Shown here in pieces: positions 1 to 64,000 of a stretch of 64,000 nucleotides of DNA. Numbering within the stretch: position 1 is the first letter of the stretch; the number at the start of each line of letters is the position of its first letter. Source of the DNA: a bacterium (GTDB lineage: Bacteria; Patescibacteriota; Minisyncoccia; UBA6257; UBA9933). A program made the translations under genes and the position numbers. The notes beneath the pieces are model-generated. The model was not told the origin of the DNA, searched no databases, and was given only the letters and a program-made list of their open reading frames with translations. The stretch lies in contig JAJYHZ010000002.1 in the NCBI GenBank assembly GCA_021796335.1, forward strand, positions 100,516 to 164,515, read 5' to 3'.

Positions 1-2046
1 TTCCATTTTGATTATTTTCGCCCTGACAAAATCGCCGACTTTCACGACGTCTTCAACTTTTTTCACGAATCCTTCTTTAAGTTCGGAAACATGAATCATT
101 CCTTCTCGTCCGCCGCCGATATCGACAATTGCGCCGAATTCCAGAATTTTAATAACGGTGCCCTCGACAATTTCTCCGATTTGAAACTCTTTGGTCAAAG
201 ACTGAATGGCGTGAATGGCCTGCTGAGCTTTTTGCATATCAGGAGCGGCAACGTAAACTTTTCCGTCCTGTTCAATATCTATTGTGGTGGCGCCGCTGGT
301 GGAGATAATCGAATTAATGACTTTACCGCCCGAACCGATAACTTCTCCGATCTGATCGGGCCTGATTTCCAATGTTAGAATAACCGGAGCATATTTGGAA
401 ACATTCTCACGCGGTTTGGCGATTGCTTTGGTTATAGTCTCTAAAATGTGCAGTCTGGCTTTTTTGGCTTGTTCCAAAATTTCGGAAAACATTCTGACGG
501 TAATGCCTTCGATTTTTACATCCATTTGAATGGCGGTGATGCCTTCTTCAGTTCCAGCGACTTTACAATCCATATCGCCGTAATGATCTTCCGGCCCCTG
601 AATATCGGTCAAAATTTTATATTTATCGGTGCTATTTTCCGTAATCAAGCCCATGGCGATTCCGGCTGCGGGTTTTTTAATCGGCACGCCGGCATCCATC
701 AAAGACATTGACGAAGCGCAAACGGTCGCCATTGAAGACGAACCATTTGAGGCTAAAATTTCGGAAACAATTCTGATTGTGTAAGGAAATTCTTCCTGGG
801 TCGGAATTAAGGGGCGAAGAGCTTTCTCAGCTAAGGCGCCGTGACCGATTTCGCGTCGGCCGGGAGCTCCCATTCTGCCGACTTCACCCGTAGCAAACGG
901 CGGAAAATTGTAATGAAGCATGAATCGCCTCTTGGTGGAAATCTCCATTGTTTCAATCATCTGTTCTGACCCGGGAGCTGCCAAAGTTGTGACTGCCAAA
1001 GCCTGAGTCCCTCCTCGGATAAATAAAGCGGAGCCATGCAGTCTTTCGAATAATCCGACTTCGGCATGCAAATCGCGAACTTCATCCAGTTTGCGTCCGT
1101 CGGGACGTAAATTCTTTTCCGAGATATTTTTATGCACCAGATCATCGATTTCTGTTTCAAAAAGATTATCGACTCCGGGAACAACGATATTTTCCTGGAC
1201 CAAATATTCATTTAATTCGTTGCGAACCTGGTCAAGATTGACATTGCGCGAAGTTTTATCCGTCTGGTAAACGGCGTCTTCTAATTTATCTTTCAAAAAA
1301 TTCCGGATTTTAGATTTTATTTCCGGATCCATCTCAGCCATTGCCACGTCGGCTTTCGGTTTTCCGATTTTCGCGGCGATGTCTTTCTGGAATTGAAGGA
1401 GTTTTTTGATTTCTTCATGAGCTTTTTCAAAGGCATCGGCAACTTCATTTTCTTTGACTTCATAACCCATCAACTCGATCATATTGATTCTTTTTTCGGT
1501 CGTACCGATAAATGCCTCGAAAGAAATATCTTCCGCTTCTCCGTTGCCCGGATTTACAATCACTTCTCCATTTTTCTTAACCAACCTGACGCCGGCAACC
1601 GGACCGTTCCAAGGAATATCCGAGATCATCAAGGCTGTTGAAGCGGTGAGAAGAGAGATAAAATCCGGGTCATTTTGTTCATCGTAAGAGAGAACGGTTA
1701 TGACAATTTGGACATCGCGACGGATCCTGTGGTCGAAAAGCGGACGGATGGTGCGATCGATCATGCGTCCGGATAAAACCGCGTTTTCCGACGGCCTCCC
1801 TTCGCGGCGCACAAAACGACTGCCGATAATTTTCCCGGCGGCATAAAATTTTTCTTCGTAATCAACTGTTAAAGGGAAATAATCAAGAGATCTGTCGGTT
1901 TTCCCCATTACAGCGGTGACTAAAACGGTCGTGTCTCCGTATTGGCCGATAACGGCGGCATTCGCTTGTTCCGCCATTTTAGAAATCGAAAGCTTGAGCG
2001 GCTTTCCCGCGAATTCCATCCGGAATTCTTTTTTATTCAATTCCAT
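1..2046 (-). CDS. pnp: polynucleotide phosphorylase (PNPase), C-terminus cut by window edge
   Basis: Reverse translation from 2046 reads MELNKKEFRMEF...DRSLDYFPLTVDYEEKFYAAGKIIGS, the conserved PNPase N-terminal RNase-PH motif. The frame stays open to position 1. It is missing from the ORF track because it runs off the window. Plus-strand ORFs 91..2152 are antisense artefacts. Confidence 0.9.
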   Translation of the reverse strand, partial: MELNKKEFRMEFAGKPLKLSISKMAEQANAAVIGQYGDTTVLVTAVMGKTDRSLDYFPLTVDYEEKFYAAGKIIGSRFVRREGRPSENAVLSGRMIDRTIRPLFDHRIRRDVQIVITVLSYDEQNDPDFISLLTASTALMISDIPWNGPVAGVRLVKKNGEVIVNPGNGEAEDISFEAFIGTTEKRINMIELMGYEVKENEVADAFEKAHEEIKKLLQFQKDIAAKIGKPKADVAMAEMDPEIKSKIRNFLKDKLEDAVYQTDKTSRNVNLDQVRNELNEYLVQENIVVPGVDNLFETEIDDLVHKNISEKNLRPDGRKLDEVRDLHAEVGLFERLHGSALFIRGGTQALAVTTLAAPGSEQMIETMEISTKRRFMLHYNFPPFATGEVGRMGAPGRREIGHGALAEKALRPLIPTQEEFPYTIRIVSEILASNGSSSMATVCASSMSLMDAGVPIKKPAAGIAMGLITENSTDKYKILTDIQGPEDHYGDMDCKVAGTEEGITAIQMDVKIEGITVRMFSEILEQAKKARLHILETITKAIAKPRENVSKYAPVILTLEIRPDQIGEVIGSGGKVINSIISTSGATTIDIEQDGKVYVAAPDMQKAQQAIHAIQSLTKEFQIGEIVEGTVIKILEFGAIVDIGGGREGMIHVSELKEGFVKKVEDVVKVGDFVRAKIIKME

Positions 2047-2233
2047 TTCATTTATCTTATGCGATGCCAATATACGAATACAAATGAAAATAAGTCAAAA
2101 TTCAAAAGTCAAATCTCAAAAACAAGGCAGTAATTTAAATTTAATTTTTTAAATCGTTTTACCTTTTGACTTTTCAATTTTGCATTATTCTCATCGCGGA
2201 TTGGCACACCGACATCGCAGTAGCATTACTTAT

Positions 2234-2749
2234 TTATTTTTTAATTAAAACCTTAGGAATCTCGGCGATATCCACGAAAAGATCGGCGGATTCTTTCAAT
2301 CTAATAGCGGCGTTTCTGCCGAAACCGGCAACCTCGACAATTCTGCCGCGTCCCCATTTCAGATAATCCAGCAGCGGAAGAAAATCTCCGTCCCCGGTTA
2401 CCAATATAATAACATCCAAAGCGTCCGCCATGCGGACGGCATCAACCGCCATTCCAACATCCCAATCGGCTTTTTTCATTCCGCTGGAAAAAACCTGCAG
2501 CTCCTTTACGCGCAAATCGATTCCGGCCTTTTCAAGCGCTTCAAAAAAAGAAGCTTCGCCAGGAGTCTCTTCGCCGGCTTGAGTTTCGCTCTTAACTACA
2601 TAGCCGAGAGCGCGAATCAAATGGCGATTTGCGGTCAAATTTTTCACCAATTCGGCATAGTTGACTTTGGAGTCGTAAAGATTTTTGGCCGAATGATAAA
2701 GGTTCTGAACGTCTATAAAGATTCCTATTCTTTGATCCTTAAACCTCAC
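2234..2749 (-). CDS. NYN/LabA-like PIN-fold domain protein
   Basis: 171 aa with IFIDVQNL and ILVTGDGDF motifs typical of the NYN (LabA/YacP-like) nuclease fold. It sits between rpsO and pnp. Confidence 0.65.
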   Translation of the reverse strand: MRFKDQRIGIFIDVQNLYHSAKNLYDSKVNYAELVKNLTANRHLIRALGYVVKSETQAGEETPGEASFFEALEKAGIDLRVKELQVFSSGMKKADWDVGMAVDAVRMADALDVIILVTGDGDFLPLLDYLKWGRGRIVEVAGFGRNAAIRLKESADLFVDIAEIPKVLIKK

Positions 2750-2821
2750 GGGTTTTGACTGCGGACTACGGGCTACGGACTACTGCAAATAAGCTGTGGT
2801 CGGTAGTCTATAGGCTGCAGA

Positions 2822-3091
2822 CTATTTTTTCAGTCCTAATTTTTTAATAACTTTTGCGTAATTTTTTTCATCGGTTTTTTCCAAATAACCGAGCAATCTC
2901 TTTCTTTTCCCAACCATCTTTAATAAGCCCCTGCGAGAGTGGTTATCTTTCGGATTCTTTTTTAGATGGCTGGTCAGTTCGGAAATCTGTTTGGTAGTCA
3001 TCGCAATCTGCACTTCAACGGAACCGGTATCGGCGTCATGTGCCTGAAAGTCCTTTATTATATTTTGTTTTTGTCGCTTAGTTAGCATGTT
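2822..3091 (-). CDS. rpsO: 30S ribosomal protein S15
   Basis: LTKRQKQNIIKDFQAHDADTGSVEVQIA...HSRRGLLKMVGKRKRLLGYL is the S15 signature. The likely start is MLTKRQK; the track ORF extends to 3127. Classic rpsO-pnp neighbourhood. Confidence 0.9.
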   Translation of the reverse strand, partial: NMLTKRQKQNIIKDFQAHDADTGSVEVQIAMTTKQISELTSHLKKNPKDNHSRRGLLKMVGKRKRLLGYLEKTDEKNYAKVIKKLGLKK

Positions 3092-3433
3092 AGGAAAGAT
3101 AATACCATAGACATCGTTATATTGCAAGTTTGATTAACACTGTTTAAAAACATCATTTATGCCCAGAGTTTATCGATCCGCGCACAACCAATCTAATATA
3201 CGAATGCAGTTCCTCGACCGCACGGTCGCGGGAAGCTTAATATTTTATCCGCCGTGGCGGATAAAATATCAGATTATTATTATTTCGCCGTATTTCTTCG
3301 ACCCCATATGAAGTTTATACGCGGCAAGCAGGCTCAGGAAATATAAATCCTGAGAGGTTTTCAAGCAACCAAATTTGATTAAAATTGAAGCTGTTTTTGA
3401 CAAAATTGATAAAATAAATAGAATTTAGATATT

Positions 3434-3520
3434 GCCCGGGTGGCGGAATTGGCAGACGCGCAGGACTCAAAATCCTGTAATCGCAAGGTTGTGTGGGTTC
3501 AACTCCCACCCCGGGCACCA
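3434..3520 (+). tRNA. tRNA-Leu(CAA)
   Basis: GCCCGGG acceptor pairs with CCCGGGC. Anticodon loop CTCAAAA gives CAA. Long variable arm. Encoded CCA (..GGGCACCA). Confidence 0.85.
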
Positions 3521-3542
3521 CGTAGGAAATTTCAAGCGGCTT

Positions 3543-4082
3543 ATGAATAAGAAAAATATTGTTTTAATAATAGTGCTAGTTGTTGCTCTAGGCGCAATAG
3601 TATATTTTTTTACTTCTAATAATTCCTCCGCACCGACCACCTTACCGACTTCTACAAACCCATCGCCGCAACAACCAGTAGTTCCGACAGATAGCAACCC
3701 CGTGACACCGACAATATCGTCGTCTGGTGCCAATGACAGGAGTGTCATCTTATCAGAACTTCAAAGATTGAATATTGAAGTTACTGGAGCGTCTAAACAG
3801 ATAGAACTAGAACTTCCTTCGGTTTTATCTGATGCTAATTGGGGATTAAAGAAAATCATATGCGAAGAAGGAGGATACAATTTATCAGCCTACGCCGGAA
3901 AAACAATTTTGTTCACGTCTTATCCAATTAACGAAGTGTGGAATAATACGGAACCGCTAAATGTGTGGGTGGCAACTAGCGAAGATAAAATTGTATGCGT
4001 TTACAAAGCAGTCAGAGAAAACAGCATGGTTGCTCCCGGAATTTTTTCCATCAAAGAAAATTCCAATATCAAGAAGAAATAA
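3543..4082 (+). CDS. hypothetical membrane-anchored protein with Pro/Thr-rich linker
   Basis: ATG at 3543 lies downstream of the tRNA. N-terminal TM helix MNKKNIVLIIVLVVALGAIVYFF, then a PTTLPTSTNPSPQQPVVPT linker and a globular C-terminal domain. No recognisable family. Confidence 0.5.
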   Translation: MNKKNIVLIIVLVVALGAIVYFFTSNNSSAPTTLPTSTNPSPQQPVVPTDSNPVTPTISSSGANDRSVILSELQRLNIEVTGASKQIELELPSVLSDANWGLKKIICEEGGYNLSAYAGKTILFTSYPINEVWNNTEPLNVWVATSEDKIVCVYKAVRENSMVAPGIFSIKENSNIKKK

Positions 4083-4288
4083 AATTTCAAAGAACTTGCC
4101 GCCAAAGAAAAATTTGAAATTGTCAGCGGTGCGGCTCCGCCGCCTTTCCGAATTTTCGCGGGGGGTTTTCCTCGACGCCGCAGGCGGCGAAATGCGTTCG
4201 GACTAATTCAAGAATACTACACCAGAGTTAGTAATTTAGTTTTTAGTGATCAGAGATTATAATTTTTAAAAATTTATTGGAATAAAAA

Positions 4289-4318
4289 GGTGCGCTTTTG
4301 CTTTAAAACAAGCGCACC
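4289..4318. terminator. bidirectional intrinsic terminator hairpin
   Basis: GGTGCGC..(loop)..GCGCACC with U-runs on both strands. It overlaps the stop of the minus-strand ORF 4303..4569. Confidence 0.6.
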
Positions 4319-4569
4319 CGTATTTTCGGATCAGAGCTTGATATGATGGGAACATTAAAATTTATATTATCCATTCCCACCAAAAGCCGCTGGCCGTTTG
4401 AAAGCCACCCTAATAAGCACGGCGTTTTCGACGCCGCCTTGCATTTCGCAATTTCCCTAAGCTCGCTCGGAGAACTTTTGATTGTAATTTGCTCTCCTGT
4501 TTTAAGAGTAACAATGTATCCTCTTCGACACATTGCCAAACCAATCATAACTTTCATACCTTTATCCAT
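4303..4569 (-). CDS. hypothetical small protein
   Basis: 88-aa ORF with its own downstream terminator. No recognisable motifs. Preferred over the overlapping + ORF 4343..4774, which runs into hsp20. Confidence 0.35.
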   Translation of the reverse strand: MDKGMKVMIGLAMCRRGYIVTLKTGEQITIKSSPSELREIAKCKAASKTPCLLGWLSNGQRLLVGMDNINFNVPIISSSDPKIRVRLF

Positions 4570-4600
4570 TTTCTCTCCTTCTGCACTTTTTAATATGCAA

Positions 4601-4620
4601 AAATCCGCCGTGGCGGATTT
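4601..4620. terminator. terminator hairpin AAATCCGCC-GTG-GGCGGATTT
   Basis: Perfect 9-bp stem with a tri-loop, then a U-run on the minus-strand transcript just after the hsp20 stop (4624). Confidence 0.6.
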
Positions 4621-4623
4621 ATT

Positions 4624-5124
4624 TCATTCAAACCTAACCTTAACTTTTTTGGATTTTTTCTTATCAACTTTCGGCAAAATAATCTTTAGAATTCCGTTTT
4701 TAAAAGTAGCAGACACGTGGTCGGGGTTAATTTCCTGCGGAAGAATGACTGAGCGAGAAAACCTGCCCCAGTAACACTCCTGATAAAGATAATCGCGTCC
4801 TTCGGTTTTTCCCGTGTATTCTCTTTTGCCCTTAACGGTTATGGCTTCGGGGCTTATTTCCAAATCCAGGTCATCGGCATTGACTCCGGCAATCGCAGCT
4901 TCAATGACGATATCATCGGAAGTCTGATAAACATCAATCGCCAATTGCCCCTCTCCTTCGTCAAAAATTTCCGATTCTTTTTCTTTTTCAAAGTTTGTTT
5001 CTCTCTCTTTCACGGATGACGCCTTAACTAATTGAGGTTCAAAATTTTGCTCTTCGTCGGATTCGGTGGAAACGACTCCGGCCAATTTTTCAAAGAATTT
5101 TTTCGTGTTGTCGTCGTGTGACAT
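4624..5124 (-). CDS. Hsp20/alpha-crystallin family small heat-shock protein
   Basis: C-terminal alpha-crystallin domain (RSVILPQEINPDHVSATFKNGILKIILPK) with an acidic N-terminal region. Confidence 0.8.
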   Translation of the reverse strand: MSHDDNTKKFFEKLAGVVSTESDEEQNFEPQLVKASSVKERETNFEKEKESEIFDEGEGQLAIDVYQTSDDIVIEAAIAGVNADDLDLEISPEAITVKGKREYTGKTEGRDYLYQECYWGRFSRSVILPQEINPDHVSATFKNGILKIILPKVDKKKSKKVKVRFE

Positions 5125-5141
5125 GCGAATTTCAGATTTAA

Positions 5142-5819
5142 TTAATTGATTTTAATGTTATCATTTTTTTTCAAAATCTCAAAATCGTTAAAAATAAAAA
5201 AAGCCGCAAAAATCAGTATGATAATCGGATAAATAAATATGCCGCTAAAAACGATTATGGAATAGTTAAAAATTGCATGAAGAGCGGTTGCCAGAATTAA
5301 GCCAAACACGGAAAAAATAAAAACTTTTTTCTTTATGATTCCTTTTGCCCAATAGTAGCCGACTAATCCGGAACTGAGTACGTGCAGCAGAGTCGCGCCC
5401 AAAAATCGGAATACGAGCAATCCGATCCGTTCATCAAGTATCTGATTGCCGAACATTATGCCTATGTTCTCTATGGCGGCCATGCCGGAAGCGGCAGTTA
5501 TCATGTAAATCATGGCATCAATCGGCTCGTCGAAAAATTTGCTTTTACGCATTATCAAAAAAACCGGAAAGAATTTAAGAATTTCTTCGACGGCGGCAAA
5601 TCCGAATATTGGGCCGAAAGTTTTTAAATTCGCAAAATTGTCCGGAAATTCCAGCTGTAACAGATATTGAATCCCGGCCGCAAGAAGAGCGGAAAACATT
5701 CCGACCAGAAAAAGGGGGAATATTGTTCTTTTCGGTTCCGGATGAATATCTTCCTGAAGAAAAAATCCCAACCAGATAAAACTGGGCAACAAACCCAAGA
5801 ATATTAGCAGAACATTCAT
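5142..5819 (-). CDS. PrsW-family intramembrane protease-like membrane protein
   Basis: Polytopic membrane protein with FAAVEEILKF (EExxK), GMAAIEN and LLHVLSSG motifs resembling the PrsW/CPBP-type protease signature. Confidence 0.55.
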   Translation of the reverse strand: MNVLLIFLGLLPSFIWLGFFLQEDIHPEPKRTIFPLFLVGMFSALLAAGIQYLLQLEFPDNFANLKTFGPIFGFAAVEEILKFFPVFLIMRKSKFFDEPIDAMIYMITAASGMAAIENIGIMFGNQILDERIGLLVFRFLGATLLHVLSSGLVGYYWAKGIIKKKVFIFSVFGLILATALHAIFNYSIIVFSGIFIYPIIILIFAAFFIFNDFEILKKNDNIKIN

Positions 5820-5916
5820 TGATCGGCTTATGGCTTATGGCTGATAGCTTATGGTTCGCAAATTTTTAAAATGAAATAATCCAACCATATGCTACATGCC
5901 ATTAGCTATTTGCTAT

Positions 5917-7170
5917 TTAAATCTCAAACCATCCCTTGATTATATTTTCTTCAATAATTTCGGAAAGTTTTTCCTCCCCGAAAAATTCTATGAAAATTTT
6001 ATTCCATAAAGATTCCTGCTGGTGATAGAGATATCTAGCCATTTCTTTTTGTTTGACCAGATCCATGGCCGCGTCCACCAAGTTGAAACTGACCAAGACA
6101 TCTATTCCGGAATCAGTTTTGAAATAATCGCCGACCCAGCCAAGATCGTGCCAAAAGCTCAAATCGGCGGTAAAACCTTTTAGTTCGCGGGAAATCAAAA
6201 GAAGCATCCTTTCCGCTCTGGCCCAGTGCAAAGCTTCGGGATTTATGTGCGGCTCGAACAAGCGCCAGTCGTTGGGATCGTCTTTCGTCAAATATCTTTG
6301 AATAACCATCCAGGTTGATTTGCCGGAAGGCGGCAAACGTTTTTCCGGCACGTCGCCCCGCAACAAGGAAACTATTTTTTTTGAAAAATCGCCTTCATTT
6401 TGGGAATAACGCCTGAATAATCTGGAGTAAAAAGCGATTTCATTGAAATAATGCAGAATCAGAGAGAAATTACGCAGTGTCTCGCCGGTGATTTCCAAAG
6501 ATAAGGGAAGAGCGTAGATGACACCGAGTTCTTTCAGGTGGCTGATATTATGGTGCTTTTTCTGGATAAAACTTCTTGCCAATACAGACCATTTTTCCGG
6601 CAAAGCCAGGGTAGTGATCTCCCTTTCTTCAAAATCAGACGGTTTCAAAGTTTCGTACTGCTTAAAAAAAACGTTACTGAGCCATTCGCCTCCTTCAATA
6701 AAGCGCAAACTGCTGTAAATTTCAAAAAAATCTTCATTAGCGGTAAGTTCGTCGACATCTCGATAACCCAAGGCCTGAATAACATTTAAGGGCGGCTGAT
6801 TTTTCAAAAATTCCAAAGCTTTTTCTTTTTTTAAAAAAAGTCCTTTTTCGGGATTAATCAGTTTTTTGCTTACTTTTAAAATATTGTCCCAATCTTTTGG
6901 AGAAGTGGCGCTAGGTTCGCCTAAAACTTTGTAAAGTTTAGCATCATCTTCTCCCAGTTTTTTGATAATCGCATCATAAACATTTTTGGCCGGCGCGTCC
7001 TTTTCCAGGCCGAGCAGATTCAAATGACTGCCGATGGAATTCTCGTTCTTCTCCCACAATTTTTCTATCACATCTTTCTTTCCGGTTATGTCGGAAAACT
7101 TTTCTTCTATTGACCGCACAACATCTTTGTCAATCCGTAAAATTTTCGCGATGTTTTCGTAGGGTTTCAT
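5917..7170 (-). CDS. hypothetical protein (417 aa)
   Basis: Long uninterrupted ORF with a coding-like composition. No recognisable domain. Confidence 0.5.
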   Translation of the reverse strand: MKPYENIAKILRIDKDVVRSIEEKFSDITGKKDVIEKLWEKNENSIGSHLNLLGLEKDAPAKNVYDAIIKKLGEDDAKLYKVLGEPSATSPKDWDNILKVSKKLINPEKGLFLKKEKALEFLKNQPPLNVIQALGYRDVDELTANEDFFEIYSSLRFIEGGEWLSNVFFKQYETLKPSDFEEREITTLALPEKWSVLARSFIQKKHHNISHLKELGVIYALPLSLEITGETLRNFSLILHYFNEIAFYSRLFRRYSQNEGDFSKKIVSLLRGDVPEKRLPPSGKSTWMVIQRYLTKDDPNDWRLFEPHINPEALHWARAERMLLLISRELKGFTADLSFWHDLGWVGDYFKTDSGIDVLVSFNLVDAAMDLVKQKEMARYLYHQQESLWNKIFIEFFGEEKLSEIIEENIIKGWFEI

Positions 7171-7383
7171 GGAGCAGTTTTTAGTGATTAGCCTTTAGTT
7201 TTTAGTATAAAAATATTTTCGGCTTATGACAAATTTAAAAATCCGCGACGAGTTATTCCCGCTTTTTATAACTAATTTGTATAAAAATCGGCTGATTTTG
7301 AAGCTCTACTTGTCTATATGATTGGTTGCGGCCCATAATGCGGGAGCTGCGAATGCGAATGGACCAGGTCATCTTTTTTTAAA

Positions 7384-8328
7384 TCATTCGTGTTCGGATT
7401 TTATTCTGCCGCCTAAAGTACGCAGTTCTTTTAAAGCTTCCCCGGCCTGTTCTTTATTCGGCGGGATGCCGTGCCACAGGTAATCCGATTCCATGAAGCT
7501 GACTCCCTTGCCGGGTATTGTGTGAGCGATGATCACGGTCGGCTTTTCGAAAGTCGCTTTGGCTTCGGTTACGGCTGAAACAAATTCTCGGATATCATGG
7601 CCGTCCACCTCCAAAACATTCCAGTTGAAAGATTCGTATTTGTCACGCAGGGAGTCAAGCGGCATCACATCTTCGGTAAAACCGTCGATTTGAATATTAT
7701 TGCGGTCAATAACAACGGTCAAATTATTTAATCTGTTTTTTCCGGCAAACATAATCGCTTCCCAGACAATCCCTTCTTGATGTTCCCCATCGGACATTAT
7801 GCAATAAATGTGTTTTTGTTTTGCTTGTACTGAGCCTGTCAAAGCATCCATTTTGGCGGCCAAGGAAATGCCTATTGCCTGAGGCAAACCGTTGCCTAAA
7901 GGGCCAGAAGTTATTTCCACGCCGGGCAATGATTTGCGATGCGGATGGCCCTGCAAACGGCTTCCTAATTTTCTTAAGGTCATAAGTTGTTCCATGGGAA
8001 AATATCCGGCGCGAGCCAAGGCAGCGTACAAAACGGGGCAAATGTGGCCGTTTGACAAAATTAGGCGGTCACGGTCAGGCCAATTCGGATTTTTGGGATT
8101 ATGATTAAGAATGTGAAAATAAAAAGCGGCGAAAATATCCGCCATGCCCAACGATCCCGCCGAATGGCCGGATTTAGCTTTAAGAAGCATGTTAATAATG
8201 TCTTCCCTGATTTGATTGGCGGTTTCTTCCAATAACGCCACTTTTTTTTCATGCAAATATTCCGAAGAAAATCGCTGAATTACTGAATCACCGGGTTGTT
8301 TTTTCTTTAATAATTTAGCCATATACAA
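7384..8328 (-). CDS. tktA_N: transketolase, N-terminal (TPP-binding) subunit
   Basis: SGHSAGSLGMADIF, GPLGNGLPQAIG and DGEHQEG motifs of the transketolase PP domain. 314 aa, the size of the split N-terminal subunit. Confidence 0.85.
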   Translation of the reverse strand: MYMAKLLKKKQPGDSVIQRFSSEYLHEKKVALLEETANQIREDIINMLLKAKSGHSAGSLGMADIFAAFYFHILNHNPKNPNWPDRDRLILSNGHICPVLYAALARAGYFPMEQLMTLRKLGSRLQGHPHRKSLPGVEITSGPLGNGLPQAIGISLAAKMDALTGSVQAKQKHIYCIMSDGEHQEGIVWEAIMFAGKNRLNNLTVVIDRNNIQIDGFTEDVMPLDSLRDKYESFNWNVLEVDGHDIREFVSAVTEAKATFEKPTVIIAHTIPGKGVSFMESDYLWHGIPPNKEQAGEALKELRTLGGRIKSEHE

Positions 8329-8334
8329 TTTATT

Positions 8335-9030
8335 TTACATTTTTTTAATTTCAACGGGAGTAGGTATATCTTTCGACGTATTTTTATAAATGAAAGGAAC
8401 TCTGATAGTCGGTTTAGGCAGAATCAAATCGGGAATGGACAAAAGCATGAGGGAGCTGCCCAAAGACAAGAATCCGGTGAGGATAAAGACGATATTGAAA
8501 CCGAAATTTTTTGATAAGAATCCGCCGATGAAAGCGGCAACGCCGGAAACGATGCCTATAGTAGTGCTGTCCAAAGACCAGTCAAGAGAATAGCGGTCTT
8601 TGTCCAAATGGCGGGAAAAAATCGCGTTCCAGGAGGGAGAATACAGACCGAAGGCTATGCCTTGCAAAAAAGTGACCAGATAAAGTTCGAGAGTCGATCT
8701 GACGGTAAGAAATAAAATCGCGGCGAATCCCGCCAGTGTCAACGCGGATATCAAAGCATAGAAATCATCCTTTTCGCCGGGATGCTTGTCCAAGAAAACC
8801 GCCACGGGAATTTGAATGACGGACTTGGTTATCCAGTAAACGGAATAAACGCTTCCGACGACAAAAAAACTGGCATGAACTTTTTGAGTGATAAACAAAG
8901 CCAGCAAAGGATTGATTAAGCCCCAACCGCCCCAAAGAAATAGATCGGAAAGGACAAAAAATTTAATGACTCTGCCAACCGATAGATTTTTGAAGTTGAT
9001 ATTAATGTTTATCCTCATAATGAACGGCAA
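8335..9030 (-). CDS. MFS-like 6-TM membrane protein (half-transporter or truncated)
   Basis: Six predicted TM helices with MFS-like loops (GIAFGLYSPSWNAIFSRHLDKDRYS). Only half the size of a 12-TM MFS transporter. Confidence 0.45.
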   Translation of the reverse strand: MPFIMRINININFKNLSVGRVIKFFVLSDLFLWGGWGLINPLLALFITQKVHASFFVVGSVYSVYWITKSVIQIPVAVFLDKHPGEKDDFYALISALTLAGFAAILFLTVRSTLELYLVTFLQGIAFGLYSPSWNAIFSRHLDKDRYSLDWSLDSTTIGIVSGVAAFIGGFLSKNFGFNIVFILTGFLSLGSSLMLLSIPDLILPKPTIRVPFIYKNTSKDIPTPVEIKKM

Positions 9031-9033
9031 ATA

Positions 9034-11562
9034 TTATGAAAGCGCCGCGGCGGAATCGGTAAATTTTATTTCATTATTTTCTAATTTCAACAAGACTGAT
9101 TTTCCTTTATTTATTTCTCCGCGGAGAATTTTGTCGGCCAAAACGCTTTTGATTTTATCCGAAACAACTCCGCGCAAAGGCCTGGCTCCGAAAACCGGAT
9201 CATAGCCGATTCGGGCGACGTAATTTACCAATTCATCATTGAATTGTAAATTTATCCCCTGGTTTTCTTCCAAAGTTTTTACGAGATTATCCAGTTGAAG
9301 ACGCGCGATTTGAACCGTGTCTTCGATGGACAAATTTTTAAAAATAATAACATCGGAAAATCGGTTAAGCAACTCGGGTTTGAAAGACGCGGTGAGTTTC
9401 TTTTTGAAATCCTCCTTGATTTCCGAAATAGACTTTCCTTGTTCCAGCTGATCTTTTATGTAATCAGAATTGGCGTTGGAAGTGGCGATGATAATGGTAT
9501 TTTTGAAATCGACAACGCGGCCGGAGTTGTCTGTTAGGCGGCCGTCATCGAAAACCTGAAGAAATAGGTTCAGAACATCGGAATTGGCTTTTTCAAATTC
9601 ATCCAGAAGAATGAGGCAGTACGGTTTTTGAATGACGGCCTCGGTCAAGCTTCCCGTAACTTTCCCGTCCGGAGAGCCGATGAAGCGGAAAACGCTTTGT
9701 TTATCCTGATATTCGGACATATCGAACCTGATCATGGCGTCGAATGAACCGAATTGAGTTTTAGCCAAAGTTTTGGCCAATTCGGTTTTACCGACTCCGG
9801 TAGGACCGACGAATAAAAACGCAGCGATCGGCCCGGACGAACGGCCCAATCCGCTGCGGTATTCACGCAAAGATCCGGAAACCGCTTTTACCGCTTCTTC
9901 CTGATCGATTAAATCTTCATGAATGACGTTTTCTAAATTCAACAATTTTTCCGCTTCTTCCCGGGTTGTTTTATGAATGGGAATGTTAACCTTTCTTTCG
10001 CTGACGGCAATTATATGGTCGGACTTCAGAACATTATCGCCTTTTTGAGTGGCATAAGCCAAAGCTTCTTTTAGTAGATCCTCGGCGCTGGAAGGCAGCA
10101 ATTTTCGCCTAAAATACTTATGAGCCAAAACAACGGCCTGCTTAATCGCCTCAAAGCTGATAATCACTTTGTATTGGTTTTCGAGAAGCAAACTGTCGTA
10201 AGCCAAGAACCGGATTGATTCGTCTTCGGAAAGTTCATCCACTTTAATCACATCGAACGCATTCATGAAATCGCTGCGCGGTTCAATATCCTGCTTAAAA
10301 TCCCTGTAATAAGCGGAGCCGACCACGGAAAAAGCATCAGTCTTTATAGCCGGCAATATTATATCGGCGGCGTTCATGTAATGATCGCCGGAAGTGCGCA
10401 CCAGGTTATAAATGTCTGGGATGAATAAAATGACATTGCCCGCAGTCATGATTTCATCGATAACTTTATTGACTCTTCTTGAAACTTCCTGAGGATCGGC
10501 GTTTGATATCAGGCTGCTTATTTGGAGACCGACCAAGCGTTTATCAAACAGCGCTTCCGGAATTTCATCGCGAACGATTTCCGACGCCAAATGATGGACC
10601 AAAGCATCCGAACCGCTGCCCGGATCGCCGACCAGCAACACATTCGGCCGCGTCGGACGGGAAAGGACATCAACCATTTGTTTATATTCTTTTTCGTGGC
10701 CAACCAGAAATCCGGTTTTTCTGTCTCTGGCCAAATCGGTAAAATCAATACTAAAGCTGTCAAGAACGGGGGTAGGGCGCGCCGTCCAGGACCGGTTCAT
10801 AATGCGATGTCGATTTTTCGGAGAAATGACAAACCCGCCGATGGTTTCGGGCAGTTTGGAAATCCAGGTTTTGTATCGATAACGGCTGAAAATAAGCGCT
10901 TTATTCAAATCGTCGGCGTCGATGGAGAACATATAAAAAATCTTTTTGACGCTTTCGCCGCCGATATGTCCCAGCGAGGAAAAAATATGGCTGACATCTA
11001 TGTAATCGGAATTTTCGAAAAAGGCCTCAAGAAAAGCATTCTTGATTAAAAGGCTTGTTTTTTCAAATACTTGTTTTTGATTTTCTTTTATTTCTTTTCT
11101 TGATTTTGAAATTTCTTCGTCTAATTTCTGCTCAAATTCCTCAGGGGAAACTTCGAGACGCCAGAGAGCCCCTCTTATGCCTTTGTTTTTCATTAAGAGT
11201 TGCATCAGATTAAGATGGAAATCGCCACCGACTATAATCGTTCTGTCATAAGATTTTTCGATGGTGTGAAAAACCCGCGGCAGCAAATAATCCATCGCAT
11301 CGGCGCCGCTAATCGTTTCTTGGTTAAGTTCATTTAGAGAGTGCAACGGTTTGTTCAAGTGTATGAATCGATTGGCTAAAAACAAAAGAAATAACGCGCC
11401 CACCCATTTAAGCCAAATAATTTCGAAAGCGACGAATAAAACGGAGGCTATCGCAAAAATGATATAAAAGGAAAAATAAATCAGGCGCCACAAAAATCGC
11501 AAAAAAGGCGAAAATTCAAGGCGCGGCTCAGAAAAATAAATTTTGTTTAAATCCATACTCAT
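9034..11562 (-). CDS. ClpB/ClpC-like AAA+ ATPase with N-terminal transmembrane anchor and degenerate first AAA module
   Basis: D2 module is intact (FVGPTGVGKTELAKTLA, LILLDEFEKA, GARPLRGVV). In D1 the P-loop reads GDPGSGSD where GxPGVGKT is expected, and the Walker B reads LFIPDI. The N-terminus has two hydrophobic helices instead of a Clp N-domain. Confidence 0.8.
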   Translation of the reverse strand: MSMDLNKIYFSEPRLEFSPFLRFLWRLIYFSFYIIFAIASVLFVAFEIIWLKWVGALFLLFLANRFIHLNKPLHSLNELNQETISGADAMDYLLPRVFHTIEKSYDRTIIVGGDFHLNLMQLLMKNKGIRGALWRLEVSPEEFEQKLDEEISKSRKEIKENQKQVFEKTSLLIKNAFLEAFFENSDYIDVSHIFSSLGHIGGESVKKIFYMFSIDADDLNKALIFSRYRYKTWISKLPETIGGFVISPKNRHRIMNRSWTARPTPVLDSFSIDFTDLARDRKTGFLVGHEKEYKQMVDVLSRPTRPNVLLVGDPGSGSDALVHHLASEIVRDEIPEALFDKRLVGLQISSLISNADPQEVSRRVNKVIDEIMTAGNVILFIPDIYNLVRTSGDHYMNAADIILPAIKTDAFSVVGSAYYRDFKQDIEPRSDFMNAFDVIKVDELSEDESIRFLAYDSLLLENQYKVIISFEAIKQAVVLAHKYFRRKLLPSSAEDLLKEALAYATQKGDNVLKSDHIIAVSERKVNIPIHKTTREEAEKLLNLENVIHEDLIDQEEAVKAVSGSLREYRSGLGRSSGPIAAFLFVGPTGVGKTELAKTLAKTQFGSFDAMIRFDMSEYQDKQSVFRFIGSPDGKVTGSLTEAVIQKPYCLILLDEFEKANSDVLNLFLQVFDDGRLTDNSGRVVDFKNTIIIATSNANSDYIKDQLEQGKSISEIKEDFKKKLTASFKPELLNRFSDVIIFKNLSIEDTVQIARLQLDNLVKTLEENQGINLQFNDELVNYVARIGYDPVFGARPLRGVVSDKIKSVLADKILRGEINKGKSVLLKLENNEIKFTDSAAALS

Positions 11563-11575
11563 TACTAATGAAAAA

Positions 11576-11956
11576 TTAGATTCCTATTTTAAAAATATTC
11601 ACAACCGGATTGTAATCTATTATTTTGAAAATTATATAAAGGGGAATCGCCGCCCAGATGATGAACATTGCGGCGGCGATGATAATAACGAACAGATAAA
11701 TTATCCCGCCGATCATTAGCCGTAAAGAACGAAATACAAAACCCAGAACATACCCTATTATGCTGTGATCCTGATAAAGAGGCTTAAAAAGGAAACGCCA
11801 AGTTATTTTAAGGGCAAAAATTTTGTCCAAACTTTCCAAAAGAATCAAAGTCCTGTGAGCGTGAAAAATAAATCCGCGCAAATACCACTGCCGGATAAAT
11901 TCAGAAATCCGGAAAATAAAACGATTGAAAGCAAAAATAATGAAATCACCAAGCAT
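11576..11956 (-). CDS. hypothetical small membrane protein
   Basis: 126 aa with 3 predicted TM segments. First gene of the operon that continues into the Clp-like ATPase. Confidence 0.45.
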   Translation of the reverse strand: MLGDFIIFAFNRFIFRISEFIRQWYLRGFIFHAHRTLILLESLDKIFALKITWRFLFKPLYQDHSIIGYVLGFVFRSLRLMIGGIIYLFVIIIAAAMFIIWAAIPLYIIFKIIDYNPVVNIFKIGI

Positions 11957-12096
11957 ATTAAATAGAATTTAGAATATCGTCCGCCACGGCGGATAGGATT
12001 CAGTGAAAGCGTATTATAAAAATCCTATTGAAAAATTATACTATATACGTTTATTTAATAAAACGGACTAGTCGAATGAACTAAAATCCAAACTAG

Positions 12097-12141
12097 AATC
12101 AAATTTTGAGCGATCGCTCAAAATTTGATTGGTTATCCACA
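12097..12141 (+). repeat. dispersed 45-bp element: 34-bp perfect palindrome plus DnaA box (copy 1)
   Basis: AATCAAATTTTGAGCGATCGCTCAAAATTTGATT at 12097-12130, then GG, then TTATCCACA at 12133-12141. Confidence 0.9.
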
Positions 12142-12489
12142 ATCACATAACAACGCAACAAAAAGGGGCGCAAGATGCGCCCCGAAATTTTGAAAAAGAA
12201 GTTTTTACCTGGCTACTTTAAGCCAGAGCTTGGACATAACCTCGTAATTTACAACTCCGAAAATCGCGCCGACAAAACTGCCGATTATGGCGTGGCCGGC
12301 GAAATAACCGATTCCGGCGCCAATGGCCGAATCCACTCCTCAAAGCAGATGTTCGCCTGAATGAATAAGCAAGAAAAGGTATTTGAAAAATTTGCCGACG
12401 AGCTTTCCCAAGGTTAACAATGCCAAGATAATCAGGAAAAATTTTTCGTTCCGTTAAGTATGACCTATAAAAAATGACCGAACCTAAAG

Positions 12490-12510
12490 CCCCGCTTTCG
12501 CGGGGCTTTG
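12490..12510. terminator. terminator hairpin GCCCCGC-TTTC-GCGGGGC
   Basis: Perfect 7-bp GC stem downstream of the stop of the 12535..13212 minus gene. Confidence 0.55.
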
Positions 12511-12534
12511 ATTTTCTTACTCCTTTAAGAAAAA

Positions 12535-13212
12535 CTATTCGGTCTGCTGCTTCAGCTTTTCAATCAAACGTGCGGCGTAATCCTTACCTCCCAAACCGAA
12601 GGCAATACCGCCGGCCAAAGCCAGCATGGCGATAATACCGGTAATTATTGTCTGAAGAACATAAACATTAATGCCAAGCTGCATTAATGCCGTAATGGTT
12701 CCGAAAACGACAATAACCCACCAGATAAACGTTCCCAAGAATTTGGATGCCTGAAGTTTCGCGCTCATCACCGAAGCGGTAGTCAATGTTCTGATAAAAT
12801 TCGCAACAACAAAAGTGGCTATCATGATCAAGATTGCCACAACTATGTTGGGAATATAAAGCAAAACCTGCTGCAAGAAACTTGAAAAAACATCAAGTCC
12901 CAAAATATTGGTAAATGCCAAGACAAAGGCAATAACGAAAAACCAGTAAACGATTCTTCCTAGAAATCTTCCGGAATTAAGTTTAATTCCTCCCCTTTCT
13001 ATATACGTGTCTACTCCGATTTTCTTCAATAAAGTGTCAAGCTTGATTCCTTTGATGATTTGTTCGACAACAGTTCCGAAAACCGCAGCAATAATCAATC
13101 CGATAATCAAAACGATAATCGCACCGATCAATTTAGGAAGAAAAGCGATGACACCCGCCCAAACACCTATTAATGATTCGTAGAGTGTGCTTGCCAAGTT
13201 TTGAAAAAACAT
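12535..13212 (-). CDS. hypothetical polytopic membrane protein
   Basis: 225 aa with about 5 TM helices. No catalytic motifs. Weak resemblance to the conserved TM-helix repeat proteins found with mechanosensitive channels. Confidence 0.55.
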   Translation of the reverse strand: MFFQNLASTLYESLIGVWAGVIAFLPKLIGAIIVLIIGLIIAAVFGTVVEQIIKGIKLDTLLKKIGVDTYIERGGIKLNSGRFLGRIVYWFFVIAFVLAFTNILGLDVFSSFLQQVLLYIPNIVVAILIMIATFVVANFIRTLTTASVMSAKLQASKFLGTFIWWVIVVFGTITALMQLGINVYVLQTIITGIIAMLALAGGIAFGLGGKDYAARLIEKLKQQTE

Positions 13213-13470
13213 ACGTTTTTAATTTTTCCGACCTTTTCTTTTATTTTTCATAACCTGAAACCAGGTATGAAATTTATTTCAGATTTATTATAGCAACTTG
13301 AGATATAAAATAAAATGAGTTATCAACAATCCGACGAATGGTTAATGGATTAGGGCCAATGACACAAACTATCAATTGTTTTTTATTAGTCATTAATCAT
13401 GAGCCATTTGCTCTTTGTCATAAGCCATTAGCTATTCTTAATTCTTGCGACTTATGATAAGATTGCACAA

Positions 13471-13827
13471 ATGAAATTGCTGTCGAAACTGATCTTCGCT
13501 TATATTACAAATCTTTTATCGCTGTTTTTAGCGTCATATTTGGTGAAAGGATTTTTGGTAGATTTAAGTTTAAAAAATTTTTTGATTGTTGGCCTTATTT
13601 TTACGGTTATAAACTTGTTGATAAGGCCAATCTTCAAGTTTATTCTAAGTCCGATTATTATTCTGACTTTGGGTTTAGGCATAATAATAGTAAATGCCCT
13701 GATGCTTTATTTGCTTGATTATTTCTCGAAAAGTGTTACGATTGTTGATATTGCTTCTTTAGCATATGCCGCTTTAATCGTAAGCGCGGTCAATATAGTT
13801 ATGCATTTTATATCAAAAGCTAAATAA
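13471..13827 (+). CDS. Phage_holin_4_2-family small membrane protein
   Basis: LIRPIFKFILSPIIILTLGLGIIIVNALMLYLL matches the L..P..LT.P..ILTLGLF..VINA.ML pattern of this widespread 4-TM family. Confidence 0.55.
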   Translation: MKLLSKLIFAYITNLLSLFLASYLVKGFLVDLSLKNFLIVGLIFTVINLLIRPIFKFILSPIIILTLGLGIIIVNALMLYLLDYFSKSVTIVDIASLAYAALIVSAVNIVMHFISKAK

Positions 13828-13873
13828 TTAATTATTATTTGGTTCACGAGTTAATAACGAATTGGGAATTTTA

Positions 13874-14095
13874 ATGAAGATACTATCTATCGCACAAATC
13901 GTGGTTTCCGTTATACTAGTAGTTCTCATTTTGCTTCAGGAAAGATCGTCCGGAGTCGGCGGAGTTTTCGGAGGCGGCACCACGGAAGTTTATCAAAAAA
14001 GGCGCGGAGTGGAGCGGCTGATTTTTGCCGCAACAATCATTTTGGCGATAGCATTCCCGATTTTGGCAATTCTCAATTTCATACTCATTAAATAA
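13874..14095 (+). CDS. secG: preprotein translocase subunit SecG
   Basis: MKILSIAQIVVSVILVVLILLQERSSGVGGVFGGG fits the SecG pattern. Start taken at the internal ATG at 13874. Confidence 0.75.
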   Translation: MKILSIAQIVVSVILVVLILLQERSSGVGGVFGGGTTEVYQKRRGVERLIFAATIILAIAFPILAILNFILIK

Positions 14096-14110
14096 ATCGG
14101 CTGAAGCCGG

Positions 14111-15751
14111 TTGAAGACTTATTTGAGGTACGTTTTTTCACAAATTTTTCTTTCTTTTTCTAAAAAAGAACGGTATTGGTTTATCGGGGCTTTTTTGATT
14201 TTCATAATTTCTTTTATCGCTTTTTTAATCTTTTTCATACAAAGCAATACGGTTATGAAGCCGGCCGGCGGAGGCGAATACACGGAAGGAATTGTGGGGC
14301 AGCCGGCATTTATCAATCCCCTTTTTGCCGATGAAAACAACGCGGATCAGGATATAACCGAACTTACTTTTTCCGATCTGAAAAATATGATTGACAGCTA
14401 TCAGGTAAGTCCGGACAATAAGACTTTTGATGTCAGATTAAAACCTGATATTTTTTGGCAAGACAATCAGCCGATTACTTCCGACGACGTGCTTTTTACG
14501 ATCAGCGCGGTTCAAGATCCGGACATCAATTCTCCGCAAGCGGCAAGCTGGCAAGGAGTAAAGGCGGAAAGAATCAGCGAGAGGGAATTCCAGCTGATTC
14601 TGCCCCAGCCTTATGCATATTTCGAGAATATCCTTTTAGATTTCAAGCCGATTCCAAAGCATATTTTTGAAAATATCCCTTTGACGAATTTACGGCTTTC
14701 AGAATACAATCTTGAGCCCGTCGGAAGCGGTCCTTACAAATTTACGGGGTATGATAAAAGACGGGATGGATTTGTCACTAAATATTCGGTGGAAAAATCC
14801 GATAGCTACTTCGGCCCGAAACCATATATTCAAAAAATGAATTTCAATTTTTATACCGATGATTCAGAATTGGTAAAAGCATTCAATTCAAGCAATATTG
14901 ACGGATTTGCCGTAAATAATTTCAGCCAACTGAACGACATAACCATACCGCATCAAACTTTTGACATTAAAATGCCGCGCTATTATGCAGTCTTTTTCAA
15001 CCAGGCAAATAATCCGTTGCTGGCCGATAAAAATTTGAGGATAGCTTTAAATAGCGCGATAAACAAGCAAAGAATCGTAAACGATGTTTTTGGCGGAAAA
15101 GCAATCACGATTGACGGACCGATTGTTTTGGACAATTCAAATAATGACGAGTACAATGTAGATTATGCAAACCAACTTCTTGATTCGGAAGGATGGCAAA
15201 TGACCGATTCCGGAGTCAGGGTGAAAGGCAACGATAGACTGGAATTCAACCTTACGGTTTACCCGATTCCGTTTTTAATAGATACGGCAAAGATGATTCA
15301 GGAAGATTGGTCGAAAATCGGCGTACGAGCGGATATCAATCTGGCGACGCTGAACAATTTCACCGAGCAAGTCATCAGGCCAAGAAATTACGACATGCTA
15401 ATTTTCGGAAACGCGTACGGAGAGAACGAGGATCCGTATTCTTTCTGGGATTCGACCCAAAAATTTTATCCGGGCTTGAACTTCGCGCTTTATGACAATA
15501 AATCCGTTGATTCGGCAATAAACAGTATCCGAACCGAATTTGATCCGAATTTAAGGGAAGGAGAAATGGAGCAATTACAATCGGCGATTATCGCGGATCA
15601 GCCGGCTATTTTCCTATATTCTCCGGATTATATTTATATTGCCAATAATCTTCTAAAGGGATTCGAGGAGCAGAATCTTGGGCTGCCGAGCGACAGATTC
15701 GCGAACATCCAAAACTGGTTCATAAAAACAACCAGAGTACTGAAGAAATAA
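14111..15751 (+). CDS. ABC transporter substrate-binding protein, family 5 (oligopeptide-type), N-terminally membrane anchored
   Basis: 546 aa. N-terminal TM helix, then the typical SBP_bac_5 fold. No permease or ATPase genes adjacent. Confidence 0.75.
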   Translation: MKTYLRYVFSQIFLSFSKKERYWFIGAFLIFIISFIAFLIFFIQSNTVMKPAGGGEYTEGIVGQPAFINPLFADENNADQDITELTFSDLKNMIDSYQVSPDNKTFDVRLKPDIFWQDNQPITSDDVLFTISAVQDPDINSPQAASWQGVKAERISEREFQLILPQPYAYFENILLDFKPIPKHIFENIPLTNLRLSEYNLEPVGSGPYKFTGYDKRRDGFVTKYSVEKSDSYFGPKPYIQKMNFNFYTDDSELVKAFNSSNIDGFAVNNFSQLNDITIPHQTFDIKMPRYYAVFFNQANNPLLADKNLRIALNSAINKQRIVNDVFGGKAITIDGPIVLDNSNNDEYNVDYANQLLDSEGWQMTDSGVRVKGNDRLEFNLTVYPIPFLIDTAKMIQEDWSKIGVRADINLATLNNFTEQVIRPRNYDMLIFGNAYGENEDPYSFWDSTQKFYPGLNFALYDNKSVDSAINSIRTEFDPNLREGEMEQLQSAIIADQPAIFLYSPDYIYIANNLLKGFEEQNLGLPSDRFANIQNWFIKTTRVLKK

Positions 15752-15854
15752 AAAAATTATTTTAATTTCTGAAAATTCGAATCAGCAATTGAGATTTAAA
15801 ATAATCAGAGTAATTAGTTATCAGAATAATTCTCAATATCCTTGACATTTTTCC

Positions 15855-16190
15855 ATGAATATTAAAGAATACAAACAACGTGCCGATCTTATAAGAAACA
15901 ACGAAATCTATAAAGTTTACGATTTATCGGAAAACCTTAAAGATTTGGTTCTTTCTCTAACCGAACTTAATTACCAAAAATCAACAACCGGACATTCGCA
16001 TGCCGACGCCGATGAAGTTTACGTTTTCATCGACGGAAGAGGAATTATAGACGTAGGCAGTAAAACATTGGAAGTTCAGGGCGGCGATGTGATTATCGTT
16101 CCCCGGGGAGATTTCCATAAAGTCCATAATAAAGGCGAAGGCATTTTGAGTTTTTGGTCAATTTTTGAAAAATACGGAAACAGGAAATAG
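15855..16190 (+). CDS. cupin-domain protein
   Basis: 111 aa with GHSHADADEVYVFIDGRG...GDVIIVPRGDFHKVHN cupin motifs. Confidence 0.65.
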   Translation: MNIKEYKQRADLIRNNEIYKVYDLSENLKDLVLSLTELNYQKSTTGHSHADADEVYVFIDGRGIIDVGSKTLEVQGGDVIIVPRGDFHKVHNKGEGILSFWSIFEKYGNRK

Positions 16191-16231
16191 AAAAAATCTA
16201 ATTTCTAATTAACTTAAACAATTAAGTATTT

Positions 16232-16316
16232 GCCCAGGTGGTGAAATTGGCAGACACGCAGCGTTCAGGTCGCTGTGAGGGCAACCTCGTGGGAGTTCAA
16301 CTCTCCCCCTGGGCAC
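16232..16316 (+). tRNA. tRNA-Leu(CAG)
   Basis: GCCCAGG acceptor pairs with CCTGGGC. Anticodon loop TTCAGGT gives CAG. Long variable arm. No encoded CCA. Confidence 0.85.
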
Positions 16317-16397
16317 AATAAATAAATTACAAAATTGTAGATCGAAAAAACACAAGATTGTTTTTAATTTTCGATTTTCAATTTTTAATAAACATCA

Positions 16398-18176
16398 ATG
16401 ATTAGAACAAAAATAAACCGCGAAATAACAGAAAGAAAAATAAACAGAACACAAAGGCCCAGAATATCTCCAAGAATATCCAGGCAGCCTAAAACAATCC
16501 GGGAAGCAAAAGATCAGGGCATTTTAAGGTTCGCGGCCTTGGGCGGATTGGAGGAGATCGGAAGAAACATGTCCGTTTTCGAATATAACGGGGATTTAAT
16601 ATTGATTGATGCGGGAGTTTTATTTCCGGGAGAAAGTACGCCGGGAATCGATTACATTATTCCCAATGTCAGCTATCTTGAGCCGCAAAAAGACAGGATA
16701 AAGGCGATGATCGTTACCCACGGCCATTACGACCATATCGGAGCAATCCCCTATCTGATGGAAAAATTGGGCAATCCGACGATTTATACGACTGCCATGA
16801 CCAAGGAAATAATCAAGAAGAGGCAGGAGGATTTTCCGAATGCTCCGAAACTGGATTTTGAACTGATTAAAAATCATGACAAAATCAGAATTTCCGACGA
16901 CGTGGAAATAGAATTTTTCGGAATTATTCACAGTATACCCGATACCGTTAGTTTGCTTATTAAAACTCCGGTGGGAAATTTCGTTTATTGTACGGATGTA
17001 AAATTCGATTACGATGAAAAAGGGACTGTCTTGGGCTTAGACGAGTTTGAATGGGCAGGCAAGCAGAATATTCATACCTTATTTTTGGAAAGCACGAATG
17101 CAGAAGTCGCGGGAACTTCCGTTTCGGAAAAATTAGTGGAGAAAAATATCGACGACATTTTCAACAAAGCGAAAGGAAGAGTCATTATCGGAACTTTCGC
17201 CTCGATGCTGACCAGGATCGCGGAAATCGTAAAAATGGCGGAAAAGCACGACCGCAAGGTTTTCTTCTCCGGATTATCGATGAAAACCAATGTTCAGATT
17301 GCGCAAAATCTGGGATATATAAAAGTCAAAAAAGGAACGGTGATTCCACTGGATGAACTGCATAAATATAAAGACGACAAGATTCTGATTCTATCAACCG
17401 GAGCGCAAGGAGAACCGAATGCAAGTTTGATGAAAATAGTCAACGGCGAACACCGCCAAATTCAAATCAAACCCGGAGACACGGTGATTTTTTCCTCCTC
17501 CGTTATTCCAGGAAACGAAACTCAGGTTCAGGTTCTGAAAGACAATCTGGCCAGACAAGGCGCGAAAATTTACCATTCGAAAATCGTGGACTTGCATGCA
17601 AGCGGACACGCTACGGGAGAGGAACTGCGAAAAATAATCGAATTAGTCAAACCGCAATTCCTGTTCCCGATCCACGGACAATACTTTATGCGCTCGGTTT
17701 TGGGCGAATTGGCTCAGGAAACCGGAATTCCGAAGCAAAATATCATTCTGGCGGATAACGGCCAGGTAATCGCCTTTAAAAAAGGTTCGGCGGAGATAAC
17801 TCAGGAAACTGCGCCGGCCTATTATATTATGGTTGACGGATTGGGAGTCGGCGACGTAGGAGAAATCGTCATGCGCGACAGAAAAGTATTGGCGCAGGAA
17901 GGAATGGTGGTTGTCATCGCAACATTAGATCGCCGAACCGGAAGATTTTTGAAAAACCCCGATATCATTTCGCGCGGATTTATCTACCTTAAAGAAAACA
18001 AGGAGCTTGTCGAGGAACTGAGAAGCAAAATTAAGGGAATTATTTCGCGAATACCCAGATTTCAAACCGTTGATCCGGATTACTTGAAAGCTTTAATGCG
18101 TGACCAAATCGGCCAGTTCTTGTATAATAAAACGAATCGCAGACCGATGGTATTACCGGTAGTAATACAAGTTTAA
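16398..18176 (+). CDS. rnj: ribonuclease J (metallo-beta-lactamase/beta-CASP RNase)
   Basis: HGHYDHIGA motif with a beta-CASP region. 592 aa including a basic N-terminal extension. Confidence 0.85.
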   Translation: MIRTKINREITERKINRTQRPRISPRISRQPKTIREAKDQGILRFAALGGLEEIGRNMSVFEYNGDLILIDAGVLFPGESTPGIDYIIPNVSYLEPQKDRIKAMIVTHGHYDHIGAIPYLMEKLGNPTIYTTAMTKEIIKKRQEDFPNAPKLDFELIKNHDKIRISDDVEIEFFGIIHSIPDTVSLLIKTPVGNFVYCTDVKFDYDEKGTVLGLDEFEWAGKQNIHTLFLESTNAEVAGTSVSEKLVEKNIDDIFNKAKGRVIIGTFASMLTRIAEIVKMAEKHDRKVFFSGLSMKTNVQIAQNLGYIKVKKGTVIPLDELHKYKDDKILILSTGAQGEPNASLMKIVNGEHRQIQIKPGDTVIFSSSVIPGNETQVQVLKDNLARQGAKIYHSKIVDLHASGHATGEELRKIIELVKPQFLFPIHGQYFMRSVLGELAQETGIPKQNIILADNGQVIAFKKGSAEITQETAPAYYIMVDGLGVGDVGEIVMRDRKVLAQEGMVVVIATLDRRTGRFLKNPDIISRGFIYLKENKELVEELRSKIKGIISRIPRFQTVDPDYLKALMRDQIGQFLYNKTNRRPMVLPVVIQV

Positions 18177-18260
18177 GCATCACTAATAGGCACAAGTCTT
18201 CACAAATCACACAAATAAATTCGTGATATTTGTGCTTTATTTGTGAAAATTCATTAATCA

Positions 18261-19307
18261 ATGAAACCTATTTTGATATCAGGCATTCAGCCGAGCGGGA
18301 AATTGCATATTGGAAATTATTTCGGCGCTTTGAAAAATTTTGTCGATCTCCAGAATTCCGGACGATACCAATGCTATTTTTTTGTGGCTGATTTGCATTC
18401 GATAACCGAAGACTTTGATCCAAACAAAAAATACCAGCAAATTCGGGAGGTAATTTTGAATTATTTGGCGGCTGGAATCAAGCCGGAAAAATCCGTTTTA
18501 TTTATCCAATCACAGGTTTTGGAACATGCGGAACTTGCCTGGATTTTGAATACCATCACTCCTATTGGGGAATTAAGCAGGATGACTCAATTTAAAGAAA
18601 AAGGGGGCAAGGCTCTGCTTAGCCCAAGTGGCGGAGGTTTACTTAGCCCAGGAATTTCGCCAAATGTTGGACTTTTTGATTACCCAGTTTTGCAAGCTGC
18701 CGATATTTTGCTCTACGACGCCGAAGTGGTTCCGGTCGGAGAAGACCAAATACAGCATTTAGAATTTACCAGAACATTGGCCAGGAAATTCAATCAGAAA
18801 TTCCTGCCTACCGGCAGGCAGGCAAAAAAAATTTTTATCGAACCGAAAGAACTTTTAACTGAAACTCCAAGAATAATGAGTTTGAATAATCCGCTGAAAA
18901 AAATGTCCAAATCAATTCCGGAAGGATGCTTGTTTTTGGACGATACGGCCGATACAATCAGAGAAAAATTGAAAAGAGCCGTAACTGATTCCGGAACTGA
19001 AATTAAATATGATCCGGAAAACAAGCCGGCAGTTTCAAACTTAATCAGGATTTACAGGGCATTTTCCGGAATGACCATCAAAGAAATTGAAATTAAATTC
19101 CAATCTTCAACTTACTCCCAGTTTAAAAAAGATCTGGCGGAATCGACTGTTCTTTATTTGAAACCGTTTCAGGTTAAGAAAAAATTATTGGCAAAAAAAC
19201 CAAAGGAAATTGAAAAAATTATTGAAAAAGGGAGAAAAACAGCGCAGAAAAAAGCGGCAGATAAAATGACGGCAGTCAAAAAAGTAATCGGGCTAGAGAA
19301 AAAATAA
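18261..19307 (+). CDS. trpS: tryptophanyl-tRNA synthetase
   Basis: HIGNYFGA (HIGH-like) and KMSKS class-I motifs, typical TrpRS size. Lys-rich C-terminal tail. Confidence 0.9.
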   Translation: MKPILISGIQPSGKLHIGNYFGALKNFVDLQNSGRYQCYFFVADLHSITEDFDPNKKYQQIREVILNYLAAGIKPEKSVLFIQSQVLEHAELAWILNTITPIGELSRMTQFKEKGGKALLSPSGGGLLSPGISPNVGLFDYPVLQAADILLYDAEVVPVGEDQIQHLEFTRTLARKFNQKFLPTGRQAKKIFIEPKELLTETPRIMSLNNPLKKMSKSIPEGCLFLDDTADTIREKLKRAVTDSGTEIKYDPENKPAVSNLIRIYRAFSGMTIKEIEIKFQSSTYSQFKKDLAESTVLYLKPFQVKKKLLAKKPKEIEKIIEKGRKTAQKKAADKMTAVKKVIGLEKK

Positions 19308-19317
19308 ATCTTTTATT

Positions 19318-19974
19318 TTATTTTTTAAATTTCTTTTTCCACTCTTCTATTTTGGCGTGATTGCCGGATAATAAGATTTCCGGGATTTTATATTTTTTGT
19401 TTTTGAATTTTATTTCTGCCGGACGGGTATAAGTCGGGATGCCGACTCCATTTCTTTTTTCTTCCAAAGATTCTTCTTTTCCCAACACACCGGTAATTTT
19501 GCGGGAAATCGAATCAATTAGAACCATTGCCGCCAGTTCGCCTCCGGTTAGAACATACGGTCCGATAGAAATTTTTTCGGTTTTAATTTTCAAATCTTTC
19601 AGAATTTTTTCCACGCGTTCATCAACTCCTTCATAGCGGCCACAAACAAAAATTAAATGATCATTCTTTTTCGCAAATTGCTGGGATAGCTTGTCATCAA
19701 ATTTTTTACCAGCCGGAGAAAATATAATTACTTTGGATTTTTGGGATGGCTTGGTTTTCAAAATTGCTTTTGTAATCGGCTCGGCATACATAACCATGCC
19801 AGGACCGCCGCCAAACGGCCGATCATCAACTTTTTTATGTTTATCAGTCGTAAAATCGCGCAAATTATGGATTTTGATTGAAATAAGCTTGTTTTTTTGG
19901 GCACGCTTTAAAATAGACTCGTTTAGGTAAGAATCAAAAATGCCTGGAAATATTGTTATTATATCAAATCGCAT
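19318..19974 (-). CDS. trmD: tRNA (guanine37-N1)-methyltransferase
   Basis: MRFDIITIFPGIFDSYLNESILKRA...RPFGGGPGMVM. Start taken at MRFDI; the track ORF extends to 20025. Confidence 0.85.
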   Translation of the reverse strand: MRFDIITIFPGIFDSYLNESILKRAQKNKLISIKIHNLRDFTTDKHKKVDDRPFGGGPGMVMYAEPITKAILKTKPSQKSKVIIFSPAGKKFDDKLSQQFAKKNDHLIFVCGRYEGVDERVEKILKDLKIKTEKISIGPYVLTGGELAAMVLIDSISRKITGVLGKEESLEEKRNGVGIPTYTRPAEIKFKNKKYKIPEILLSGNHAKIEEWKKKFKK

Positions 19975-20127
19975 AATTGGTTTTTTTATTATGTGGTCCG
20001 CCCGTAAACTTTGGTGGATGCTCAATTTTGAACCTCCCCGCAGCTGGCAAGTTCGGATAGAATTGGCAGAAAATTGTGATAATATCGAATTTCATAATTT
20101 ATAAGTTATACTTTATACTAAATTATA

Positions 20128-20934
20128 ATGATTATCTACTTGTACGGTCCTGATTCATACCGCCGCCAGCAAAAATTAAATGAAATTAAAGAAAGCTATG
20201 GCTCAAAAAATTCCATTTTCTCGGTGGAAAATTTCAATATGGAAAATCCGGATGAAATTGAAAGATTAAAAGATTTTATTTTACAGCGAGGAATGTTCGA
20301 TTTAAAAAAAATGGCTGTTATTAAAAATATAAGCGAGTCGGGTTCCGAAGCATTGGAGAATTTAAAAAAACTTTTATTCGCAAATTTAAAAAATGAAAAT
20401 CTTATTTTAATTATTTTCGAAAACGGAAAATTGGCAAAAGATTTTGATTTTCTTTTAACAAATCCGGCAATTTCCCAGGAGTTTCAAAACTTATCCGGAG
20501 ATAAGCTGAAATTTTTCATAAATTCGGAGGCAAAAAAAAGAAATATCGAACTCCCAACAAAAGCAATAGAGTTTTTGGCTGATAATTTTACGAACAATAG
20601 TTGGGAAGTTATTAATGAGCTGGATAAATTACAATTTTTAAACTTAAAAAAATTAGATGTGAAGGATTTAGAAAAAATCATTGATTCCAATATTGAACCG
20701 AATATTTTCAAATTCACCGGAGCAATTTCAAAAAATTCTCCCGTACTTGCAAGGTTAATTTCTTTGGAAATGCTGTTTTTGGCGCAGGAAGAGCCGGCAA
20801 AAATTTTCAATATTCTGGCAAAAAATCCTTATTTAAATCTGAATCAGCTGAAAATTTTAGCCGACTATGACGTAGAAATAAAATCCGGAAAAATGGATTA
20901 CGAGACTGCGTTATTTGAATTAACTTTAATCTGA
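20128..20934 (+). CDS. holA: DNA polymerase III delta subunit-like (HolA-like)
   Basis: IYLYGPDSYRRQQKLNEI resembles the N-terminus of clamp-loader delta subunits. Short for holA (268 aa), so weak. Confidence 0.45.
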   Translation: MIIYLYGPDSYRRQQKLNEIKESYGSKNSIFSVENFNMENPDEIERLKDFILQRGMFDLKKMAVIKNISESGSEALENLKKLLFANLKNENLILIIFENGKLAKDFDFLLTNPAISQEFQNLSGDKLKFFINSEAKKRNIELPTKAIEFLADNFTNNSWEVINELDKLQFLNLKKLDVKDLEKIIDSNIEPNIFKFTGAISKNSPVLARLISLEMLFLAQEEPAKIFNILAKNPYLNLNQLKILADYDVEIKSGKMDYETALFELTLI

Positions 20935-20952
20935 TTTTTCCAATAAGCCTGA

Positions 20953-20986
20953 AATGGTATACTATCACGTGTGATAGTATACCATT
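20953..20986. repeat. 34-bp palindrome AATGGTATACTATCAC-GT-GTGATAGTATACCATT
   Basis: Perfect 16-bp inverted arms around a 2-bp centre, in the convergent gap between holA-like and the 20992..21516 gene. Confidence 0.9.
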
Positions 20987-20991
20987 AAATT

Positions 20992-21516
20992 TTAAAATAA
21001 TCCCAATTCTTTGAAGGCTTGCTGATAAATTTTAACAATATTGCGGGCTTCGTCGGAAGTTAAAATCAATTCTTCTTTTTTATTTATACGTTCACTCACC
21101 TGATGCGCTTTTAAAAGCTCGCTTAAATTGGAAACGTGTTCCTGTGTTAGATTATCGATTCTTTCATCCATTGATTTTCCGGAAATGTCTTTTTCTTTCA
21201 GAATTTCGAACAAAATTCTGTCACAGCTGGAAATGGCGGCGCGCAATTGATTGTCGCCGTCAATTTTTAAACGCTTCAGCACTTTTTGCCATTCCTGGTT
21301 CATCTTCAATTTGAACACATCGACTCCTTTAACATATTCTTTGTATTTTTCGGTTTTCGAAGAAACAACACGCATGCGATGTGATAAATAAATAATAAAA
21401 AATAGGGCGATTCCAGAGATTATCAACGCAAGCGAATTAAGAATCCAAAGATTGAATATGTAAAAATTTATCAGCCATTTTCCTATTGAGATAAAAAAAT
21501 CAAGTAATTCGATCAT
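20992..21516 (-). CDS. hypothetical membrane-anchored protein
   Basis: 174 aa with an N-terminal TM helix. Overlaps the gatA stop by 17 nt (operonic). Confidence 0.45.
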   Translation of the reverse strand: MIELLDFFISIGKWLINFYIFNLWILNSLALIISGIALFFIIYLSHRMRVVSSKTEKYKEYVKGVDVFKLKMNQEWQKVLKRLKIDGDNQLRAAISSCDRILFEILKEKDISGKSMDERIDNLTQEHVSNLSELLKAHQVSERINKKEELILTSDEARNIVKIYQQAFKELGLF

Positions 21517-22957
21517 AGAATTGTCCCAAGCCTAAAATATCGGCTTCTTGAAACGGCTTTCCGATTAATTGAAATCCGACCGGTAGTTCTTTGTTTTTTT
21601 CGTATTTTCTGACTGGAATGGAAATTCCGGGTAGACCAGCTAAGTTAAGCGGAATCGTAAAAATATCGGATAAATACATTTTCAAGGGATCGGCTGTTTT
21701 TTCTCCGATTTTAAAAGCCGGCGTCGGGGAAACCGGAGTCAAGATTATGTCAACTTCTTTAAAGGCATCGTCAAAATCATTTCTAATCAAACGGCGGACT
21801 TTCTGCGCCTTTGAATAATAGGCGTCATAATAGCCTGATGATAAAACATAAGTTCCCAAAATGGCGCGACGGCGAGGTTCCGGACCGAATCCTTCGCCTT
21901 TTTGTTTTAAATAAATATCCAACAAATTGCGCGGCTCCAGATTTTTTAATCGCGAATATCTTATTCCGTCAAAGCGCGCCAAGTTTGCGCTAACTTCGGC
22001 AGTCATAATGATGTAGTAAACCGACAGCGCGTATTTTGTATGAGGCAGGCTGATTTCTTTAATTTCGATTCCCAAACTTTTTATTTTATCAATCGCCTTT
22101 TCAATTTCTTTTTTGGCGTAATCATCCAGGCCTTCGATAAAATATTCTTTCGGCAGCCCGACCTTCAGTTTTTTAATATTTTCCAATTTCGGGTTTAACA
22201 ATTCATCGCCGTATTTTGCATCAACACTGGTGGAATCCAATTTATCTTTTCCGGCAATTGATTTGAATAAGATAGCGGCATCTTCAACAGTTTTGGCTAT
22301 CGGCCCGATCTGGTCCAAACTGGAAGCCATAGCAATCAAGCCGAAACGGGAAACCGCGCCGTAAGTCGGCTTAAGTCCGACCACTCCGCAAAAGCTGGCT
22401 GGCTGGCGGATAGATCCACCAGTATCAGACCCAAGCGCGGCAATAGCCATAGAAGAAGCAACAGCCGCTGCGGAACCGCCCGATGATCCGCCGGGAACTC
22501 TTTCCAAGTCATAAGGATTTTTGGTTTTTTTAAAGGCTGAATTTTCAGTGGACGAACCCATGGCAAATTCATCCATATTGGTTTTTCCCAAAAATACGGC
22601 TTTTTCATTTTCTAATTTTGTAATGATAGTCGCGTCATAAGAAGCAGTGTAATTTTCAAGCATTTTGGAAGCAGCTGTTGACGGCAAACCTTTTATCAAA
22701 ATATTGTCCTTAATTGCCAGCGGCACGCCGGTTAATTCACTTATGTCTTCTTCTTTGGCAATTGCCAAGTCAGCCGCTTCGGCCTGCTTGAAAGCAAAAT
22801 CTTTATTCAAACTCAAATAAGCTTCGATTTCTTTATCCTTATCATTTATATAATCAAAAAATTCCTTGGTGATTTCCAAGGCGGAGAATTTTTTTTTCTT
22901 TAAACCTTCGTGAAATTTTTTGATAGTTAGATCGTGCAAGAATTCCATATTATTCAA
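21500..22957 (-). CDS. gatA: Glu/Asp-tRNA amidotransferase subunit A
   Basis: Amidase signature [13 protein letters not shown]. 485 aa. Confidence 0.9.
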
Positions 22958-23252
22958 ATACTGGGGGGACTTTTAAGAATCTCTTTTCTTTTTCCGGAAA
23001 AGCTTCGATCAAATCTTCATCAGTGGCATTAATTTCTTTTCTGATTGGATCGTCATCATTTCGAAATACGTTTTTTTGAATTGTGCCGCCAGTCATTGGC
23101 TCGATATTGGAAACATCAACTTCTTTGAGCTGATTAAAATATTCCAAAATTTCCTCAACGTCTTTGAGTAATTTTTTCTCTTCGTGCTCGCTAAGCTTGA
23201 TTCTGGCAAGTTCAGCCAAATGTTTTAGTTCTTTTTCAGTAATTAAAGCCAT
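22950..23252 (-). CDS. gatC: Glu/Asp-tRNA amidotransferase subunit C
   Basis: MALITEKELKHLAELARIKLSEHEEKKLLKDVEEIL...NIEPMTGG. Overlaps the gatA start. Confidence 0.8.
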   Translation of the reverse strand: MALITEKELKHLAELARIKLSEHEEKKLLKDVEEILEYFNQLKEVDVSNIEPMTGGTIQKNVFRNDDDPIRKEINATDEDLIEAFPEKEKRFLKVPPVFE

Positions 23253-23291
23253 ATTAAAAATAATAAGGAAAATTGAGCTTAAATACAACTA

Positions 23292-23319
23292 TTGACAAAT
23301 CTAGGAATAGAAGTATAAT
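23292..23319 (+). promoter_or_regulatory. near-consensus sigma70-type promoter (TTGACA-N16-TATAAT)
   Basis: TTGACA at 23292-23297 and TATAAT at 23314-23319. AAGGAGGAGG Shine-Dalgarno and the small ORF at 23350 follow. Confidence 0.6.
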
Positions 23320-23349
23320 TATTTCAGAAACTTTAAGGAGGAGGAGATA

Positions 23350-23493
23350 ATGTCAGAGAAAAAGACCGATGAAGATCTATTGTCGGCCGTAATGAAGAGC
23401 ATTCCTTATAATGCGCTCTTCTGGCTCATTATAATAATAATCGGCGCCATCTTCTTCAAGGGGCATGGCTGGGATGGAACGCCTCCTTTCTAA
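23350..23493 (+). CDS. small membrane protein (47 aa), not in ORF track
   Basis: Strong SD (AAGGAGGAGGAGATA) before the ATG. MSEKKTDEDLLSAVMKSIPYNALFWLIIIIIGAIFFKGHGWDGTPPF. Consensus promoter upstream and terminator-like hairpin GGCCGCC..GGTGGCC plus T-run downstream. Confidence 0.45.
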   Translation: MSEKKTDEDLLSAVMKSIPYNALFWLIIIIIGAIFFKGHGWDGTPPF

Positions 23494-23544
23494 ATCTAGT
23501 TTCGTACTGGGCCGCCCAAAAGGTGGCCTTCTTTTTTAGATTAA

Positions 23545-24192
23545 TTAGAATAATTCTGATTTAGAAATTTCTGTTCTAATTCTCCTTAAAATAATTTCCG
23601 GTCCAGTTTGATTTACAATTTCCCAGGCGCGACGATACCCTTTTGAAATATAAGTTGTAATAAATTTATTTATAAATTTTTCTCCGTATAAATTAAGCGC
23701 AATTTCTTTTTCCAAAGCAAGCACGGGAATGTGACGGCAAACAATTTCATTTTCTTTTTCAAATTCCTGTTGGAAAAATTTCCACAAACTATCGTTGGTA
23801 GAAGAAATTAATTTATGGAAAATTTCATGAGCCAGAATTATAGCAAGTTCTTCTCTAGAATAAGCTCGGCCAGTAGAATTTTCCGAAATAACAATGGTTA
23901 GTGGCTCAGAAATTCCACGAAAAATCGGATTGCGTCCAACAACATAACAATCAAATTTCTCCTGGTTTATTTCAAATCCAGTTAAATTTTTATAAGAGGT
24001 GAAAATTTTTTCAGAAACTCTTTGCCATTCTTTTTCCAGTTCCTCGATTGATTGCCGAATTTTTATAAAAGACGGATAAAATCCTTTGTAATAATCGGCG
24101 TGATTGGTTTTGTACTCATCAAAAATTTTCCGAAATGATTCGTCGAAAATTTTTGAGTAAATGAAATTTATTTGAGGAAAATTTAATTCCAT
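23545..24192 (-). CDS. hypothetical protein with HExxH motif
   Basis: 215 aa. LAIILAHEIFHKLISS suggests a zinc-metalloprotease-like fold. Otherwise unassignable. Confidence 0.5.
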   Translation of the reverse strand: MELNFPQINFIYSKIFDESFRKIFDEYKTNHADYYKGFYPSFIKIRQSIEELEKEWQRVSEKIFTSYKNLTGFEINQEKFDCYVVGRNPIFRGISEPLTIVISENSTGRAYSREELAIILAHEIFHKLISSTNDSLWKFFQQEFEKENEIVCRHIPVLALEKEIALNLYGEKFINKFITTYISKGYRRAWEIVNQTGPEIILRRIRTEISKSELF

Positions 24193-24289
24193 TTAATTCT
24201 GCAGGATGATAAATATTTTTTGTATGCTACTGCGTGTAGCAATAATACTGCATACAATAGCAGCTTAAGTAATTTTTAATAACCCACAG

Positions 24290-24323
24290 TTTTGTCTACT
24301 ATCACGCGTGATAGTAGACAAAA
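24290..24323. repeat. 34-bp palindrome TTTTGTCTACTATCAC-GC-GTGATAGTAGACAAAA
   Basis: Perfect 16-bp arms. Inner 8 bp (ACTATCAC) are identical to the palindrome at 20953; outer 8 bp differ. Confidence 0.9.
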
Positions 24324-24354
24324 ACCGAATATATAATAAGGATGATTAGAATAA

Positions 24355-25167
24355 TTAAATATTGAAAACTTTTTGGGCGTTTGCGGTAGTGGCCAAACAA
24401 ACTTCTTCAAAAGAAATGTTTTTTATTTCCGCCATTTTTTTAGCAACTTCAATGATATAAGCCGGTTCATTTCGCTTGCCGCGATACGGTTCCGGAGAAA
24501 CGTACGGCGCATCGGTTTCCAATAAAATTTTTTCAAACGGAATTATTTTTATAATTTCATCAAAAGATCTGTTAAAAGTTATTAGTCCGCCAAAAGTAAA
24601 ATAGAATCCCAATCTTAACAATTTTTCGGCATTTCCTTTAGTACCAGTAAAAAAATGAATAATGCCTGGAGGATTGTTTAGGGGGTGATTTGCCAGAATT
24701 TCAATCAAATCATCAAATGCATTTGCGCCACCCCGCTGAACAGGGTAATCGCTCTCAGCGCGGCAATGGATTATTAGCGGCTTTTGGACATCATTGGCTA
24801 ATTTTATGTGATTAATAAAGGTATTTTTCTGAATTTGCTTATTATCTTCAGAAATCGGATCCTCAGGAGGTCTTTTATAATATTCTAACCCACATTCGCC
24901 GATAGCCACAACCTTCGGATTTATCGCCAAATTTTTATAAAATTCATAATTAAATTCTTCTCGCTCAGTCGGATGCTGGCCGACTGCGGCATAAATTCCC
25001 TGCGGATATTTTTCAGCTAATTCGACCGCTTGTTGCGACGATTTTGAATCAGCGCCGGCGTTTATCATCCAGATTTTTTGGTTAAAAGCGCGTTTGATAA
25101 CTTCGGCGCGGTCTTGATCGAATTGCGGAAATTGCACATGGGTATGCGAATCAAAAATTTTTGGCAT
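24355..25167 (-). CDS. tatD: TatD-family metal-dependent hydrolase/DNase
   Basis: MPKIFDSHTHVQFPQFD start with the TatD His/Asp/Glu ligand pattern. 270 aa. Confidence 0.85.
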   Translation of the reverse strand: MPKIFDSHTHVQFPQFDQDRAEVIKRAFNQKIWMINAGADSKSSQQAVELAEKYPQGIYAAVGQHPTEREEFNYEFYKNLAINPKVVAIGECGLEYYKRPPEDPISEDNKQIQKNTFINHIKLANDVQKPLIIHCRAESDYPVQRGGANAFDDLIEILANHPLNNPPGIIHFFTGTKGNAEKLLRLGFYFTFGGLITFNRSFDEIIKIIPFEKILLETDAPYVSPEPYRGKRNEPAYIIEVAKKMAEIKNISFEEVCLATTANAQKVFNI

Positions 25168-25176
25168 AAATTTTAA

Positions 25177-26643
25177 TCAGATCCTCGGAAAAATATTTTC
25201 TCCTTTGGAAATTTTATAAACGTTTCCGGATTTTTTTATATTGCTTAAAATTATGTCGGATACTTGAGGAAGAAAAGGAGAGATAAACTTCGCGATATTT
25301 TTTAAGATGCAGACAAGGTTGGCGATTTCTCTTTTTTTATTTTGGGGATTTTCCCATGGTTTGGCATCGTTTACATAAATATCGCCAAATCTGATTAAAT
25401 CCCAAATTGCAATTAATGCTTCATGCAATTTAAATTCGTTAATTTTCTTATCAATGTTTTTTTCAGTTTCTTTTATTTTCTGCCATAAATTTTCTTCCGG
25501 ATTATCAATTTCAGTTGCTAAAATTTCCGGATAGTTTTTGCTCGCCAAAGTTAAAACGCGAGCGGTAAAATTTCCCAGTCCATTGGCTAATTCGCCGTTG
25601 TATCTTTCTTTAAATTTCTCTTCGGAAAAATCGCCGTCTTCAGTGGAAGGGATTTCGCGCAACAAGTAATACCTAACGGCATCGGTCCCGTATTTTACGG
25701 CCAAATCGCCCGGAGAAATCACATTGCCAATGGTTTTTGACATTTTTTGGCCGTTTACGGTGATCCAGCCGTGAGTATAAATGCTTTTGGGCAACGGAAG
25801 TTCGATAGACATTAATATTGCCGGCCAAATGAGCGCATGAAATTTTAGAATATCTTTCCCGATTAAATGCACATCGACGGGCCAGAATTCATGGAATTGT
25901 TCGCGACTTTCCTTATTATCCCTACCAAATCCGATGCCGGTTAAATAGTTGGGGAGGGCATCTATCCAGACATAAATGGTTTGAGTGTCGTCATCGGGCA
26001 CCGGAATACCCCAGGGAGCGCGTTCCCGCGACCGGGAGACGCTTATGTCTTCCAAGCCGCCGTTAATCAAACTCAAAATTTCATGCTTGCGGCCGGCGGG
26101 GACAATTTTGATTTCGTCATTTAAAATTTTTTCCTTGATTCGATTTCCGTATTCCGACAGGCGAAAAAAATAATTTTCTTCTTCGATAATCTCAGGCTCT
26201 TTTAAGTGATCGGGGCACTTGCCGTTAACCAGATCTTTTTCGGTCAAGAACGCCTCGCAGCCGACACAATAAAGGCCTTGATAGGATCTTTTATAAATAT
26301 CTCCGTTTTGCTTAAGAGCGCGCCACAACTTGAAAACTCCATGCCAGTGATTTTCCCTGTCTGTGGTGCGGATAAATTTATCCCACGATAAGTTTAAAAG
26401 TTTTTTTAAGCTTTTAAAATCTTCGGCGATTTTATCAACAAAATTTTGGGTATCCATTTTTAAGGACTGCGCCGCCCTTAAATTTTTTGTGCCGTGTTCA
26501 TCGGTCCCGGTCAAGAAAAAAACTTTTTCTTTTCTGTTCCTGTGATAGCGTGCCAAAACATCGGCCTGAATTTTTTCCAAAGCATGGCCGATATGGGGCG
26601 AATTATTCGCATAATCGATTGCGGTGGTTATATAAAATTTCAT
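25177..26643 (-). CDS. metG: methionyl-tRNA synthetase
   Basis: AIDYANNSPHIGHALE (HIGH) and KMSKT motifs. 488 aa, the minimal MetRS. Confidence 0.9.
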   Translation of the reverse strand: MKFYITTAIDYANNSPHIGHALEKIQADVLARYHRNRKEKVFFLTGTDEHGTKNLRAAQSLKMDTQNFVDKIAEDFKSLKKLLNLSWDKFIRTTDRENHWHGVFKLWRALKQNGDIYKRSYQGLYCVGCEAFLTEKDLVNGKCPDHLKEPEIIEEENYFFRLSEYGNRIKEKILNDEIKIVPAGRKHEILSLINGGLEDISVSRSRERAPWGIPVPDDDTQTIYVWIDALPNYLTGIGFGRDNKESREQFHEFWPVDVHLIGKDILKFHALIWPAILMSIELPLPKSIYTHGWITVNGQKMSKTIGNVISPGDLAVKYGTDAVRYYLLREIPSTEDGDFSEEKFKERYNGELANGLGNFTARVLTLASKNYPEILATEIDNPEENLWQKIKETEKNIDKKINEFKLHEALIAIWDLIRFGDIYVNDAKPWENPQNKKREIANLVCILKNIAKFISPFLPQVSDIILSNIKKSGNVYKISKGENIFPRI

Positions 26644-26714
26644 ATGAAATAAAATATTTACGCTTTATATGGAAAATCGGAATGCAAAACAAGCGGAGAA
26701 CCGGATATTTAATT

Positions 26715-27734
26715 CTACCTGATAACGGCCTGATTGGCATATTTACGGGCAGTGTAGTCTTCAATCAATTCCTGAACAACAACCACAAAAGGAATCGCCA
26801 AAATAACTCCTATAAATCCGGCGATTTGCGATCCGGCTAAAATAGAAATAACGACAATTACGGGATGGATACCCGTTGTTTTGCGCATAACAATCGGGAC
26901 CAGCAGATGGCTTTCGGATTGCTGAATTATCAGAAATAAAATAATAGTGGCCAAGCCTAAATTAAATGACTGGGATACGGCAACGGCAAAAGCCAGGGCG
27001 CCGGAAACAATCGGACCGACGAAAGGAATGATTTCAAAAAATCCGGCAACTACGCCTAAAACCAGACTGTAATTAACTCCTAAAATCGCCAATCCGACAA
27101 AAGTCAAAACGGCAATTATTAAACTTAAAATAATTTGACCTTCAAACCATTTCCCGATTTTCTTTTTTGTGCGATGAAAAACATTAACGGCGTAATTTTC
27201 ATAAGTCAGCGGAAGAACGGCGCGCAGAAAATTCTCGATTCCGTCCTTATAATAGGCAAGATAAAGGGAGGTGATTAAAAGGGCAATCATATAAATGGCA
27301 TTTTCAAAAAACTGCGGAATGAAATTGATGACTGAATAATCGCCGTTTATAATGGAATTAGCCAAAGTATTTAAACTAATTTCGATATTTTGGGTTATTT
27401 TGGAAATTCCGAACAATCCTCCCAATGCCGCTCCAACTTTATCAAAATTGGAAAATAAATCTTTAAATTCGATAATGGCCAAGGGAATTATCGTGTAGGC
27501 GATAATAATGATTATTGCCGCAACGAAAATAATAATAAATAAAATTCCTAAAAGGCGCGGAATTTTTTTCTTTTCAAGATAATTAAGCGGAGTATCCAGA
27601 ACCGAAGAAATTATGATAGCAAAAAAAAGAAGCGCCAGAATATTGCGCACATAAAAGAGGCCGACGGCAAGCACTCCCATCAAGAATACCCGCCAAAGCG
27701 AAAGCCAGGTAATTTCTATTTTCATGCGATCCAT
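26715..27734 (-). CDS. AI-2E family transporter (PerM/UPF0118)
   Basis: 339 aa, 7-8 TM segments, typical AI-2E topology and conserved C-terminal region. Confidence 0.75.
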   Translation of the reverse strand: MDRMKIEITWLSLWRVFLMGVLAVGLFYVRNILALLFFAIIISSVLDTPLNYLEKKKIPRLLGILFIIIFVAAIIIIIAYTIIPLAIIEFKDLFSNFDKVGAALGGLFGISKITQNIEISLNTLANSIINGDYSVINFIPQFFENAIYMIALLITSLYLAYYKDGIENFLRAVLPLTYENYAVNVFHRTKKKIGKWFEGQIILSLIIAVLTFVGLAILGVNYSLVLGVVAGFFEIIPFVGPIVSGALAFAVAVSQSFNLGLATIILFLIIQQSESHLLVPIVMRKTTGIHPVIVVISILAGSQIAGFIGVILAIPFVVVVQELIEDYTARKYANQAVIR

Positions 27735-27818
27735 TAGCTATATTGTAGTTTATACAAATCGCTTTTTCAAATAAAAAGCCCGGTAAAATTACCAGGCCCC
27801 TAGCTACCGGCAATATAA

Positions 27819-28043
27819 TTATTCTCTAAAGCATTTGAGGCAGGTCCCGCACTGAGGACAGTAATTTATTCTTATGGTTTCTATTCCTCCTGTTGCAGGA
27901 TCCTCAGTCTCTATGAATTCAAAAAGTGACAATGCCAATTTGCAGCATGGGCGCAATTCTCCCCTGTTTGGGAAATTGCGGAATTCTCTCCACAATTCCT
28001 CCGATAATGGATCTGCCTTTCGATCATTTCTTTCTTTACCCAT
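27819..28043 (-). CDS. small cysteine-rich protein, paralog A
   Basis: 74 aa. EELWREF..., PCC and CPQCGTC motifs. Clear paralog of 28188..28430. Confidence 0.5.
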   Translation of the reverse strand: MGKERNDRKADPLSEELWREFRNFPNRGELRPCCKLALSLFEFIETEDPATGGIETIRINYCPQCGTCLKCFRE

Positions 28044-28160
28044 GACAGCCCTCCTTTCATTAGGCTGCTGTAAAAGTTAATACTGGAAAGTTTTAATATT
28101 CTAATTCAATTAAACCGCTGTTTTATTTTTTAGTCAACAAGAAACACGTATGGAAAAAGG

Positions 28161-28185
28161 CCGGATGACCGGCCTTTTAAAAATT
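28161..28185. terminator. terminator hairpin GGCCGGATGACCGGCC
   Basis: Perfect GC stem flanked by A/T runs, downstream of paralog B and upstream of paralog A. Confidence 0.55.
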
Positions 28186-28187
28186 AC

Positions 28188-28430
28188 TTATTCGTATTTC
28201 TTGCGGAAAGGAGACAGTAGCCTTCCGCAAGCTGGGCAAATATCGATCCAATAATGCCTTACTTCGCTACCATTGGTGAATCTTACCCGACCTTTGTAGC
28301 CGAGCATAAACAAACAACACGGCCCTAATTCCTCTACTCTTTCAGCAGATTTAAAATCTTCCCACAATTCCAGAGAAGCCTTGTCATCACCTATGCTGTC
28401 ACTAAGCGGACGGAAATTATCTTCAGGCAC
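28188..28430 (-). CDS. small cysteine-rich protein, paralog B
   Basis: 80 aa. ELWEDF..., PCC and CPACG motifs, same architecture as paralog A. Confidence 0.5.
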   Translation of the reverse strand: MPEDNFRPLSDSIGDDKASLELWEDFKSAERVEELGPCCLFMLGYKGRVRFTNGSEVRHYWIDICPACGRLLSPFRKKYE

Positions 28431-28557
28431 AAAAGTCGCCTCCTTTCAGTTAAATGATAAATGCTATAACTATTTAAACATATATAGAAAATCAGTCAAT
28501 GTCGGGCTGCCCGGTAATGCTCCGAGGCCTCCCTCTCCAGAGAATCGTTATTAAAAG

Positions 28558-28629
28558 TCGGGCCAGTGGGAGTCGAACCCACCGTCACACCCACCCCAAG
28601 GGCGTATGTTGCCGCTACACTATGGCCCG
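28558..28629 (-). tRNA. tRNA-Pro(GGG)
   Basis: Reverse complement folds as CGGGCCA acceptor, anticodon loop TTGGGGT (GGG), TTCGACT T-loop. No encoded CCA. Confidence 0.8.
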
Positions 28630-28851
28630 ATTATGGAAATTGCAGATTCTCATTCGAGCAAATACTTTTGCTCGAATCCATGATGCATACTACTTTTATA
28701 CTACAGCCCGTTAGAAAATTAATTTCAAGAAGTTGTTCGCAACCAGAAGACGCTTATTTCTTTTATAAACGCCGCTAATATTGATTGGCTTTCGGTGCGG
28801 GATTTCGTTTCACCTTGACCAAAAATCTCACTCATTCTTATTGGCGAAACT

Positions 28852-29470
28852 TTATTTAGATTTCCATTTTTTGGTTTCTGGTTTTCGATCGATAAACCAT
28901 TTATCTTTTTCGTTAAACCACCAGTCGTCCGGCTTTATCTCTGTCAGCAATTTTCCCAACTTTTTCGCCTGGGGAGTTTTCAATCTTTTATAGGCAAGTT
29001 CAATCCAAGATTTGGCTTTGAAATTTCCTTTATCGAATTCCTCGCGCAAGGTTGCCATCCATTCCAAATTATCCGCATCTTTGGCAATTTTAGCTTCCAA
29101 AGTTTTCCTTTCTTTGGCTTCTTTGTGAAGGGATTTTAAGTTCGCGCCAAAAGGCAAGCTTTTTGCGATATCTTCAACAGCCTGAGACTCCGCCAGGCGA
29201 CCATATTTTTGGTGGACGTAATTCAAATCAGAAGTGCGGCTTTCTCCTAAATCATGAATGAGGCACAGCAGAATAACCTTATTTTTATCCGCTCGGGGAA
29301 TCAACTCGGATAAAGCATAACCGATGACAGTGGTCCGGAAAATATGTTCCGAAACCGACTGGGCGCCCGTACCCAAAAACCACAAACCCGATCTCGGAGT
29401 TTTATTCAAGATTCCCGCCTCATAGATGAAGTTCGCAATGTTTTTCAAACTCTTGTTTTGATTTTTCATA
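28852..29470 (-). CDS. HD-domain phosphohydrolase (YfbR-like 5'-deoxynucleotidase)
   Basis: SVSEHIFRTTVIGYAL...LIHDLGESRTSDL HD motif. Start taken at MKNQNKSL; the track ORF's first 60 codons run through intergenic DnaA boxes. Confidence 0.7.
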
Positions 29471-29705
29471 TGAAAAGTATATGAGGTGCGAAAAATATTT
29501 TCAAATATCTTCAGATAAATTTCAATACCAAAAACATAAAGAAGAGGGCGGAAGTTGGAAAGAAAAATCTCAGTCTGATATTTTACGCCTGTCTGCCGGC
29601 AGGCAGAATCGTCAAATATTAGATTAGTTATCCACATTTGACTGATTATCCACAACTGCGCAGCGAAACTACTTAGAAAACCGCCCCGCCAAGCGGGACG
29701 GTTTT

Positions 29706-29891
29706 CTATTTTGCTTTTTTAGCCGAAGTTCTGATGCATTGCGTGCAAGCCGCCACGCGCTTTCCATTTATTAAAGCGCTTTGCAAATTAGGATATTTTC
29801 TTTTTTTGGGAGTCGGATTATAGTTGCCGCGAAGCTTTTTTCTGGCGCCCCGGACAATTGAGCCCTTTCCGCAAATTTCACATTGCCTCAT
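29706..29891 (-). CDS. rpmB: 50S ribosomal protein L28
   Basis: 61 aa MRQCEICGKG...PNLQ...C..C, the L28 pattern. Confidence 0.8.
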   Translation of the reverse strand: MRQCEICGKGSIVRGARKKLRGNYNPTPKKRKYPNLQSALINGKRVAACTQCIRTSAKKAK

Positions 29892-30005
29892 AAAATAGCA
29901 TTTAATTAACTAGAAATTGGTATTTAGATAAGATAGCCGAAAAATAAGCGGAAGTCAATTATTAAATTGATATTCGAAATTTTATTTTGTAAAATTCAAT
30001 ATAAT

Positions 30006-31127
30006 ATGAAAAAATTTACTTTAAATCTCATGCGGTTTTTTTATAAAAACGGGCTAAGGCCTGCTATTTTTTTGTTTGATCCGGAAAAAATACATGACAT
30101 AACACTAAAGTTCGGTAAAATTTTGGGCACACTGCATTTTAAAAATATATGGAGTCCTCTTTTTAACACAAAAAATAAAATCCTGGAGCAAGAAATATTG
30201 GGAATAAAGTTTGCAAATCCGGTAGGGCTGGCCGCAGGATATGATAAAAATGCCGAGCTCACTCAATTACTGGGAAGCTTGGGTTTCGGATTTGAGGAAG
30301 TCGGGTCTATTTCAAACCTGCCATGCTCCGGCAATCCCAAGCCAAGATTATGGCGCCTGCCGAAATCAAGGGGAATTATCGTTTGGAACGGGCTAATGAA
30401 TAAGGGCGCGAAAACTTTGCATGAAAAACTTGATAAACTGAAATTCGACATACCGGTCGGCGTAAGTATCGTTAAAACAAATTCTCCGGAGATCACGGAG
30501 CTCAATGAAGCTGTTCCGGATGTTATCAGCGCACTGAAAATATTTTCGAATTTCGGCGACTATATCACTTTAAATATTTCCTGCCCAAACACAGCCGGAG
30601 ACGGTCTTTTTTACAATCCTAAAAATTTAAAAATCTTGCTTTCACGAATCAGCGAATTGAAATTAAAACAACCGATTTTCATAAAACTACCTCCAGACTT
30701 AAATATAAAAAATGTCGATGAAATTATCGATTTGGCAAGAGAATACAAAATAAGCGGGTTTGTCTTGAGCAATATAGTTAAGCGCAGAGATTTGATGGAT
30801 GCCGATAAGGACGAGCTTAAAATGGTTGATCCCGGAAGAGGAAGTATGTCGGGTAAACCCGTGGAGAAATTATCAAATGAATTAATAAGCTATGTTTATA
30901 AAAAAACCAAAGGAGAATTTGTAATTATCGGCTGCGGAGGAGTTTTCTCCGCTAAGGACGCTTATAAAAAAATAAGGGCAGGAGCGTCTTTGATACAATT
31001 GATAACCGGACTGATTTTTGAAGGGCCGCAATTGGTTGCTCAAATAAATTCGGGGCTTGTTGAACTTTTGAAAAAGGACGGTTTCTCGAATATTTCCCAG
31101 GCCATAGGAGCGGATTCGCGAAACTGA
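30006..31127 (+). CDS. pyrD: dihydroorotate dehydrogenase, class 2 (quinone-dependent)
   Basis: GIKFANPVGLAAGYDKNAE and GFGFEEVGSI motifs. N-terminal membrane-association segment typical of class 2. Confidence 0.85.
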   Translation: MKKFTLNLMRFFYKNGLRPAIFLFDPEKIHDITLKFGKILGTLHFKNIWSPLFNTKNKILEQEILGIKFANPVGLAAGYDKNAELTQLLGSLGFGFEEVGSISNLPCSGNPKPRLWRLPKSRGIIVWNGLMNKGAKTLHEKLDKLKFDIPVGVSIVKTNSPEITELNEAVPDVISALKIFSNFGDYITLNISCPNTAGDGLFYNPKNLKILLSRISELKLKQPIFIKLPPDLNIKNVDEIIDLAREYKISGFVLSNIVKRRDLMDADKDELKMVDPGRGSMSGKPVEKLSNELISYVYKKTKGEFVIIGCGGVFSAKDAYKKIRAGASLIQLITGLIFEGPQLVAQINSGLVELLKKDGFSNISQAIGADSRN

Positions 31128-31140
31128 AAGAGCCCCGATG

Positions 31141-31270
31141 TGGGATTTTCCCTCGGCTGAATACCAAGTGGGTTGGCTCAATCCGCCGAATATTGGCGAA
31201 TGCTTTTGCCTTCCCTTAAAATTCGTATTGACCCGAGAATCACTATCGAGGCTCATTATAATTATAACAA
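31141..31270 (+). repeat. conserved ~130-bp non-coding element, copy A
   Basis: Homologous to 31483..31612 at about 75% identity by eye. Shared blocks GGATTTTCCCTCGGCTGAATACCAAGTGGGT, AATGCTTTT, TTGACCCGAGAATCACT, ATAATTATAA. Confidence 0.7.
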
Positions 31271-31332
31271 GAAAGACTTGCGCGATATATGCCGATATAT
31301 TTCTGACCTAGAATTTATATCTCGATCTTCCT

Positions 31333-31377
31333 AATCAAATTTTGCGCGATCGCGCAAAATTTGATTGGTTATCCACA
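31333..31377 (+). repeat. palindrome plus DnaA box element (copy 2, GCGCGATCGCGC variant)
   Basis: AATCAAATTTTGCGCGATCGCGCAAAATTTGATT at 31333-31366, then GG, then TTATCCACA at 31369-31377. Both arms changed together (GAG to GCG, CTC to CGC), keeping the palindrome perfect. Confidence 0.9.
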
Positions 31378-31439
31378 TAACATAAATCCAAACAATTTCT
31401 TAAACCTTATAAAAATTTAGATAAATCCTTTCAAAATAA

Positions 31440-31472
31440 AAAAAATCCGACGCGAGGTCGGGATCTTTTTGG
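31440..31472 (+). terminator. intrinsic terminator AAAAAAATCCGACGCGAGGTCGGGATCTTTTT
   Basis: CCGAC..GTCGG stem followed by a T-run on the + strand, separating the two module copies. Confidence 0.55.
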
Positions 31473-31482
31473 AACCCTGAGG

Positions 31483-31612
31483 TTGGATTATCCCGGCTAA
31501 TACCAGGTGGGTGAGCTCAATTGCAATCCGCAGACTGCAATGCTTTTACTCTCCCAATTAATCCATTATTGATCCGAGTATCACTCTCAGGTGTCCAATA
31601 TAATTATAAAAA
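31483..31612 (+). repeat. conserved ~130-bp non-coding element, copy B
   Basis: See copy A. The closing helix shows a compensatory change: CCTGAG..CTCAGG here versus CCTCG..CGAGG in copy A. Confidence 0.7.
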
Positions 31613-31648
31613 ATTAAAAATAAAATTCAATACCGAAAAAATCTATAG

Positions 31649-31687
31649 ATTTTGAGCGATCGCTCAAAATTTGATTGGTTATCCACA
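31649..31687 (+). repeat. palindrome plus DnaA box element (copy 3, left arm decayed)
   Basis: ATTTTGAGCGATCGCTCAAAAT core at 31649-31670, then TTGATTGG, then TTATCCACA at 31679-31687. Confidence 0.85.
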
Positions 31688-31779
31688 TTAATCATTAATA
31701 TTGTATATGTATTTTAAAATATTTTGGAAAAAAAGGGGAGCTTGAGAGCTCCCTTTGGGGGTGAGGCGGCGCGTCTGCG

Positions 31780-32145
31780 TTAGAGCCGCAGAATCGTCGC
31801 CGGGGTTTCGTAGGCCGCGTCGATCGGGCCGTGGACCATGGCGTCCTGAGCGCCGCCGCGTACGTTTGCGTAAAAACAAGAGGTCGTCTTCTGCTGGGCG
31901 GTTGCGGGTCGGAGTGCGGTCGTTACGCCTTCATAAATTGCCGCATCGCTGGCCTTCGCCACCACTATCTCGCTCTTCTGGTAATTGGTCGTCTTAAAGG
32001 TGTTTTCGAGCGCGGTGGACCCTCTCGTCGCCGTTGCGAGGACCTTGCCGTGCCCGGGCGCTGTTGCCGGGGCCGTCGTTGCTGCCAGGGTTGTCGCAAA
32101 AAAGATCAAGAAGATGAGTCCAAGTCCGGTGATTGCCTTTTTCAT
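31780..32145 (-). CDS. hypothetical secreted protein in a GC-rich patch
   Basis: Signal peptide MKKAITGLGLIFLIFFATTLAA, Ala/Thr-rich. The locus is much more GC-rich than its flanks. The three overlapping + ORFs are GC artefacts. Confidence 0.5.
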   Translation of the reverse strand: MKKAITGLGLIFLIFFATTLAATTAPATAPGHGKVLATATRGSTALENTFKTTNYQKSEIVVAKASDAAIYEGVTTALRPATAQQKTTSCFYANVRGGAQDAMVHGPIDAAYETPATILRL

Positions 32146-32314
32146 TCCGATATTACCTCCTTTTTTTTACGTGGTTTTCCCGAAAATCCTGCCAAACTGC
32201 CTCTTTTTAAAAAAATATGAACTGTTTCAATATGGCAGTTACACACCTGTTTGTCAGGAGGGGTAAAGATGACTTAATAATTGACTTGGGATTCTTATTC
32301 CTTGCGCCTCAATA

Positions 32315-32347
32315 GAAAACCGGCCCCGCTTAGCGGGGCCGGTTTTC
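32315..32347. terminator. terminator hairpin GAAAACCGGCCCCGC-TTAG-CGGGGCCGGTTTTC
   Basis: Perfect 15-bp stem just downstream of the ndk stop. Confidence 0.7.
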
Positions 32348-32943
32348 TATTCCATTATTCCGTCTAAATTCACATCGTACAGAATTTGTTCCTGAATCAA
32401 ACGGTAATTAACCAATTCTTCGGGCTGGAACCACAAGCCGATTTCTTTTTGCGCATCATTTAAATTGCCTGAGGCATGAACCAAATTTCTGATAAATCTT
32501 CCGTCGGTATCGGCTATTTTATAAGAGTCCAAGACAAAATCCCCGCGAATCGTGCCGGCATCGGAAGATAACGGCTCAGTGCCGCCAACCAATTTTCTTC
32601 CCAACTGAACGGCATGAGCGCCCTGCCAAACCATGGCTATGACCGGACCTGAAGTCATGAATTTTTTGGCGTTTTCCAGAATAATTTCCGTAACCTTATA
32701 GGGGTCGTCAAAGGGAGGCTCCTGGCCTTTATCACGATAGTTTTTAATGGTTTTTTCTCCGGTGATCCTGCGCCATTCCGGATCAAGAGTGTAGTGCGTT
32801 ACCACAAACTCCGGATTAAGAGTCATCATTTTCATACCAATCAATTTCAAACCGACCCTTTCGAATCTTTTTATAATTTCGCCGATTAGCGATCTTTGAA
32901 TCCCGTCCGGCTTTATGACAATCAAAGTTTTTTCCGTTTTCAT
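32347..32943 (-). CDS. ndk: nucleoside diphosphate kinase with internal insertion
   Basis: LIVIKPDGIQRSLIGEIIKRFERVGLKLIGMKMM and the NLVHASGNLNDAQKEI catalytic-His region. About 40 extra residues sit between the conserved N-terminal block and the FMTSGPVIAMVWQG block. Confidence 0.8.
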   Translation of the reverse strand: MKTEKTLIVIKPDGIQRSLIGEIIKRFERVGLKLIGMKMMTLNPEFVVTHYTLDPEWRRITGEKTIKNYRDKGQEPPFDDPYKVTEIILENAKKFMTSGPVIAMVWQGAHAVQLGRKLVGGTEPLSSDAGTIRGDFVLDSYKIADTDGRFIRNLVHASGNLNDAQKEIGLWFQPEELVNYRLIQEQILYDVNLDGIME

Positions 32944-33350
32944 ATTTTTATTAATTTAAAATCGTTTTTAACACCTTCTATTAAATCATAATTTTCCAAT
33001 TCATCCAAGCTCATCCAGACGTAATCGGTAAAATCATTTTTATCGATTTTCACTTTGCCTGATTCATATTCGCAGATAAATTTTAAAACAATGACATGAA
33101 ACCCGTCCGGTCTGGTAAATTCGCTTTCACCGAAAAATTCGATATTGTTTTTTATAGCCAGTCCGGCCTCTTCCAGAAATTCTTTTTTCAGAGTTTCTTT
33201 AATGCTGTCAGACCCCTCGACTTTACCGCCGGGAACAGTCCACTTTCCCGGATAGGCAATTTCTTTCTCGCCTCTTTTCAGGATTAAAAACTTGCCGTCT
33301 TTTTTCAAAAAACCCGTTGCGGCGACAATGTGTAATTTAGAGGTATCCAT
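32940..33350 (-). CDS. NUDIX hydrolase
   Basis: Nudix box GGKVEGSDSIKETLKKEFLEEAGL. Confidence 0.8.
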   Translation of the reverse strand: MDTSKLHIVAATGFLKKDGKFLILKRGEKEIAYPGKWTVPGGKVEGSDSIKETLKKEFLEEAGLAIKNNIEFFGESEFTRPDGFHVIVLKFICEYESGKVKIDKNDFTDYVWMSLDELENYDLIEGVKNDFKLIKI

Positions 33351-34741
33351 TATTTGGAAATTTTAATATGAAGTTCTTTCAGTTGTTCTTCGGTAACTTC
33401 GCTGGGCGCGTCAGTCATCAAGTCGCGGCCATCACCGGTTTTCGGAAAAGCAATAACTTCGCGGATGTTGGGTTCGCCCAAAAGAATGGTAATCAGGCGG
33501 TCAAGGCCCCAGGCGATTCCGCCATGGGGAGGAGCGCCATATTTGAAGGCACTTAACATATGGCTGAATTGTTCTTCTATTTTTTCGGGAGAATGGCCAA
33601 GCACTTCAAAAACTTTTTTAAGCAGCTCAGGCTGGTGGATTCTGATTCCGCCGCCGGCGACTTCAAATCCGTTCAAGGCCAAATCGTACTGCTGGGAAAT
33701 CATTGTTTCCAGATTTTCCCCGTTTTTCAAATCATCCGAATATTCCGGCTTGGGCGCGGTAAACGGATTGTGCGAATATGTCAGCTTTCCGGTTTTTCCG
33801 TCTTTTTCAAAAACCGGAAAATCAATTACCCAACAAAAAGCCATCTCGTTTTGATTGCCCGGATCTTTGCGCAAATCCGGACGATCGGTGCCGTATTGTT
33901 CCATGGTTTCTTTATACGTAAGCCGCGGAAACGGGACTTGAGAGATTTCCCTTTCGGGGAAAATTTCCTTGACTATCCCGATAACAAGCTGTTCCGTCAG
34001 ATTCATGACTTCTTCGCGGGTCGGGAAACTCATTTCCAAATCAAGCTGAGTGAATTCCGGCTGGCGGTCGCCGCGGGTATCTTCATCACGGAAGCATTTA
34101 ACAATTTGGAAATATCTTTCCAGTCCGGAAACCATCAAAAGCTGTTTGTATTGCTGCGGAGACTGAGCAAGCGCGTAAAATTTTCCCGGCTCCAAACGGG
34201 AAGGCACCAGATAATCGCGTGCGCCTTCAGGGGTGGATTTCCCGAGCATCGGAGTTTCAATTTCGACAAAATCGTTTCGAGTCAAAAAATCGCGAATGTA
34301 TTTGTTGACCTTGGAGCGAACTCTAATATTATTTTGCAGACGGGAACGGCGCAAATCTAAATATCGGTATTTCATCCTGACCTCCTCGCCGATTTCATAG
34401 CCGTCGGAATCGACATCAATCGGGGGAGTTTCGCTTTCGTTTAAAATTTCCAAAGCTTCGGCCTGTATTTCAAATTCGCCGGTCGGGATTTCTTTATTAA
34501 CCATGTTTTCCGGACGGCGGTTAACTTTACCGGACAGTTTAATAACCCATTCGGAGCGCAGGACACCGGCTTTTTCGGGAAGCTCCTGCGGTTTTGGCAA
34601 AAATACAACCTGAACGATGCCGGATCGATCTTTCAAGTCGATAAAAATGAGCTTGCCGTGATCACGGCGGCCAGCAACCCAGCCAAGCAGTTCGATTGAT
34701 TCGCCTTCTTTATTGATGATATCTTTGACTAAAGCTCGCAT
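33350..34741 (-). CDS. aspS: aspartyl-tRNA synthetase, short archaeal/non-discriminating type (no GAD insertion)
   Basis: Class-II motifs FRDEDTRGDRQPEFTQLDLEMSF and GGIAWGLDR. 463 aa, much shorter than the ~590-aa bacterial-type AspRS. Confidence 0.9.
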   Translation of the reverse strand: MRALVKDIINKEGESIELLGWVAGRRDHGKLIFIDLKDRSGIVQVVFLPKPQELPEKAGVLRSEWVIKLSGKVNRRPENMVNKEIPTGEFEIQAEALEILNESETPPIDVDSDGYEIGEEVRMKYRYLDLRRSRLQNNIRVRSKVNKYIRDFLTRNDFVEIETPMLGKSTPEGARDYLVPSRLEPGKFYALAQSPQQYKQLLMVSGLERYFQIVKCFRDEDTRGDRQPEFTQLDLEMSFPTREEVMNLTEQLVIGIVKEIFPEREISQVPFPRLTYKETMEQYGTDRPDLRKDPGNQNEMAFCWVIDFPVFEKDGKTGKLTYSHNPFTAPKPEYSDDLKNGENLETMISQQYDLALNGFEVAGGGIRIHQPELLKKVFEVLGHSPEKIEEQFSHMLSAFKYGAPPHGGIAWGLDRLITILLGEPNIREVIAFPKTGDGRDLMTDAPSEVTEEQLKELHIKISK

Positions 34742-34780
34742 AATAATTTAAATTAGCGGAAAAAAGGCCAAAATACAAGA

Positions 34781-35638
34781 TTAATTTTGCGTTAAAATTT
34801 TCAAATTATTATTTTCAGCGAAAATTTTAACAATGCCGTTTTTATCAGTGCGGAAAATTTTGGAATTGATTTCCGCCAATCTTTCCAAAACTGCGGGCGC
34901 GGGATGGCCGTAAGAATTTTTTCCAACCTCAATGACAGATAATTTCGGAGCCACAGCGTTTAAAAATTCCGGAGAAGAAGAAAATCTGGAGCCGTGATGG
35001 GCCACCTTTAGAATATCCGAATGCAAATCGTATTTTGAAACCAGATAATTCTCGATATTTTGGCCGATATCGCCGGTAAAAATCGCCTTCATGTCCGGAC
35101 TGATAAATTGAAGAGTTAGGATTGTGTTGTTCAAATCTTTGTCATCTAAAAAATCCGGCGGCGGGAAAAGTACGTCAAATTTGTCATTTAAATAATTTAT
35201 CTCATCGGATTCTTTTAAAGCGATAATTGGGACGTTTTTTTCTTTTAAAATATTTTTGAGCTGCTGAAAACCTCTTGCATCGGTATCGCGGCCGTTAAAA
35301 ATAAAAGCGCCAATTCGGTATCTTCTGGCGGTTTCAATAAAGCCGCCATAATGATCCATCTGTGGATGAGAAAGAACCATTAAATCTATGTAGCGGTCGT
35401 AAGGAGAGATGACTTTGGAAAAATCGGAAAGAATTTTGTTGTCGGGCCCGCCGTCGATCAGAACTTTGACATTGCCAGGCAATACAACCATTTCGCTGTC
35501 GCCCTGACCGACATCCAAAAAATAAATTTCCGGGTTTTTATTCGGCTGATTGAATATTATTTCGAACCAAATAAATCCGTTCGCAATAAGCAAAAAAAAT
35601 AAAGCAGAAATTATTTTTTTAAATCCTTGGCTTTCCAT
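34781..35638 (-). CDS. comEC_C: ComEC/Rec2-family metallo-beta-lactamase domain protein, separate gene with own membrane anchor
   Basis: VLSHPQMDHYGG MBL motif. Its ATG sits 1 nt after the TAA of the upstream channel gene. Start at MESQGFKKIISALFFLL, a signal anchor. Confidence 0.7.
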   Translation of the reverse strand: MESQGFKKIISALFFLLIANGFIWFEIIFNQPNKNPEIYFLDVGQGDSEMVVLPGNVKVLIDGGPDNKILSDFSKVISPYDRYIDLMVLSHPQMDHYGGFIETARRYRIGAFIFNGRDTDARGFQQLKNILKEKNVPIIALKESDEINYLNDKFDVLFPPPDFLDDKDLNNTILTLQFISPDMKAIFTGDIGQNIENYLVSKYDLHSDILKVAHHGSRFSSSPEFLNAVAPKLSVIEVGKNSYGHPAPAVLERLAEINSKIFRTDKNGIVKIFAENNNLKILTQN

Positions 35639-35639
35639 T

Positions 35640-37100
35640 TTATTTTTCCCCGCCTGCAACGCTACGCCCGCCATTAAAATTGCCAAGCTGTCGGGCCGGT
35701 TTCTTCATATAAATAACAAATCCGCTTAGCGCGAGGTAATAGACGAACATTAGAATTACACTCATGTTTTTTATCTGAAAAAAATTTATTTTCCCGAAAA
35801 AATTGATAACGAATATTTCATAGGAAAGGAAAATATGCACGAACCAGCCGAAAACCAAAGAGAGCGGATAAGAAATAAAGCCAATCGCGCCGAGAATAAA
35901 TCCCAAGGTCATCGTGTACGGAATGAATCCCAAAATTAGAACATTAGCAACTATGGAAATGAAAGAAAAGTTGCTGAAACTGCGGATTAAAACAGGAATA
36001 ACCGCGAGCTGGGCGGAAACGGTCGTAAGAAAATTTTCCTTCCAATCCAAAATTCCTTTTTCATCGTTCACTTTAAAAAATTTTTTAACGGCAGGCATCA
36101 GATAAACAATTCCGATTAAAGCCAGAAAAGAAAGCTGAAAGCCTATATCGAATTTTAAAATTTTAGGGTTGCCGAGCGCCATTACAAAAGCGGCGGCGGC
36201 TATGGCATTCCGGAAACTGTAGATTCTGTTAACTTGAGCGGCCAGCAAAACTATGCCGCCCATAATGGCGGCGCGGACAACCGAGGCCTGAGCGCCGGTC
36301 ATCAAGACAAAAGAAAAAATCGCGAAAATGGAAAGAATAAAGGTCAGGCGCCGGGAAAAGAAAATTCCCAAAATGACGGAAATGGCGATTCCGATGATGC
36401 TGATGTTGTATCCGGATAATGCCACAAGATGCGTTGTGCCGCTTTGACTCATGGCGTTTTTAAAATCATTTGAAAATTCGCTCTGATCGCCCAAGGTCAA
36501 TCCGGACAAAAAAGCCGCCTGATCATAAGGCAGCACCTTCTGGAAATTGCCGATTATTTTTTGCCTGAGAGAAATCAACGCGGACTTGAAAGCAGATCCG
36601 TTATTTTGAGAAATTAAATTCGCTTTGGGATAACTGGAAATCCCCAGAAGATTATCTTTGTTATAATTTTGAGAACTGGCTTGCTTAATAACTCCTTCAA
36701 AACCGACCAAATCGCCGTATCGGAAATCGTTGTTCTTCGCGATAACAGAAATTTTCCCGGCCAAAGGCTTTTGCAAATCAACCGTAATTCGGTTCCAGTT
36801 CGAATCCAGAACGATTCCTCGGAAAGGAATTTCCCGATTATAAACTATTTTGGAATTTATTTTTTGATAATTTTGAAAGATGAAAAAATAAAACGATCCC
36901 GCGGCAACAAACAGAATAAATCCGCTGAAAATTAAAATTTTTTTGGGAAATTCCTTTCTTAAGAAATAAATCGCAAGGAAAATGAGCGAAGCCAATATCG
37001 CTGATAAAAACACGGAAAGAAAAGACAGTCCAGAACTTGCGAGAAAAATTCCGAAAAGGAAAAAAGCGATTGCATAAAAAACAGAATCGTAAAGGCGCAT
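35640..37100 (-). CDS. comEC_N: ComEC/Rec2 competence channel, membrane domain
   Basis: 486 aa polytopic protein with the Competence-domain TM core (GYNISIIGIAISVILG..., MTGAQASVVRAAIMGGI). It lacks the C-terminal MBL domain, which is the next gene. Confidence 0.7.
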   Translation of the reverse strand: MRLYDSVFYAIAFFLFGIFLASSGLSFLSVFLSAILASLIFLAIYFLRKEFPKKILIFSGFILFVAAGSFYFFIFQNYQKINSKIVYNREIPFRGIVLDSNWNRITVDLQKPLAGKISVIAKNNDFRYGDLVGFEGVIKQASSQNYNKDNLLGISSYPKANLISQNNGSAFKSALISLRQKIIGNFQKVLPYDQAAFLSGLTLGDQSEFSNDFKNAMSQSGTTHLVALSGYNISIIGIAISVILGIFFSRRLTFILSIFAIFSFVLMTGAQASVVRAAIMGGIVLLAAQVNRIYSFRNAIAAAAFVMALGNPKILKFDIGFQLSFLALIGIVYLMPAVKKFFKVNDEKGILDWKENFLTTVSAQLAVIPVLIRSFSNFSFISIVANVLILGFIPYTMTLGFILGAIGFISYPLSLVFGWFVHIFLSYEIFVINFFGKINFFQIKNMSVILMFVYYLALSGFVIYMKKPARQLGNFNGGRSVAGGEK

Positions 37101-37147
37101 AAATAATTATACAAAATCCCGTAAATAAATTTACGTGCGGGATAAAA

Positions 37148-37172
37148 ATAAAGCGCTCCGAAGAGCGCCTTT
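37148..37172. terminator. terminator hairpin AAAGCGCTCCGAAGAGCGCCTTTG
   Basis: GC-rich stem after the stop of the 37190..37420 minus gene. Confidence 0.5.
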
Positions 37173-37189
37173 GTGCATAAATTAAAATC

Positions 37190-37420
37190 CTATTTAAAAA
37201 TTCTTGTCGGTATCCCGTTTAAAAATACAACGGAAAGATTACCCGGGATGCCCTTGGAAAAACAATCATTGAAGATTTCGAGGGTGCTGCGAGGAATTTT
37301 CACGACGCCATCTTTAATTCCATGCTTTTCGCTAATAAACCCCATTATGTCCTTAACATGCCGCGCCGAACCGTTAAACCCCGCGTTTTTGAGTCCCCAA
37401 ACGACTTCGTTTTTATACAA
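37190..37420 (-). CDS. HicA-like (YcfA family) small protein, possible orphan toxin
   Basis: VVWGLKNAGFNGSARHVKDIMGF...VVKIPR aligns with the HicA pattern RRWLESQGVxVxNGSNHLKL...VMPRHP. Confidence 0.35.
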   Translation of the reverse strand: MYKNEVVWGLKNAGFNGSARHVKDIMGFISEKHGIKDGVVKIPRSTLEIFNDCFSKGIPGNLSVVFLNGIPTRIFK

Positions 37421-37494
37421 GATTTCCTCCGGTTAATGGCATCAGCCAGAAATTAAAAAACTGATTCTAATTATCCGAAAAAGAATGGGGGTCG

Positions 37495-38016
37495 TCAATA
37501 TTCAATTCCTTTTTTCATGGAATGTTTGTCTTTCTGAAAAGGATGTTTGATTTCTTTCATTTCTGTCACAAGGTCAGCTTTTCTTATAAAACTTTTCGGC
37601 GCATTGCGACCGGTTAAAATAACATCTTTTTCTCCGGGAAGATTATTTAAAATTTTTAAAACATCATTGGCGGAAATTAATTTCAAATCAACCGCATTAT
37701 TCACCTCATCTAAAATTATTAAATCATTTTTCTTTTTAATCATTTTCTCGGCCAATATTAGTCCGTTTTTAGCGGCTTTTCTATGCTCAGAAAAGGGAAG
37801 CTTATCTCCGGCGATTTTTACAAAACCTTTGCCGGTTTTAATGATTTTTAAATTTTTTACCGCGGAGTTTTTTACAAAATAATCTTCGCCGCTGATCCAC
37901 GGTCCTTTGATAAACTGGATAACAACGGCTTTTTTATTCTGGCCCAAGGCCCGAATGGCCTGGCCGAGAGCCGCCGTAGTCTTCCCCTTGCCATTACCGG
38001 TAAAAATCATGATCAT
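37495..38016 (-). CDS. cobO: cob(I)yrinic acid a,c-diamide (corrinoid) adenosyltransferase CobA/CobO family
   Basis: MIMIFTGNGKGKTTAALGQAIRALG...VIQFIKG is the CobA P-loop signature. Start taken at M28 of the track ORF, whose N-terminal extension runs through the upstream palindrome. Confidence 0.7.
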   Translation of the reverse strand: MIMIFTGNGKGKTTAALGQAIRALGQNKKAVVIQFIKGPWISGEDYFVKNSAVKNLKIIKTGKGFVKIAGDKLPFSEHRKAAKNGLILAEKMIKKKNDLIILDEVNNAVDLKLISANDVLKILNNLPGEKDVILTGRNAPKSFIRKADLVTEMKEIKHPFQKDKHSMKKGIEY

Positions 38017-38051
38017 GAAAATAAATTTAAAAGAAAGTGCGGAAAAATACA

Positions 38052-38096
38052 AATCAAATTTTGAGCGATCGCTCAAAATTTGATTGGATATCCACA
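38052..38096 (+). repeat. palindrome plus DnaA-box element (copy 4, box variant ATATCCACA)
   Basis: AATCAAATTTTGAGCGATCGCTCAAAATTTGATT at 38052-38085, then GG, then ATATCCACA at 38088-38096. It lies about 50 bp upstream of the cobO start. Confidence 0.9.
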
Positions 38097-38116
38097 ATTA
38101 TAATGCGCACTAAGAA

Positions 38117-38140
38117 AATAACCCGCCACGGCGGGTTATT
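38117..38140. terminator. terminator hairpin AATAACCCGCC-ACG-GGCGGGTTATT
   Basis: Perfect stem followed by TTTTCTTTTTTT on the + strand. Confidence 0.6.
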
Positions 38141-38393
38141 TTCTTTTTTTGATTTTTATTTTTTCTTTTTTTGATTTTTTTGATTTTTGAGCGGCGACTT
38201 TAAGCCTTGCGGGATCAAGCGGAAATCTTTTTGACCAGATCAATTTGTCTTTCGCCGAATCTTCTTCATTCAACCTTACGCCCCTTTTGCCTTCTTTGTG
38301 ATAAACCGCGACTTCAATTATTACCTCGAAATTACTTATCAGGTAATCGATTATTTTTTGATCTATCTTTTGAATAATTGATTTTTCTGCCAT
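38136..38393 (-). CDS. hypothetical protein with Lys-rich tail
   Basis: 85-aa ORF with a KSKKSKKEKIKIKKRK C-terminus. No family assignable. Confidence 0.4.
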   Translation of the reverse strand: MAEKSIIQKIDQKIIDYLISNFEVIIEVAVYHKEGKRGVRLNEEDSAKDKLIWSKRFPLDPARLKVAAQKSKKSKKEKIKIKKRK

Positions 38394-38479
38394 ATTCCGA
38401 ATTATAGCAAATTTATACTGATGATGCCCTCGGTCGGAAATTTCGGCTCAGTAATCTTTCCGGAATTATTACGCCCGCG

Positions 38480-39769
38480 TTAATTTATGGATTTAAACGC
38501 CATCCAGAGATTCGCTTGTGTCCATAAAAGAGGCACCGCATCATTCGGAATGAATTTCCCTTTTTTCGGATAGTAAAGTTCCGGACATTTAAGCGCTTCA
38601 AATGCGCTGCCTTCTTCCGTCAACTGCCCCAATGATCTGTTGAAATAATAGGTTTGAAGTTTCCGATCGGATTCCCTGCGGTATTTTTCATATTTTAATC
38701 CGTAAATTATCGAGATAATCGGGTCGAAGATGCACCATTGCGCCTCTTCGCTGTTTTTAAATAAATTATCCCTTTTCGCGATATCGTCGCTGAAATCAAT
38801 CGTAAGCTCTTTACGTTCAAGTTTGTCTTTATAATCGGCCGCCCAAAAAGAATCGTTCAAATAGCGGCATATTCCGTATTCTCTTTGCAAGTGACTCATT
38901 ACCCCATTGAGAATTTTATCGGCCATATCTTCCGACACTACATTCATGGGGAAAATAAGAAAAAGAAGCGCGGCGTCAAAACACCTGTTTTTGCGCGGAT
39001 CGGATTGAATGCATTCGGCAGGCAGAATAGCTTCCAAACTTTTTTGTCCTTTGGCAATAAGATCTTCAAGAAATTTACCGGAAATGCTTTCGGACACGCA
39101 ACCGGGAAAAAACAATTCTTTTCGCCCTAGCAAGGCTCTGAGTTCAGTCAATCCACCAACAACGACACCGATGCTGGACGCTTCGACTTTGCGCGCCTCT
39201 TCCCAATGTCCGCTGTCTTCATCCTCCCAATACCGGATGGCTTTGAAATAAAGAGCAAAGAGCGGCAAAAGATTGCATTCTTCGGCGGTCATGACAATGT
39301 TTTGTTCATTATGAATTTTGCATAGGAACCAAATAAAATAGCCCAAGGCGTCATTTTCTGCGTGGGCCCATTTTTGGGGGATTTCGGATAAATCATTTCC
39401 ATTGAGCCGGATATGCGGCCGGTTCATCGGCTCATTGCAATCAAGTTCGCCCGATATGATTTTTTCAAAACGCCATTTGTTTTTGGTAAAATAATCGGCT
39501 AAAGTTTTAACGGTTTTTAAGGCTGTTTTCGTATCGCCGTTTAAATAGTGCGCGTAGGCAATATATATGTTGTCGCGTACCCAGACATTGCCGTATCCAG
39601 TGTAAAGATTTGAAGTTTTAAAGCTAGCCGCCGGAAAAAGCCCGTTAGGAAGAACAGGGAAAGAAAAAGTGCCATGCCGCATAAGAAGATTTCTGATATT
39701 TTGAAGATCTTCCGGCAAATACGCGTCTTTAATAAACCTTGATAATTCTTTGTTATGTATGATGGGCAT
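38480..39769 (-). CDS. glycoside hydrolase family 15-like (glucoamylase/trehalase-type (alpha/alpha)6 barrel) protein
   Basis: 429 aa. WVRDNIY, GYFIWFL and ENDALGYF motifs typical of the GH15 catalytic domain. Confidence 0.55.
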   Translation of the reverse strand: MPIIHNKELSRFIKDAYLPEDLQNIRNLLMRHGTFSFPVLPNGLFPAASFKTSNLYTGYGNVWVRDNIYIAYAHYLNGDTKTALKTVKTLADYFTKNKWRFEKIISGELDCNEPMNRPHIRLNGNDLSEIPQKWAHAENDALGYFIWFLCKIHNEQNIVMTAEECNLLPLFALYFKAIRYWEDEDSGHWEEARKVEASSIGVVVGGLTELRALLGRKELFFPGCVSESISGKFLEDLIAKGQKSLEAILPAECIQSDPRKNRCFDAALLFLIFPMNVVSEDMADKILNGVMSHLQREYGICRYLNDSFWAADYKDKLERKELTIDFSDDIAKRDNLFKNSEEAQWCIFDPIISIIYGLKYEKYRRESDRKLQTYYFNRSLGQLTEEGSAFEALKCPELYYPKKGKFIPNDAVPLLWTQANLWMAFKSIN

Positions 39770-39830
39770 TAATTAAAGTTTTTTCTGCACATAAATTTTG
39801 CAGCTTTTAAATGTCACGTAACACGCGACA

Positions 39831-39892
39831 CGCGCACGCAAATAAATTTGCATGCTCTGGCCCCAACTTCGTTGTGCCCAGGAGAGGATTCG
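39831..39892. repeat. 62-bp direct repeat copy 1 (3' 18 nt of tRNA-Leu(GAG) plus 44 bp of its downstream flank)
   Basis: Identical to 39973..40034. The 80-bp GC-rich spacer between the copies contains the hairpin ATCCGCCAAAGGCGGAT. Confidence 0.85.
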
Positions 39893-40016
39893 GCTACAAG
39901 TTTCGCTTCGCGAACTCGCAGCCCGCTCCTCGCATCCGCCAAAGGCGGATATGCTCCGGCCTTCGAATCTCTCGCGCACGCAAATAAATTTGCATGCTCT
40001 GGCCCCAACTTCGTTG

Positions 40017-40100
40017 TGCCCAGGAGAGGATTCGAACCTCCAAGCCCTTACGGGCGCTACCACCTCAAGGTAGTGCGTCTGCCAATTTCGCCACCTGGGC
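40017..40100 (-). tRNA. tRNA-Leu(GAG)
   Basis: Reverse complement folds as GCCCAGG acceptor, anticodon loop TTGAGGT (GAG), long variable arm, GGTTCGAATCC T-arm. Confidence 0.85.
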
Positions 40101-40159
40101 AAACATAATAATCTAAAATTTAAAATGAAAAATTGAAAATTGCAAATAAATTTCACAAA

Positions 40160-40183
40160 AAATCCCGCCGAAGCGGGATTTAT
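40160..40183. terminator. terminator hairpin AAATCCCGC-CGAA-GCGGGATTT
   Basis: Downstream of the rplS stop. Confidence 0.6.
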
Positions 40184-40185
40184 TC

Positions 40186-40509
40186 TTATGCGGCAACTCC
40201 GATTTTTTCCCGAGATTTCTTTTTTGATAAACCTCTTAAGAAATAAAGTTTTGCTCTGCGTATTTTTTTTGGAGAATTTACAATTTCAACTTTGGAAATC
40301 ATCGGGGTATTGAACGGATAGATTTTTTCCACTCCGACTCCGTCGATAACCGAACGCACCGTAAAAGTAGCTCCGATTTCTCTGCCGTGTTTAATTCCTA
40401 GAACAACTCCCTGAAATTTACTGATTCTTTCCTTGTCTCCTTCTTTGATTCTTTCCCAGACGCGGACTGTCGCTCCGGCTTTGATTTTGTTGGCTATTTC
40501 TTTATCCAT
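40186..40509 (-). CDS. rplS: 50S ribosomal protein L19
   Basis: MDKEIANKIKAGATVRVWERIKEGDKERISKFQGVVLGIKHGREIGATFTVR is the L19 signature. Start taken at MDKEI. Confidence 0.85.
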   Translation of the reverse strand: MDKEIANKIKAGATVRVWERIKEGDKERISKFQGVVLGIKHGREIGATFTVRSVIDGVGVEKIYPFNTPMISKVEIVNSPKKIRRAKLYFLRGLSKKKSREKIGVAA

Positions 40510-40668
40510 AGAATTTATGAATTGCTTAAATATAGTAATCGATAATACGATAATTGTCAAAATTGATTGCTATTTGAAAATAAAATAACCGATTATTATT
40601 TGACAAAAATTATTTATGATGTTAATTTTCATCCAGTTTATTTAACAAATAAGCCGGGAGGAATATGG

Positions 40669-41169
40669 ATGGAAATCGACGGATTTTTACTAGATGTTTT
40701 TGAAAAAATTTCTCAGTGGATTCAAATGATGTTCGGGATAATTTGTTTTCGGATCGCAGCAGAGCTGTATATCGGAGCGCTGGTTTTTAATATAGTTGAT
40801 AATGCTATATTTATTTTAAAACACTACTCAATATTTACACTAACGCTCTGTCTCATAGACATTATTACCTCTCTGATATTTGTTACTGCATGTATCCTGG
40901 TAAATAAAGTTATACAACAGATATGGGAAAAAGAAAGGGGGTTTTTGAATTATGGGCGTTTAAAACTGATGCCCATTCGTCTGCTTCTTTTAGTGATTAC
41001 ATTGATACAAATCCGAGGAAGTATCTTTGATTTGATGGACTGGATTTTCCTGACGGCAGGAATGTATTTTACTTCCTGCACGCCGCTCTCGCCCCGTAAA
41101 AGCAAGGCGCGGGAATGGCTGGATTCTTGGAAAACAAAACTTGTGCCGGCTCCGATGCCGGCAAAATAA
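40669..41169 (+). CDS. hypothetical polytopic membrane protein
   Basis: GGGAGGA Shine-Dalgarno 9 nt before ATG (MEIDGFLLDVFEK...). 4-5 TM helices. Terminator GGGCGGGG..CCCGCCC plus T-run at 41182-41213. Confidence 0.45.
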   Translation: MEIDGFLLDVFEKISQWIQMMFGIICFRIAAELYIGALVFNIVDNAIFILKHYSIFTLTLCLIDIITSLIFVTACILVNKVIQQIWEKERGFLNYGRLKLMPIRLLLLVITLIQIRGSIFDLMDWIFLTAGMYFTSCTPLSPRKSKAREWLDSWKTKLVPAPMPAK

Positions 41170-41210
41170 ACTGGTCCGTAGAGGGCGGGGTTTTATCCCG
41201 CCCTTATTTT

Positions 41211-41957
41211 TTAATAATTTGATTCCAATCCATCCAGAATGTTTTTTAAACTTTTCGGCAGTTCGAATTCCAATTTCATTTTCCGGCCGGATTCAGGCGG
41301 GAATTCCAAAGATTGCGCGTGAAGAAACTGGCGGTCTAAGCCAAAATATTCTTTTGATAAATTGAGGAATCTTTTCCCGCCGTATAAAGTATCACCGACA
41401 ACCGGATGTCCGATTGCGGCCATATGAACTCTTATCTGATGAGTGCGGCCGGTTAAAGGAGAAACCTCAACCAAGGTCAATGATTTTTCTTCTTTATTTT
41501 TTTGAAATTTATAAAATTTAAGAGCTTTATATTCTGTGATAGCTTCTTTGGTCATTTTCCCGCCATAAACAGTTCGTTTAGTTGTGCCGGGTTTTAAACT
41601 AATTGGCTTATTAATTATTCCTTTTTCGCCGATCGGCAATTTTACTTTTCCCCAAACCAAAGCCAGGTAATTTTTGCGCACTTTTTTGGTTTGGAAAAGA
41701 TTTTTTAGATATTCGAAATATTTTTGATTGCGGGCGATTATGATAATTCCGGAAGTGTCTTTATCTAAACGATGGACGATTCCGGGACGATTTTCTTTAT
41801 CATCGCCGACGTTTTTAACCTCCGGATATTTCCCCAAAATAAAATCAACCAAAGTTTTTTCTTTTTGTTTTGAAACAGCTGTTTTGTGCACCAAAAGGCC
41901 TGCAGGCTTGTTAACCGCGATAAAATTTTTTGATTCGTAAATAATCTGCGGATCCAT
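41211..41957 (-). CDS. RluA-family pseudouridine synthase (no S4 domain)
   Basis: HRLDKDTSGIIIIARN catalytic motif. 248 aa. Confidence 0.8.
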   Translation of the reverse strand: MDPQIIYESKNFIAVNKPAGLLVHKTAVSKQKEKTLVDFILGKYPEVKNVGDDKENRPGIVHRLDKDTSGIIIIARNQKYFEYLKNLFQTKKVRKNYLALVWGKVKLPIGEKGIINKPISLKPGTTKRTVYGGKMTKEAITEYKALKFYKFQKNKEEKSLTLVEVSPLTGRTHQIRVHMAAIGHPVVGDTLYGGKRFLNLSKEYFGLDRQFLHAQSLEFPPESGRKMKLEFELPKSLKNILDGLESNY

Positions 41958-42033
41958 AAGTTAATTTTAGAATAAAAATTGAAAATATAAATGAGACGGG
42001 GCGCCTTGCGGGCGCCCTTTTGGAAAAAAGATA

Positions 42034-42405
42034 TTACAAGCTCCCCAGAAAAATCGGGGAGAATTTAAGCTCGTGGCTTATGAGATGAAGGCCGTGCTTC
42101 AGCTTTTTGAGCGAGTCGTTTGATAACCGCTCCTTCAGCTGATCAAGGCATGCGATGATTTTGAGAAGAAAGGCGAGGAAAATTTCTTTCGCCTTTTTTA
42201 AATGCGTTACCGCACTGACAAGCGGCGGGGAAATGGCGACGCCGGCGATCCTGGTTATCCGGGAGGTTTCCCGGAAATGATGCTTGATGCGCTCCAATGT
42301 GTGTATTTCCGTAAAACAAGGGATACACACATTGCCCTTTGTTACTTTTTTTACAACTTCAACCTTCTCTCCACATGCACTACAAGCATACTTTTTTCTT
42401 TTCAA
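42034..42405 (-). CDS. hypothetical protein with N-terminal zinc-ribbon
   Basis: CSACGEKV...CIPC at the N-terminus. 123 aa. Confidence 0.4.
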   Translation of the reverse strand: MKRKKYACSACGEKVEVVKKVTKGNVCIPCFTEIHTLERIKHHFRETSRITRIAGVAISPPLVSAVTHLKKAKEIFLAFLLKIIACLDQLKERLSNDSLKKLKHGLHLISHELKFSPIFLGSL

Positions 42406-42911
42406 ATCAACAACCTCCTCTTTCTTATAATATAGCCGCTGAAAAAGCTTCTTTTAAAATAAATTTATTTAGATTTTATGTCAATACCACACTTTTAAAT
42501 TTCTATTCGAATGATAGATAATCTTCGTTTTTTTAGATAACCGTTTATTTCTGTATTTATATTACGTTTAATGCGGAATAAATAAAAAAGGCGGCCGCTG
42601 CGCGTTGCTCACGCACCCCCGGGCCGCCTTGGATAAAAACTATGAAAACATTTGGAGTTAAGTAAGGGCGGGAAAAACATTTTCTCCACTGACGCCGAGA
42701 ATAGACGTCAATTTCGATATCAGTAGCAGGATTTTTTTCTTTCTTTTGCCCTTAATCCTAAACTGTTCCCAGTCCTTTTTAAGGGCAGTGATGCAATCTT
42801 GCGGAGCGCCTGAAGACCTCGCGTCCGCTCAATATACCATGAAGGCACCTCGACCTTAACGGTAGTGCCCTTAAGCAAGTTGAGCAGTTCTTTCAGCACA
42901 GTAGGGGCATT

Positions 42912-43331
42912 TCATCGCATACCCCTTTTTTCATTTTCTTCCATCTCGGCCTGGCAATCACAGCAAAGTCTGACTGCCGGGCTGTGCGTAAGCCTCCTGA
43001 TTGATATATCCTCACCACACTCCTCGCAAATACCGAAGAGTGCACCACCAGCCTTGAACTTTTTGAACTTCTCGATGGCGGCTTCGATTGCAACAATCTG
43101 GTTGCGGAGGAGGCGCTCTCTCCGCATATTGACCTCAGGCAAAGCAATGGCGTTGCCTTTGTCGGGTTCAGTCACTTTGGTCGCCTCTTTGATTTGATCC
43201 TTGGCATCCCTACGGATGCCAACATATTCGGCCCGGGTTTTCTCAAGTAAATTTTGAAGGCCAGCTCCGACTTGTCTTAGTGATTCTTCCCGATTTGTCC
43301 TTGATGAATGTGTGGTTGGAGCCTGAGGCAT
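42912..43331 (-). CDS. DksA/TraR-family C4 zinc-finger protein
   Basis: C-terminal ICEECGEDISIRRLTHSPAVRLCCDCQ is the DksA/TraR zinc-finger signature, with a coiled-coil N-terminal part. Local GC is higher than the flanks. Confidence 0.6.
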   Translation of the reverse strand: MPQAPTTHSSRTNREESLRQVGAGLQNLLEKTRAEYVGIRRDAKDQIKEATKVTEPDKGNAIALPEVNMRRERLLRNQIVAIEAAIEKFKKFKAGGALFGICEECGEDISIRRLTHSPAVRLCCDCQAEMEENEKRGMR

Positions 43332-43604
43332 ACGACCTCCTTTTCGATCCTTAGAGAATTAATACAAGCAAGCAAGCGACTCCTCTCTAAATTTTCCCTC
43401 CTTCCTTAAAAAAGATTTAAACAACTTTTTTTATTATGTCTCACTTTTTAAAAAAGTCAATTAATTTTGTGCACAAATTTATATTTTGAGCCGCGTATAG
43501 CGGACAAAGACTTTTTGCGACTATTCAAAATTTTATCCAGGCTAAAACCAAAACCGGCCATAAAAGCCGGCTTTGATTTATAAAATAATTTTATGGAATT
43601 ATTT

Positions 43605-44211
43605 TTATTGCCCTTGCTGAGAACTAAGCTGCGCCTGCAAATCTCTGATCATCTGAAGAATATTGTCGATTTGCTGTTGAATATTGGAAACATTCTTCTG
43701 TTGATAAGAAATGTCATTGACCTGAGAAACAGCGATGATATGAGTTGATTCATTGAAGTTTCCACTTGCGCTTAGTATGTCGCCAGCCTGGATATCGCCT
43801 ATGGCAATTGTATTTCCGCCGGCGATCAATTTAGCATTACCGAGATTAATATCCCTGCTGAATCCGTAAAAACTGACGTTTACGGTATTGGTTGAAGATG
43901 CAACAGAATTAACCTTGACTCCGGTGACTTTGAAATCTCCGTTGGCATTCATTGTAACCGACTCCTGGGTGGAATTATTATCTTCCGAATCGCTGCGGCC
44001 TCTGGCGATAGCGCTGACGATACTGCCGATTCCTTTATCTTCGCCCTGGCTTTGTTCAATTGCCTTTACTGCATGGCCAATACCCATTTCCGATTGGGTG
44101 CTTGTCACGTTTCCGCCGTTCTCGTTATCGGCATGGGATTTGTTTACGGGAAAAACAACCAACGCAGAAACAGCGGCCAAAGAAACCAACCCCGCTATTA
44201 AATATTTTTTC
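43605..44211 (-). CDS. hypothetical secreted protein
   Basis: Signal peptide MKKYLIAGLVSLAAVSALVVFPVNKSHA. Ser/Asn/Thr-rich, C-terminal coiled-coil QQQIDNILQMIRDLQAQL. Confidence 0.5.
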
Positions 44212-44341
44212 ATCTCGCACATAATTTCGTCAATAAATTGCACAAAAACCATTTTATGCAGTTTATATAAGAAATGATTTAATTTTATTTACGACTTTAT
44301 ATATTTATAAACGTTTTAATTATACAAAATATTACAAAACA

Positions 44342-44367
44342 AAACAGCCCGCCAAGGCGGGCTGTTT
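44342..44367. terminator. bidirectional terminator AAACAGCCCGCC-AA-GGCGGGCTGTTT
   Basis: Perfect 12-bp stem with T-runs on both sides, downstream of rpsA. Confidence 0.7.
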
Positions 44368-44377
44368 TTTTCTTTTT

Positions 44378-45469
44378 CTATTTCTTTAATTTCAGAGAAA
44401 TTCTTTTTTCTTCCGGTTTAATTGATTCGACCGTAAAGTCATATTTCTTCCCGGCTTCGAGATTCTTTTTCAACTCCTCAGGAGACCCGAAATCGGAGAC
44501 ATGGACCGCGCCGTAAAGATCGCTTCCCAAATCAATGTAGGCTCCAAACGGATTGATTTTATAAACAGTTCCGGGAACTTCCTGGCCTTCTTTAAATTTA
44601 TCGGAAGCGGTTTCCCACGGATTCGTTTTTAAAGCCTTCAAAGAAAGAAAAACTTTGTCGTCTTTTATTTCAATGATTTTAGCTTTTACAACCTCGTCGA
44701 TTTTAACTATTTCTTTCGGATTATCGATTAATCTCCAATCAAGCTCGGAAATATGAATCAATCCCTCAATGCTCGGATTATCAACGAATTTGACGAACGC
44801 GCCGAAGTCGGCGATTCCGGAAATAACGCCTTCAATCACATCTCCTTCTTTGTATTTGCTAAGCAACTCTTTCATATTTTCTCCGACAGCTTCTTTCTCG
44901 GAAATGATCAATTTATTCGTTCTCGGGTTGATATCGATAATTTTCACGGGCAATTCCTGTCCGACGAATTTCTTCAATTCATTCAAAATTTTGCTCTGCT
45001 CCCCTTTTTCGATGCGAGGATAATGCTCGGTCGAAAGCTGTGAAACCGGCAAAAACGCTTTAACATTATGGAGGTCGGCAACCAAACCGCCGTTATTCGC
45101 TCCTTTGATTTTAATCAGAATAGGCTCGTCTTTTTCTTTAAGCTCTTTCAGAATATCCCAATTCTTTTGTTCTTGGGCATTAACCAAAGAAAGCTCAATT
45201 TGGCCTTCTTCATTTTCCAAATCAACAATTTTAGCGCTGATTTTATCGCCGATGCCAAGATTTTTAATGATGCTTTTGGCATTGATTAATTCGGAGCCGT
45301 AAACAATTCCGGTTCCAAACTTCTCTATGTCGAAATAAGCGGCTCGGGAATTTCTAGCCAAAAGTTTAGCCTCAATCAAATCGCCTTCTTTCAAAAAAGA
45401 GATTAGATTGGGTTCATTTTTGACAAGCTGACCCATTGCCGAATTTTTATTTTCAGGCATTGTAACCAT
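44378..45469 (-). CDS. rpsA: 30S ribosomal protein S1 (four S1 domains)
   Basis: Repeated S1 OB-fold motifs (GxV..I..FGAFV..). 363 aa, the short S1 form. Confidence 0.85.
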   Translation of the reverse strand: MVTMPENKNSAMGQLVKNEPNLISFLKEGDLIEAKLLARNSRAAYFDIEKFGTGIVYGSELINAKSIIKNLGIGDKISAKIVDLENEEGQIELSLVNAQEQKNWDILKELKEKDEPILIKIKGANNGGLVADLHNVKAFLPVSQLSTEHYPRIEKGEQSKILNELKKFVGQELPVKIIDINPRTNKLIISEKEAVGENMKELLSKYKEGDVIEGVISGIADFGAFVKFVDNPSIEGLIHISELDWRLIDNPKEIVKIDEVVKAKIIEIKDDKVFLSLKALKTNPWETASDKFKEGQEVPGTVYKINPFGAYIDLGSDLYGAVHVSDFGSPEELKKNLEAGKKYDFTVESIKPEEKRISLKLKK

Positions 45470-45730
45470 ACTAAAAATATCCGCAGCTTAGCCGCGGAAT
45501 GGCCATTTAGGGAGTTCTGCTCTTCTAAATAGCAGGTTGCGACTTGCAGACTACTTCCGAATAACATTTTGTCCCCTTTGCTTATGTTTCGGCTGCGGCT
45601 TTGCAAAAATTTTTCAATAATATTCTATATTAAATTGAAAATTTTTCGCCTCGCCTCGCTCGAAATATAAATCAAAACCATTCAAAAGCTTATTCGGAAG
45701 TAGTCTGCTTAAAATTTAACGCAAATTTAT

Positions 45731-45759
45731 TTGAAAATCAAGGAAAAACCGTGTATAAT
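45731..45759 (+). promoter_or_regulatory. sigma70-type promoter TTGAAA-N17-TATAAT
   Basis: TTGAAA at 45731-45736 and TATAAT at 45754-45759, about 115 nt upstream of the UPF0173 gene. Confidence 0.5.
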
Positions 45760-45876
45760 TTAACGGAATACTAATATACAAATACGTGCAAATGCGGTAA
45801 ATAGTGCGAAAATCAGCTTTTATTCGTGTGATTTGTATCATTTGTACTAATTTGTAGATTGGTATTATATTTTTTT

Positions 45877-46497
45877 ATGATTGTAACTTTTTACGGAGAA
45901 AATTGTTTTAAAATCCAGGCAGGAGACCTTTCCATAATAACGGATCCGTTTGACAACCAAATAGGGCTTACTCCTCCGCGATTCAAATATGATGCAATTA
46001 TCAGAACTTTAACCAAGTTTCCTCAGCCGGAAAACGATTCCAACGCAATAAACATTTTCGGACCGGGCGAATATAATTTTAAAGAAACGAATGTCAACGG
46101 ATTTTTATCGGAAAACGAAACCGGCGAAAAATTTTTAAAAACGATTTATACGGCGGAAATAGAAAAAATAAAATTCGCCTTTTTGGGACATCTATCGGAA
46201 ATGCCAAATCCGTCAGTAATGGAGCATCTGGAAGAAATCGATATTTTAATTTTTCCGGCCGGAGGAAAACCATTTGTCGACCAGAAAGCGGCAACGAAAT
46301 TAATTAGACAAATTCAGCCGAAAATCGCCATTCCCGCCCTATATAAAGTTCCGGGATTAAAAAGACAGGCGGACGATCTGAAAGTATTTTTGGAAGAATT
46401 TAATCACGGTAAATCGGAATCGACCGACAAACTGACAATCAAAAAAAAGGACTTGACCGGAATAAAGCCGACGCAAATAACGATACTACAGATATAA
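45877..46497 (+). CDS. UPF0173-type metal-dependent hydrolase (MBL fold)
   Basis: MIVTFYGENCFKIQAGDLSIITDPF N-terminus typical of UPF0173/YtkL-like MBL hydrolases. Confidence 0.65.
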   Translation: MIVTFYGENCFKIQAGDLSIITDPFDNQIGLTPPRFKYDAIIRTLTKFPQPENDSNAINIFGPGEYNFKETNVNGFLSENETGEKFLKTIYTAEIEKIKFAFLGHLSEMPNPSVMEHLEEIDILIFPAGGKPFVDQKAATKLIRQIQPKIAIPALYKVPGLKRQADDLKVFLEEFNHGKSESTDKLTIKKKDLTGIKPTQITILQI

Positions 46498-46597
46498 TTT
46501 CTAGTTATTTTAATTATTCTGATTTATAAGAAATAAATAATTATGAATGATGCGGTTAGAATTAGGTCAATTAGAATAATTAGTAATTAGTTATTTT

Positions 46598-46918
46598 ATG
46601 CTAAAAAATCAGTTGGAAAAAATACAAAATTCCGACGAACAAACGAAAAAGAAATGGCTGATAATCATGAGCGGTATTTCGATGCTAATCATAATAATTA
46701 TTTGGCTTTTTTACATGACAAGTCTTGTTTCAAATACGGCGCAGAGTGAAACGCAAACAGACAATTCAGGAACGGGATTCTGGCAAATATTTAAAACAGG
46801 TCTGACGGTAATCGGAAATAATGTTGAAGAAAAAGCCGGCAATGTAATTTCAAAAATCGGCGACAAGATTCCTTTTCTTGACTCGGAAAAGAAAATAACG
46901 ATTCAAACGCCACAATAA
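46598..46918 (+). CDS. hypothetical membrane-anchored protein
   Basis: 106 aa. One TM helix (WLIIMSGISMLIIIIIWLFYM), then a soluble tail. Confidence 0.4.
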   Translation: MLKNQLEKIQNSDEQTKKKWLIIMSGISMLIIIIIWLFYMTSLVSNTAQSETQTDNSGTGFWQIFKTGLTVIGNNVEEKAGNVISKIGDKIPFLDSEKKITIQTPQ

Positions 46919-47023
46919 TCACAAACAAACACGAATCGCGAAATTTAAATGAAACGAATTTTATAAATATATATCCGTGATTCGTGAAAATTAATTATCA
47001 ATTCATGTAAAAATAGTTAAAAA

Positions 47024-49465
47024 ATGGAAAATAATTTTGAACAAAAAATTGAAAGAAGGGAGATATCAACAGAGCTTGAAGAGTCTTATCTTGATTACGC
47101 GATGTCGGTCATTATTACCCGCGCGCTTCCGGATGTCCGCGATGGGTTGAAGCCGGTTCAAAGGAGAATCCTGTGGACGATGTGGGAAACCGGATTAAAA
47201 GCCGGAACAAAATACAGAAAATCGGCGGCGGTCATCGGAGAAGTTTTGAAAAGCTACCATCCGCACGGTGACATTTCCGTTTATGACGCCATGACAAGAA
47301 TGGCACAGAATTTTTCTTTGCGCTATCCGCTGATCGACGGACAAGGAAACTTCGGCTCGATTGACGGCGATTCGGCGGCGGCCTACAGGTACACGGAAGC
47401 GCGCCTGGCAAAAATAGCAGAAGAGCTTTTATTCGATATCGAAAAAGAAACTGTTGACTGGCAACCAAACTATGACGGCAGCACGGAAGAACCAAAGGTT
47501 CTTCCTGCCAGACTACCCAATCTTTTATTGAATGGGGTTTCGGGAATCGCGGTCGGCATGGCGACAAGCATTCCTCCGCACAATTTGGGAGAAATCGTCG
47601 ACGCAACGGTTCACCTGATCGATCATCCAAAAGCAAGCACGGAAGAGCTGTTGAATTTCGTAAAAGGGCCGGACTTTCCGACCGGCGGGATTATTTATGA
47701 CAAAAGATCCGTTGTCGAAGCTTATACAACCGGACGAGGAAGTATTACCACCAGGGCGGCGGCGGAAATTCAAGAACGCAAAAACAACCAATCCAACATC
47801 GTAATCACCGAAATTCCCTATCAGGTTAACAAATCGGAATTAATCACGAAAATAGCAACCTTGGTTCAGGAGAAAAAAATCGAGGGAATTAAAGATTTGC
47901 GCGATGAAAGCGACCGCGAAGGTTTGCGCATCGTCATCGAGCTTAAAAACGACGTGCCGGGACAAAAAATCCTCAACCAGCTTTACAAGCACACCGACCT
48001 TCAAAAGAATTTCAATTACAATATGATTGCTTTGGTAAACGGACTTCAGCCACAGCTTCTTTCATTAAAGGAAATTCTGGAATACTACATCGACCACAGA
48101 AAGGAAGTCGTTACCCGAAGAGCGCAATTCGATTTGAAAAAAGCCAAGGAAAGGGCGCACATTCTCGAAGGACTGGCAAAAGCTTTGGATCATATCGACC
48201 AGGTAATTGCCACAATCAAAAAATCGAGAGACCGCGAAGACGCCAAAGGGAATTTGATCGAAAAATTTAAGCTGACCGAAATTCAGGCAACGGCAATTTT
48301 GGAAATGAGACTGCAGACTTTGGCGGCGCTGGAAAGACAAAAAATCGAAGACGAACTGAAAGAAAAATTAAAGATAATCAAGGAATTAGAGTTACTACTC
48401 AAAAGCTCGGAAAAAATCTTGAAAGTAGTCAGAGACGAACTCGGCGAAATAAAACAAAAATTCAGCGATGAACGCCGAACGAAAGTCGTTTCAACGGGGA
48501 TCAAGGAGTTTAAAGAAGAAGATCTGATTCCGGAAGAAGAGGCGATTATCACCCTGTCGCGAAGCGGCTATATAAAAAGAATCGCACCAAATACATTTAA
48601 AACCCAAAGAAGAGGCGGGAAGGGGTTGATTGGTTCGGATATAAATGAAGAGGACTTACTACTCCATTTCATATCGACTGATACTCATGACAACATGCTT
48701 TTCTTCACTGACAGGGGAAGAGTTTTCCAGACAAAAGTTTATGAAATTCCGGTCGGAAGCAGAACCGCAAAAGGAAAAATAATCCAGAACTTTTTGGAAA
48801 TTCCTCCGGAAGAAAATATCAGCGCAATAATTTCTTATCCGAATTCATTATTAGAAGACAAAAATAATTTCTTGGTGATGCTGACTCAAGGCGGGACAAT
48901 TAAAAAAACTGCTTTGACTGATTTCTCCAATATCAGAAAAACCGGAATTATTGCCATAAACCTACAAAAAGGAGATTTATTGAAAGGCGTAAAACTTTCA
49001 TCGGGTAAAGACGAGGTTATAATCACGACCGGAGCGGGACAGGCGATCAGATTTAAAGAAACTCAGCTTAAACCAATGGGGAGAAATGCGGCTGGGGTAA
49101 GAGCGATTAAACTGAAGAAAAATGACTTCGTAGCCGGATTCGATATTATCAAAACCGCGGACGGAAAAGAAAAATTACTGGTAGTGACGGAAAACGGATT
49201 TGCCAAGCAAACGCCGCTAAAAGAATACAAGGTGCAGAGCCGCGGCGGCATGGGAATTAAAACTTCCAAAGTAACGGTAAAAACAGGCGCGGTTATAACG
49301 GGCCAAATTATCAGAGACAAAGAAGAACTCTTGGCGATTTCCGCCAAGGGGCAGGTAATCCGCACTCAGCTATCAAGCATAAGAACGGCGGGAAGAGCGA
49401 CCAGTGGAGTCAGAATTATGACTTTAAAAGATAAAGATAAGATTGCCGGAATCGTAACCTTATAA
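47024..49465 (+). CDS. gyrA: DNA gyrase subunit A
   Basis: [38 protein letters not shown] (catalytic Tyr) and a C-terminal beta-pinwheel. 813 aa. Confidence 0.9.
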
Positions 49466-49477
49466 AATTTTCGGGAA

Positions 49478-49506
49478 CCGCCTCAGAAAACCTGAGGCGG
49501 TTTTTA
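49478..49506 (+). terminator. gyrA terminator CCGCCTCAG-AAAA-CCTGAGGCGG plus TTTTT
   Basis: Perfect 9-bp stem followed by a T-run. Confidence 0.75.
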
Positions 49507-49563
49507 CTCTTTTATAAAAGAGTATACAAATTTAACGATCGTTGGAATTGTATACTTATGTTT

Positions 49564-50079
49564 TTAAACAATATTAACCTCTTTTGCGGCAAAGAATTTT
49601 AAATACGGTAAAATATTTATTTGATTCAGATATTGAATAAATTCTTCCGGAAGCGCCGCTGGACCTATCCATACGCTCTTTTGCAATAATTTAAATCCTA
49701 AATTAATTAATTCTTTTCTTAGCCAATATCTTTCTTTTTTGTGCTCTTCAGGAATATCAAATATTATAATTAAGTCTTTTTTGAAACTTTTTTGATATTG
49801 CTTAAAATGTTTTAATTTTTTCTCAATCAAATTCTTTCCGATTTTTGTTGTCACCCAACCATCTTTTTTCTTTTCCAATAATCCTTTCTTTTTTAGCCTA
49901 TAAAGAGTTGTTTTGAGTGTTTGTTCTTTTATATTTTGATAATTTATCTCTGATTTATATTTATACGGAACAGCTTCAAGTCCGACCAATTTACGCCGGA
50001 TCGCTTTATAGCTAGTGTGATAACCCGAAAAGCATATTGTTAATACATCATCTGTTAAACTCATAATTTTAGTATACAT
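49564..50079 (-). CDS. winged-HTH regulator fused to a Cas2/VapD-like (PaaX_C-like) domain
   Basis: N-terminal half TLYRLKKKGLLEKKKDGWVTTKIGKNL resembles a PadR/PaaX wHTH. C-terminal DLIIIFDIPEEHKKERYWLRKELINLGFKLLQKSVWIGP matches the Cas2 core pattern (YD.. .R.. L...G.R.Q.SV). I recognise the family only tentatively. Confidence 0.45.
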   Translation of the reverse strand: MYTKIMSLTDDVLTICFSGYHTSYKAIRRKLVGLEAVPYKYKSEINYQNIKEQTLKTTLYRLKKKGLLEKKKDGWVTTKIGKNLIEKKLKHFKQYQKSFKKDLIIIFDIPEEHKKERYWLRKELINLGFKLLQKSVWIGPAALPEEFIQYLNQINILPYLKFFAAKEVNIV

Positions 50080-50165
50080 ATTCCACGATCGTTGTAAATG
50101 TATACCAGCTTAATTTAAAATTATATTGAATTTGAAACATAATTTGATACAATTATTTCAATTTT

Positions 50166-51446
50166 ATGATGGATGGTATTCCAAAATCCAGAATTTTAAT
50201 CATCGCGATTATCGGTCTGATCCTGATATTTTTTCTTTTGGCCGTATTCGGCGTTTTTACTCCGAAAAGCAACCCCTCGACAAACGCCAATCTGGTCATT
50301 TGGGGAATTGACGACGCAAATGCGGCAGTTCCAGTTTTCAGCCAATACATGCAGCAAAATCCCGGAATAAAAATCTCCTATCGGCAATTCGATCCAAATC
50401 AAATCAAAAGCCAATTCATAAACGCGCTAGCTGCCGGAACCGGGCCAGACATTGTAATGATTCATAATGATTGGATTCCGACCCAATATGACAAACTAAC
50501 TCCCGCACCGCAGGGAACGATTTCTTCATCGCAAATCCAGCAGCTTTTCGCTCCCACGGCTTCGAATGATTTTATTTTGAATTATCAGGGGACGGACTAC
50601 ATCTATGCCTTGCCGCTTTATTTGGATTCACTGGCGCTGTTTTACAATAAAGATATTTTAAACAATAAGGGCGTGGCTCTTTTGCCGACAACCTGGGACG
50701 ATTTTAAAATTCTTGTTCCCAATTTAACCGAAACGGATTTAAATCATCAGATAAAAAAGGCGGGCGCCGCAATCGGCGGTTCGGGAAAATCAATTTTGAA
50801 CGCTTCTGATTTGCTGACTTTATTGATGATGCAAAACGGCTCGGCGATTTTCAATCCACAAACCAATCTGGCCAATTTTTCGGATCAGAATGGCAGCAAT
50901 GCTCTGAATTTTTACACTCAATTCGCCAATTCTAACAGCCCTTATTACACGTGGGATGACAGCCTGGGAAGCGACCTTGATTTGTTCGGCTCAGGTCAGG
51001 TTGCAATGATATTCGCTTATGCCCGCCAAATTCCGGCCTTGCAGGAAAAGAATCCTTATTTAAACTTCGGGGTTTCCGTAATGCCCCAATTGAATCCAAA
51101 TCAACCGGTTAACTTTGCGAACTACTGGGGTCTGGCGGTTTCAAAGCAAAGCGCCAATCCGCAAGCAGCTTGGAATTTTATAATCTGGTTGACAACCGAT
51201 CAGACCAATTCCCTTTCTTATTTGAAAGCGGTGAATGAATCCCCGGCTTTGCGAACTTTGATCGCCCAGTATCAAAACGATCCCGCCTTGGGCGCATTCG
51301 CAAAACAAGCCTTGACAGCAAAAACAATTTACAATATGAATGACAATTTTCGCCAAATTTTTTCCAATATGATAGAATCTGTTTTGAGTGGAAAAGCGGA
51401 TGTTAATACGGCACTGAGTCAGGCACAAGGTGCGATGAATCCTTAA
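50166..51446 (+). CDS. ABC-type sugar-binding protein (family 1 SBP), N-terminally anchored, no cognate permease nearby
   Basis: TM anchor, then an SBP_bac_1-like fold (LVIWGIDDANAAVPVFSQYMQQNPGIKIS...). 426 aa. Confidence 0.65.
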   Translation: MMDGIPKSRILIIAIIGLILIFFLLAVFGVFTPKSNPSTNANLVIWGIDDANAAVPVFSQYMQQNPGIKISYRQFDPNQIKSQFINALAAGTGPDIVMIHNDWIPTQYDKLTPAPQGTISSSQIQQLFAPTASNDFILNYQGTDYIYALPLYLDSLALFYNKDILNNKGVALLPTTWDDFKILVPNLTETDLNHQIKKAGAAIGGSGKSILNASDLLTLLMMQNGSAIFNPQTNLANFSDQNGSNALNFYTQFANSNSPYYTWDDSLGSDLDLFGSGQVAMIFAYARQIPALQEKNPYLNFGVSVMPQLNPNQPVNFANYWGLAVSKQSANPQAAWNFIIWLTTDQTNSLSYLKAVNESPALRTLIAQYQNDPALGAFAKQALTAKTIYNMNDNFRQIFSNMIESVLSGKADVNTALSQAQGAMNP

Positions 51447-51544
51447 TATTTTGACGGCGAGAGGCAGATCAAGAAGTAAATAAATTTTTATTTACTGAGT
51501 TTGTCGAAGTATAAAAATTTTAAAATCATGTCTAAGGCGAGGTT

Positions 51545-51958
51545 ATGAAAAAAAATAATTTAATTAAACTTATTCCGATAATTTCCATTGCCAGCGCTGC
51601 TTTAAATTTTTCCCAATTCTATCAGACTTATGCCAAAGAAGATTCCACCACGGGTCTTGTTCGCTGCCACGGTCTCAATTGCAGCTTTTGCGACCTTATA
51701 TCTCTAGTCAGCAGATTGTTTAATACGGCTTATGAACTGGCCATCGCCATAGCCACTGTTTTGCTTTTGGTGGGCGCGATTCAGATTATGATTTCCGGAG
51801 CAAAACCCGGACTTTTGGAAAAAGGGAAAAAAACGATTACGGGGTCTGTTATCGGTTTGGTTATTCTGTTCGCTTCCTGGATTATTATTGACACAGTGAT
51901 TAAAATTTTAACCGGGGGAGCCGCATTCGGGCCGTGGAACGCTTTGCCGCCCTGCTAA
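51545..51958 (+). CDS. VirB2/TrbC-like pilin paralog 1
   Basis: Signal anchor plus two hydrophobic helices. LISLVSRLFNTAYELAIAIATVLLLVGAIQIM...GSVIGLVILFASWIIIDTVIKILTGGA parallels the VirB2 mature region (...KTLTGGG). Confidence 0.5.
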   Translation: MKKNNLIKLIPIISIASAALNFSQFYQTYAKEDSTTGLVRCHGLNCSFCDLISLVSRLFNTAYELAIAIATVLLLVGAIQIMISGAKPGLLEKGKKTITGSVIGLVILFASWIIIDTVIKILTGGAAFGPWNALPPC

Positions 51959-52060
51959 ATAACGAATAACTGATGGCAAGAAAAAAAATCGTCATTCTGA
52001 GAAAAACGGAGCAAAGCGAAGAATCTCATTTAAGGATAGGCTATATTTGATGCTCGCTAT

Positions 52061-52516
52061 TTGCCATTAGTTATTAATTTATTGTATATTTTGAAAATGG
52101 ATTATCTTACAGGAAAATTTTTACTGGGGATTTTTAAAATACAAAGGGTTTTTGCTTTTAATAATCCTTCCAGTAATACAGGGTCATTCAATAACCCAAC
52201 ATCTAATACGGGTTCGTTTAATAATCCAGGAGTAAACGGCGGAGGATCATCCCTTGTGATAAAACCGCCAACTTCTTACAACAATATCTACGACTTAATC
52301 AACGGCATTGCCAGCTATATAATCTGGATAGCCATACCTATTGCCACTATTATGATTATTTTCGGAGCTTACCAGATATTATTTTCAACAGGAGATCCGG
52401 CCAAGGTTAAAAAAGGAAGGGATACGATTTTATATTCTTTGGTGGGGTTAATGGTGGCATTGCTTGTTAAGGGAATTATTTCTATAATTAAGCAAGTTTT
52501 AGGAGTAAATAACTAA
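52061..52516 (+). CDS. VirB2/TrbC-like pilin paralog 2 (with NNPSSNTGSF repeats)
   Basis: Same two-helix C-terminal architecture (IIWIAIPIATIMIIFGAYQILFSTGDPAKVKKG...VGLMVALLVKGIISIIKQ). Low-complexity Asn/Ser/Gly repeats precede it. Confidence 0.5.
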   Translation: MPLVINLLYILKMDYLTGKFLLGIFKIQRVFAFNNPSSNTGSFNNPTSNTGSFNNPGVNGGGSSLVIKPPTSYNNIYDLINGIASYIIWIAIPIATIMIIFGAYQILFSTGDPAKVKKGRDTILYSLVGLMVALLVKGIISIIKQVLGVNN

Positions 52517-52522
52517 AATATA

Positions 52523-52900
52523 TTGAAAGGTCGCCAGAAATTATTCTATTTTATGAAAAAATTAGGAATCGGATTAATGGCAGCAGTTTTGCCGGCATTG
52601 GCAGCGGCGCAAACCGCTCCGCTAAATCAAGGTGGCATTCCTCCATCACTACCCGACACGAGCGTTAATTCATATGGCGGATTGATTGGATTTTTAAGCA
52701 CTGTCGGCAACTGGGCGTTTGGAATTTTGTTGGCTTTAGCAGTTTTATTCATTATTTATGCCGCTTATCTTTATCTTTTCTCGCAAGGAGGAGATAACAC
52801 CTCAAAAGCCAAGAGTGTTATTATTTACGCGATAGTTGCAATCGTAGTGGCTATTATTGCAAAAGGATTAGTGACAATTGCTCAAACCTTAGTTCACTGA
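52523..52900 (+). CDS. VirB2/TrbC-like pilin paralog 3
   Basis: Signal peptide MKKLGIGLMAAVLPALAAAQ, then AFGILLALAVLFIIYAAYLYLFSQGGDNTSKAKSVIIYAIVAIVVAIIAKGLVTIAQ. Confidence 0.5.
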   Translation: MKGRQKLFYFMKKLGIGLMAAVLPALAAAQTAPLNQGGIPPSLPDTSVNSYGGLIGFLSTVGNWAFGILLALAVLFIIYAAYLYLFSQGGDNTSKAKSVIIYAIVAIVVAIIAKGLVTIAQTLVH

Positions 52901-53096
52901 TCATTAAAATAAGAACAAAATTCCCCCAAAAGGGGATTTTTGTTTGGGTTTATTTAACTTAAGTTATTGGCTATTAGCTAGAGAATATTTTAACAGCTCA
53001 AATAAACAGCTAAAACTTTACAGTTCAACAGTAAATATAATTGATTCGTATAAATAATAAATTTATCCCATATATAAAGTTTATGTGCAGGAAATA

Positions 53097-53130
53097 AAAA
53101 GCCCTCGCTCCGTTAACGGATGAGGGCTAT
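53097..53130. terminator. terminator hairpin AAAAGCCCTCGCTCCGTTAACGGATGAGGGCTAT
   Basis: Downstream of the stop (53163) of the GC-rich minus-strand operon. Confidence 0.55.
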
Positions 53131-53162
53131 ATTCAACCTCCTTTCCTGAAAGATTTTATTTT

Positions 53163-53963
53163 TTACGACAATGATTTAATGGTCACCCTCCCTCCTACTG
53201 GCCCGGAGAACCGGATGACATCGCCGGAATGCACAGGCCAGTTTTGCTGATGAATCTCCACACGGTCATGCTCCACACCATTGGCGCTATAGATATGGGC
53301 CTGGGTGCCGTCCGGCCCTTTTACATCAGTTTTTCCGGCGGGGAAAGCCTTTGTAAAAAATGGCTTAGAGAGCTGGTCAAGGCCTTTCAGCTCGCAGGAC
53401 CACACCTTATAAGACGGCGTGGCGGTGGGAATTGAACTGGCCGCTATCTCTTCTTCATGCCCAGGCCTTATCTTATTCCAAGCCCATTTAAATGAGCTTG
53501 GGAAGATTATTGCCCAGACCACCCCGATGATTACAAGATAAGACACGGCTTTGAAAAACTTCTTCGCAGCCGGACCAGTCCCGTCAATCGACAACAAGAC
53601 AATCGGAACGGCCACAATAGCAACCATTCCCGGATGAAACGGTAGCCACGGCGAGAATATCGCCGCGAACATGACGACCACCAGCTCATAAAATATAATG
53701 CTGGCAATCCATGCTCGCGCCCTTTGGCCGATAATAGCAAGGAGTAAGGACCAGCCGATGGTCATAAAATACAGAAGTGCCAGTACCACCGGCACAAGCC
53801 CCACTATCGCTGTAGCGACCGGGCTGCCGTAATTAATTGCTACGATAACCGTGGCAATGGGCCAAAAAATTATTATCCGCAGGATCCATCTGGCCCACCG
53901 ATTGCCAGTATTCCATAGACGTACAACCAACTGCCATAATTCCTGTATTGACAATAAAATCAT
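53163..53963 (-). CDS. hypothetical membrane protein (GC-rich operon, gene 4)
   Basis: 4-5 TM helices, then a ~110-aa soluble C-terminal domain. GC-rich codon usage unlike the rest of the window. Confidence 0.55.
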   Translation of the reverse strand: MILLSIQELWQLVVRLWNTGNRWARWILRIIIFWPIATVIVAINYGSPVATAIVGLVPVVLALLYFMTIGWSLLLAIIGQRARAWIASIIFYELVVVMFAAIFSPWLPFHPGMVAIVAVPIVLLSIDGTGPAAKKFFKAVSYLVIIGVVWAIIFPSSFKWAWNKIRPGHEEEIAASSIPTATPSYKVWSCELKGLDQLSKPFFTKAFPAGKTDVKGPDGTQAHIYSANGVEHDRVEIHQQNWPVHSGDVIRFSGPVGGRVTIKSLS

Positions 53964-54562
53964 CTTATCCCCCTTTGGTCGAGAAAATTATTGAGGTGGC
54001 CTAAAACCCCGGCCACCCTGACATCGGCCTGCTGAAGCACAGCGGGCGCCTGTCGTATTCCCCTCCACGTCATCTGGAGGTACTGCTGAACCACATTGTG
54101 GTCCAAAAACTCCAGTATCCTGTCCCTTTCGGCGTCGGTCATGTGACCGATCTGCTTAAAAACTTCAAGCAGTTCGGTCTCGGGATCAAAATTCCCGAGC
54201 TTGAGATGACCAATCTTTCTTAGCAGTTCCTCTCCGTCCGGCCCGCCGATGCGGAGGATCATGAGGTAGAGTCGGGATAATAACTCCACGGCTTTGTTTT
54301 CATGCGGAACCCGTTGCAACCAGTCCAAAATATTCTGAGCCGCTTCCGGATCCGCATCCGCAAGAACTCTTTCGAGGAAGTGATATAATTTTTCGCGATG
54401 ATTCTCTTCTAATTCTTTCTGAAGAGTCTCACCGCCTTTTTTTACCCCCTCCTCGATAATGACTTTTGTGTGCTTTTTCACCTGTTCCTTTAATTCCTCG
54501 ACTATCGCGGTAACGACACCCGCGAAGCCAATCTCCTTCCAACTAATTCCAAATACACCCAT
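53960..54562 (-). CDS. hypothetical helical protein (GC-rich operon, gene 3)
   Basis: 200-aa ORF overlapping neighbours by 4 and 1 nt (translationally coupled). No family assignable. Confidence 0.55.
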   Translation of the reverse strand: MGVFGISWKEIGFAGVVTAIVEELKEQVKKHTKVIIEEGVKKGGETLQKELEENHREKLYHFLERVLADADPEAAQNILDWLQRVPHENKAVELLSRLYLMILRIGGPDGEELLRKIGHLKLGNFDPETELLEVFKQIGHMTDAERDRILEFLDHNVVQQYLQMTWRGIRQAPAVLQQADVRVAGVLGHLNNFLDQRGIR

Positions 54563-54563
54563 A

Positions 54564-55163
54564 TCAACCTCCTAAGTAAACTTTAACGGTTTGAATCGCC
54601 TTGCCGGCAATAAACCGTATTGTTTTTATACGTTCTGCCAGAGTGACTGAAATAGTTACTTCGGCATATCCTTCGCCATTGGCCGTAAGAACCTTTGGCT
54701 TTTTGCTATTTTCGTACATCTGAATCTGGAGGTACGGTATTGGCTTGTCTTCGGTGCTGACAACAATCGGGCGGAGCAGATATTTTCCTTTTTCAAGGAA
54801 TTTTTGCTGCACCCGGATGCACCCGACCTCAACCTTTGCGGGTTTTGGCGGCTCAGGAATGGACACGGAGTGGTAAGCTTCGCCGTGTCTGTTCTCCTCG
54901 ATAGCCTCAACCCTGTAAAATCCGGGTTTATCGAAAAAGATTTTTAGGCTTGCCTTGCCGTTGTTATCTGTCCGTTCCGGAGATTCACAATTGGTTCCAT
55001 TAATCCTGAATTGTACAGGATCATTGGAAACCGGCCAACTACCTTTTTTTACATCAACCAGCGCATGGATAAACCAGCGCTGACCTTCCTTTTGCGGATC
55101 CGTCAATGTCAGAAAAATCCTGACTGGCGGATCTGGTCTTCTTTGTTGTCGTGGTGTTGGCAT
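54564..55163 (-). CDS. hypothetical beta-sandwich (Ig-like repeat) protein (GC-rich operon, gene 2)
   Basis: Two internal repeats of strand-rich sequence (VQFRINGTN...YRVEAIEEN and IQMYENSKKPKVLTANGEGYAEVTISV). 199 aa. Confidence 0.5.
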   Translation of the reverse strand: MPTPRQQRRPDPPVRIFLTLTDPQKEGQRWFIHALVDVKKGSWPVSNDPVQFRINGTNCESPERTDNNGKASLKIFFDKPGFYRVEAIEENRHGEAYHSVSIPEPPKPAKVEVGCIRVQQKFLEKGKYLLRPIVVSTEDKPIPYLQIQMYENSKKPKVLTANGEGYAEVTISVTLAERIKTIRFIAGKAIQTVKVYLGG

Positions 55164-55394
55164 TTGAATCTCCTTTTTAATTTTTATCTTTCTCTCAGGT
55201 TTTTAGTTTTTAAAGACCTAAATTCCAGAGCGAGGATATATCCAGACTTGGATATATCTGTTCTGAAATTTTCTATATTATACCACTATTTGTTTTAAAG
55301 TCAATACCTCCGTTATGGTTCACCAGCTTGGAATCGGCCAGAAAAAAGGCGGCTTTAGAAAGCCGCCATCTATATAAAACAAGGGGAAATGAAA

Positions 55395-55892
55395 TTACCG
55401 CTTAATCCCTCTTTTTTCAAGCTCGAGCCGAACTCCTTTAATAAGTCCAGCGACGTTTTCGTCCAGTTGCCTGAACGAGTCGCCGGCGTTTTCGGCGAAA
55501 GTTCTTCCCTGAAGAACTTTGAGGCGAGTTTTTAAATCGCCTATATCGAGCTCGGCAAAGCCATTCAGTGCCTGCTTGATTTCTTCCGGTGTTCTGGAAG
55601 AAGCCAGGAAACTGACATGACCCGCCAATCCGTTGATTAAGCCATCGCCTTCTTTGTTTTTTCCGAGTTCGGACAAGTGCCCGAACATCTTGTTTTGCAT
55701 CACCGAATCCAGCTGACCGATGAAAGCAAATAGCTGATTCCGATCGGTTGTTATAAATGTCTTTGGGTGCTCTGTCATAAGCGCGCCCTTTGCGCCCACG
55801 CCACTCGCTGCTGTTTCTCTTAAAAAACTCTTTGCAAAATCTATTAAGCCCTTTTTAAAAGTACTCATATCTTTTCCTCCTTGGAAAAGCAA
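55395..55892 (-). CDS. hypothetical protein (GC-rich operon, gene 1)
   Basis: 165 aa. The start may be MSTFKKGL at 55869. No family assignable. Confidence 0.5.
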   Translation of the reverse strand: MLFQGGKDMSTFKKGLIDFAKSFLRETAASGVGAKGALMTEHPKTFITTDRNQLFAFIGQLDSVMQNKMFGHLSELGKNKEGDGLINGLAGHVSFLASSRTPEEIKQALNGFAELDIGDLKTRLKVLQGRTFAENAGDSFRQLDENVAGLIKGVRLELEKRGIKR

Positions 55893-55950
55893 TTAATATC
55901 ATTATACAATTATTTGCTTTTTAGTCAAAATTATTTAAAGTTCTATAAAC

Positions 55951-56031
55951 GGGCAGGTGGCGAAATGGCAAACGCACTAGCTTTAGGAGCTAGCGCCGCA
56001 AGGCTTGCGGGTTCAAGTCCCGCCCTGCCCA
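55951..56031 (+). tRNA. tRNA-Leu(TAG)
   Basis: GGGCAGG acceptor pairs with CCTGCCC. Anticodon loop TTTAGGA (TAG), long variable arm, GGTTCAAGTCC T-arm. Confidence 0.85.
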
Positions 56032-56080
56032 CTATTTTTAATTTTTAATTTACTACTATTATTCTGCTATTATTTTTCTC

Positions 56081-56114
56081 AATCAAATTTTGAGCGATCG
56101 CTCAAAATTTGATT
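56081..56114 (+). repeat. 34-bp palindrome element (copy 5, no DnaA box)
   Basis: AATCAAATTTTGAGCGATCGCTCAAAATTTGATT at 56081-56114, then TCATATTTT instead of GGTTATCCACA. It lies between the tRNA-Leu 3' end and the recombinase stop. Confidence 0.9.
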
Positions 56115-56130
56115 TCATATTTTTAGAAAG

Positions 56131-57036
56131 CTAACTTCTCCTGCGAGCGTGAAAAGTCTTGTGAATTTCTTTCAACTCTTTATTAGTTAAATGCGTATAA
56201 ATCTGCGTCGTTGAAATATTAGAATGACCAAGCAGTTCTTGCACCGAACGCAAGTCAGCTCCGTTGATTAAAAGATCGGTAGCAAAGGAATGACGCAATA
56301 AATGCGGATGAACTTTTTTTGAAATGCCGGCCTTGCGGGAATAGAAATCAACCAGGCGCTGGATTGCGCGCGGAATAATCCGGCCGATGACTTTCGGGCT
56401 TTTCGCCTTGGTCAAACTTATAAACAACGCTTCTTCGGCATCAGAGCGCTTATCTAAATACTCTCTGATAAATTTTTTGGCGCGATCGGAAAGAAACACA
56501 ACCCGCAACTTACTCCCCTTTCCGCGGACACTTAGTTCTCCTCTTTCCAAATCAAAATAACGATTTAAACTGCAAAGTTCTGAAACGCGCAGCCCGGTGG
56601 AAAACAATAATTCCAAAATTGCCTTATCGCGGAGAGATTTCAAATCATCTCCATTCGGAGAACTCAGCAATCTTTCAAGTTCATCATATTCAATAGTTTC
56701 TATTTGGCGCGTCGGAATTTTTGGAAGCTCGATTTTATCCGGCGATAAAGTTGAAAAATCATTTTTATTTAGATATTTCAGAAAATTTCTTATGGCAATA
56801 ATGTAATAACTTTGCGTTGTCTTTTTAAACGATTCACCTTCAATATTTTCAAGCCGGGCAAGATAGATCCGGAAATCGCGAATTTTATCTATTGCAATAT
56901 CCGATTCATTTTTAATATTCCCAAACTCAAAAAATTTTTTTAAATATCTTTCGTAATTAGCCCGGGTTTTAGGCGAGCGATTTTTTTCAATTTCCAAGTA
57001 GTCCAAATAGTTTTTAAGAAGACGGTTTATTTCCAT
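56131..57036 (-). CDS. xerD: XerC/XerD-type tyrosine recombinase
   Basis: N-terminal LDYLEIEKNRSPKTRANYERYLKKF and C-terminal HPHLLRHSFATDLLINGADLRSVQELLGHSNISTTQIYTHL (R..HxxR..Y). Start taken at MEINRLL; the longer track ORF reads through a parS-like inverted repeat. Confidence 0.8.
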   Translation of the reverse strand: MEINRLLKNYLDYLEIEKNRSPKTRANYERYLKKFFEFGNIKNESDIAIDKIRDFRIYLARLENIEGESFKKTTQSYYIIAIRNFLKYLNKNDFSTLSPDKIELPKIPTRQIETIEYDELERLLSSPNGDDLKSLRDKAILELLFSTGLRVSELCSLNRYFDLERGELSVRGKGSKLRVVFLSDRAKKFIREYLDKRSDAEEALFISLTKAKSPKVIGRIIPRAIQRLVDFYSRKAGISKKVHPHLLRHSFATDLLINGADLRSVQELLGHSNISTTQIYTHLTNKELKEIHKTFHARRRS

Positions 57037-57176
57037 TAGGATAATCATACAATAATCTGTCGCAAAATAAAATGTTTCACGAATTATGTGAAACATTTTT
57101 CCCATAGTTTCCCCAATTAGTATCAGTTCTAATTAAATAGGCATTTTAGAGGTATTTTAGCAAAAACGGCAAAACC

Positions 57177-57185
57177 TGTGGATAA
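57177..57185 (-). promoter_or_regulatory. perfect DnaA box (TGTGGATAA, TTATCCACA on the minus strand)
   Basis: Exact 9-mer consensus. A weaker GGGGGATAA follows at 57197-57205. It lies in the AT-rich non-coding region with the parS array. Confidence 0.6.
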
Positions 57186-57354
57186 TTAGGCAAAGTGGGG
57201 GATAACTCGGTCAAAATGAGGTAGTTTGCCAGATTTTAGAAATGAATTTCTCTTCATGAAATCTATCTACTTTTGTAGATAGCTATAAACTAATTCAAGT
57301 TCGTGAAATTTAGCTATTATGAGTTGTTTTTCCCCCAAAAATAATCTATTCAAA

Positions 57355-57392
57355 TCTGTAAATGATGTTTCACGTGAAACATCATTTACAGA
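57355..57392. promoter_or_regulatory. parS: parS site 1 within a 38-bp perfect palindrome
   Basis: TGTTTCACGTGAAACA at 57366-57381 is the exact consensus parS for chromosomal ParB/Spo0J. Flanks TCTGTAAATGA and TCATTTACAGA extend perfect symmetry to 38 bp. Confidence 0.85.
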
Positions 57393-57404
57393 AAAGTTCC
57401 CTTT

Positions 57405-57442
57405 TTTGTCAGGCATGTTTCACGTGAAACATGCCTGACAAA
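57405..57442. promoter_or_regulatory. parS: parS site 2 within a 38-bp perfect palindrome
   Basis: TGTTTCACGTGAAACA at 57416-57431. Flanks TTTGTCAGGCA and TGCCTGACAAA. Confidence 0.85.
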
Positions 57443-57457
57443 TTTTAATGTTTCGCG

Positions 57458-57491
57458 TGTCATCAATGTTTCACGTGAAACATTGATGACA
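57458..57491. promoter_or_regulatory. parS: parS site 3 within a 34-bp perfect palindrome
   Basis: TGTTTCACGTGAAACA at 57467-57482. Flanks TGTCATCAA and TTGATGACA. Confidence 0.85.
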
Positions 57492-57507
57492 AATTTTTCT
57501 CTCTTTT

Positions 57508-57545
57508 TGTGTCACGAGTGTTTCACGTGAAACACTCGTGACACA
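57508..57545. promoter_or_regulatory. parS: parS site 4 within a 38-bp perfect palindrome
   Basis: TGTTTCACGTGAAACA at 57519-57534. Flanks TGTGTCACGAG and CTCGTGACACA. Confidence 0.85.
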
Positions 57546-57745
57546 TTTATCAATTATTCATTTATTAATATTTCACGCAAAACATTATTTCAAAAAACGA
57601 GAGGCATAGGAATATATAGATTTTGTTTTTGTTTTTTATTAAGGAATTTCATTCTTAAAATTCGTAGATCCTGGATAAATCCTTTGAATAATTCTTAGCA
57701 TTTATTTTTATAATTCTAATCGTTTCCTCCCTAAATAAAGAATAA

Positions 57746-57761
57746 TGTTTCGCGTGAAACA
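57746..57761. promoter_or_regulatory. parS: parS variant (1 mismatch: TGTTTCGCGTGAAACA)
   Basis: Single central A to G change from the consensus. Further half-sites lie at 57067-57099 (halves split by 7 nt), 57446-57458 and 57815-57838 (two direct ATGTTTCAC). Confidence 0.6.
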
Positions 57762-57781
57762 TATCCCTATAAAAAGTCTTT

Positions 57782-57802
57782 AATTCGGCAATTTGCCGAA
57801 TT
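57782..57802 (+). terminator. hairpin AATTCGGCAA-T-TTGCCGAATT plus T-run
   Basis: Perfect 10-bp stem followed by ACTTTTTT, about 50 bp upstream of yraN. It may end a + strand transcript from the parS region or attenuate yraN. Confidence 0.4.
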
Positions 57803-57854
57803 ACTTTTTTAATTAATGTTTCACAAATGTTTCACACTTATTTATACTTAATGC

Positions 57855-58238
57855 ATGAATAAATTAGAAACAGGAAATAAAGGGGAAGATCTGGCCTGTA
57901 AATATTTAAAAGAAAAGGGCTATAGAATTATTGAAAGAAATTTCAGACTTCCCTGGGGAGAGATTGATATTATTGCCAAGGCGCCCAACAAAACAGTTGC
58001 CTTTGTGGAAGTTAAGACTATGTATAATAATTCCTGCATAGGATCGGAAATATGTTTGATGCCGGAAGACCAGTTAAGCGATTCAAAATTAAGGAAATTC
58101 AAACGGATTGCCGAAGAGTATGCGAATGAATTTCCAGTAATAATTGATGATGCGGCTGGCTGGCGCTTGGATTTAATTGCGATTTCATTAAATGACAAAA
58201 AAAATTCGATAAGGCATTACGAAAATATTGATTTATAA
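57855..58238 (+). CDS. yraN: YraN/UPF0102-family predicted endonuclease
   Basis: GNKGEDLACKYLKEKGYRIIERNFRLPWGEIDIIA...VAFVEVK is the UPF0102 signature. 127 aa. Confidence 0.7.
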   Translation: MNKLETGNKGEDLACKYLKEKGYRIIERNFRLPWGEIDIIAKAPNKTVAFVEVKTMYNNSCIGSEICLMPEDQLSDSKLRKFKRIAEEYANEFPVIIDDAAGWRLDLIAISLNDKKNSIRHYENIDL

Positions 58239-58241
58239 AAA

Positions 58242-58264
58242 AGAAAGGCGGCATCATGTGCCGC
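58242..58264. terminator. bidirectional terminator GGCGGCATCATGTGCCGCC
   Basis: Lies between the convergent yraN and response-regulator genes. Confidence 0.55.
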
Positions 58265-58613
58265 CGTTTATCACCTCAAAAAGTTTGCTAAACTCAAGGG
58301 GTTTATAAAGAATATTAATATCTTTCATATTTAATCTCCCCTTGTTTATTTCCTCGATACACCAATCTGGTTTCCCAGTCATTAAGGCAAATTTTATCCA
58401 TGGCCGGACTTGTGCTACATACGCCAAAACATCAAGTCCGTCTCTCTTCGGCATTTCCAGATCGGTTAAAACAAAATCAAAATCATGCTGCCTAAAGGCA
58501 TTAATTCCCTCCTCTCCATCGGCAGCTGTTATTACCTCCCAGCCGGCCATTTCAAAAAAATCGCGCAATACCTCGACATTAATTGGCCTGTCATCAACAA
58601 CTAAAATTCTCAA
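58254..58613 (-). CDS. single-domain response regulator (CheY-like receiver)
   Basis: MRILVVDDRPINVEVLRDFFEMAGWEVITAADGEEG...FVLTDLEMPKRDG...K. 119 aa. No cognate kinase in the window. Confidence 0.75.
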   Translation of the reverse strand: MRILVVDDRPINVEVLRDFFEMAGWEVITAADGEEGINAFRQHDFDFVLTDLEMPKRDGLDVLAYVAQVRPWIKFALMTGKPDWCIEEINKGRLNMKDINILYKPLEFSKLFEVINGGT

Positions 58614-58674
58614 AGAATTCTCCTTTCCTGTTTTAAATCGGCTTTAAATAAAGCTGGCACTATCCTATCAATAT

Positions 58675-59124
58675 TTATTTAATTTGTAAAATGCGTTCTG
58701 TCTCTTTTTTACCGTAATCCAGATAAATAAGGATTTTGTTTTTGGGAATAATTTTGGATATTTTTTCCGGCCATTCTATAAGAATGATGTTTTGCGGATC
58801 GGAAATTATTTTTTTAAAATTTAAATCCAATATTTCTTTCGGATTTTTTATGCGATACGCATCTATATGGTGAATATTTTTATAACCTGAAGATCGAAGT
58901 TTATAGCTCTTCATGATTACAAAAGTGGGAGAGGTGATTTTTGATTTTATTCCGAGCCCTCGCATAAATCCCTGGATAAAAGTTGTTTTTCCGGCGCCAA
59001 GATTGCCCTTAAATAGAATAATCAGGGCCTGATCTTCAAAAATTTTTTTTTTGGCAATTTCAGATGCAAATATCTTTGCGACTTCTTGAGTGTGGACGGA
59101 AGAAATAGTTCGAATTTTTGCCAT
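58675..59124 (-). CDS. tsaE: tRNA threonylcarbamoyladenosine biosynthesis protein TsaE
   Basis: P-loop GNLGAGKTTFIQGFMRGLG...SPTFVI is the YjeE/TsaE signature. Confidence 0.8.
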   Translation of the reverse strand: MAKIRTISSVHTQEVAKIFASEIAKKKIFEDQALIILFKGNLGAGKTTFIQGFMRGLGIKSKITSPTFVIMKSYKLRSSGYKNIHHIDAYRIKNPKEILDLNFKKIISDPQNIILIEWPEKISKIIPKNKILIYLDYGKKETERILQIK

Positions 59125-59172
59125 TAGTTTAAGTTTAGCAAAAACCCCGCCATTTTGAAGGGCGGGGCAAGT

Positions 59173-59520
59173 TTATTTCTTTGCAATTATCAGCGCCGTA
59201 TTAAAACTTAACATCTTTAGATAAACTTTGAACCCTATATTTTTGAGCCATTCAATCTGGTCTTCCACTGGCGCTAAATCGTTTAAGTTATAATGATGAT
59301 GCGCCCATTCTTCTAGGGTTTTTTTATCTGTAGATTTTTCCACAAGGTGGTGAAAATGTAAGGCTTGATTTAAAGCTGCTTTTTTGGGATTTTTATAGGT
59401 CATTAGATCGCCGAAAATAAATACTCCTTTTGGTTTTAATAAAGAATATATTTTCTTAAACAGAAACTGCTTGCCTTTATGATTTTGATGATGAATACCA
59501 ATTACAGAAACCTTTCTCAT
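59173..59520 (-). pseudogene. C-terminal fragment of a class-I SAM-dependent methyltransferase (likely truncated)
   Basis: Only the post-motif-II half is present (LLKPKGVFIFGDL...). No GxGxG SAM-binding motif and no upstream ORF supplies it. Confidence 0.4.
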
Positions 59521-59815
59521 GATTCATTAAAAAATAATGATGCGGATAAATCATTATTAAGGGAGGTAAAATTTTTACCAGAAAAATATAAATTTAAAAG
59601 TACAATAGATATTTTTAAAGATAAAGTTTTAATAATAAGTCCTGAAATAAGCTCGCTTGCAGTTGTATTGGAAGTCCCAGCAATGGTAGATGTTTTTAAG
59701 TCTGTTTTTGAAATAACTTGGGACACTTTGTAAAAAGCTGAGTGGATAATCTAAAAATCCGCCTTGGCGGATTTTTAGTTATAGATTCTTCGCAAAGTTC
59801 AGAATGGCACACTTA

Positions 59816-60334
59816 TTAACGTTTGCCCCATTGCGGCGCTCGTCTTGCTTTTTTCTTTCCGAATTTCTTTCTTTCAACAATTCGGGCATCTCGGGTGAGT
59901 AATCCAAGTTTTCTTAATCTTTTTTTGAAAATCGGATTGAATTCGATTAAGGCTCTGGCAATTCCGAGTTTGGCAGCTTCCGATTGTGCCGATAGTCCGC
60001 CGCCATTTATTTTAATAACAGCCCCAAGTTTGTCGGTCAGCTTCATTTTTTCTATCGGACTGACGACTTCTTTTTGCTGCCTAATTATCGTGAAATATTG
60101 GTTTAGCGGTCTTTCATTAACCACGAAAGTCTGGTTTTTGGTAAAAAGCCTGACCCGGGCAACCGCGCTTTTCCTTCGGCCGACCGCTTCAAAATATTTT
60201 TCTTTTCTGTGGTGGACAATATGTTTTTTTGCCTGTTCTTCTTTTCCTTCGGCTGTCTCGGTTTTTTCTTCAGCGCCTTTCGGTTCCACGGTTTTCGGTT
60301 CTTTTTTGGTTTTTGTGGTAATTTTATCCGGCAT
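59816..60334 (-). CDS. rpsI: 30S ribosomal protein S9 with Lys/Glu-rich N-terminal extension
   Basis: C-terminal GGGLSAQSEAAKLGIARALIEFNP...RKKFGKKKARRAPQWGKR is the S9 signature. About 45 extra N-terminal residues. Confidence 0.85.
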   Translation of the reverse strand: MPDKITTKTKKEPKTVEPKGAEEKTETAEGKEEQAKKHIVHHRKEKYFEAVGRRKSAVARVRLFTKNQTFVVNERPLNQYFTIIRQQKEVVSPIEKMKLTDKLGAVIKINGGGLSAQSEAAKLGIARALIEFNPIFKKRLRKLGLLTRDARIVERKKFGKKKARRAPQWGKR

Positions 60335-60335
60335 C

Positions 60336-60680
60336 TTATTTTTCTATTACTAAATTTTTAATTCTGATATTTTGCAATTTGTTTTTAGGAAGCATTCGAA
60401 GGACTGCCCGGCGGAGCGCCTCTTCTTTTCCTTTTTTCTCAACAACTTCTTGATATGTTTCTTCTTTTAAGTGACCCATATAACCGGTATGGCGGAAATA
60501 AATCTTTTGAGTCTCTTTTCTGCCACTGATAGTCATTCTGTCAATATTTTTGATAATTACCTTGTTTTCTCCGGCAAGCCTTGGTTCGTAATTCGGGCTG
60601 GTTTTTCCTTGTAAAATAACCGCCACTTCACTGGCCAGTCTTCCCAAATTTTTATTTGTCGCATCAATGACGTGTTCCAT
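60336..60680 (-). CDS. rplM: 50S ribosomal protein L13
   Basis: MEHVIDATNKNLGRLASEVAVILQGK... fits the L13 pattern. rplM-rpsI order conserved. Confidence 0.85.
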   Translation of the reverse strand: MEHVIDATNKNLGRLASEVAVILQGKTSPNYEPRLAGENKVIIKNIDRMTISGRKETQKIYFRHTGYMGHLKEETYQEVVEKKGKEEALRRAVLRMLPKNKLQNIRIKNLVIEK

Positions 60681-60737
60681 AATTTCTTAAAATAGCCTTA
60701 TGACAATACCAAAAAAATAACCGTTTAGTCAATACTT

Positions 60738-62882
60738 TTACTGTTTTTTCCCTTCTACGATTTGCTGAGTAATGTTGCCTGGAACTTCTTCGTAGTGATC
60801 AAATTCCATACTGAAACTGCCGCGTCCTTGGGTCATAGAACGAAGTTTGGTGGCATATCCAAACATTTCGGAAAGCGGAACCTTACAATCAATAACCTTA
60901 ATATTGGCGCGGTCATTCATGGCTTCGATTCTGCCTCTCTTTGAATTCAAATCACCAGTCACATCGCCCAAAAATTCGGCCGGAGCAATAACCTGAACTT
61001 TCATAATAGGCTCCATTAGAATCGGCTTTGCCCGCTTAGCAGCTTCCTGGAAAGCCATGGCACCGGCAATTTTAAAAGCCATTTCGGACGAATCAACTTC
61101 ATGGAAAGACCCATCATAAAGAGCAACTTCAACATCAGTCATCGGAAAGCCGGCGACAACACCTTTATCCAAAGCTTCTTTGACGCCTTTTTCAACAGCA
61201 GGAATAAATTCCTGAGGAATGGCGCCTCCTTTGATTTGATTGACGAAAACAAATCCTTTACCGCCCTCCAACGGCTTAACCTTGAGCCAAGCATGGCCGT
61301 ATTGGCCGCGTCCGCCCGACTGCCTGACATATTTTCCTTCCGCCTCAGCCTCGCCTTTAATAGTTTCGCGATAAGCAACCTGTGGCCGGCCGGTATTGGC
61401 TTCAACATTAAACTCCCTTTTCATGCGATCAACGAGAATTTCCAGGTGAAGTTCACCCATGCCACCGATAATAGTATCGCCTGTTTCATGATCGGTCGAG
61501 ATTTTGAAGGTCGGATCTTCTTCCGCCAGCCTTCTCATGGCAATACCCATTTTTTCCTGATCGGCTTTGGTTTTCGGTTCGATGCGAACGGAAATAACCG
61601 GCTCGGGGAAAGTAATTTTCTCCAAAACAATCGGACTGGCCGGATCGCAAAGCGTATCCCCGGTTGAAGTGTTTTTTAACCCGACAATAGCGCCCAAATC
61701 TCCGGCATACATTTCTTCAACCTCTTCGCGTTTGTTTGAGTGCATTCGGACAATGCGCCCGATTCTTTCCTGCTCGCCTTTGGTTGAGTTTAAAATGTAA
61801 GTTCCTTTTTTAAGAACGCCGCCGTAAACGCGGAAATAAGTAAGGTTCCCGACAAACGGATCGGTCGCAATTTTAAAAGCCAGAGCCGTCAAAGGTTCGG
61901 AATCATTTGGCTGGCGAATGATTTCTGCTTCAGTTTTCGGATCAGTCCCTTTAATCGGTTTAATTTCTTCGATATCAAGAGGGGACGGGAGATAATCCAA
62001 GACAGCATCAAGCATTAATTGAACTCCTTTGTTTTTCAGAGCAGAACCGCAAAGAACCGGGATTAATTCAGTACTGGTTGTTGCTTTTCTTAAAGTTTTC
62101 CTGATGTCGTTAGCAGGAATCTCTTCGCCAGCCAAATATTTTTCCATTAAGGCTTCATCTTTTTCAACGACTTTTTCTATTAATTCAGTTCTTGTTTTTT
62201 CGGCTTCAGATTTCAAATCAGCGGGGATTTCTTTTTCGGTAATTTTTTCACCATGTTCACCTTCAAAGAAATAAGCCTTCATTTCAATTAAATCAATGAC
62301 GCCTTCAAAATTCGCTTCTGCGCCAATCGGCATCTGAACGGCAATGGCATTAGGGGTTAACCTTTCTTTAATGGAGTTAAATGAAAAATTAAAGCTGGCA
62401 CCCATGCGATCAAGCTTATTTATGAAACAAATTCTCGGAACGCGATATTTGTCGGCTTGATGCCAAACGGTCTCCGACTGAGGTTCAACTCCGGCAACGC
62501 CATCGAAAACAACAACACCCCCGTCAAGAACGCGCAAAGATCTTTCCACTTCAACGGTAAAATCAACGTGCCCCGGAGTATCAATAATATTAATACGATA
62601 TTCTCCTTCTTTGCGAATAATTTGCTTTTCGTCGTCATCTTTTGCCCTTGATAAATCGCGAGTCGAGGTCCAAAAGCAGGTGGTAGCGGCGGAAGTTATG
62701 GTAATACCGCGCTCTCTTTCCTGTTCCATCCAGTCCATAACAGCTGCACCTTCATGGACTTCGCCAATTTTATGAGAAATTCCGGTATAAAAAAGCACAC
62801 GTTCACTTACTGTGGTCTTACCGGCATCGATATGGGCTATTATGCCTATATCGCGATATTTTTCTATTGGATATTGACGCAT
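60738..62882 (-). CDS. fusA: elongation factor G
   Basis: [10 protein letters not shown]1 motif and [11 protein letters not shown]. 714 aa, full EF-G domain set. Confidence 0.95.
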
Positions 62883-62940
62883 AAAATAGTAATTAGAAAT
62901 TGGTGGTTAGTAATTAGAGAAATTATTAAGTCCCAGCTTT

Positions 62941-63034
62941 CTAATTATTTTTAAAAAGACTACGGCTTACGGACTACCAACTACGGCAACATAAAATCCG
63001 TAGTCGGCAGACTATAGTCAGTAGTCATAATTAG
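62941..63034. repeat. heptad-repeat inverted-repeat element (GACTACGG units) with CTAATTAT/ATAATTAG termini
   Basis: GACTACGG CTTACGG ACTACCA ACTACGG .. CCGTAGTCGGCAGACTATAGTCAGTAGTC, bounded by 8-bp terminal inverted repeats, in the rpsG-fusA spacer. Related copies at 2755-2822 and 45530-45565. Confidence 0.7.
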
Positions 63035-63502
63035 TTACCGGGCGAAGTGAGCAAATGCACGATTGGCTTCGGCCATTCTGTGGACATTTTGCTTTTTCTT
63101 AATGGCCGCACCTTCGTTTTTATATGCGGCAATGATCTCTTCTGCTAATTTATCAGCCATTGGTTTGCCTTTTTTGGCAGTGGCAGCCTCAATAATCCAG
63201 TTGCAACCCAAAAAAAATCTTCTTTCGGGCCGTACTTCTCGGGGAACCTGATAGTTGGCTCCGCCAACTCGTTTTGAAACGACCTCAATTAACGGCGAAA
63301 CGTTTTCAAGAGCTTTTTCAAAAACCGTTATAGGATCTGATTCGGTTTCTTTTTGGATTTTGTTGAAAGCCTTATAGAGAACTTTTTCGGCAACGGATTT
63401 TTCGCCGTTTTTCATTAAGTAGTTAACAAAGCGGCCGAGCGCAACGGAATTGAATTGGACGTCCGGATTATGTTCTTTTTTATATTTTCTTTTTCTTCTC
63501 AT
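63035..63502 (-). CDS. rpsG: 30S ribosomal protein S7
   Basis: 155 aa with conserved S7 motifs (PDVQFNSVALGRFVNYLMKNGEKS..., GANYQVPREV). Confidence 0.9.
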   Translation of the reverse strand: MRRKRKYKKEHNPDVQFNSVALGRFVNYLMKNGEKSVAEKVLYKAFNKIQKETESDPITVFEKALENVSPLIEVVSKRVGGANYQVPREVRPERRFFLGCNWIIEAATAKKGKPMADKLAEEIIAAYKNEGAAIKKKQNVHRMAEANRAFAHFAR

Positions 63503-63605
63503 TTAAATAAAGAAATAAATTTTCACAAATTAAGGACAAATTTTTGCAAATCACGAATTTTACTTTGTGTTTTACATTTATTTATTTCTTATCTGCGATT
63601 ATTTA

Positions 63606-63950
63606 TTATTTTTTAGCTTTCTTGGCGCCGTATTTGCTGCGCTCCTGTTTTCTATTGGAAACTCCGGCGGCATCCAAAACTCCTCTTACAATGTGATATC
63701 GGACACCGGGAAGGTCTTTAACTCTTCCGCCCCGCAACATAACGACAGAGTGTTCCTGTAAATTATGCCCCATTCCCGGAATGTAAGCGGTAACCTCCAT
63801 TCCATTGGTCAATCTGACCCTGGCAACTTTTCGAAGGGCCGAGTTTGGTTTTTTCGGGGTGGTTGTGAAAACTTTCAAGCAAACGCCGCGTTTAAAAGGG
63901 GAATCGGAATTAACCGGCCTATTTTTAATAGTATTAAAATAAAGCCCCAT
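63606..63950 (-). CDS. rpsL: 30S ribosomal protein S12
   Basis: [31 protein letters not shown]...[19 protein letters not shown] is the S12 signature. Confidence 0.85.
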
Positions 63951-64000
63951 GGCGGGAGATTTGGATTTTTTAGATCCTGTTTTTCTATTTTTTTTGATCA

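Follow-up and report, generated by a model that had tools for sequence, protein, structure and literature searches.

A predicted membrane-tethered relative of the ClpB/ClpC motors in Paceibacteria-type Patescibacteria

Hsp100/Clp ATPases are textbook threading machines, whose action rests on tyrosine pore loops and on two cooperating ATPase rings. Their substrates move from the D1 ring to the D2 ring; in ClpA, D1 chiefly supports hexamerisation and D2 is the main motor. Rings of unequal duty are also found in NSF (D2), p97 (D1) and PEX1/PEX6 (D1), where the ring named hydrolyses ATP poorly or not at all, has non-aromatic loops and serves as a structural or oligomerisation scaffold, the motor being its partner ring. 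Processive unfolding by Hsp100 proteins depends critically on aromatic pore loops (PMC5425593). The window considered here, the whole 64-kb stretch of DNA that was analysed, encodes a predicted membrane-tethered relative of the ClpB and ClpC motors that is previously undescribed; full-text literature searches returned nothing on a membrane-anchored Hsp100 family of Paceibacteria. The gene and the parts of its product are located as follows.

9034..11562 (stop codon included), minus strand: gene for the membrane-anchored Hsp100/Clp-like ATPase, 842 aa (open reading frame, Pfam, PDB phmmer, AF2)
11359..11508, minus strand: N-terminal hydrophobic helix hairpin, aa 19-68, predicted membrane anchor (hydropathy, AF2, conservation)
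10876..11298, minus strand: highly divergent Clp N-terminal domain, aa 89-229 (Foldseek, profile search)
10768..10872, minus strand: linker from the N-domain to D1, aa 231-265 (conservation, AF2 disorder)
9967..10767, minus strand: D1 AAA+ module, aa 266-532, catalytically degenerate pseudo-ATPase ring (ClpB alignment, motif table)
10606..10629, minus strand: D1 Walker A, GDPGSGSD, with Lys to Ser and Thr to Asp
10414..10431, minus strand: D1 Walker B, ILFIPD, with canonical hhhhDE turned into hhhhPD
9037..9966, minus strand: D2 AAA+ module and C-terminal small domain, aa 533-842, sole intact ATPase (Pfam, ClpB alignment)
9652..9678, minus strand: D2 pore loop-1, GSPDGKVTG, four residues shorter and without the canonical Tyr (alignment to ClpB)
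9391..9477, minus strand: region of the ClpP-docking (I/L/V)-G-(F/L) loop of ClpA, ClpC and ClpX; the loop is missing here

Judged from its sequence, the 842-residue open reading frame is real and its product is a class-I Hsp100/Clp ATPase, with tandem D1 (AAA) and D2 (AAA_2) modules and a C-terminal ClpB_D2-small domain. Pfam matches are AAA_2 (1.2e-52), ClpB_D2-small (8.5e-22) and AAA_lid_9. A phmmer search of the PDB matched T. thermophilus ClpB at 4e-118, and also ClpC and ClpA; the AF2 model (pLDDT 84.3) reaches target-normalised Foldseek TM-scores of 0.75-0.79 to ClpB and ClpC protomers, with ClpA protomers matching as well. None of the NCBIfam equivalog cut-offs is reached: the scores are 489.6 bits against 1232.1 for ClpB (TIGR03346), 437.8 against 993.15 for ClpA (TIGR02639) and 395.9 against 884.95 for ClpV/TssH (TIGR03345), and the protein also falls below those for ClpC. 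No T6SS genes, the context of ClpV, occur among the conserved neighbours, and Pfam gives no match to the Peptidase_M41 domain of FtsH. A frame or assembly error at the D1 P-loop, on which a first-pass annotation had made its reading of that ring depend, is ruled out: the frame is continuous, the Ser318 codon is TCG, two substitutions from a Lys codon, and the identical protein is present in two independent assemblies.

The two helices of the N-terminal hairpin span residues 19-45 and 49-68 in the AF2 model (pLDDT 89-98; Kyte-Doolittle peak 2.44), and the hairpin is conserved in relatives, with S46, D47, W53 and G55 near-invariant. Its insertion into the membrane is predicted from hydropathy and AF2 secondary structure, and the basic flanks and acidic turn suggest that both of its ends are cytoplasmic. 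The first-pass annotation had placed two hydrophobic helices here instead of a Clp N-domain. The hairpin is indeed present (residues ~19-68), but replacement of the N-domain was rejected, since the fold search finds that domain retained at residues ~89-229. When the N-terminal model was submitted to Foldseek, the top 50 matches were all Clp N-terminal domains (PfHsp101, ClpC, ClpA and ClpB) at 10-18% identity, with TM-scores, target-normalised against stand-alone N-domain entries, mostly of 0.6-0.78. The sequence signal is weak but consistent, with profile matches to the N-domains of ClpC and ClpB at E-values of 0.04-0.1 and a weak Pfam Clp_N match in 4 of 19 members. Going by the model, a Clp N-domain is kept behind the hairpin, and the hairpin is an addition. 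The linker that follows carries a family-specific conserved motif, GGF-x(6)-RHRxMNRAWTARPTP, in which P238, R251, R253, N256, R257 and W259 are invariant. Its mean pairwise identity is 0.58, versus 0.35 for the N-domain, and with pLDDT below 50 it is disordered according to AF2.

D1 is 32% identical to its counterpart in T. thermophilus ClpB. Both of the altered motifs reported earlier, a P-loop reading GDPGSGSD and a Walker B without the catalytic Glu, were confirmed, and motif statistics for D1, D2, the pore loops and the ClpP loop were compiled over 215 relatives. The Walker A consensus of these relatives is GEPGSGKE, with Lys kept in 198 and Thr changed to Glu in 169; at Walker B, Pro occupies the Asp position in 203 and Asp the Glu position in 183. 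The D1 arginine fingers are lost in the relatives (the motif table gives NA for the window protein), and 211 of the 215 have a D1 pore loop without an aromatic residue. The Walker B DE pair is missing from D1 even in the most divergent relatives, and a search of the 215 members, the most divergent included, for intermediates in which D1 is intact or the pore loop canonical found none, so that the degenerate D1 proposed for this one protein is common to all the relatives examined; the window protein stands out in having lost the Walker A lysine as well. The two competent ATPase modules that define ClpB are thus lacking, D1 here having GSGSD, PD and NA at the three sites. The mean pairwise identity of the D1 large subdomain is 0.565, and by the D1 figures of 0.565 and 0.54, as against 0.35 for the N-domain, D1 is under purifying selection despite the family-wide loss of catalytic residues. 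On the evidence of these motifs, most members (GK-E) may have a D1 that binds nucleotide, and that of the window protein (GS-D) is probably nucleotide-free.

D2 appears to be the only working motor, a single live ring. It is 52% identical to D2 of T. thermophilus ClpB, and its Walker A, Walker B, sensor-1 N696, arginine finger R734 and sensor-2 R794 are canonical and invariant or nearly so, each key ATPase position being conserved in at least 197 of the 215 relatives (Arg734 in 214). The description of D2 as fully canonical therefore holds for the ATPase motifs and fails at the pore, where the ClpB loop GAPPGYVGYEEGG aligns to GSPDGKVTG with its Tyr gone and four residues deleted. Loop length is constant at 10, an aromatic residue is absent from the loop in 213 of 215 relatives, and the residue at the Tyr position varies (K in 96, S in 28, R in 23, A in 14, N and T in 12 each). 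Position 635 of the loop is a conserved hydrophobic I, V or M, and the second pore-loop region, DDGRLTDxxGR, is still ClpB-like. The aromatic (Tyr) pore loop-1 of class I Hsp100 proteins is absent from both rings. What the first-pass annotation called a single-engine, membrane-tethered unfoldase keeps its predicted tether and its one live D2 ring; "unfoldase" is not a safe inference, because the D2 loop lacks its aromatic residue in nearly every member. The missing aromatic loops argue against classical extraction or unfolding, and processive threading by this ATPase is, on these sequences, doubtful.

Two further elements of the better-known Hsp100 proteins are absent. The lack of a middle coiled-coil domain, already remarked on, is borne out by the alignments: ClpA is matched in one piece (266-834 to 168-744), the matches to ClpB and ClpC each fall into two parts that skip ~105 and ~55 residues respectively, and a long coiled coil of the kind that makes up the ClpB M-domain is absent from the AF2 model. 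Because the M-domain is missing, no coupling to DnaK would be expected. The ClpP-docking tripeptide [LIVM]G[FL] occurs in none of the 215 members at the D2 site, where length is constant, and a 7-residue gap lies opposite "fagfggs" of S. aureus ClpC. A ClpP partnership was rejected on these grounds, and the search for ClpP that had been suggested becomes moot; for the same reason the name given in databases, "Clp protease ATP-binding subunit", misleads. An approximate ClpP query gave no match in the 64-kb window, a result that says little on the genome as a whole.

The ATPase gene lies between two genes for membrane proteins, on the same strand.

11576..11956, minus strand: gene for the 126-aa partner protein, directly upstream of the ATPase gene
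8335..9018, minus strand: gene for a half-size MFS-type membrane protein, 227 aa (Pfam MFS_1), downstream of the ATPase gene
12165..12183, minus strand: terminator-like hairpin upstream of the cluster, parting it from the preceding genes (consensus match only)

The 126-aa protein has a conserved N-terminal part of ~80 residues and one strong C-terminal transmembrane helix (residues ~82-110), with W24, D44, A48, P59, G72, R76, R79, Y87 and W101 invariant. Its family comprises 498 clusters, all of them annotated "hypothetical protein" and all from Patescibacteria, and no homologue of known kind was found in Pfam, NCBIfam, PADLOC or PDB sequences. Of the 78 loci that could be tested, 76 have the small gene immediately upstream of the ATPase gene and on its strand, often with a 4-nt overlap, which supports the operon that had been suspected from the window alone. 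This adjacency could be inherited synteny in part, yet it survives where every other neighbour differs. The half-MFS, called as 227 aa in public assemblies, matches only the N-terminal half of the Pfam MFS_1 profile (1.2e-21); its gene comes next after the ATPase gene at 38 of 68 testable loci, in many cases with an overlap at the clp stop codon, and is missing from ~44%. In the terminator-like hairpin 7 of the 8 stem pairs are GC, and a T-run comes after it.

Outer neighbours of the small-CLP(-half-MFS) cluster differ between lineages. The typical order outside Wolfebacteria is UDG, small gene, CLP, (half-MFS), PolX, NUDIX, with PolX at 51, NUDIX at 28 and UDG at 25 of 81 loci. Genes for HSP20 and PrsW lie a few kb downstream in Wolfebacteria. 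Heat-shock control through CIRCE or CtsR was considered and rejected, no such box being present upstream of the small gene at any of 82 loci. A conserved operator was likewise rejected, as other loci do not share the 34-bp palindrome that lies upstream in the window. An anti-phage defence system was also rejected; PADLOC matches the ATPase only to generic AAA entries and neither of its neighbours to anything.

Used as query, the N-terminal region retrieved only 182 clusters among 1.84 billion representatives, and a genome scan found the family in at least 296 species genomes; 80 of these 296 were retrieved, and nearly all of them carry labels of Patescibacteria or Parcubacteria lineages. As marked by its N-terminal region, the family is restricted to Paceibacteria-type Patescibacteria, which are ultra-small bacteria, and the lineage specificity first put forward as a guess is thereby borne out. 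From these sequence features we propose a family, "TM-hairpin Hsp100 of Paceibacteria", to be recognised by the hairpin, the divergent Clp_N, the RHRxMNRAW linker motif, a D1 with GK(E/D) and P(D/E), a D2 loop of the form G(S/T)PDGxΦxG, and the small gene upstream. The window protein has every one of these features except the D1 Lys.

The reading that we favour, with modest confidence, is that of a membrane-tethered, D2-driven ATPase, independent of ClpP and DnaK, that has membrane-associated clients and works on them together with the small membrane partner. A hexamer, assumed by homology, would be suspended on the cytoplasmic side of the membrane, its N-domains and D1 ring toward the bilayer. 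D1 would serve as an assembly or regulatory scaffold, and hydrolysis in D2 would power the remodelling or extraction of membrane-associated clients. The small partner would act with the ATPase or control it, and the whole would operate free of ClpP and of M-domain control of the DnaK type. Since neither pore loop has an aromatic residue and that of D2 is also shortened, the ATPase probably grips or remodels over a short range and does not unfold processively. Hsp100 transport runs from D1 to D2 and the predicted anchor sits at the N-terminal, D1 end, so any pull would be directed away from the membrane; the "secretion-associated" role once entertained for this protein fits poorly with that geometry.

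It is possible, though we think it rather unlikely, that the ATPase is instead a non-threading, ATP-driven switch like Torsin or Bcs1, whose D2 ring translocates no polypeptide. Conformational changes would then be relayed by the N-domains and transmembrane hairpins, so that a membrane complex of the small partner, and of the half-MFS where the latter occurs, is assembled, gated or remodelled. The protein would be a bacterial counterpart of the Torsin/Bcs1 type, an Hsp100-derived hexamer that has abandoned threading and that remodels, gates or energises a membrane complex possibly including the half-MFS. The non-aromatic loops of both rings and the D2 loop shortened by four residues would suit such a switch; the variability at the Tyr position suggests no gripping role. 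An obligate membrane-protein partner, a frequent transporter-like neighbour and a highly conserved, basic and aromatic linker facing the membrane point the same way. Torsins themselves are Hsp100-related and membrane-associated, with non-aromatic pore loops and transmembrane cofactors (PMC5425593). D2, however, has its own arginine finger and all catalytic motifs, unlike Torsin, and its second pore-loop region remains ClpB-like; the hydrophobic residue that persists at position 635 makes some substrate contact possible, and the half-MFS is absent at nearly half of the loci.

An ordinary cytosolic-type, ClpB-like disaggregase that is incidentally tethered, the lineage's substitute for ClpB, seems improbable. 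Its M-domain, and with it DnaK coupling, would be missing, its D1 would be dead and both rings would have lost their pore-loop tyrosines; the equivalog score is far under the ClpB cut-off, and CIRCE/CtsR operators are absent upstream at every locus. Over the whole sequence, ClpB and ClpC do match best; the C-terminal half, like that of ClpB, is without a ClpP loop, and the HSP20 and PrsW genes of Wolfebacteria could be read in favour of a disaggregase, as could human Skd3, which shows disaggregation by a lone D2-type ring (PMC7343390). Very improbable is a nucleic-acid-related motor, a membrane-anchored hexamer that would set a basic pore residue on DNA or RNA and be tied to its DNA-repair neighbours. 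The UDG, PolX and NUDIX genes outside Wolfebacteria and the Lys or Arg at the D2 pore position in 119 of 215 relatives invite it, but the basic residue is not conserved, with S, A, N, T or E in ~45% of members. In the window's own lineage the small-CLP pair is kept without the repair genes, whose adjacency elsewhere therefore looks like inherited gene order; we also know of no Hsp100 that translocates nucleic acid. Least credible of all is the role implied by the database names, "ATP-dependent Clp protease ATP-binding subunit" or ClpC, that of a subunit associated with ClpP. Homologues are so named by NCBI and JGI, and the best structural matches include ClpC chains, but the docking tripeptide and its loop are gone throughout the family, the ClpC-type M-domain is missing, and scores lie under all ClpA and ClpC equivalog cut-offs; that clpP was not found in the window adds weak evidence in the same direction.

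A D2-driven, membrane-tethered ATPase would be a candidate core system of membrane proteostasis or membrane remodelling in a poorly understood and largely uncultivated lineage. Well conserved across hundreds of Patescibacteria species, the family offers a natural experiment on a D2-only, tyrosine-less Hsp100 ring. Its description corrects a systematic mis-annotation as "Clp protease ATP-binding subunit" and gives an orphan family of 111-128-aa proteins its first functional context. Should the Torsin/Bcs1-like reading be true, it would mean a new coupling of AAA+ motor to membrane in minimal-genome, episymbiotic organisms.

With ClpB/Hsp104 the window protein shares the N-domain fold, two stacked AAA+ modules, the D2 motifs, the ClpB_D2-small domain and the absence of a ClpP-docking loop; it differs in having no M-domain, a dead D1, neither pore tyrosine and a D2 loop four residues shorter, and in its added N-terminal membrane hairpin. 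It resembles ClpA and ClpC in its ClpA-like D1-D2 spacing without an M-domain and in an N-domain of ClpA/ClpC type, and departs from them in lacking the ClpP-docking loop and the D1 Walker B, arginine fingers and pore Tyr, in its membrane anchor, and in having an orphan membrane protein where adaptors (ClpS, MecA) would be. Skd3 (human CLPB) is likewise a lone motor of the ClpB-D2 type with an N-terminal hydrophobic anchor stretch, and it acts with neither ClpP nor Hsp70 (PMC7343390). In Skd3, however, ankyrin repeats replace the Clp N-domain and D1, the pore-loop Tyr is kept and the anchor is cleaved off.

The scaffold-and-motor arrangement of NSF, p97 and PEX1/PEX6 belongs to a different AAA clade, and their active ring keeps aromatic loops, whereas here neither ring has them. 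FtsH is also a bacterial AAA+ hexamer with two N-terminal transmembrane helices as anchor, and acts on membrane proteins; its lone AAA module has an aromatic pore loop and is fused to an M41 protease, and the window protein has no protease. In Plasmodium, the Hsp100 protein HSP101 works coupled to the membrane complex PTEX, and the fold search of the N-terminal model ranked its N-domain first; it is a soluble protein that attaches to the EXP2 pore through its D2, while the window protein would be anchored on the D1 side. Torsins with LAP1/LULL1, of the eukaryotic ER and nuclear envelope, share a relation to the Hsp100 D2 type, an N-terminal hydrophobic segment and the lack of aromatic pore loops (PMC5425593); they act with membrane-spanning partners (PMC5425593), and the window ATPase has its adjacent membrane-protein gene. 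Torsins have a single AAA+ module and receive their arginine finger from the cofactor, whereas the window protein has two modules, with a full catalytic D2 carrying its own arginine finger and a retained dead D1 ring, and the resemblance is one of analogy, not of membership.

The open reading frame at 9034-11562 of the window unmistakably encodes an Hsp100/Clp ATPase, and its gene is one member of a cluster:

Features of the cluster (window positions)
8335-9018, minus strand: half-MFS gene (an MFS-type protein of 227 aa); begins 15 nt past the ATPase stop
9034-11562, minus strand: ATPase gene, an ORF encoding 842 aa
11576-11956, minus strand: small partner gene; 13 nt separate it from the ATPase start
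12165-12183, minus strand: terminator-like hairpin ahead of the cluster

Pfam matches of the ATPase are AAA_2 (1.2e-52), ClpB_D2-small (8.5e-22) and AAA_lid_9, and its nearest solved structures are T. thermophilus ClpB (4e-118) and S. aureus or B. subtilis ClpC. An AlphaFold2 (AF2) model, with 73 homologues as input and a mean pLDDT of 84.3, superposes on protomers of ClpC, ClpB and ClpA. The alignment to ClpA runs as one continuous stretch (266-834 to 168-744) and those to ClpB and ClpC as two stretches each, with the coiled-coil M-domains skipped, which confirms the first-pass annotation in its reading that the M-domain is missing.

Two hydrophobic helices lie near the N-terminus, at residues 19-45 and 49-68 (AF2, pLDDT about 90-98; Kyte-Doolittle peak 2.44), and are predicted from hydropathy and the model to form a membrane hairpin. 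They had been taken to stand in place of the Clp N-domain. That domain is in fact kept, as an all-helical domain at residues ~89-229 after the hairpin. When a separate AF2 model of the N-terminal region (pLDDT 87.8) was used for a PDB fold search, the best 50 matches were all Clp N-terminal domains (PfHsp101, ClpC, ClpC1, ClpA, ClpB, ClpD, Hsp104), with target-normalised TM-scores against stand-alone N-domain entries mostly of 0.6-0.78 over ~140 aligned columns at 10-18% identity. It is invisible by eye because its sequence signal is weak: in a profile search the ClpC and ClpB N-domains rank first at an E of only 0.04-0.1, and Pfam Clp_N gives a weak match in 4 of 19 members. The linker that follows carries a family-specific motif, GGF-x6-RHRxMNRAWTARPTP, with R251, R253, N256, R257 and W259 invariant; it is conserved (mean pairwise identity 0.58) although AF2 predicts disorder, as is typical of segments that bind a partner.

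The first AAA+ module, D1, was described as inactivated, and residue-level alignment upholds this: its Walker A is GDPGSGSD against GEPGVGKT in ClpB, and its Walker B ILFIPD against ILFIDE. A frame or assembly artefact at the P-loop is ruled out by the uninterrupted frame, by the Ser codon (TCG, two substitutions from any Lys codon) and by the identical protein in two independent assemblies (ENA ERZ27233565, Logan SRR13170411). Motifs were surveyed in 215 non-redundant full-length members aligned with a T. thermophilus ClpB fragment.

D1 positions in the 215 members
Walker A Lys: Lys kept in 198; Arg in 11; Ser in the window protein only
Walker A Thr: Glu in 169, Asp in 16; Thr or Ser in 18 only
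Walker B Asp: Pro in 203
Walker B catalytic Glu: Asp in 183
Sensor-1 Thr: Tyr in 170
Two Arg fingers: N/G/S/K then Ala instead
Pore-loop Tyr: absent

Even the most divergent members, some with GKT or GKS in D1, have neither the DE of Walker B nor the Arg fingers nor either pore tyrosine, and these losses are therefore ancestral to the family. To judge from its conservation, D1 is not in decay: its large subdomain has a mean pairwise identity of 0.565, compared with 0.35 in the N-domain and 0.72 in the large subdomain of D2. Most members, with GK-E, could still bind nucleotide in D1; the window protein, with GS-D, probably does not.

The second module, D2, has Walker A GPTGVGKT and Walker B LILLDEFEKA in the window protein, and both motifs, the sensor-1 Asn, the Arg finger and the sensor-2 Arg show little or no variation across the 215 members. 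The description of D2 as fully canonical thus holds for the ATPase motifs and fails at pore loop-1, which has lost its Tyr and four residues relative to ClpB (GSPDGKVTG against GAPPGYVGYEEGG). The loop is a constant 10 residues long and is without any aromatic residue in 213 members; the residue at the Tyr position varies (K96, S28, R23, A14, N12, T12, E7), and around it S-P-D-G and the last Gly are conserved. The ClpP-docking tripeptide occurs in none of the 215, and a 7-residue gap in the window protein falls exactly opposite 'fagfggs' of S. aureus ClpC.

A search of 5.8 billion proteins listed 120 homologues at 52-65% identity; the named ones among them are Patescibacteria or Parcubacteria (Wolfebacteria, Zambryskibacteria, Harrisonbacteria, Paceibacterota), except for one that bears the label Spirochaetia and one that is called just 'bacterium'. 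The N-terminal 265 residues retrieved only 182 clusters from 1.84 billion representatives, the full-length ones all of 782-851 aa. Scanning one genome per GTDB species placed the family in 296 genomes, of which 80 were retrieved, nearly all labelled as the Patescibacteria/Parcubacteria radiation. Many family-carrying MAGs (loci L016, L030, L032, L033 and others) bear the label 'uncultured Candidatus Saccharibacteria bacterium'; on these Paceibacteria-type carriers it looks generic or wrong rather than a mark of true Saccharibacteria.

Three genes recur in Wolfebacteria and Harrisonbacteria loci with differing outer neighbours: the small protein (118-128 aa), the ATPase and the MFS-type protein (~225 aa). 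Profile searches across 83 related loci put the small gene immediately upstream of the ATPase, in the same orientation, in 76 of 78 testable loci, commonly with a 4-nt overlap; the half-MFS follows the ATPase immediately in 38 of 68 and frequently overlaps its stop codon. The small protein family comprises 498 clusters, every one named 'hypothetical' and none with a Pfam domain; NCBIfam, PADLOC and PDB sequence searches gave no match. It has a conserved N-terminal part of ~80 aa and one strong C-terminal TM helix (residues ~82-110), with W24, D44, A48, P59, G72, R76, R79 and Y87 invariant and L60, Y61 and Q62 nearly so. Some public records (P0121) annotate it as 87 aa; the 126-aa start is likely correct, because R16, F20, W24 and Y25 of the longer form are conserved family-wide. 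The half-MFS covers the N-terminal half of Pfam MFS_1 only, at a conserved ~215-230 aa; a six-helix MFS half standing alone is unusual in itself.

Outside Wolfebacteria the usual order is UDG, small protein, ATPase, (half-MFS), PolX (a PolX/PHP polymerase), NUDIX, seen in loci L003 and L012-L083 (e.g., L003 11195-13409; L026 3645-4295); among 81 loci, PolX is a neighbour in 51, NUDIX in 28 and UDG in 25. In the window, genes for a PrsW-family intramembrane protease and an HSP20 (4624-5819, minus strand) are found ~3 kb downstream in the same orientation. They are present in Wolfebacteria loci L001, L002, L084 and L085 as well, and may mark a local proteostasis neighbourhood in that lineage only. 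A 417-aa protein without a Pfam match (5917-7170, minus strand) has a 418-aa counterpart at the same relative position in L001 and L002. A perfect 34-bp palindrome (AATCAAATTTTGAGCGA / TCGCTCAAAATTTGATT) occupies 12097-12130, ~140 nt ahead of the small gene; the regions preceding the cluster in other loci do not conserve it. An uncalled 43-aa ORF (12205-12336, minus strand), with the terminator-like hairpin immediately after it, has a hydrophobic sequence resembling a glycine zipper (MDSAIGAGIGYFAGHAIIGSFVGAIFGVV...) and may encode a small membrane protein. ARAGORN finds a tRNA-Leu(CAG) at 16232-16316 (plus strand) that the Rfam gathering-threshold scan does not list; tRNA-Leu accounts for four of the five tRNA genes of the window.

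We somewhat favor a membrane-tethered, partner-dependent remodelling ATPase. By established Hsp100 knowledge it would form a hexamer whose whole soluble part hangs from the membrane on its cytoplasmic side, the N-domains and the D1 ring lying closest to the bilayer and D2 farthest from it; this orientation is suggested because ATP is cytoplasmic, the hairpin flanks are basic and its turn is acidic (S46, D47). D2 would be the sole motor and D1 a scaffold or regulatory ring, by analogy with ClpA D1, NSF D2 or p97 D1. Lacking an M-domain, D2 could not come under DnaK or MecA control of the known type, and lacking the docking loop it could not feed ClpP. Hsp100 substrates travel from D1 to D2, and therefore any pulling would be directed away from the membrane, as extraction or remodelling of membrane-associated clients; the secretion-associated role once proposed is disfavored on this ground. 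Classical processive unfolding is doubtful. As adaptor, regulator or co-substrate, the strongest candidate is the small membrane protein that almost always accompanies the ATPase.

A more radical reading, to which we give perhaps half that credence, is a switch of the Torsin/Bcs1 kind, which would gate or energise a membrane complex without threading; the missing pore aromatics fit it. A plain tethered disaggregase would suit the resemblance to ClpB and is improbable, since the missing M-domain leaves no DnaK coupling. A nucleic-acid-linked motor, suggested by the repair-gene neighbours, is less probable again: UDG, PolX and NUDIX are absent from the window's lineage, where the small protein-ATPase pair persists, and the adjacency is therefore treated as probably inherited gene order. 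Least probable is the annotated role of ClpP subunit, because the docking loop is missing.

Database names for the family are generic, and full-text literature searches turned up no account of a Patescibacteria Hsp100 that is anchored in the membrane or lacks pore tyrosines; the family should surprise the AAA+ specialist, and its inferred function is testable. Its domains and fold place it within the class-I Hsp100/Clp superfamily, and on the defining features that were tested it falls outside each of the named subfamilies. It differs from ClpB in the absent M-domain, dead D1 and missing pore Tyr (489.6 bits against a cut-off of 1232.1), from ClpA and ClpC in the absent ClpP loop (437.8 against 993.15), and from ClpV in its score (395.9 against 884.95) and lack of T6SS context. 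Functionally it would resemble Torsin in its predicted membrane association, non-aromatic pore loops and candidate membrane partners, but its two modules and own Arg finger mean that it is no Torsin. Skd3 provides the precedent for an Hsp100 motor driven by D2 only, although Skd3, unlike this ATPase, retains its pore Tyr.

What the first reader, a model, noticed from the sequence alone, without database searches (positions are those of the whole stretch)
12097..12141. Dispersed 45-bp element: 34-bp perfect palindrome with a GCGATCGC core fused to a perfect DnaA box, 5 copies in 64 kb
AATCAAATTTTGAGCGATCGCTCAAAATTTGATT-GG-TTATCCACA recurs at 12097, 31333, 31649, 38052 and 56081. All copies are intergenic, and the palindrome-GG-box spacing is identical wherever a box is present. 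Copy 2 carries GCG/CGC in place of GAG/CTC on both arms, a compensatory double change that keeps perfect symmetry. This argues for selection on a dimer-binding site or hairpin rather than neutral decay. Copy 4 has box variant ATATCCACA. Copy 5 lacks the box and sits between a tRNA and xerD. Copy 3 has lost its outer left arm. Extra perfect boxes lie at 29628-29636 and 29646-29654, upstream of the HD-hydrolase gene. Candidate roles are a regulator operator coupled to DnaA (a DnaA-controlled regulon or titration sites), a MITE-like mobile repeat, or a nucleoid-organising site. Copies 1 and 4 lie about 50-150 bp upstream of minus-strand operon starts (the Clp-like operon and cobO).
Basis: seen in the sequence. 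Interest (0 to 1): 0.75.

Follow-up and report, generated by a model that had tools for sequence, protein, structure and literature searches.

The report
Palindromic sites of PaaX-like proteins
The repeated 34-bp perfect palindrome is real, and it most likely belongs to a previously undescribed class of DNA sites bound by small PaaX-like proteins in ultra-small (Patescibacteria) bacteria, while the attached DnaA box is peculiar to this one genome.

Summary
Five intergenic copies share a 34-bp perfect palindrome, four carry a GG + DnaA-box tail, and GCGATCGC occurs nowhere else in the window. The host is a Patescibacteria (CPR) genome, not a cyanobacterium, so this is not HIP1.

The 22-bp core ATTTTGNGCGATCGCNCAAAAT recurs in at least 7 other lineages, mostly Patescibacteria. 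Each time it is extended to a 34-56-bp perfect palindrome with lineage-specific arms. The nearest relatives lack the element at orthologous loci, and no DnaA box accompanies it outside this genome.

The key clue is the window's own PaaX-like gene (winged helix plus Cas2-like PaaX_M domain, 49564-50079). It is bracketed by two 34-bp CGATCG-centred quasi-palindromes. All four homologues fetched from other genomes are bracketed the same way. In one metagenome lineage, core-type palindromes bracket such a gene.

Best reading (about 0.5): these are cognate sites of a PaaX-like homodimer, spread as sharply bounded copies and probably acting as operators. The main rival (about 0.2) is a REP/RAYT-like selfish system. 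A DnaA regulon or titration role is not supported.

The parts
12097..12141 (+). Copy 1: 34-bp perfect palindrome + GG + TTATCCACA. On the minus (gene) strand it follows an intrinsic terminator (12183->12165) and precedes the small-ORF/ClpB-like AAA+/MFS/transketolase operon.
31333..31377 (+). Copy 2: palindrome with the symmetric C/G variant of the N pair + GG + TTATCCACA. On the minus strand it lies upstream of the second tandem unit of a structured sRNA candidate.
31649..31687 (+). Copy 3: 22-bp core + right arm + GG + TTATCCACA. The left outer arm is replaced, creating a new 16-bp palindrome at 31638-31653. On the minus strand it lies upstream of the promoter-like TTGAAT-16-TATAAT and the first sRNA unit.
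38052..38096 (+). Copy 4: palindrome + GG + ATATCCACA. It lies 36 bp upstream of the likely cobO ATG (38016). On the minus strand a TATAAT lies immediately upstream of the box.
56081..56114 (.). Copy 5: palindrome alone, between convergent tRNA-Leu (end 56032) and the Xer-like recombinase gene (stop 56131).
49564..50079 (-). PaaX-like protein gene (winged helix + PF20803 PaaX_M Cas2-like domain). The likely true start is the ATG at 50064 (family consensus MSLT...). This is the candidate type of protein that binds this class of palindromes. Its own sites are of the GTATACAW type, so it is probably not the binder of the finding's subfamily.
50072..50105 (.). 34-bp CGATCG-centred quasi-palindrome GTATACAT-ATTCCA-CGATCG-TTGTAA-ATGTATAC. 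It lies immediately upstream of, and overlaps the start region of, the PaaX-like gene. Its gene-proximal arm contains a -10-like TATACT.
49522..49555 (.). 34-bp CGATCG-centred quasi-palindrome GTATACAA-ATTTAA-CGATCG-TTGGAA-TTGTATAC, 9 bp past the stop of the PaaX-like gene. An identical 34-bp solo copy with unrelated flanks lies outside the window (L045:19672-19705).

Best explanation
The five copies are solo members of one subfamily of long CGATCG-centred palindromes. These palindromes are the cognate DNA sites of small PaaX-like proteins of Patescibacteria, which have an N-terminal winged helix and a C-terminal Cas2-fold PaaX_M domain and are about 165-200 aa long.

Proposed working (inferred): a homodimer binds the two arms of the ~34-bp site. 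This resembles E. coli PaaX, which binds inverted hexamers 27 bp apart. Each paralogue's gene is bracketed by two copies of its own palindrome. The upstream copy overlaps the gene's core promoter, which implies autorepression. Further sharply bounded copies sit in other intergenic regions, mostly at the 5' boundary of transcription units just after the previous gene's terminator. There the bound protein would repress or insulate transcription of cobO, the ClpB-like operon and two sRNA units.

The subfamily in the finding is defined by the core ATTTTGNGCGATCGCNCAAAAT. Its regulator gene lies outside the 84 kb seen here.

Perfect symmetry, including at positions that are free to vary, is kept by hairpin-templated (template-switch) correction, by selection for symmetry, or by both.

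The GG+DnaA-box tail is a passenger or add-on specific to this genome's 45-bp unit.

Shown: the anatomy, the distribution, the bracketing of PaaX-like genes and the fold. Inferred: binding, repression, and which paralogue binds which subfamily.
For: 1) The window's PaaX_M gene is bracketed by two 34-bp CGATCG-centred quasi-palindromes with identical 8-bp outer arms.

2) All four homologues fetched with context (34-53% identity) are bracketed in the same way by 34-46-bp palindromes. The arms are the same on both sides of a gene. They are similar between close orthologues ([G/A]TATACA[T/C]) and different in distant ones.

3) In metagenome lineage C a PaaX_M gene (hmmsearch E 3e-19) is bracketed by two palindromes of the finding's own core type. 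Two further solo copies lie on nearby contigs.

4) The model fold best matches Rv0674 and E. coli PaaX, and then Cas2 for the C-terminal domain. The N-terminus resembles PadR/MecI/MarR winged helices.

5) E. coli PaaX binds TGATTC-N27-GAATCA (PMC9493321).

6) The core is conserved in genomes of 30-58% GC, with lineage-specific symmetric arms.

7) CGATCG sites are bimodal: arms are either 3-6 bp or 17-28 bp, with no decayed copies.

8) The upstream palindromes of PaaX-like genes carry a -10-like hexamer 7-9 nt before the ATG (read from the sequence).

9) All copies are intergenic.
Against: - No PaaX_M paralogue bracketed by AATCAA-type palindromes was seen in the 84 kb available. The link to the finding's own subfamily therefore rests on lineage C, where the gene carries an in-frame TAG.
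- The position relative to promoter-like hexamers is not constant, at roughly -100, -75, -70 and +25. Copy 5 and several relatives lie between convergent genes, where no promoter is expected.
- Identical 34/45-bp units with sharp edges are not how operators usually arise.
- The closest relatives lack the element upstream of the orthologous cobO and sRNA genes. Any regulation is therefore recent.
- In the GTATACAW type the outer arms are conserved and the inner 6 bp are free. In the finding's type the inner part is conserved and the outer arms vary. The recognition geometry is therefore unclear.
- No binding or expression data exist.
Confidence: 0.5

Rival explanations
1. REP/RAYT-like selfish or domesticated mobile system. 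The PaaX-like (winged helix plus Cas2-fold) protein recognises, and directly or indirectly mobilises, its own palindrome. The gene bracketed by two palindromes is the master copy, and the dispersed solo palindromes are non-autonomous copies (REPIN-like). They would have no primary regulatory role.
For: - The gene is bracketed on both sides by its repeat, and solo copies are dispersed, which is the REP/RAYT arrangement.
- Copies have sharp 34-bp boundaries, unrelated flanks and no target-site duplication. This includes identity at non-symmetric inner bases.
- The distribution is patchy, and the element is absent from orthologous sites in relatives.
- Copies occur in convergent intergenic regions. 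Two different palindrome types lie next to each other, as in BIME clusters.
- The Cas2-like domain keeps an invariant FDIP(E) Asp.
- Each arm set folds as a stable DNA hairpin, -13.7 to -15.5 kcal/mol.
Against: - No HUH/Y1 or other transposase domain is present. PaaX-family proteins are known as repressors, and Cas2 alone is not an integrase.
- Copy number is low: 5-6 in 84 kb, and 2 exact-core copies in each of two whole MAGs.
- There are no decayed copies.
- It was not found on phage, viral or plasmid DNA.
- No insertion polymorphism could be observed, because contigs of other samples break at the repeat.
Confidence: 0.2
2. One reading: a composite operator at which a palindrome-binding dimer cooperates with DnaA. 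This would form a DnaA-controlled regulon or a set of DnaA titration sites near the origin.
For: - Three perfect boxes and one 8/9 box lie at a fixed 2-bp spacing from the palindrome. A random 11-bp tail would match the box consensus with probability of about 2e-5.
- Perfect boxes are enriched in the window even without the element, 3 against ~0.5 expected.
- A cluster of four parS sites and further boxes at 57.1-57.8 kb suggests an origin-proximal region.
- All four boxes have the same orientation.
Against: - There is one box per element, with no box cluster and no unwinding element.
- No dnaA or dnaN gene lies in the 84 kb examined.
- Copy 5 and the flanking variant lack a box.
- None of about 25 related palindromes in other lineages has a box within 30 bp. 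The box is therefore not part of what is conserved.
- The four boxes can descend from one ancestral 45-bp unit, so they may count as a single event.
Confidence: 0.1
3. An RNA-level element. When transcribed, the palindrome forms a 15-17-bp hairpin that acts as a 5'-UTR stabiliser, a translational gate, an RNase III site or a bidirectional terminator.
For: - Several copies lie 8-36 nt upstream of a start codon with a -10-like hexamer just upstream: copy 4, L009, L020, L025 and L032b.
- Copy 5 and L009b/c lie just after stop codons.
- The hairpin is stable.
- The N pair covaries.
Against: - Across about 300 arm base pairs there is not one G-T wobble or mismatch, and the centre is self-complementary. 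That points to a DNA-level constraint rather than an RNA one.
- No U-run follows copies 1-4, and each is already preceded by a canonical terminator.
- It does not explain the conserved AT-rich core in 53-58% GC genomes, or the bracketing of PaaX-like genes.
- There is no Rfam match.
Confidence: 0.1
4. A classical MITE: abutted terminal inverted repeats of a DDE transposon, mobilised in trans.
For: - The repeat is short, palindromic, multi-copy and intergenic.
- Its phyletic distribution is patchy.
Against: - There are no target-site duplications at any copy.
- It has no internal sequence and is only 34 bp long.
- The conserved part is the centre, not the tips.
- No transposase is encoded in the 84 kb.
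Confidence: 0.03

Closest known systems
PaaX repressor and its operator (E. coli / Pseudomonas phenylacetate catabolon)
   Same: - The protein has an N-terminal winged helix followed by the Cas2-like PaaX_M domain (Pfam PF20803 E 3e-16).
- The best fold matches are Rv0674 and E. coli PaaX.
- The operator is built from two inverted half-sites separated by a long spacer (TGATTC-N27-GAATCA).
- The regulator represses its own promoter.
   Different: - The Patescibacteria proteins are half the size and lack the C-terminal effector domain.
- There are no paa genes.
- The sites are 34-56-bp, largely perfect, spacer-less palindromes with a conserved CGATCG centre.
- The gene is bracketed on both sides.
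- Identical solo copies are dispersed in the genome.
REP elements / REPINs and their RAYT transposases
   Same: - Both are extragenic palindromic repeats able to form hairpins.
- Both have a single gene flanked by the repeats, with solo copies elsewhere.
- Neither has target-site duplications.
- The repeat sequence is lineage-specific and tracks the associated protein.
- Neighbouring clusters of different repeat types occur.
   Different: - The associated protein is not an HUH/Y1 transposase.
- The palindromes are perfect rather than imperfect.
- There is no GTAG motif.
- There are only a handful of copies rather than tens to hundreds.
parS / ParB centromere sites
   Same: - Both have a palindromic core conserved across distant lineages that is bound (for parS) by a symmetric dimer.
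- In this very window four parS cores are likewise embedded in 34-38-bp perfect palindromes with site-specific symmetric arms.
   Different: - The core sequence and length differ (22 bp against 16 bp).
- The distribution is patchy.
- Copies within a genome share their arms.
HIP1 (GCGATCGC) of cyanobacteria
   Same: It contains the same octamer.
   Different: - HIP1 occurs about once per kb, including in genes, in cyanobacteria.
- Here the octamer occurs only inside the five elements of a Patescibacteria genome.

Membership tests
PaaX-family regulator with its operator | Protein with an N-terminal winged helix and a PaaX_M (Cas2-like) domain | tested here: met
   Window ORF 49564-50079 hits PF20803 at E 3e-16. 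The profile hits PadR/MecI/MarR winged helices and Cas2 weakly. The model's best fold matches are 3kfw (Rv0674) and 8a39 (E. coli PaaX).
PaaX-family regulator with its operator | Operator made of two inverted half-sites far apart, overlapping the regulator's own promoter | tested here: met
   This holds for the GTATACAW, ATGTAAACATTAT and GACAAAC types, in 5 of 5 genes examined. For comparison, E. coli PaaX binds TGATTC-N27-GAATCA (PMC9493321).
PaaX-family regulator with its operator | The finding's own subfamily (ATTTTGNGCGATCGCNCAAAAT core) flanks a PaaX-like gene | tested here: inconclusive
   This is seen in L032 (palindromes 4391-4430 and 5146-5193 around a PaaX_M ORF, E 3e-19), but that ORF has one in-frame TAG. 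No such gene lies in the 84 kb of the source genome.
PaaX-family regulator with its operator | C-terminal effector-binding domain and control of paa genes | tested here: not met
   The proteins are 125-230 aa with only the PaaX_M hit. No paa genes are in the neighbourhoods.
PaaX-family regulator with its operator | Protein binds the site | not testable with these tools
   This needs EMSA or footprinting.
REP/RAYT (REPIN) system | Extragenic palindromic repeats, with a single gene flanked by them | tested here: met
REP/RAYT (REPIN) system | The flanked gene encodes an HUH/Y1 (IS200/IS605-like) transposase | tested here: not met
   The flanked gene is PaaX_M-like. No Y1_Tnp domain is among the called genes of the 84 kb.
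REP/RAYT (REPIN) system | Imperfect palindrome with a conserved 5' GTAG, and tens to hundreds of copies | tested here: not met
   The palindromes are perfect and have no GTAG. There are 5-6 copies in 84 kb, and 2 exact-core copies in each of two whole MAGs.
MITE | Target-site duplication flanking terminal inverted repeats, with internal sequence | tested here: not met
   The flanks of all copies are unrelated, and the unit is 34/45 bp with no interior.
oriC / DnaA-box cluster (datA- or DARS-like) | Consensus DnaA box present | tested here: met
   TTATCCACA at 12133, 31369 and 31679, and ATATCCACA at 38088.
oriC / DnaA-box cluster (datA- or DARS-like) | Several boxes clustered with an AT-rich unwinding element, or next to dnaA/dnaN, and conserved in relatives | tested here: not met
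   There is a single box per element. No dnaA or dnaN gene was seen. No box lies next to related palindromes elsewhere.
HIP1 (cyanobacterial highly iterated palindrome) | GCGATCGC at about 1 per kb throughout a cyanobacterial genome | tested here: not met
   There are 5 sites in 64 kb, all inside the element. Protein homologues are Patescibacteria.
Intrinsic terminator | GC-rich stem-loop followed by a U-run | tested here: not met
   No T-run follows copies 1-4 on either strand, and canonical terminators lie 15-60 bp upstream of them. Copy 5 has a weak T-rich tail on the + strand only.
parS | Core TGTTTCACGTGAAACA | tested here: not met
   The core is different. Genuine parS cores are present separately at 57355-57545.

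The most novel reading that the evidence does not exclude
Patescibacteria harbour a REPIN-like system in which a winged-helix protein with a Cas2-fold domain (not an HUH transposase) is bracketed by long perfect palindromes and propagates them. The five copies here would be its non-autonomous progeny. That would be a new kind of protein-repeat partnership, possibly a new mobilisation mechanism acting on 34-bp hairpin or cruciform DNA.
Probability: 0.2. Interest if true: 0.85.

Novelty: new variant of a known kind. Interest (0 to 1): 0.6.

Why it matters
Patescibacteria have tiny genomes, few recognisable regulators and almost no experimentally defined cis-elements. This work links a concrete set of DNA sites to a large uncharacterised protein family. 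That family has 5,143 clusters at 50% identity with E<=1e-3. I found no paper connecting it to these bacteria.

The link gives directly testable 34-mers, candidate target genes (cobO, a ClpB-like operon, an sRNA) and a bracketed-gene signature that can be searched genome-wide. The strict maintenance of symmetry at freely varying positions, seen here and around the parS sites, also bears on how long palindromes persist and evolve in bacteria. It further shows that a perfect DnaA box next to a repeat need not indicate DnaA biology.

Tried and rejected
- **Heat-shock operator (HAIR/CIRCE-like, because of TTGAG..CTCAA and the ClpB-like operon).** Rejected. Neighbouring genes in other lineages are unrelated (SurE, UPF0047, L25, TopA, GNAT, PilD, AlaRS and others), and the N position varies.
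- **Conserved neighbouring gene by all-against-all BLAST of flanking ORFs.** None found.
- **LexA or other known operators.** No SOS genes are nearby, and the literature search was uninformative.
- **Known RNA family.** Only tRNAs reach the gathering threshold, and only noise appears at E<=10.
- **The element as a promoter.** No consistent -35/-10 geometry on either strand (by eye).
- **Phage or plasmid origin.** The core and the 45-mer are absent from IMG/VR, INPHARED and PLSDB, and no PaaX-like relatives occur in viral contigs.
- **Strain-level insertion polymorphism.** Contigs from other samples end at the repeat, so no empty sites could be seen.
- **Chance hits of the 22-mer.** Hits inside genes (metE in Bacteroidales, dnaE in Nitrospirales) and in HIP1-rich cyanobacteria lack the extended symmetry and were set aside.
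- **Three actinobacterial hits downstream of a promoter-like site of a P450 gene.** These may be an unrelated operator and were not followed.
- **ParB-paralogue (Noc/KorB-like) site.** Considered because of the parS parallel. No ParB-like gene was seen, and the PaaX link explains more.

Full report
**Observation**

The 34-mer AATCAAATTTTGAGCGATCGCTCAAAATTTGATT is exact at 12097, 38052 and 56081. At 31333 it carries a symmetric GAG/CTC->GCG/CGC change. No match is expected by chance. A fifth copy at 31649 keeps the 22-bp centre, the right arm and the tail.

GG+TTATCCACA follows three copies and GG+ATATCCACA follows a fourth. Copy 5 has no tail. Alignment of the flanks shows that similarity ends at the 34/45-bp unit. 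The exception is copies 2 and 3, which belong to a ~316-bp tandem duplication. GCGATCGC occurs five times in the window, always inside the element. The same sequences are present in an independent assembly of the same organism.

**Host**

The window encodes RNase J, several aminoacyl-tRNA synthetases, GyrA, EF-G, ComEC, a ClpB-like AAA+ protein and T4SS-type pilins. Its AspRS is 100% identical to a protein on a 236-277-kb metagenomic contig. The nearest other homologues (76% or less) are named Patescibacteria/Paceibacterota. This is therefore not a cyanobacterium and the octamer is not HIP1.

**Context of the copies**

On the minus strand, which carries the neighbouring genes, copies 1-4 each lie 15-60 bp after a canonical intrinsic terminator and before the next transcription unit.
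- Copy 1 precedes the small ORF plus ClpB-like operon.
- Copies 3 and 2 each precede one unit of a tandemly duplicated, strongly folding ~130-150-nt RNA candidate (z = -5.4).
- Copy 4 lies 36 bp before the likely cobO ATG.
- Copy 5 lies between convergent tRNA-Leu and a Xer-like recombinase gene.

The position relative to promoter-like hexamers varies, at roughly -100, -75, -70 and +25. No target-site duplication is visible.

**Relatives elsewhere**

I scanned 185,579 species genomes and the JGI metagenomes for the core ATTTTGNGCGATCGCNCAAAAT. This returned 14 and 19 loci.

Hits in HIP1-rich cyanobacteria, or inside genes, show little or no further symmetry. In at least seven other lineages the core is extended by 6-17 bp per arm into a 34-56-bp perfect palindrome. 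These lineages include Parcubacteria MAGs, metagenome contigs of 30-40% GC, and two lineages of 53-58% GC. One of the latter has a Ca. Spechtbacterales protein as its nearest named homologue.

The arms are shared within a genome but differ between lineages: GATAACAT, GGTTGAT, GTTCACC, TAATAG, CACCA, GTGTGAA, and AATCAA in the window. The free N/N' pair is complementary in all 17 such sites. Individual sites extend the symmetry beyond their family consensus. All are intergenic, in tandem or convergent gene contexts, and the neighbouring genes are unrelated. CGATCG sites are bimodal: arms are either 3-6 bp or 17-28 bp.

**Absence from the nearest relatives**

The closest available relatives (75-76% AspRS identity) have no such palindrome in about 20 kb each. 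This includes the regions upstream of the orthologous cobO (L039) and upstream of the orthologous RNA gene, which there has its own TTG...TATAAT promoter directly after ndk. The element is therefore a lineage-specific gain.

**The DnaA box**

A box with at most one mismatch lies within 30 bp of the palindrome only in this genome. None of about 25 other palindromes has one. No dnaA or dnaN gene lies in the window or in 10 kb on either side. A perfect box is very unlikely to be a random tail. However, the four boxes may descend from a single 45-bp ancestor, so they may count as one event.

**The clue to the binding protein**

A scan for spacer-less palindromes and a look at every CGATCG site turned up two 34-bp quasi-palindromes:
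- GTATACAT-ATTCCA-CGATCG-TTGTAA-ATGTATAC (50072-50105)
- GTATACAA-ATTTAA-CGATCG-TTGGAA-TTGTATAC (49522-49555)

These bracket ORF 49564-50079. That ORF is a 171-aa protein with a weak winged-helix signal and a PaaX_M (Cas2-like) domain, E 3e-16.

I fetched four homologues with context (53, 53, 42 and 34% identity; Harrisonbacteria and others). Every one is bracketed by 34-46-bp palindromes whose arms match on both sides of the gene:
- ATATACA[T/C] arms with a CGATCG centre in the two closest.
- ATGTAAACATTAT arms with a GCGATCGC centre in the third.
- TTGACAAACTACG arms with a CCATGG centre in the most distant.

The upstream site overlaps a -10-like hexamer 7-9 nt before the ATG.

In metagenome locus L032 a PaaX_M ORF (E 3e-19, but with one in-frame TAG) is bracketed by two palindromes of the finding's own core type. 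More copies of that type lie at L028 and L033.

The predicted structure (pLDDT 75.7) best matches Rv0674 and E. coli PaaX, and then Cas2 chains. E. coli PaaX binds inverted hexamers 27 bp apart (PMC9493321). The short PaaX-like family has 5,143 cluster representatives at E<=1e-3. I found no paper linking it to Patescibacteria.

**Copy-paste behaviour**

A third GTATACAA-type site, just outside the window (L045:19672-19705), is identical to 49522-49555 over exactly 34 bp. The identity includes the non-symmetric inner bases, and the flanks are unrelated. These sites therefore spread as sharply bounded units. It sits 28 bp from a variant palindrome, ATCGTATATTTTGACGATCGTCAAAATATACGAT. A similar pairing of two palindrome types occurs in L018.

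**Interpretation**

The most economical reading is that the finding's palindromes are cognate sites of a PaaX-like homodimer, encoded by a paralogue outside the region seen. They would act as operators or roadblocks at the starts of transcription units.

Their origin as exact copies, the bracketing of the gene on both sides, the patchy distribution and the convergent-gene locations also fit a REP/RAYT-like selfish system built on a different protein. I keep that as the main rival and as the most novel reading.

Perfect symmetry at unconstrained positions, and the new small palindrome at the damaged edge of copy 3, point to hairpin-templated correction. That process can mimic the appearance of compensatory selection.

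A DnaA regulon or titration role, an RNA hairpin role, and a classical MITE are each less well supported, for the reasons given under the rival explanations.

**Limits**

- No binding, expression or population data exist.
- The cognate gene for this subfamily was not seen in the source genome.
- The association rests on five PaaX-like genes plus L032.

Noticed in passing
window 57355-57545 (also 57177-57185, 57746-57763, 57816-57840): Four tandem canonical parS cores (TGTTTCACGTGAAACA, ~51-bp period) are each embedded in a 34-38-bp perfect palindrome. The outer arms differ from site to site, but all carry TGT[C/A]A at the same distance from the core (TGTCA-N4-parS-N4-TGACA). More parS-like half-sites and DnaA boxes lie nearby, between the Xer-like gene and a UPF0102 gene. 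This may be a centromere or origin-proximal region. The symmetric extensions are unexplained.
   Followed up: partly
window 31440-31600 (-) and 31130-31300 (-); L041:11983-12142: A tandemly duplicated ~130-150-nt structured RNA candidate lies downstream of ndk. It has its own promoter and terminator (MFE -60 kcal/mol, z -5.4). It is conserved in a relative with 76% AspRS identity and has no Rfam match.
   Followed up: partly
window 24290-24323: A singleton 34-bp perfect palindrome, TTTTGTCTACTATCACGCGTGATAGTAGACAAAA (centre ACGCGT), lies in the intergenic region next to the TatD gene. It may be a site of another paralogue.
   Followed up: no
L045:19734-19767 and 19672-19705 (source contig, about 7 kb beyond the window's left end): The variant palindrome ATCGTATATTTTGACGATCGTCAAAATATACGAT lies 28 bp from a solo GTATACAA-type site, between convergent RtcB and a small ORF. 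Two palindrome types are therefore clustered.
   Followed up: partly
L009:1299-1336, 2841-2880, 7975-7992; L018:4776-4813: Other CGATCG-centred perfect palindromes with different, GC-rich arms occur in the same genomes that carry the core type. The GACAAAC arms of L009 resemble the arms flanking the distant PaaX-like gene in L057.
   Followed up: partly
window 29628-29636 and 29646-29654: Two perfect, co-oriented DnaA boxes 18 bp apart overlap the start of the HD-domain hydrolase gene. They are not attached to any palindrome.
   Followed up: no
window 31638-31653: A new 16-bp palindrome, AAAATCTATAGATTTT, overlaps the left edge of copy 3's core where the outer arm was lost. It looks like a template-switch event.
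   Followed up: no
window 49505-49524: The 20-bp perfect palindrome TACTCTTTTATAAAAGAGTA abuts the downstream PaaX-type site, just after the gyrA terminator.
   Followed up: no
L003:575-596, L029:1048-1069, L008:7849-7870: In 65-72% GC Actinomycetota the same AT-rich 22-mer sits next to a conserved CTGCTAGACA motif, downstream of a TTGACG promoter-like site. In L029 this lies ahead of a P450-like gene. It is probably an unrelated operator.
   Followed up: no
window 51545-52900: Three consecutive small genes have T4SS-pilin domains (PF18895).
   Followed up: no
L035, L048, L049 (other samples): Contigs of the same organism from other assemblies end at or next to the palindrome copies. The repeat therefore breaks short-read assemblies.
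   Followed up: no

Follow-up and report, generated by a model that had tools for sequence, protein, structure and literature searches.

Two diverged minus-strand copies of a candidate structured RNA gene next to pyrD in a groundwater Patescibacterium

The gap beyond pyrD and its two predicted RNA gene copies

The window, by which we mean the whole 64-kb stretch of DNA that was analyzed, carries a gap of about 650 bp between the stop codon of pyrD (position 31127) and that of the next gene (31780), beyond which lies ndk. The features that we assign to this gap and its borders, the RNA genes and their signals being predictions, are the following.

30006–31127, plus strand: pyrD, for quinone-dependent dihydroorotate dehydrogenase, convergent with the RNA genes
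31130–31254, minus strand: sRNA gene copy A, about 125 nt (covariance model, 105.9 bits, E = 2.7e-23)
31261–31269, minus strand: extended −10 promoter of copy A (TGnTATAAT; TGTTATAAT), from reading of the sequence and a script
31333–31377, plus strand: 45-nt repeat copy, about 80 nt upstream of the RNA A start
31437–31461, minus strand: intrinsic terminator of copy B, with a CCGAC/GUCGG stem and a U8 tail (terminator scan)
31472–31595, minus strand: sRNA gene copy B, about 124 nt (covariance model, 120 bits, E = 7.5e-27)
31603–31630, minus strand: sigma-70 promoter of copy B, TTGAAT, 16-nt spacer and TATAAT (10/12 in the promoter scan)
31649–31687, plus strand: repeat copy, about 50 nt upstream of the RNA B start
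31736–32145, minus strand: upstream neighbor, a G+C-rich gene for a predicted secreted protein of 121 aa (31780–32145), with a terminator at 31736–31753

A preliminary description of this DNA had called the gap non-coding and had read it as holding two homologous elements of about 130 nt, more plausibly a duplicated gene for a small structured RNA than junk, and our results uphold this outline. The homology of the two elements was borne out by a MAFFT alignment and by matches to HMM and covariance models, and a scan for further copies with the covariance model returned exactly two matches in the 64-kb window, 31130–31254 and 31472–31595, both on the minus strand. From the pyrD stop to the stop of the next gene the gap does not code for protein: each frame is interrupted in at least one homolog, and several family members have stops in all six frames. 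Two small ORFs, at 31138–31311 (plus strand) and 30882–31256 (minus strand), were rejected as protein-coding on the same ground, with indels among the homologs that are not multiples of three. Taken with the homologs, covariation, promoters and terminators described below, the gap very probably comprises two diverged gene copies for a folded RNA of about 124 nt, belonging to a genuine family of minus-strand structured RNA genes.

Identity between the two copies is only 64%, which is no more than they share with orthologs from other genomes, and the duplication would therefore be old, or else copy A evolves fast. The identity table places copy A farthest from the rest of the family, yet every helix is retained in its fold. 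Its −10 box ends 6 nt ahead of the RNA 5′ end and is accompanied by no good −35 box; at its other end, copy A has no terminator hairpin of its own, P1 being followed by UUUCAGUUU, and its sequence is antisense to what is probably the 3′ untranslated region of pyrD. Copy B consists of the closing helix P1, the invariant center, the P4–P5 arm and the Pd hairpin, and its −10 box ends 7 nt ahead of an RNA 5′ end that is probably G31596 or G31595.

These signals reverse the direction in which the locus had been read. Transcripts had been expected on the plus strand from near 31135 and 31478, while the predicted minus-strand starts lie near 31254 and 31596, and a shared block, ATAATTATAA, that had been counted as part of the element turned out to be the TATAAT −10 box read on the minus strand. 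A terminator had likewise been placed between the units on the plus strand. The hairpin with its T runs is indeed there, at 31446–31462, but its T8 tail is on the minus strand, the plus strand offering merely TCTTTTT, and it ends RNA B. An A run upstream of the hairpin makes this terminator bidirectional by prediction, and transcripts that read through from pyrD on the plus strand probably end here as well.

Homologs, helices and strand

Homologs were sought with pyrD as the synteny anchor, and a covariance model was built and searched against relatives, as the preliminary description had proposed. Ten other distinct sequences, from Patescibacteria/Parcubacteria metagenome contigs, carry one homolog each, the covariance model finding one copy per relative locus. 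With an HMM built from copies A and B alone, the matches in relatives adjoin pyrD in five, with E values from 1e-17 to 1e-23, and 12 of the 13 pattern matches in metagenomes were true members. A first pattern, drawn only from A and B and run on genome contigs, gave 13 matches in unrelated phyla that we rejected as chance: the covariance model had no match among them, and the best nhmmer E value was ~1e-4. The covariance model found no copy in any of the 14 chance-match loci, namely these 13 and L034. Viral contigs scanned for the RNA and for the 45-nt repeat yielded neither.

Most homologs are convergent with pyrD, as in the window, in genomes whose pyrD proteins share only 57–66% identity, and the RNA is missing from pyrD loci at a greater distance (≤56% identity, other gene contexts). 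Among the small secreted proteins encoded upstream in the different genomes, homology was undetectable. In all members a −10 box stands 6–7 nt ahead of the 5′ end, and for both genes of the gap this end is a 5′-GAGC start. A hairpin and U-tract terminator follows the RNA in 8 of the 12 distinct homologs, and a U-rich tract follows P1 in the remainder; the terminator is often bidirectional, common to the RNA and the convergent pyrD, and in most genomes comes directly after the 10-bp P1. By these predicted signals every member has its own promoter and a defined 3′ end, independent of the flanking ORFs, as an sRNA gene should. In one sub-group (L027, L030, L031, L033, L035 and L036) the RNA lies 35 nt upstream of rpmB, away from pyrD and with no hairpin terminator, and there a role in cis is conceivable.

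We next consider the secondary structure. In a structural alignment of the 12 distinct sequences, which come from one clade and were fitted to the model, 94.1% of pair cells are canonical, compared with 34–58% when the partners are slid; changes on both sides occur in 20 of 38 pairs, and none of 500 shuffles reached the observed values. By helix, two-sided changes affect 7/10 pairs of P1, 3/7 of P4 and 8/8 of P5, and RNAalifold run on the unfitted MAFFT alignment also gives P1, P4, P5 and Pd. On this comparative evidence we regard P1, P4 and P5 as proven by covariation. P1, the 10-bp closing helix, covaries both between A and B and across the family. A closing helix that differs between the copies by compensatory change had been proposed before, and for copy B its CCTGAG/CTCAGG is the real P1; the CCTCG/CGAGG assigned to copy A pairs non-homologous segments, the true P1 of that copy being formed by 31130–31139 with 31245–31254.

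That the minus strand is the RNA strand follows from the G-U and A-C counts, the P5 loops and the positions of promoters and terminators. The alignment holds 68 G-U cells compared with 2 A-C cells, 94.1% of cells pair compared with 79.6% for the reverse complement, and the P5 loops are UUCG or GNRA. A plus-strand element of the pyrD 3′ untranslated region, together with its palindrome and DnaA box, or else a replication origin or DnaA-controlled locus, would be suggested by the position of the element directly downstream of pyrD in most genomes and by the perfect DnaA boxes beside both copies. Read on the plus strand, however, the 68 G-U cells turn into A-C mismatches and the fold z-score of copy B drops from −4.2 to −1.5; promoters and terminators lie on the opposite strand in the homologs, one sub-group is away from pyrD altogether, and the relatives lack the palindrome and the DnaA box. 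We find this reading scarcely credible.

The family has 46 invariant positions, mostly central and spread over junctions, internal loops and helices, and the near-invariant center comprises AGUGAUUCUCGGAUCA, GGAUU, CYUGG and CCGRGAUAAUCC. For this center two mutually exclusive and equally conserved pairings are predicted, each 94–95% paired. Fold I forms a three-way junction, comprising hairpins P2 and Pd together with helix Pb, whereas in fold II the invariant stretches of the 5′ and 3′ sides pair with each other to give an uninterrupted rod; their predicted energies mostly lie within 3–7 kcal/mol of each other. P1 is common to both folds, and the terminator is separate from the switching segments. 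Covariation cannot settle the central pairings, because the central residues do not vary. Readings of the internal loops as K-turn, sarcin-ricin or T-loop were rejected, none fitting the consensus motifs in a comparison by eye.

A dispersed repeat beside the RNA genes

Beside each RNA copy the preliminary description had noted a palindrome with a DnaA box and had made it part of the duplicated module. The repeat is present beside both copies, as stated, but is not specific to the module: it also occurs at three unrelated sites of the window, and no relative carries it beside its RNA gene. It spans 45 nt with sharp borders and consists of a 34-nt perfect palindrome, AATCAAATTTTGCGCGATCGCGCAAAATTTGATT, followed by GG and the DnaA-box consensus TTATCCACA. 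Five copies, with unrelated flanks, lie in the 64-kb window, four with the DnaA box, all in the same orientation, and one without it. The copy at 31333–31377 has a symmetric C/G change that preserves the palindrome, and in that at 31649–31687 divergence of the promoter-proximal arm has reduced the perfect palindrome to 22 nt. The others are the following.

12097–12141, plus strand: repeat copy upstream of the minus-strand gene 11576–11956, with no RNA element adjoining (covariance model)
38052–38096, plus strand: repeat copy with DnaA box ATATCCACA, about 40 nt upstream of the start of a CobA/CobO/BtuR-family (cobalamin adenosyltransferase) gene
56081–56114, plus strand: 34-nt palindrome copy without DnaA box, with a tRNA gene on one side and the 3′ end of gene 56131–57105 on the other

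Since the repeat is absent from the RNA loci of relatives, it is not part of the RNA module, and on the evidence of its distribution it is a separate, species-specific dispersed element between terminators and promoters. It has the marks of a REP/HIP1-like palindromic repeat, with near-identical intergenic copies, sharp borders and hairpin potential. As in REP/BIME elements, a symmetric double change keeps the palindrome, and like the cyanobacterial HIP1 octamer GCGATCGC these short, near-identical intergenic palindromes have GCGATCGC as their core. Unlike those systems, the unit is 45 nt long with a fused DnaA-box consensus, its four box-bearing copies are co-oriented, and the octamer is not over-represented outside: all 5 of its occurrences in the window are inside the repeat. 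In several assemblies of this species there are breaks within the RNA gene or at, or close to, the repeat.

A replication origin in the gap was considered and rejected. An oriC would be expected to combine clustered DnaA boxes, an AT-rich unwinding element and a switch in GC skew, usually with dnaA or dnaN close by. Both DnaA boxes of the gap lie within copies of the dispersed repeat, cumulative GC skew falls monotonically over the window, and neither dnaA nor dnaN occurs among the genes called up to ~10 kb away in each direction. It is also conceivable that, in this species only, the repeat couples both RNA promoters to DnaA or to a palindrome-binding regulator, as a lineage-specific add-on. 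All four DnaA-box copies sit between an upstream terminator and the next minus-strand promoter or start codon, and related TGTGGATAAYNARTC motifs, in tandem at the start of an HD-domain gene and at 57177, number 7 compared with 1.5 expected. Against this, the distances to the RNA start are unequal (~80 and ~50 nt), one copy lacks the DnaA box and lies at the 3′ end of a gene, and near-identical, sharply bordered copies resemble a dispersed repeat more than evolved operators. Such a regulatory coupling therefore appears rather improbable to us. Recognizing the DnaA-box palindrome as a scattered repeat matters for both annotation and assembly.

Candidate roles and comparison with known RNAs

Scans against the 4227 families of Rfam 15, covering the window and five loci and including a permissive E-value, gave no consistent match. 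None of the housekeeping RNAs (bacterial SRP RNA, 5S rRNA, tmRNA and RNase P RNA) matched even at E ≤ 10, and the apical arm P5 varies in sequence and loop, unlike SRP helix 8. No riboswitch or ribozyme class model of Rfam 15 matched, and in the literature on CPR/Patescibacteria ncRNAs, 6S RNA and ribosomal-protein leaders we found no described ncRNA that matches. By these comparisons the family is previously uncatalogued, its hosts being groundwater Patescibacteria, Parcubacteria/Wolfebacteria-like CPR bacteria. It is akin to the raiA, OLE and HEARO motifs of the Breaker/Weinberg surveys in being defined by covariation and conserved junction nucleotides and in its restricted phylogenetic range, but it is smaller than most of these, is CPR-specific and has no sequence or structure match among the Rfam families.

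Taken as a whole, the locus is probably best explained by paralogous minus-strand sRNA genes for a folded RNA acting in trans, with the repeat as a separate element. We propose that the RNA would act as a stable folded molecule whose invariant core presents the surface that a partner recognizes, this partner being a protein more probably than an mRNA, and the two folds may form a switch that exposes or hides this surface. This partner-binding and switching mechanism is put forward tentatively, at somewhat less than even confidence.

The same features could also describe a classical trans-encoded base-pairing sRNA, in which the invariant 5′ stretch GUGAUUCUCGGAUCA would be the mRNA seed and the rest scaffold and terminator. 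In favor of this reading, the gene stands alone between promoter and intrinsic terminator, and fold I leaves an 11-nt invariant stretch single-stranded or only weakly paired; the invariant stretch and tandem paralogy suit base-pairing equally well. OmrA/OmrB, PrrF1/PrrF2 and AbcR1/AbcR2 are likewise tandem paralogous sRNAs, with two diverged head-to-tail copies, their own promoters and a short identical block. In contrast to these, the new RNA keeps its whole fold and many non-seed nucleotides across genera, and the 46 invariant positions exceed a seed in a manner more typical of ligand- or protein-binding RNAs. Complements of the invariant stretch are not enriched in the 64-kb window (14 compared with 14.4 expected), and fold II can fully sequester the stretch. 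We therefore consider base-pairing unlikely, if still a serious candidate.

A further candidate is a mini 6S-like RNA that binds RNA polymerase holoenzyme, with P1 as closing stem, the center as an open-promoter-like bubble, P4–P5 as terminal stem and the alternative fold mimicking the rearrangement that releases 6S RNA. 6S RNAs are typically ~180 nt long (roughly 150–200 nt); a long closing stem and a terminal stem flank a large two-sided bubble, and the RNA binds sigma-70 holoenzyme and serves as template for product RNA (pRNA). Like 6S RNA (SsrS, RF00013), the new RNA would be a stand-alone, strongly promoted, stable RNA with paired 5′ and 3′ ends, a conserved interior, a variable distal arm and a center that can re-pair alternatively; the Pd hairpin lies 3′ of the center, whose 3′ strand carries GAUAAU, and the Rfam 6S model gave a weak match to copy B on the correct strand. 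That match, at 15.2 bits, is far below the gathering threshold of 46.4, and there was none for copy A and none at E ≤ 10 in the four relatives' loci scanned. Moreover, the RNA is only 124 nt long and its closing stem only 10 bp, and the unpaired region in the rod fold is a one-sided bulge rather than a two-sided bubble. On balance we hold the 6S-like reading to be very doubtful.

We rate just as low a ribozyme or a ligand sensor (an orphan riboswitch-like sRNA), in which the core would be the active site or binding pocket and the two folds would represent on and off. Riboswitch aptamers do combine, in this manner, invariant nucleotides in junctions and loops with covarying helices and mutually exclusive pairings. 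However, no gene follows the RNA in 9 of the 12 distinct homologs, and 8 of the 12 end in a hairpin terminator that faces the 3′ end of pyrD, which is not the arrangement of a cis-leader. There is also no evident expression platform, since the terminator is apart from the switching segments and P1 is present in both folds, and to this is added the lack of a riboswitch or ribozyme match in Rfam.

As a more far-reaching version of our proposal, the RNA might be a bistable switch: it would either titrate RNA polymerase, as a CPR-specific mini version of 6S RNA, or be a ligand- or protein-gated sRNA, with the invariant 5′ stretch exposed in the three-way-junction fold and sequestered in the rod fold. 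We offer this model as a speculation with a slim chance of being right; if true, these ultra-small bacteria, which depend on hosts, would possess a housekeeping riboregulator of a new class.

Hardly any CPR/Patescibacteria have been brought into culture, and their genomes are tiny. The RNA has been kept in genomes whose pyrD proteins have diverged as far as described above, and with its invariant positions and two conserved folds this level of constraint points to an important cellular role. The family is a well-supported candidate for Rfam, and gives metatranscriptomics and in vitro biochemistry a concrete target in a lineage whose regulation is poorly understood.

Two minus-strand RNA genes beside pyrD

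The gap between the stop codon of pyrD (plus strand, 31127) and that of a 121-aa minus-strand gene (31780) spans 652 bp. It holds two elements, A and B, which align well with indels of 1–6 nt, none of them a multiple of three, each flanked by a palindrome and then TTATCCACA, together with a G+C-rich hairpin at 31446–31462. The alignment and the hairpin thus confirmed what the preliminary description had seen, including two homologous elements with the palindrome beside each. That description had read the elements on the plus strand, while we found the following signals:

31630–31603, minus strand: copy B promoter (TTGAAT, 16-nt spacer, TATAAT; consensus scan)
31461–31447, then T8, minus strand: copy B terminator (consensus scan)
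31269–31261, minus strand: copy A extended −10, TGTTATAAT

The hairpin, previously assigned as a plus-strand terminator, is followed by T8 on the minus strand and by only TCTTTTT on the plus strand. The block ATAATTATAA, which had been counted as part of the element, is the minus-strand −10 box, and the proposed start sites are misplaced because the promoters sit on that strand; one of the named helices was also wrong. Copy B gave a fold z of −4.2 on the minus strand versus −1.5 on the plus strand. The minus strand is settled by the pair cells across the family, in which 68 G-U stand against 2 A-C, and only 79.6% of which would be paired if reverse-complemented.

Homologs and a covarying structure

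The nearest pyrD relatives share 57–66% protein identity, some of them carrying the label Wolfebacteria or Patescibacteria. A hidden Markov model made from A and B alone detected one homolog in each of five such loci (E 1e-17 to 1e-23), directly downstream of pyrD on the opposite strand and about 124 nt long. Their promoters carry −35 and −10 boxes, often TGnTATAAT, ending 6–7 nt before 5′-GAGC; on the 3′ side is a hairpin with a U-tract, frequently preceded by an A-tract that makes the terminator bidirectional and common to pyrD. The RNA is missing from more distant pyrD loci. A pattern from seven sequences matched 13 metagenome contigs, 12 of them true members, and the family now comprises 12 distinct sequences. 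Stops in all six frames in several members speak against a small open reading frame.

We built a covariance model, R1, from the 12 distinct sequences. It found exactly two matches in the window, at 31472–31595 and 31130–31254 (minus strand), and one per relative locus. Genome contigs of unrelated phyla, where a pattern drawn from just A and B had given 13 matches, yielded none with R1, and we judged those matches to be chance. In the R1-derived alignment, 94.1% of pair cells were canonical, versus 34–58% with slid partners, and 20 of 38 pairs showed two-sided changes; none of 500 shuffles reached the observed values. An unfitted MAFFT alignment with RNAalifold independently recovered helices P1, P4, P5 and Pd. 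Judged from sequence comparison, the predicted helices P1 (7 of its 10 bp covarying), P4 (GGG.GGAC/GUCC.CCC; 3 pairs covarying) and P5 (8/8 pairs covarying, with a UUCG or GNRA cap in most members) are secure.

At 64% identity, A and B resemble one another no more than they resemble orthologs in other genomes, and they appear to be old tandem paralogs. Copy A is the outlier, with the lowest model score and neither a −35 box nor a hairpin terminator; it keeps all its helices through compensatory changes and is therefore still selected for structure.

Gene neighborhoods vary. In a sub-group of six loci (L027, L030, L031, L033, L035 and L036), the RNA is flanked by rpmB and the gene of an 862-aa protein, with no pyrD beside it. 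Here P1 is followed only by a U-rich tract without a hairpin terminator, and rpmB (ribosomal protein L28) begins 35 nt downstream on the same strand (e.g., L031 1091–1432). Co-transcription with rpmB, or a cis role, is conceivable in this sub-group. In three lineages a small predicted secreted protein gene lies directly upstream of the RNA gene (window 31780–32145, minus strand, visibly more G+C-rich than its surroundings; locus L026 5964–6344; locus L029 2555–2971), and beyond the signal peptide no similarity could be detected among the three proteins.

A separate dispersed repeat

The RNA and the palindrome/DnaA box had been described as one composite module, a view that does not hold: the repeat lies outside the conserved RNA gene, is found in none of the relatives' loci, and recurs elsewhere in the window. 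Its 45-nt unit reads TGTGGATAACCAATCAAATTTTGAGCGATCGCTCAAAATTTGATT on the minus strand. Further copies are:

12097–12141: 45-nt repeat copy, unrelated intergenic region
38052–38096: 45-nt repeat copy, unrelated intergenic region
56081–56114: copy without the DnaA box, unrelated intergenic region just after a gene's 3′ end

Sharp borders, unrelated flanks and copies seen only in same-species contigs mark the repeat as a dispersed element specific to this lineage, of REP-like type and with a HIP1-like core. This core octamer, GCGATCGC, occurs 5 times in the window versus 1.1 expected, only within repeats. All four copies bearing the DnaA box share one orientation, between an upstream terminator and the next minus-strand promoter or start codon, and in the one beside RNA A two symmetric changes leave the palindrome intact. 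The repeat may be a protein-binding site for DnaA and a dimeric factor. An origin of replication was rejected: GC skew is monotonic, and dnaA and dnaN are absent among called genes within ~10 kb, the closest genes being pyrD, the secreted-protein gene and ndk.

By its pyrD and its 121-aa protein, the window is assigned to an uncultivated Patescibacteria genome (GCA_021836325.1 and ENA groundwater assemblies), and further same-species contigs are identical across the gap. Three, from independent assemblies, stop there: L002 and L004 have 3′ ends at or near the repeat, and L005 ends inside RNA copy B, which suggests that repeats break up contigs and that further genome copies exist. In a relative, locus L021 (~10275–10395, minus strand of the locus), the place taken in the window by the palindrome repeat holds a lineage-specific element of another kind: just upstream of the RNA promoter's −35 box, a ~14–15-nt inverted repeat (CCCCGTTAGAGTTG / CAACTCTAACGGGG) encloses ~75 nt.

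An extended DnaA-box-like motif, TGTGGATAAYNARTC (7 matches in the window versus 1.5 expected), forms tandem pairs at 29622–29654 and 57177–57210 with ~18–20-nt spacing. One of these overlaps the start codon of the HD-domain/YfbR-like gene adjoining pyrD, a member of a 5′-deoxynucleotidase family that is clustered here with ndk and pyrD. Such pairs could be a sign that DnaA helps control genes of nucleotide metabolism.

Alternative folds and possible roles

Invariant columns number 46, most of them in AGUGAU.CUCGG..CA (5′ side), GGGA, UUGAG, ACCCAC.UGG and CCG.GA.AAUCC (3′ side). Two mutually exclusive folds, each 94–95% paired, accommodate them. Fold I is a three-way junction with hairpins P2 (UGAUU/GAUCA) and Pd (CYUGGU/GCCGRG), closed by helix Pb (GGAUUAU/AUAAUCC); fold II is a rod of continuous 5′/3′ pairing (GU/AC, GAUU/AAUC, CUCGG/CCGRG) plus AUCAAG with CYUGGU. 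Pairing in Pd reaches 100%, its variants being C-G, U-A and U-G. No pair of fold II varies, and pairing is ~76–77% in each of helices P3 and Pb. Predicted energies usually favor fold I by 3–7 kcal/mol; for loci L020 and L026 and copy A, fold II is about equal or favored. Residues that have to suit two partners are invariable, which leaves covariation unable to decide between the folds, and such invariance would be the look expected of a switching RNA. Ligand sensing or catalysis seems improbable.

The RNA would act in trans as a stable molecule. Its partner could, tentatively, be a protein or ligand, a reading favored over pure seed pairing because the invariant nucleotides are spread over junctions and loops. 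Seed pairing alone is rather unlikely; complementary targets were not enriched in the window, although a 64-kb sample is too short to settle the point. Rfam 15 gave no family at gathering thresholds and none consistent at E ≤ 10, its sole hint being a 15-bit 6S match to copy B. A 6S-like role is doubtful. The literature searched held no description of such an RNA.

The core idea of the preliminary description, a duplicated small structured RNA gene, is borne out by homologs, covariation, promoters and terminators: this is an RNA gene extending from promoter to terminator, its fold conserved and its core invariant, and it represents a genuine family of structured sRNAs, apparently uncatalogued, in Parcubacteria-like CPR bacteria. 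We saw no convincing terminator of pyrD's own between 31128 and the hairpin. Past pyrD, the plus strand first offers a good stop signal in the hairpin at 31446–31462, so copy A lies antisense to the likely pyrD 3′ untranslated region. The pyrD mRNA probably runs antisense through copy A (31128–31472, plus strand), and if it does, a fully complementary RNA pair would result.
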